16,905 bases of DNA from an uncultured Clostridia bacterium (GTDB taxonomy: Bacteria > Bacillota > Clostridia > TANB77 > CAG-508): assembly GCA_947632145.1 (NCBI GenBank), contig CANRNW010000023.1, forward strand, positions 1 to 16,905, in the 5' to 3' direction. Within the stretch, counting starts at the first letter, position 1. Every line of letters begins with the position of its first letter. Of the stretch, positions 1 through 16,905 are shown piece after piece. A program made the translations under genes and the position numbers. Under the pieces are notes generated by a model. It made no database searches and had not been told where the DNA came from. It worked only from the letters and a program-made list of their open reading frames with translations.

Positions 1-183
1 TTCATTTAATCCCATTACTTGATTTTCTGCCTCCATTTGTCTTATTCTTATTATCCAAGTTGGGGCATCTGTTGTTGTTCTTGTACCAGTTGGCTTACTT
101 TGGTAATTTGCTTGTACTCCTGTTGCTAGTATTGCTATTACTACCAACATAAGTGTTATTGTTAATACTATTTTTTTCTGCAT
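1..183 (-). CDS. Secreted paralog-family protein, copy X (first 61 codons only; the gene runs off the left edge)
   Basis: Bases 1-340 are identical to 880-1219. This is therefore the same N-terminus as the next copy (MQKKIVLTITLMLVVIAILATGVQA / NYQSKPTG...), with the same GGAG RBS (193-196). Confidence 0.7.
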   Translation of the reverse strand, partial: MQKKIVLTITLMLVVIAILATGVQANYQSKPTGTRTTTDAPTWIIRIRQMEAENQVMGLNE

Positions 184-273
184 CTTCATTTTCTCCTTTG
201 TATTTTTATATAGAACTCTCCATCGTGTTAAATATGCCTTCGAAGTGTGGTTCGCATATTATGCACACCTTAC
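184..273 (-). promoter_or_regulatory. Structured 5' leader of paralog copy X (identical to leader A)
   Basis: Identical in sequence to 1063-1152. See leader A for the structure model. Confidence 0.45.
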
Positions 274-345
274 ATAAATTTTTTACTATTAACTATTTAT
301 AATATTTTTTTGATTCGAAATATACTTTAATTATATTTCATCACA

Positions 346-1062
346 TTAAAATCCAAGGCCAGACACAGCTACAGTGCGAGCGTAGCAAGTACCACTAACA
401 TCGTGGTCGTGGAAATAGAACCCTCCTCCGTAGCCACGGCAAAAGCCGTAAGTTGCAGTGCTCAGCCAGTCGCCAGAACCACTACCGTGCCATCTTCTTG
501 TTTCCATTGTTGCATCTCCTGTTTTTGCTGAAACACTACTTGTTGTATACCTATTTATGTATCTTGGTGCTATACTAGTAGATATAAATGAAGATCCACC
601 TCCCGCTGCCCATTCAGATATATCATTATTTGATATTCTCATATCATAATACCCTATTTCATATACTCCATATACATTTCCTGTTGTTGTTGCTTTTACA
701 TCTGTTCCAGATGTTGTTGTGGAACCCTTATCCATTCTTCTTTCTTCTATACTATTTCCTTGTTTTCCATAACCTGATGCTCCAAATAGCAGTGTTGCAC
801 CATATTCTGTATTTTTTGCCATATGCACATCAATATTATTTGAATCTGTTGTTGCTAGTCCTGTCGTTGTGTCAATTTTTTCATTTAATCCCATTACTTG
901 ATTTTCTGCCTCCATTTGTCTTATTCTTATTATCCAAGTTGGGGCATCTGTTGTTGTTCTTGTACCAGTTGGCTTACTTTGGTAATTTGCTTGTACTCCT
1001 GTTGCTAGTATTGCTATTACTACCAACATAAGTGTTATTGTTAATACTATTTTTTTCTGCAT
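346..1062 (-). CDS. Secreted protein of unknown function, tandem paralog A (signal peptide; Thr/Gly-rich; GC-rich Cys-containing C-terminal module)
   Basis: ORF 346..1068. The first ATG (1068) lies only 3 nt after the GGAG RBS (1075-1072). The second ATG (1062) has 9-nt spacing and matches the MQKK start of copy B. The N-terminus is K-rich, then hydrophobic, then VQA|N, a typical Sec signal peptide. I recognise no family with confidence. Confidence 0.8.
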   Translation of the reverse strand: MQKKIVLTITLMLVVIAILATGVQANYQSKPTGTRTTTDAPTWIIRIRQMEAENQVMGLNEKIDTTTGLATTDSNNIDVHMAKNTEYGATLLFGASGYGKQGNSIEERRMDKGSTTTSGTDVKATTTGNVYGVYEIGYYDMRISNNDISEWAAGGGSSFISTSIAPRYINRYTTSSVSAKTGDATMETRRWHGSGSGDWLSTATYGFCRGYGGGFYFHDHDVSGTCYARTVAVSGLGF

Positions 1063-1219
1063 CTTCATTTTCTCCTTTGTATTTTTATATAGAACTCTCC
1101 ATCGTGTTAAATATGCCTTCGAAGTGTGGTTCGCATATTATGCACACCTTACATAAATTTTTTACTATTAACTATTTATAATATTTTTTTGATTCGAAAT
1201 ATACTTTAATTATATTTCA
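880..1219. repeat. Exact 340-bp direct repeat, copy 2 (partner 1-340)
   Basis: See the 1-340 repeat feature. Confidence 0.95.
1063..1152 (-). promoter_or_regulatory. Candidate cis-regulatory RNA leader of paralog A (P1 hairpin, loop-to-internal-loop pairing, P2 with CUUC anti-SD-like arm)
   Basis: mRNA sense: GUAAGGUGUGCAUAAUAUGCGAACCACACUUCGAAGGCAUAUUUAACACGAUGGAGAGUUCU, then an A-rich linker, then AAAGGAG and AUG. It aligns without gaps over 62 nt to leader B. Of the 15 differences, 11 preserve the proposed base pairs. Confidence 0.5.
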
Positions 1220-1224
1220 CGACA

Positions 1225-1956
1225 TTAAAATCCGAGACCAGACACAACTGCAACACGACCACAGTAGGAATTATTAGAACCACTGTCGCTGAAGCAGTAA
1301 AATCCGAAAGCTCCGCTGCCACCACGTCTAAATCCGTAAGTGTAGTAATTAAGCCAAGTGGCGCTTTTACTTTCATGCCAGTGTTTTGTTTCCATTGTTG
1401 CATCTCCTGATTTTGGGTCAGCATTACTAGAACCTGCTTTATATCTATTTATGTATCTTGGTGCTATACTAGTAGATATAAATGAAGATCCACCTCCCGC
1501 TGCCCATTCAGGTGTACCAATTTTCGATGTATTCATATTATAATACCCTATTTCATATACTCCATATACATTTCCTGTTGTTGTTGCTTTTACATCTGTT
1601 CCAGATGTTGTTGTAGAACCTGTATCCATTCTTCTTTCTTCTATACTACTTCCTTGTTTTCCATAATCTGATGCTCCAAATAATACTGATGCACCATATT
1701 CTGTATTTTTTTCCATATGCACATCAATATTGTTCGAATCTGTTGTTGCTAGTCCTGTCGTTGTGTCAATTTGTTCATTTAATCCCATTACTTGATTTTC
1801 TGCCTCCATTTGTCTTATTCTTATTATCCAAGTTGGGGCATCTGTTGTTGTTCTTGTACCAGTTGGCTTACTCTGGTAATTTGCTTGTACTCCTGTTGCT
1901 AGCATTAACATTACTACTAACATAAGTACTGTTGTTAATATTATCTTTTTCTGCAT
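1225..1956 (-). CDS. Secreted protein of unknown function, tandem paralog B
   Basis: The ORF track extends to 2106, but from a GTG inside a terminator stem and across the conserved leader. The real start is ATG 1956, 8 nt after the GGAGG RBS (1969-1965), giving MQKKIILTTVLMLVVMLMLATGVQA|NYQSKPTG. The N-terminal ~175 aa are near-identical to copy A, and the C-terminal ~60 aa diverge. Confidence 0.8.
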   Translation of the reverse strand: MQKKIILTTVLMLVVMLMLATGVQANYQSKPTGTRTTTDAPTWIIRIRQMEAENQVMGLNEQIDTTTGLATTDSNNIDVHMEKNTEYGASVLFGASDYGKQGSSIEERRMDTGSTTTSGTDVKATTTGNVYGVYEIGYYNMNTSKIGTPEWAAGGGSSFISTSIAPRYINRYKAGSSNADPKSGDATMETKHWHESKSATWLNYYTYGFRRGGSGAFGFYCFSDSGSNNSYCGRVAVVSGLGF

Positions 1957-2048
1957 TTTTATTTCCTCCTTTGTTTTTATATATGTAGAACCCTCCGTCG
2001 TATTAGGTATTCCTTCGGAGTATGGGTCGCATACCATGCGCCCTCTAC
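1957..2048 (-). promoter_or_regulatory. Candidate cis-regulatory RNA leader of paralog B
   Basis: mRNA sense: GUAGAGGGCGCAUGGUAUGCGACCCAUACUCCGAAGGAAUACCUAAUACGACGGAGGGUUCU. It has the same architecture as leader A, with compensatory substitutions. Confidence 0.5.
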
Positions 2049-2092
2049 AGTTTACATTGTGTGTTTTTGTGGGCATTTTTGTGAATATTTTT

Positions 2093-2149
2093 AAAAAAAA
2101 CCACACAAAATTTTACGTGTATTATAAATACACATAGAATTTTGTGTGG
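2093..2149 (-). terminator. Intrinsic terminator (compound hairpin plus U8) acting on minus-strand transcription
   Basis: The outer stem pairs 2101-2111 (ccacacaaaat) with 2139-2149 (attttgtgtgg), 11 bp. The inner stem pairs 2117-2123 (gtgtatt) with 2127-2133 (aatacac), 7 bp. The A8 run at 2093-2100 reads as U8 immediately 3' of the hairpin on the minus strand. Confidence 0.8.
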
Positions 2150-2182
2150 TTTCTATGTTTTATATTTGTTTTTATTAAATTT

Positions 2183-2217
<35 letters not shown>

Positions 2218-2269
2218 AGTCGCAAGGGTTGTAGCGTTTTGCATTTTACATTTCTCCTTTGTACTATTT

Positions 2270-2352
2270 GGGCGCAATCATGCGCCCCTACGTTTTTTTT
2301 GGTGCAATTATGCGACCTTACGTTTTTCGGTGAGGGTGCAATCATACACCCC
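2270..2352 (-). repeat. Three tandem GC-rich hairpin units related to the P1 hairpin of the paralog leaders
   Basis: Minus sense: CGUAGG GGCGC-AUGAUU-GCGCC C (2270-2287), CGUAA GGUCGC-AUAAUU-GCACC (2301-2317) and UGUAGG GGGUGU-AUGAUU-GCACCC (2334-2352). The units are spaced ~30 nt apart. Stem positions covary (C:G in unit 1 versus U:A and U.G in unit 3). All share the YGUAR prefix seen in leaders A and B. Confidence 0.7.
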
Positions 2353-2363
2353 CTACATATATA

Positions 2364-2392
2364 AATATATACCAATATGTTTTATTTGACAA
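2364..2392 (-). promoter_or_regulatory. Candidate sigma-A promoter for the orphan hairpin/microsatellite transcript
   Basis: Minus strand: TTGTCA (2392-2387), a 17-nt spacer, then TATATT (2369-2364). The predicted start near 2356 coincides with the G of GUAGGGGG at the 5' end of hairpin unit 3. Confidence 0.45.
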
Positions 2393-2474
2393 GGTTTTTT
2401 AATTATTTTCCCTACATTTTTAACTATTGTTTCTGTTTTGCATTGTTGCATAAAATCATGTAATTATCTGTTAA

Positions 2475-3497
2475 TTAGATATTATTTAATTTTTTTGTTT
2501 CTATAACAAGTTCATCAAAGTCGGAAATGTAATTTTTATCTTGTATAATTCTATATTTTTTATATTCATCTAATGCTAATTTATCTGCTATTTCTTTTTT
2601 TATTTTTCCATTATCTTTTAGAATATTATATTCATTTATTTTTAAGAATAATTCTAGCTTTTCCTTCCATTCTTGCATTGAAATAATCTTTCCTAATTTC
2701 ACTTGTCTTTCTGCATAATCTAGATACATTGATACCAAATTGTTTAGTTCGATAATTTCTTCCTTAGAAAGATAATTTTTGGCTGTTATTACATCTGTTT
2801 CAAGTATCTTTCCATCTGGTGCATTTTTCCAAGTTGTTAATCCCATATTTTCCTTTTTACTATTAACTCTATTATAAATTATTTCAGGTGCTGTCATTCC
2901 AGTAATAGCAAAGTGCAGTTTATTTTGAACATTCTTGTAAAATTCCTGTGTTATTTCACTATTTTTATCATAATCGAAACTGCATTCTTTGTATATATCA
3001 GTTATTTTTTGATAAAATCTTCTTTCACTTGCTCTTATTTCTTTTATTTTAACTAATAATTCATCAAAGTAATCTTTTCCAAACTTAGGTCCATTTTTTA
3101 ACATTTCACTATTAACAACAAATCCTTTTTTTATGTATTCTTTTAAGGTTTTTGTAGCCCAAATCCTAAAATCTGTTGCTTCTTTTGAATTTACTCTATA
3201 GCCAACTGCTATAATCGCATCTAAATTATAAAATGTTATTTCTCTTGAAACTTTTCGAGTACCTTCATTTTGAACTACTCTAATTTTTTGAGTAGTTCGA
3301 TTTTCATTTAATTCAGCTGTTTTAAATATATTTTGTAAATGGTATGTTATATTATTTTCGGCTATATTAAATAATTTTGACATTGATTTTTGAGTTAACC
3401 AAAAGTCTTCTTCGTTATACAAAACTTCTACTGATATATTTTCATTATTTTGACTTTGATATATTATTAAATCCTTTAAATTTTCTATATTATTCAT
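2475..3497 (-). CDS. RhuM-family (virulence-associated RhuM-like) protein
   Basis: The 340-aa ORF has the characteristic RhuM core (...RKVSREITFYNLDAIIAVGYRVNSKEATDFRIWATKTLKEYIKKGF... RASERRFYQKITDIY...). An AGGTGA RBS lies 6 nt before ATG 3497. Confidence 0.85.
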   Translation of the reverse strand: MNNIENLKDLIIYQSQNNENISVEVLYNEEDFWLTQKSMSKLFNIAENNITYHLQNIFKTAELNENRTTQKIRVVQNEGTRKVSREITFYNLDAIIAVGYRVNSKEATDFRIWATKTLKEYIKKGFVVNSEMLKNGPKFGKDYFDELLVKIKEIRASERRFYQKITDIYKECSFDYDKNSEITQEFYKNVQNKLHFAITGMTAPEIIYNRVNSKKENMGLTTWKNAPDGKILETDVITAKNYLSKEEIIELNNLVSMYLDYAERQVKLGKIISMQEWKEKLELFLKINEYNILKDNGKIKKEIADKLALDEYKKYRIIQDKNYISDFDELVIETKKLNNI

Positions 3498-3614
3498 TGT
3501 TAATCACCTCAATTAGTATTTTTATACCTCTTCCCTCTGCGTTTTTATTATTTTCTTTTCATAAATAATTAAATTTCATTTATATAATTATTTTAGTGTA
3601 AAACTTTTGTTTGT

Positions 3615-3643
3615 ATTATACCAAGAACTAATATATAAATCAA
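3615..3643 (-). promoter_or_regulatory. Sigma-A promoter with extended -10, upstream of the RhuM-family gene
   Basis: Minus strand: TTGATT (3643-3638), a 17-nt spacer ending in TGg, then TATAAT (3620-3615). This predicts a 5' UTR of ~110 nt. Confidence 0.6.
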
Positions 3644-3796
3644 TACATTTATTTGCACATTTTTTATTTTTTGACACACTACCCTCATTATGGAAGATAT
3701 CCACATCAAAAAAAGATTTTAGCAATATGAGTCGTCTTGTGTGCCAAGCCGATACCGTTATAACTATAAACATAATAATATAAAATTTAAGTAATT

Positions 3797-4150
3797 TTAT
3801 ATTATTTGCAGTATGTGATTTACCTTATATTCTGAATTTTTAAAATAAACTTCTATTACATCAAATCTTATATATTCATCTTGCAGATTTCTTGTATATA
3901 CATAGTATTTAGCAGTTCTATATAAATGTTTTAATTTTTCCTTGGTAACTGCTTCTGATGGCGTTCCATATTGTTTACTACTTCTAGTTTTCACTTCTAC
4001 AAAAACTAGATATTCATCTTTTAATGCAATTATATCGATTTCTCCTACTTTACTATAAAAGTTCCTTTCTATTATCTTATAGCCTTTTTCTAGTAAATAT
4101 TCTACGGCTATATCTTCTCCATTTTTTCCTAATATATGAGGTTTGTACAT
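3797..4150 (-). CDS. yraN: YraN-family (UPF0102) putative endonuclease
   Basis: The 117-aa ORF has the typical GE.IA..YL...GY.I..RN......GEIDIIA......VFVEVK.R pattern. A GGGAGG RBS lies before ATG 4150. Confidence 0.9.
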   Translation of the reverse strand: MYKPHILGKNGEDIAVEYLLEKGYKIIERNFYSKVGEIDIIALKDEYLVFVEVKTRSSKQYGTPSEAVTKEKLKHLYRTAKYYVYTRNLQDEYIRFDVIEVYFKNSEYKVNHILQII

Positions 4151-4165
4151 AATTCCTCCCTTTTT

Positions 4166-5051
4166 TCATATTATGGTAAATGTATTTCCTGGCAATCTAT
4201 TAACATATCCTTCTAATTCTAATATTGTTAATGTTGAACTTACTTCGTTTATATCTAACTTCGTTTTTTGACATATATTATTTATATGTATTGGTTCACT
4301 TCCTAAACATTGATAAACTGTTTTATATTCTTTGGGAATTTCTTCTATATTTAACTTTTTTACATAACTATTATTTTTATTATCTACCTTTAAATCTTTT
4401 AAAAATTTGTATTCTTTCAAAATATCTTCTACTGTTATCACACATTTAGCACCGTTTTGTAATAATCTATTTGTTCCAACACCTAATTTAGCACTTATGT
4501 CGTGTGGTATACAAAATATAGGTTTTTGCTCTTGCATTGCAAATCTAGCAGTAATGCTTGTTCCGCTTCTGTGTGCCGCTTCTATAACTAGTACCCCTAT
4601 TGACATTCCACTAACTATTCTGTTTCTCTGCACAAATAATTTTGAAGCTGCTTCTGTATTATCTTCATATTCGCTAATTACAGTGCCACCATTATCTATA
4701 ATTTGGTAAAATAATTCTTTATTTTGTTTAGGATATATTTTATTTAGTCCACATCCTAAAACTGCCACAGTTTTTCCGGTTTCACCAATTGCCCCTATAT
4801 GCGCTTCAGTATCTATTCCTAGCGCCATTCCGCTATTTATACATACTCCGCACACTCGAAAGTTTTTGTGCGAAATTTCTTGCAATCTTTCTTCCAACAT
4901 CTGTGCAATTTCTTGATCCAATTATTGCAATTCCTGGTTTATTTAATAAATCTACATTTCCTAAAACATGCAACTGCTTTGGTGGATTATTTATATTTCT
5001 CAAAATTTTAGGATATTCATCATCTTCTAATTTTATTTGTTTTATTTTCAT
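4166..5051 (-). CDS. dprA: DNA-processing protein DprA; reading frame interrupted once (surplus C at 4850)
   Basis: ORFs 4833..5051 and 4166..4921 join to ...GIAIIGSRNCTDVGRKIARNFAQKLSSV-GVCINSGMALGIDTEAH... when base 4850 is skipped. The joined length minus 1 is 885 nt, or 295 codons. The ATG at 5051 overlaps the comM stop (TAATG). Confidence 0.9.
4847..4850 (-). other. Zero-frame CGG / +1 shift site in dprA (GUG-C-GGA)
   Basis: Codon 68 of ORF 4833..5051 is CGG (4850-4848). GGA at 4849-4847 is in frame with ORF 4166..4921. Confidence 0.85.
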
Positions 5052-6592
5052 TACTTATTTCCCCAATACTTTCTATCAAGATTTCTATATTGTATTGCTT
5101 CTGCAATATGAACTGGTAGTATATTTTCTTCTCCTGCTAAATCTGCAATAGTCCTTGATACTTTCAATATTCTTCCATATGCTCTTGCACTTAACCCTAA
5201 TTTTTTAAACGCATTTTCTAGTATTCTTTTACCACTTTCATCTAGTTTGCAATATTTATCTATTAACTTTGGTGTTAACTCTGAATTAGAAAAAATTTTA
5301 TTGTTTTTATATCTCTCTAACTGTATTTTCCTTGCCTTATTTACTCTTTCTTTAATTTGCTCAGATGTTTCTGGCTTAACATCTGATTCTAATTTTTCAT
5401 ATTTAACTGGTGTTACTTCTATATGAATATCAATTCTGTCTAATAATGGTCCACTTATTTTTCCCATATATTTTGCAATTTGTTGTGGAGTACAATTACA
5501 TTCTTTATCTTTAGAACCGATAATAACCACAAGGGCATGGATTCATACTTGCAATTAAAACAAATTTTGCAGGATATGTTAAACTTGCATTTACTCTGCT
5601 TATTGTTACCTCTCCATCTTCTAATGGTACTCTCAAAACCTCTAGCGTGTTTTTTGCGAATTCTGGTAATTCATCTAAAAATAGCACTCCAAAATGAGCC
5701 AAACTTATTTCTCCGTGGTTTTGGTATTTTTCCACCTCCAGTTAACGAAACTGCTGAAACTGTGTGATGAGGTGCTCTGAAAGGTCTTGTTGTAATTAAA
5801 GGAATATTGCTTGGTAATGTACCGGCTATGCTATGTATTTTTGTTATTTCTAATGCTTCATCAAAACTTAAATCTGGTAATATCGTTGGCAATCTTCTTG
5901 CCATCATTGTTTTTCCTGATCCGTGGGCTTCCTATAAGTAGGCAATTATGGCCTCCTGCTGCAGATATTTCTAGAGCTCTTTTTATATTTTCTTGACCTT
6001 TTACCTCAGAAAAATCTAATAGAGAATTTTGATTATCTTCAAATAATTTATCTACATTTACAGTTTCAAAATTGATTTCTTCTGTCTTATTTAAAAAATC
6101 TATTACTTGCTTTAAATTTTTTGCTGGTATTACATTTATATTTTTTACTATTGCAGCTTCTTTTGCATTTTCTTCTGGTAAAATTACATTTTTTATACCT
6201 AATCTTGAAGCTTCTATACACATTGGTAAAACACCTTTTACTTTATTTAATTTACCATTTAAAGATAGTTCTCCGATGAATACATAATCTGAAATATTAA
6301 CAGTTTCAATCGTTTCAGTAGCCATTAGTATTCCTATTGCAATTGGTAAATCAAATAAAGATCCCTCTTTTTTAGTATTTGCTGGTGCTAAATTAACAAG
6401 TATTCTTCTGCTTGGAAATTCAATATCTGAATTTTTTATTGCAGTTTTTACTCTTTCTTTTGCTTCTTTTACACTAACATCTGGAAGACCTACTACTTCC
6501 CAAGATGGTAAGCCAGAAGAAACATCGACTTGAACTTCTATTAAATAACCATCAAGCCCATGTAATCCCATACTCTTTACTATGGATAACAT
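5051..6592 (-). CDS. comM: ComM/YifB-family Mg-chelatase-like AAA+ ATPase; reading frame interrupted three times (surplus C at 5923, 5715, 5519)
   Basis: Four overlapping ORFs join to ...[31 protein letters not shown]...[27 protein letters not shown]...[28 protein letters not shown].... The joined length minus 3 is 1539 nt, or 513 codons. Confidence 0.9.
5516..5519 (-). other. Zero-frame CGG / +1 shift site in comM (UAU-C-GGU)
   Basis: Codon 73 of ORF 5511..5735 is CGG (5519-5517). GGT at 5518-5516 is codon 5 of ORF 5051..5530. Confidence 0.85.
5712..5715 (-). other. Zero-frame CGG / +1 shift site in comM (CCA-C-GGA)
   Basis: Codon 65 of ORF 5671..5907 is CGG (5715-5713). GGA at 5714-5712 is codon 8 of ORF 5511..5735. 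Confidence 0.85.
5920..5923 (-). other. Zero-frame CGG / +1 shift site in comM, inside the Walker A motif (CCA-C-GGA)
   Basis: Codon 224 of ORF 5861..6592 is CGG (5923-5921). GGA at 5922-5920 is in frame with ORF 5671..5907 and gives GSPGSGKT. Confidence 0.85.
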
Positions 6593-6733
6593 ATGTTCAC
6601 TTCCTTATTAAATTGTTTTGTTATTTGGAAATTTTAATTAGAAAAAAATTTTTTGAATTAAATTATTTTAAGTTTACAGTAGTTTTATTAAAATTGCAAT
6701 AAAAATCGTATTACAAATTTCGACAAATTAAAT

Positions 6734-6754
6734 AAAAGTGGCAAAACCACTTTT
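6734..6754 (-). terminator. Hairpin terminator overlapping the spoIIE stop codon
   Basis: aaaagtgg (6734-6741), caaaa loop, ccactttt (6747-6754). On the minus strand the hairpin is followed by AUUUAAUUUG. The stop codon is at 6755-6753. Confidence 0.55.
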
Positions 6755-16587: not shown

Positions 16588-16905
16588 TTAATTAGTTTGA
16601 TTTATTCTTCTTTTCAAGTAGTCTGATAATTGTTTATCTGTACAATAAATATAACAACCTTTTTGCCCTCTGGTCATTAGTGTTCTGTATGTATTTTTTA
16701 TTATTTCATCTGCTATTTTTTCTGCTTTATCAAAATCTTGTTTAAACATTTTATATATTCCTTTAACGGATTGGTCTGTTTTTGCTCTTTCCGTAACATC
16801 TGTCACTATTTTACCATTTTCATATCTTAAATCATTTCCAATAATTACTCCAACATAATCAAATTCAAGTCCTTGTGCTGTATGTATACATCCTATTTCA
16901 TTTAC
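16588..16905 (-). CDS. DUF2075-family ATP-binding protein, C-terminal part (the gene continues beyond the right edge)
   Basis: The frame is open from 16905: VNEIGCIHTAQGLEFDYVGVIIGNDLRYENGKIVTDVTERAK...TYRTLMTRGQKGCYIYCTDKQL. This is the typical DUF2075 C-terminus. The ORF-track start at 16806 is an internal GTG. Confidence 0.75.
   Translation of the reverse strand, partial: VNEIGCIHTAQGLEFDYVGVIIGNDLRYENGKIVTDVTERAKTDQSVKGIYKMFKQDFDKAEKIADEIIKNTYRTLMTRGQKGCYIYCTDKQLSDYLKRRINQTN

Follow-up and report, generated by a model that had tools for sequence, protein, structure and literature searches.

The leader of a secreted-protein gene family in gut Clostridia as a probable copy of a mosaic GTAG-tagged repeat

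The leader of 62-64 nt which precedes tandem genes for secreted proteins in an uncultured Clostridia bacterium is most probably a copy of a lineage-specific mosaic repeat, composed of a GTAG-tagged REP and an accessory 3' module, and not a dedicated riboswitch. In this reading, nucleotides 1-25 constitute the REP, with GTAG placed 0-2 nt ahead of a GC-rich imperfect stem of 7-10 bp and a loop of 3-4 nt. Sub-families of this REP vary by complementary changes in the stem, and this accounts for the compensatory substitutions in its helix, P1. Nucleotides 26-64 represent a second module, an optional companion of the REP, whose fold is not conserved. The original prediction had read the same substitutions as a mark of a new cis-regulatory RNA, built of two helices (P1 and P2) and a pairing between the P1 loop and positions 41-43, and possibly switching between sequestration and release of the ribosome-binding site.

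The locus and the comparison of its leaders

The window, i.e. the whole stretch of 16,905 nucleotides that was analysed, is a low-GC (~28 %) fragment of a Clostridia chromosome, which carries also SpoIIE, Tex, DprA, ComM, YraN and RhuM. The locus is read from the minus strand and contains, from 5' to 3', a promoter-like sequence, three hairpins, an SD sequence with a mini-ORF, a long hairpin followed by U8, leader B, gene B, leader A, gene A, leader A' and a truncated gene A'. Its position downstream of yraN is common to the window and to the related locus L001. The features are as follows:

2364..2392, minus strand: sigma-70-like promoter, TTGTCA-17-TATATT, 10/12 matches, kept in L001, L012, L016 and L203
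2332..2356, minus strand: REP copy 1, GTAGGGGGTGTATGATTGCACCCTC, 5' of the mini-ORF, beginning approximately at the predicted transcript start
2301..2321, minus strand: REP copy 2, GTAAGGTCGCATAATTGCACC, with a bulged C and a degenerate tag, GTAA
2270..2291, minus strand: REP copy 3, GTAGGGGCGCATGATTGCGCCC
2181..2244, minus strand: mini-ORF encoding MQNATTLATVHTHTHTHTHTQ followed by a stop, with (CA)15 at 2214-2185
2090..2150, minus strand: long hairpin followed by U8, terminator-like, between the mini-ORF and leader B
1985..2048, minus strand: leader B, 64-nt unit from GTAGAG to TTCTAC, scoring 89 bits with covariance model R1
2048-2024, minus strand: nt 1-25 of leader B, REP-type hairpin (P1)
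nt 26-64 of leader B: 3' module with CUCCGAAGG, the SD-like GGAGGG and the inverted tag TCTAC
1225..1956, minus strand: gene B, whose 243-aa secreted product belongs to an uncharacterised family
1089..1152, minus strand: leader A, copy of the 64-nt unit, between the stop codon of gene B and gene A
346..1062, minus strand: gene A, coding for a 238-aa paralogue, 76 % identical to B
210..273, minus strand: leader A', identical to A, part of a perfect 879-bp tandem duplication

The products of the tandem paralogous genes, secreted proteins of ~240 aa, matched no Pfam or NCBIfam family. An AlphaFold2 model of the downstream protein had a pLDDT of 70, and Foldseek gave no significant match to it in the PDB, the best ones (formylglycine-generating enzyme, PorK and langerin) all having E > 2.

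Alignment of the reverse complements of leaders A (1152-1091) and B (2048-1987), 62 nt each, required no gaps and revealed 15 differences, as the original prediction had stated; they are at positions 4, 5, 7, 9, 14, 15, 23, 27, 31, 38, 42, 43, 47, 52 and 57. The prediction was also accurate in its list of pairs and in counting 11 of the 15 differences as falling within these pairs and preserving them; double changes are present at 5:27, 7:23, 14:43 and 15:42, and one-sided changes to or from G.U at 9:21, 31:54 and 33:52. Positions 1-300 equal 880-1179 at 100 %, and leader A' (273-212) therefore copies A exactly. Homology between units A and B begins precisely at GTAG. In leader A the tag is degenerate (GTAA) and P1 is weak, containing a G x A mismatch and a U.G pair. 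Over the leader, A and B are 72-80 % identical, and identity rises to 88-100 % over the N-terminal two-thirds of the coding sequence; with no special conservation, the leader ranks among the more variable segments of the duplicated unit.

P1 belongs to a dispersed, strand-biased family of hairpin repeats

The three tandem hairpins upstream of the mini-ORF (2356-2270) share the module found in P1, i.e. GTA(G/A) followed by a GC-rich stem around GCAT..(A)TGC. For comparison we used 75 loci encoding homologues of the downstream protein (633 kb, all from gut Clostridia MAGs). GTAGGG accompanied by a stable hairpin occurs there at 43 sites, vs 0-3 (mean 0.55) in 20 dinucleotide-preserving shuffles. 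The repeats are 21-26 nt long, with stems of 7-10 bp and loops of 3-4 nt, leader B having a 1-nt bulge or a G x A mismatch. GTAG(G)GG lies directly at the stem in leader B, in L196, in upstream copies 1 and 3, and in all 43 copies from the related loci. The genome of the window is represented by one 16.9-kb contig, on which all six copies are in one locus, so that the evidence for dispersal comes from the relatives and not from the organism of the window.

At least five complementary stem variants are present among the copies from related loci, for example stems beginning with GGGTCGGCG, GGAACGACG, GGGTTGCAT or GGGCGATT; fully complementary changes of the two arms are seen in GGGTCGGCGTCCCCGACGACCC, GGAACGACGCCCTCGTCGTTCC, GGGTTGCATGGTATGCAACCC, GGGCGATTTTAATCGCCC and GGGCAGGCCCTGTGTCTGCCC. 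The copies adjoin unrelated genes (rplT, rimM, fba, which codes for fructose-bisphosphate aldolase, uppS, acpS, and genes for a nucleoside phosphorylase and a flavin reductase), often a few nucleotides past the stop codon, and several lie in frame within a large conserved ORF, where they encode ..VGVGVPDDP... Inverted doublets of the repeat occur as well (L022:3334/3461, L068:6357/6432, and one in L209). When 45 copies were classified, 28 were found between two flanking genes, and 24 of these 28 had the sense orientation between unidirectional genes, where only 1 antisense copy was present.

P1 is a member of a dispersed, hairpin-constrained and strand-biased repeat family, and the 3' module is its optional companion. 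Within the locus, P1 is a real hairpin which keeps its pairing via compensatory changes and, in sense orientation, forms part of what is probably a 5' UTR or a spacer between cistrons. To this extent the notion of a conserved structured leader was borne out; conservation specific to the leader was not, in view of its lower identity relative to the coding region and of leader A, which does not fold to the model. P1 is not peculiar to the leader, since related genomes carry the GTAG-tagged palindrome at over 40 unrelated sites. P1 covaries because the REP family evolves as a hairpin, and this covariation does not argue for a regulatory fold specific to the leader.

REP families persist as hairpin-forming units, and the proteobacterial ones are recognised as single-stranded DNA by RAYT/TnpA-REP enzymes. 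By the published definition of GTAG-tagged REPs, GTAG or GTGG precedes, at a distance of 0-2 nt, a hairpin whose stem has 7 bp or more and whose loop has 2-5 nt (Quentin 2018, PMC6006769). Their sub-families were described as having "alternative complementary stem residues" and frequent G.T pairs, and as residing mostly between unidirectional or convergent genes, sometimes also within genes (Di Nocera 2013, PMC3733652). A REP of similar format, GTAGGGTGGGCTTCAGCCCACC, was published for Haemophilus (Nunvar 2010, PMC2817692). The repeats described here resemble these elements in the tag and its position, the GC-rich imperfect stem, the size of the palindrome, the short loop, the many dispersed and mostly extragenic copies, predominantly between unidirectional genes, the occasional intragenic copies, the complementary sub-families, the G.T pairs and the inverted doublets. 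They differ in coming from uncultured, low-GC gut Clostridia, and in that several of them are found in 5' leaders rather than 3' of genes. A literature search with the repeat sequences themselves returned no relevant paper.

One could also suppose that the element acts at the level of DNA, as a palindromic operator for a dimeric repressor or as a sigma-54-type -24/-12 promoter (GG-N10-GC), and the three upstream hairpins do fit GG-N10-GC with TTGCA/TTGCG. However, this spacing fails in leader A, L009 and L001, with stems of entirely different sequence. Complementary changes of the arms, together with G.U (in DNA, G.T) pairs, of which 17 are on the GTAG strand vs 6 on the other strand, fit a hairpin and not sequence-specific recognition of a duplex, and we consider a DNA-level element extremely unlikely. 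A further proposal would be that the hairpins are intrinsic terminators sharing a common sequence. Many copies in other loci are indeed followed by T-runs just past stop codons (L009:7299, L010:8710, L013:3777 and L007:4229), and copy 3 scores as terminator-like on the plus strand. On the other hand, the copies in the window are followed on the sense strand by A-rich or mixed sequence and not by U-runs, and termination would explain neither the conserved 5' GTAG tag nor the copies within genes; such an origin of the sequence similarity seems highly improbable.

The GTAG tag is on the coding strand in almost every copy, which makes transcription of the element very probable, as a part of the 5' UTR (leader B) or of intercistronic spacers (leaders A and A'). 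Roles in mRNA stabilisation and transcription termination were hypothesised for REPs elsewhere (Di Nocera 2013, PMC3733652). By analogy, the hairpin would most plausibly act in a passive manner, as a barrier to exonucleases or as a determinant of mRNA processing or stability.

Folding of the unit and the nature of its 3' module

RNAfold predicts for leader B a three-way junction, composed of an outer stem GUAGA/UCUAC, P1 and P2, which is better than in shuffled sequences (z = -2.26; 4/200 shuffles fold as well). The minimum-energy fold of leader A contains neither P1 nor P2 (z = -0.31). Minimum-energy folds vary by copy, B and L001 adopting P1 with P2, A and L196 a 7-bp helix 14-20:37-43 that competes with P1, and L009 another 3' hairpin. 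Three copies, A, B and L196, retain the alternative helix, in which two neighbouring pairs have changed on both sides.

Pairs were counted over the four distinct alignable long-type copies (A, B, L196 and L001), and apart from pairs of P1, only 14:43 and 15:42 had changed on both sides. These two pairs are AA:UU in A and GG:CC in B and L196, which represents one event, and they are unpaired in L001. The proposed pairing of the P1 loop is therefore kept in three copies, with a single covariation event, and broken in the fourth. P2 did not hold as a conserved helix, since none of its pairs changed on both sides across the four copies and one is an A x A mismatch in L196. The 3' region of L009, L012 and L013 folds locally into an NNCC-GAA-GGNN hairpin, which covaries (CACC/GGUG, CGCC/GGCG, UACC/GGUA) and in L009 and L012 stands in place of P2. 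No single architecture is conserved across the copies, and the comparison of further homologous leaders, which had been suggested as a check, left covariation confined to P1 and one pseudoknot event. As to the suggested switch, CUCC forms 5 bp with the upstream GGAG decoy vs 4 bp with the true SD. It pairs better with the decoy; the prediction is therefore an SD left accessible, and nothing points to a switch.

A search of Rfam 15 with cmscan (E <= 10) found nothing at 1091-1152, 1987-2048 or 2270-2356, and only spurious matches of miRNA models to the terminator hairpin; the earlier impression that the leader belongs to no recognised riboswitch class agrees with this result. Separately, readings of the element as an integron attC site, a CRISPR repeat, a RAT/antiterminator-binding sequence or a T-box were dropped, as their size and motifs do not fit and Rfam gave them no support.

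Full-length units were sought with nhmmer and covariance model R1. They were found in the window (three copies, two distinct sequences) and in four related loci:

L196:154-217: full unit, in the leader of a gene with a 67 % identical product
L001:4732-4796: full unit, upstream of a (CA)n mini-ORF, with a wholly different P1 stem
L009:1069-1130: full unit, upstream of a (CA)n mini-ORF, with a wholly different P1 stem
L012:4525-4617: full unit, upstream of a (CA)n mini-ORF, with a wholly different P1 stem
L009:144-205: full unit, with no SD or gene start after it

Homologue look-ups for closer relatives added one full-length leader variant (L196) and a leader with the REP only (L203). The REP without the 3' module is present also at L009:1342, L012:4796 and L014:331. 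In most copies the full unit is situated just 5' of an SD, at a distance of ~15-20 nt in the window, L196 and three CANRED loci, and its placement varies, before the mini-ORF in the CANRED MAG and before the gene in the window. The element is absent from the mini-ORF leaders of L013 and L016 and from the gene leader of L001, and seventy-odd homologous gene leaders are devoid of it.

These data bear directly on the idea of a dedicated new riboswitch-like leader, in which P1, P2 and the loop pseudoknot would toggle access to the ribosome-binding site of the gene family. The fold of leader B, the 11 pair-compatible differences, including the AA:UU to GG:CC change, and the distance to the SD all speak for it. 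However, P1 is a generic dispersed repeat, P2 lacks double-sided changes, L001 does not form the pseudoknot, leader A adopts a fold other than the model, and two copies exchange P2 for a local CC-GAA-GG hairpin. Furthermore, orthologous leaders lack the element, and the leader is less conserved than the adjoining coding region. We found neither a covarying multi-helix architecture, nor a constant position before a defined gene family, nor a match to a curated RNA family. A new dedicated cis-regulatory RNA, as originally proposed, is accordingly very unlikely, and a mosaic repeat is the explanation that we favour.

The 3' module contains CYYCGAAGG and the SD-like GGAGGG, and accompanies the REP in few copies only. 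When metagenome contigs were scanned with CCGAAGG-N(1-30)-GAGGGTTCTA, 120 stretches were retrieved, all apparently due to chance, and 0/8 of the low-GC ones inspected had a REP or SD context. The unit ends with TTCTAC, the inverse of GTAGAA, and its segment 37-43 complements the P1 loop and 3' arm without a mismatch; the 3' module may be a decayed inverted REP. Extended to the whole 64 nt, this would make the unit a decayed inverted REP doublet, REPIN- or MITE-like, whose right half derives from an inverted copy of the left REP, and would explain the GTAGAG/TTCTAC ends, the complementarity of 37-43, the outer stem and the "pseudoknot". Consistently with such an origin, the two ends form a helix (P0, 92 % of cells paired), the loop and 3' arm are complemented exactly by GCATACC/GCATATT, the L196 copy folds as one long hairpin, and true inverted doublets exist in the family, as mentioned above. 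Nevertheless, the 3' half resembles the reverse-complemented REP only weakly (p = 0.15, 0.32, 0.02, 0.05, 0.81 and 0.13 in the six copies), and the P2 stem, unlike a REP, has an 18-nt loop. We regard this origin of the whole unit as possible but doubtful. In joining a REP with other conserved motifs in a mosaic-like manner, the unit from GTAGAG to TTCTAC resembles REPINs and BIMEs (Bertels & Rainey 2011, PMC3116915); it differs in that its halves are not recognisably one REP and its spacer is only ~3-11 nt long.

5'-UTR stabilisers of mRNA, such as 5' stem-loops and the cryIIIA STAB-SD, operate in Firmicutes. In another reading the unit, although derived from a REP, was co-opted. The GTAG...CTAC unit would then be a recombining 5'-UTR cassette of the gene family, either stabilising mRNA by the 5' hairpin and a STAB-SD-like GGAGGG decoy or tuning translation by switching between P1 and 14-20:37-43. 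In its sequence the unit resembles the known stabilisers, with a hairpin near the predicted 5' end and the SD-like GGAGGG ~20 nt upstream of the real SD; it differs from them because its motif is a repeat dispersed in the genome and not a leader proper to one gene. In favour of co-option, the full units are nearly confined to the leaders of the gene family and of its (CA)n mini-ORF, both GGAGGG and CUCC show conservation, three variants retain the alternative helix, and GTAG in the window lies approximately at the start sites of the predicted promoters. However, there are four distinct alignable copies only, the favoured fold varies among them, the copy at L009:144 has no SD after it, and promoter-like matches are no commoner than in shuffles (10 vs 12.5 +/- 3.8). 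Taken together, co-option appears unlikely, although the placement of most full units just 5' of an SD and the alternative helix with its two double changes leave some probability to a function specific to the leader.

A bolder version would see in the unit a previously undescribed composite cassette of gut Clostridia. In this cassette the REP hairpin, the competing 7-bp helix 14-20:37-43 and the decoy SD would have been recruited as a 5'-UTR or intercistronic module governing the stability or translation of mRNAs from phase-variable genes for secreted proteins, and the cassette would spread among their leaders by recombination or REP-type mobilisation. We consider this decidedly improbable.

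The putative neighbouring attenuator, the transposase question and implications

The most interesting neighbour of the mosaic repeat is the (CA)n leader ORF with its terminator, which, judging from its layout, is predicted to be a phase-variable attenuator of the kind known from Streptococcus gallolyticus. In pil1 of this species, experiments showed that the destabilisation of a terminator by ribosomes is controlled through GCAGA repeats in a leader peptide (Danne 2014, PMC3894217). In the same manner, the (CA)n mini-ORF has a repeat in a short leader ORF and a stem-loop terminator next to it on the 3' side, and the frame sets whether the stop is before or inside the terminator and, with it, how far a ribosome would travel. 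The three frames that follow (CA)15 stop at +1, +29 and +60 nt, the last position being within the terminator loop, and the mini-ORF of the window, as assembled, is in the early-stop frame. The layout of frame stops is the same in L001, L009, L012 and L013; in L017, as in proteins P0057 and P0067, one of the frames instead runs on into the gene. The (CA)n mini-ORF and terminator are kept upstream of the gene family in many MAGs. There are also differences from pil1, namely a CA dinucleotide instead of GCAGA, and downstream genes for secreted proteins with no assigned function instead of pili; the present case, moreover, is known from its sequence alone.

A separate problem is the enzyme that might maintain the repeats. 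A motif scan of all ORFs of the loci revealed a Y1 transposase at L063:2298-2976 (PF01797, 2.6e-12), whose best NCBIfam match was NF047646 (REP_Tyr_transpos), with 79 bits vs a cutoff of 80, and which has 1197 homologues in the protein collection. The 226-aa Y1_Tnp proteins (L063, L206-L213) carry an HUH motif, HAHIL, a catalytic-Tyr motif, YIYNNPV, and a C-terminal extension. Terminal inverted repeats of 25 bp (GTCAATGGGGACGGAGAATTTTGAC) border the gene in L063 and in each of the four homologue loci examined, a layout that matches the TIRYT or subclass 2.1 type. These repeats contain GGGGACGG, close to the GGGG[AT][CG]A[CG] published for TIRYT or subclass 2.1 Y1 transposases (Di Nocera 2013, PMC3733652; Quentin 2018, PMC6006769). 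A RAYT flanked by GTAG hairpins, sought in the loci and in the transposase flanks, was not found there, in which the present repeats differ from the known GTAG-tagged REPs; only Y1 transposases flanked by terminal inverted repeats were detected. On the contig of L209, the inverted doublet of the GTAG-REP lies 0.8 kb from a Y1 transposase. Since the flanks are terminal inverted repeats and not GTAG hairpins, the Y1 transposases of the related MAGs are not assignable as the enzyme of the REP family.

The surveys of REPs that were consulted centre on Proteobacteria. The words Clostridia and Firmicutes are absent from Nunvar 2010 (PMC2817692), Di Nocera 2013 (PMC3733652) and RepRanger 2025, the last of which tabulates three Bacillota genomes, including the clostridial Acetivibrio clariflavus. 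Our analysis records GTAG-tagged repeats of the REP type from uncultured gut Clostridia of low GC content, where they accumulate in the leaders of a presumably phase-variable, multi-copy family of secreted proteins. It also averts a false lead, as the compensatory changes between the two paralogous leaders resembled the covariation of a riboswitch and yet stem from repeats whose family evolution preserves a hairpin. These findings are relevant to the annotation of intergenic "structured RNAs" in MAGs, and to the question of which enzyme maintains REPs in Firmicutes.

A secreted-protein family in a tandem array

Two genes in the window belong to an uncharacterised multi-copy family encoding secreted proteins of about 240 aa.

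346-1062 and 1225-1956, minus strand: genes of the secreted-protein family (alignment A1)

The signal peptide of the family ends at VQA|NYQS, and IRQME and NNIDVHxxKNTEYGA are among the motifs invariant in alignment A1. Across paralogues, the C-terminal third of the protein is hypervariable. We found 71 homologues in metagenome-assembled genomes (MAGs) of gut Clostridia, often several per genome and often close to contig ends. An AlphaFold2 model (pLDDT 70) gave no significant match in the PDB, the best being FGE, PorK and C-type lectin, all with E > 2. At many loci (e.g. L019, L034, L059, L065 and L068, from related MAGs), the family gene often follows one that encodes a protein with the C-terminus ..GYW(I/M)SKY(E/Q)L*, which suggests a conserved two-gene arrangement and a candidate partner protein.

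Positions 1-1179 form a perfect tandem duplication of 879 bp (1-300 are 100 % identical to 880-1179), the duplicated unit comprising the leader, the gene at 346-1062 and a 72-nt spacer. The contig begins within a further copy of this unit, so the true array may extend beyond the assembled part.

The (CA)n leader ORF and its terminator

Upstream of the gene at 1225-1956 lies a 20-aa leader ORF (MQNATTLATVHTHT..) containing a (CA)n repeat, with a long terminator hairpin 3' of the ORF.

2090-2244, minus strand: (CA)n leader ORF with terminator hairpin
L001:4816-4990, L009:1157-1290, L012:4641-4790 and L013:4771-4930: the same at other loci

Past the repeat, the three frames reach stops at +1, +29 and +60 nt, the last of which is located in the terminator loop; in the assembled sequence, the window's ORF has the early-stop frame. 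At locus L017 and in the proteins P0057 and P0067, the repeat is joined in frame to the gene itself. Taken together, ORF and terminator have the appearance of a phase-variable attenuator like that of pil1 in S. gallolyticus (PMC3894217).

The accuracy of the assembly may bear on the repeat count.

5051-6592 and 6753-8977, minus strand: broken ComM-like Mg-chelatase gene and broken SpoIIE gene

Each of these genes is split into two or three overlapping ORFs, which points to frameshifts introduced during assembly or else to pseudogenes; should they be assembly errors, the exact (CA)n count in the window is likewise uncertain.

A Y1 transposase and GTAG-tagged palindromes

L063:2298-2976 and L206-L213:2501-3181: Y1 (HUH) transposase, 226 aa
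L006:6580, L008:6165, L009:3350, L012:6064 and L014:1598: GTAG-tagged repetitive extragenic palindrome (GTAG-REP) within a large conserved ORF

The transposase, of the RAYT/TIRYT type, is widespread among gut Clostridia (1197 homologues) and has 25-bp terminal inverted repeats, GTCAATGGGGACGGAGAATTTTGAC, on both sides; at L063 it directly follows a gene of the secreted-protein family. The GTAG-REP (GTAGGGGTCGGCGTCCC.GACGACCC) occupies the same position in a conserved ORF of >1200 aa in several MAGs and is read there in frame as VGVGVPDDP, thus lying inside coding sequence. Within the leader of the (CA)n ORF, at L001:4599-4690, a REP is seemingly split in its loop by an insertion of ~45 nt (GTAGGGGTCGGCG|...|TCCTCGACGACCCGC), which suggests nested insertions into REPs.

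In the window, the tandem REPs at 2270-2330, read on the plus strand, are hairpins with CTACGTTTTT(TTT) after them; one is terminator-like by score. In this orientation they could stop antisense transcription from entering the rhuM side.
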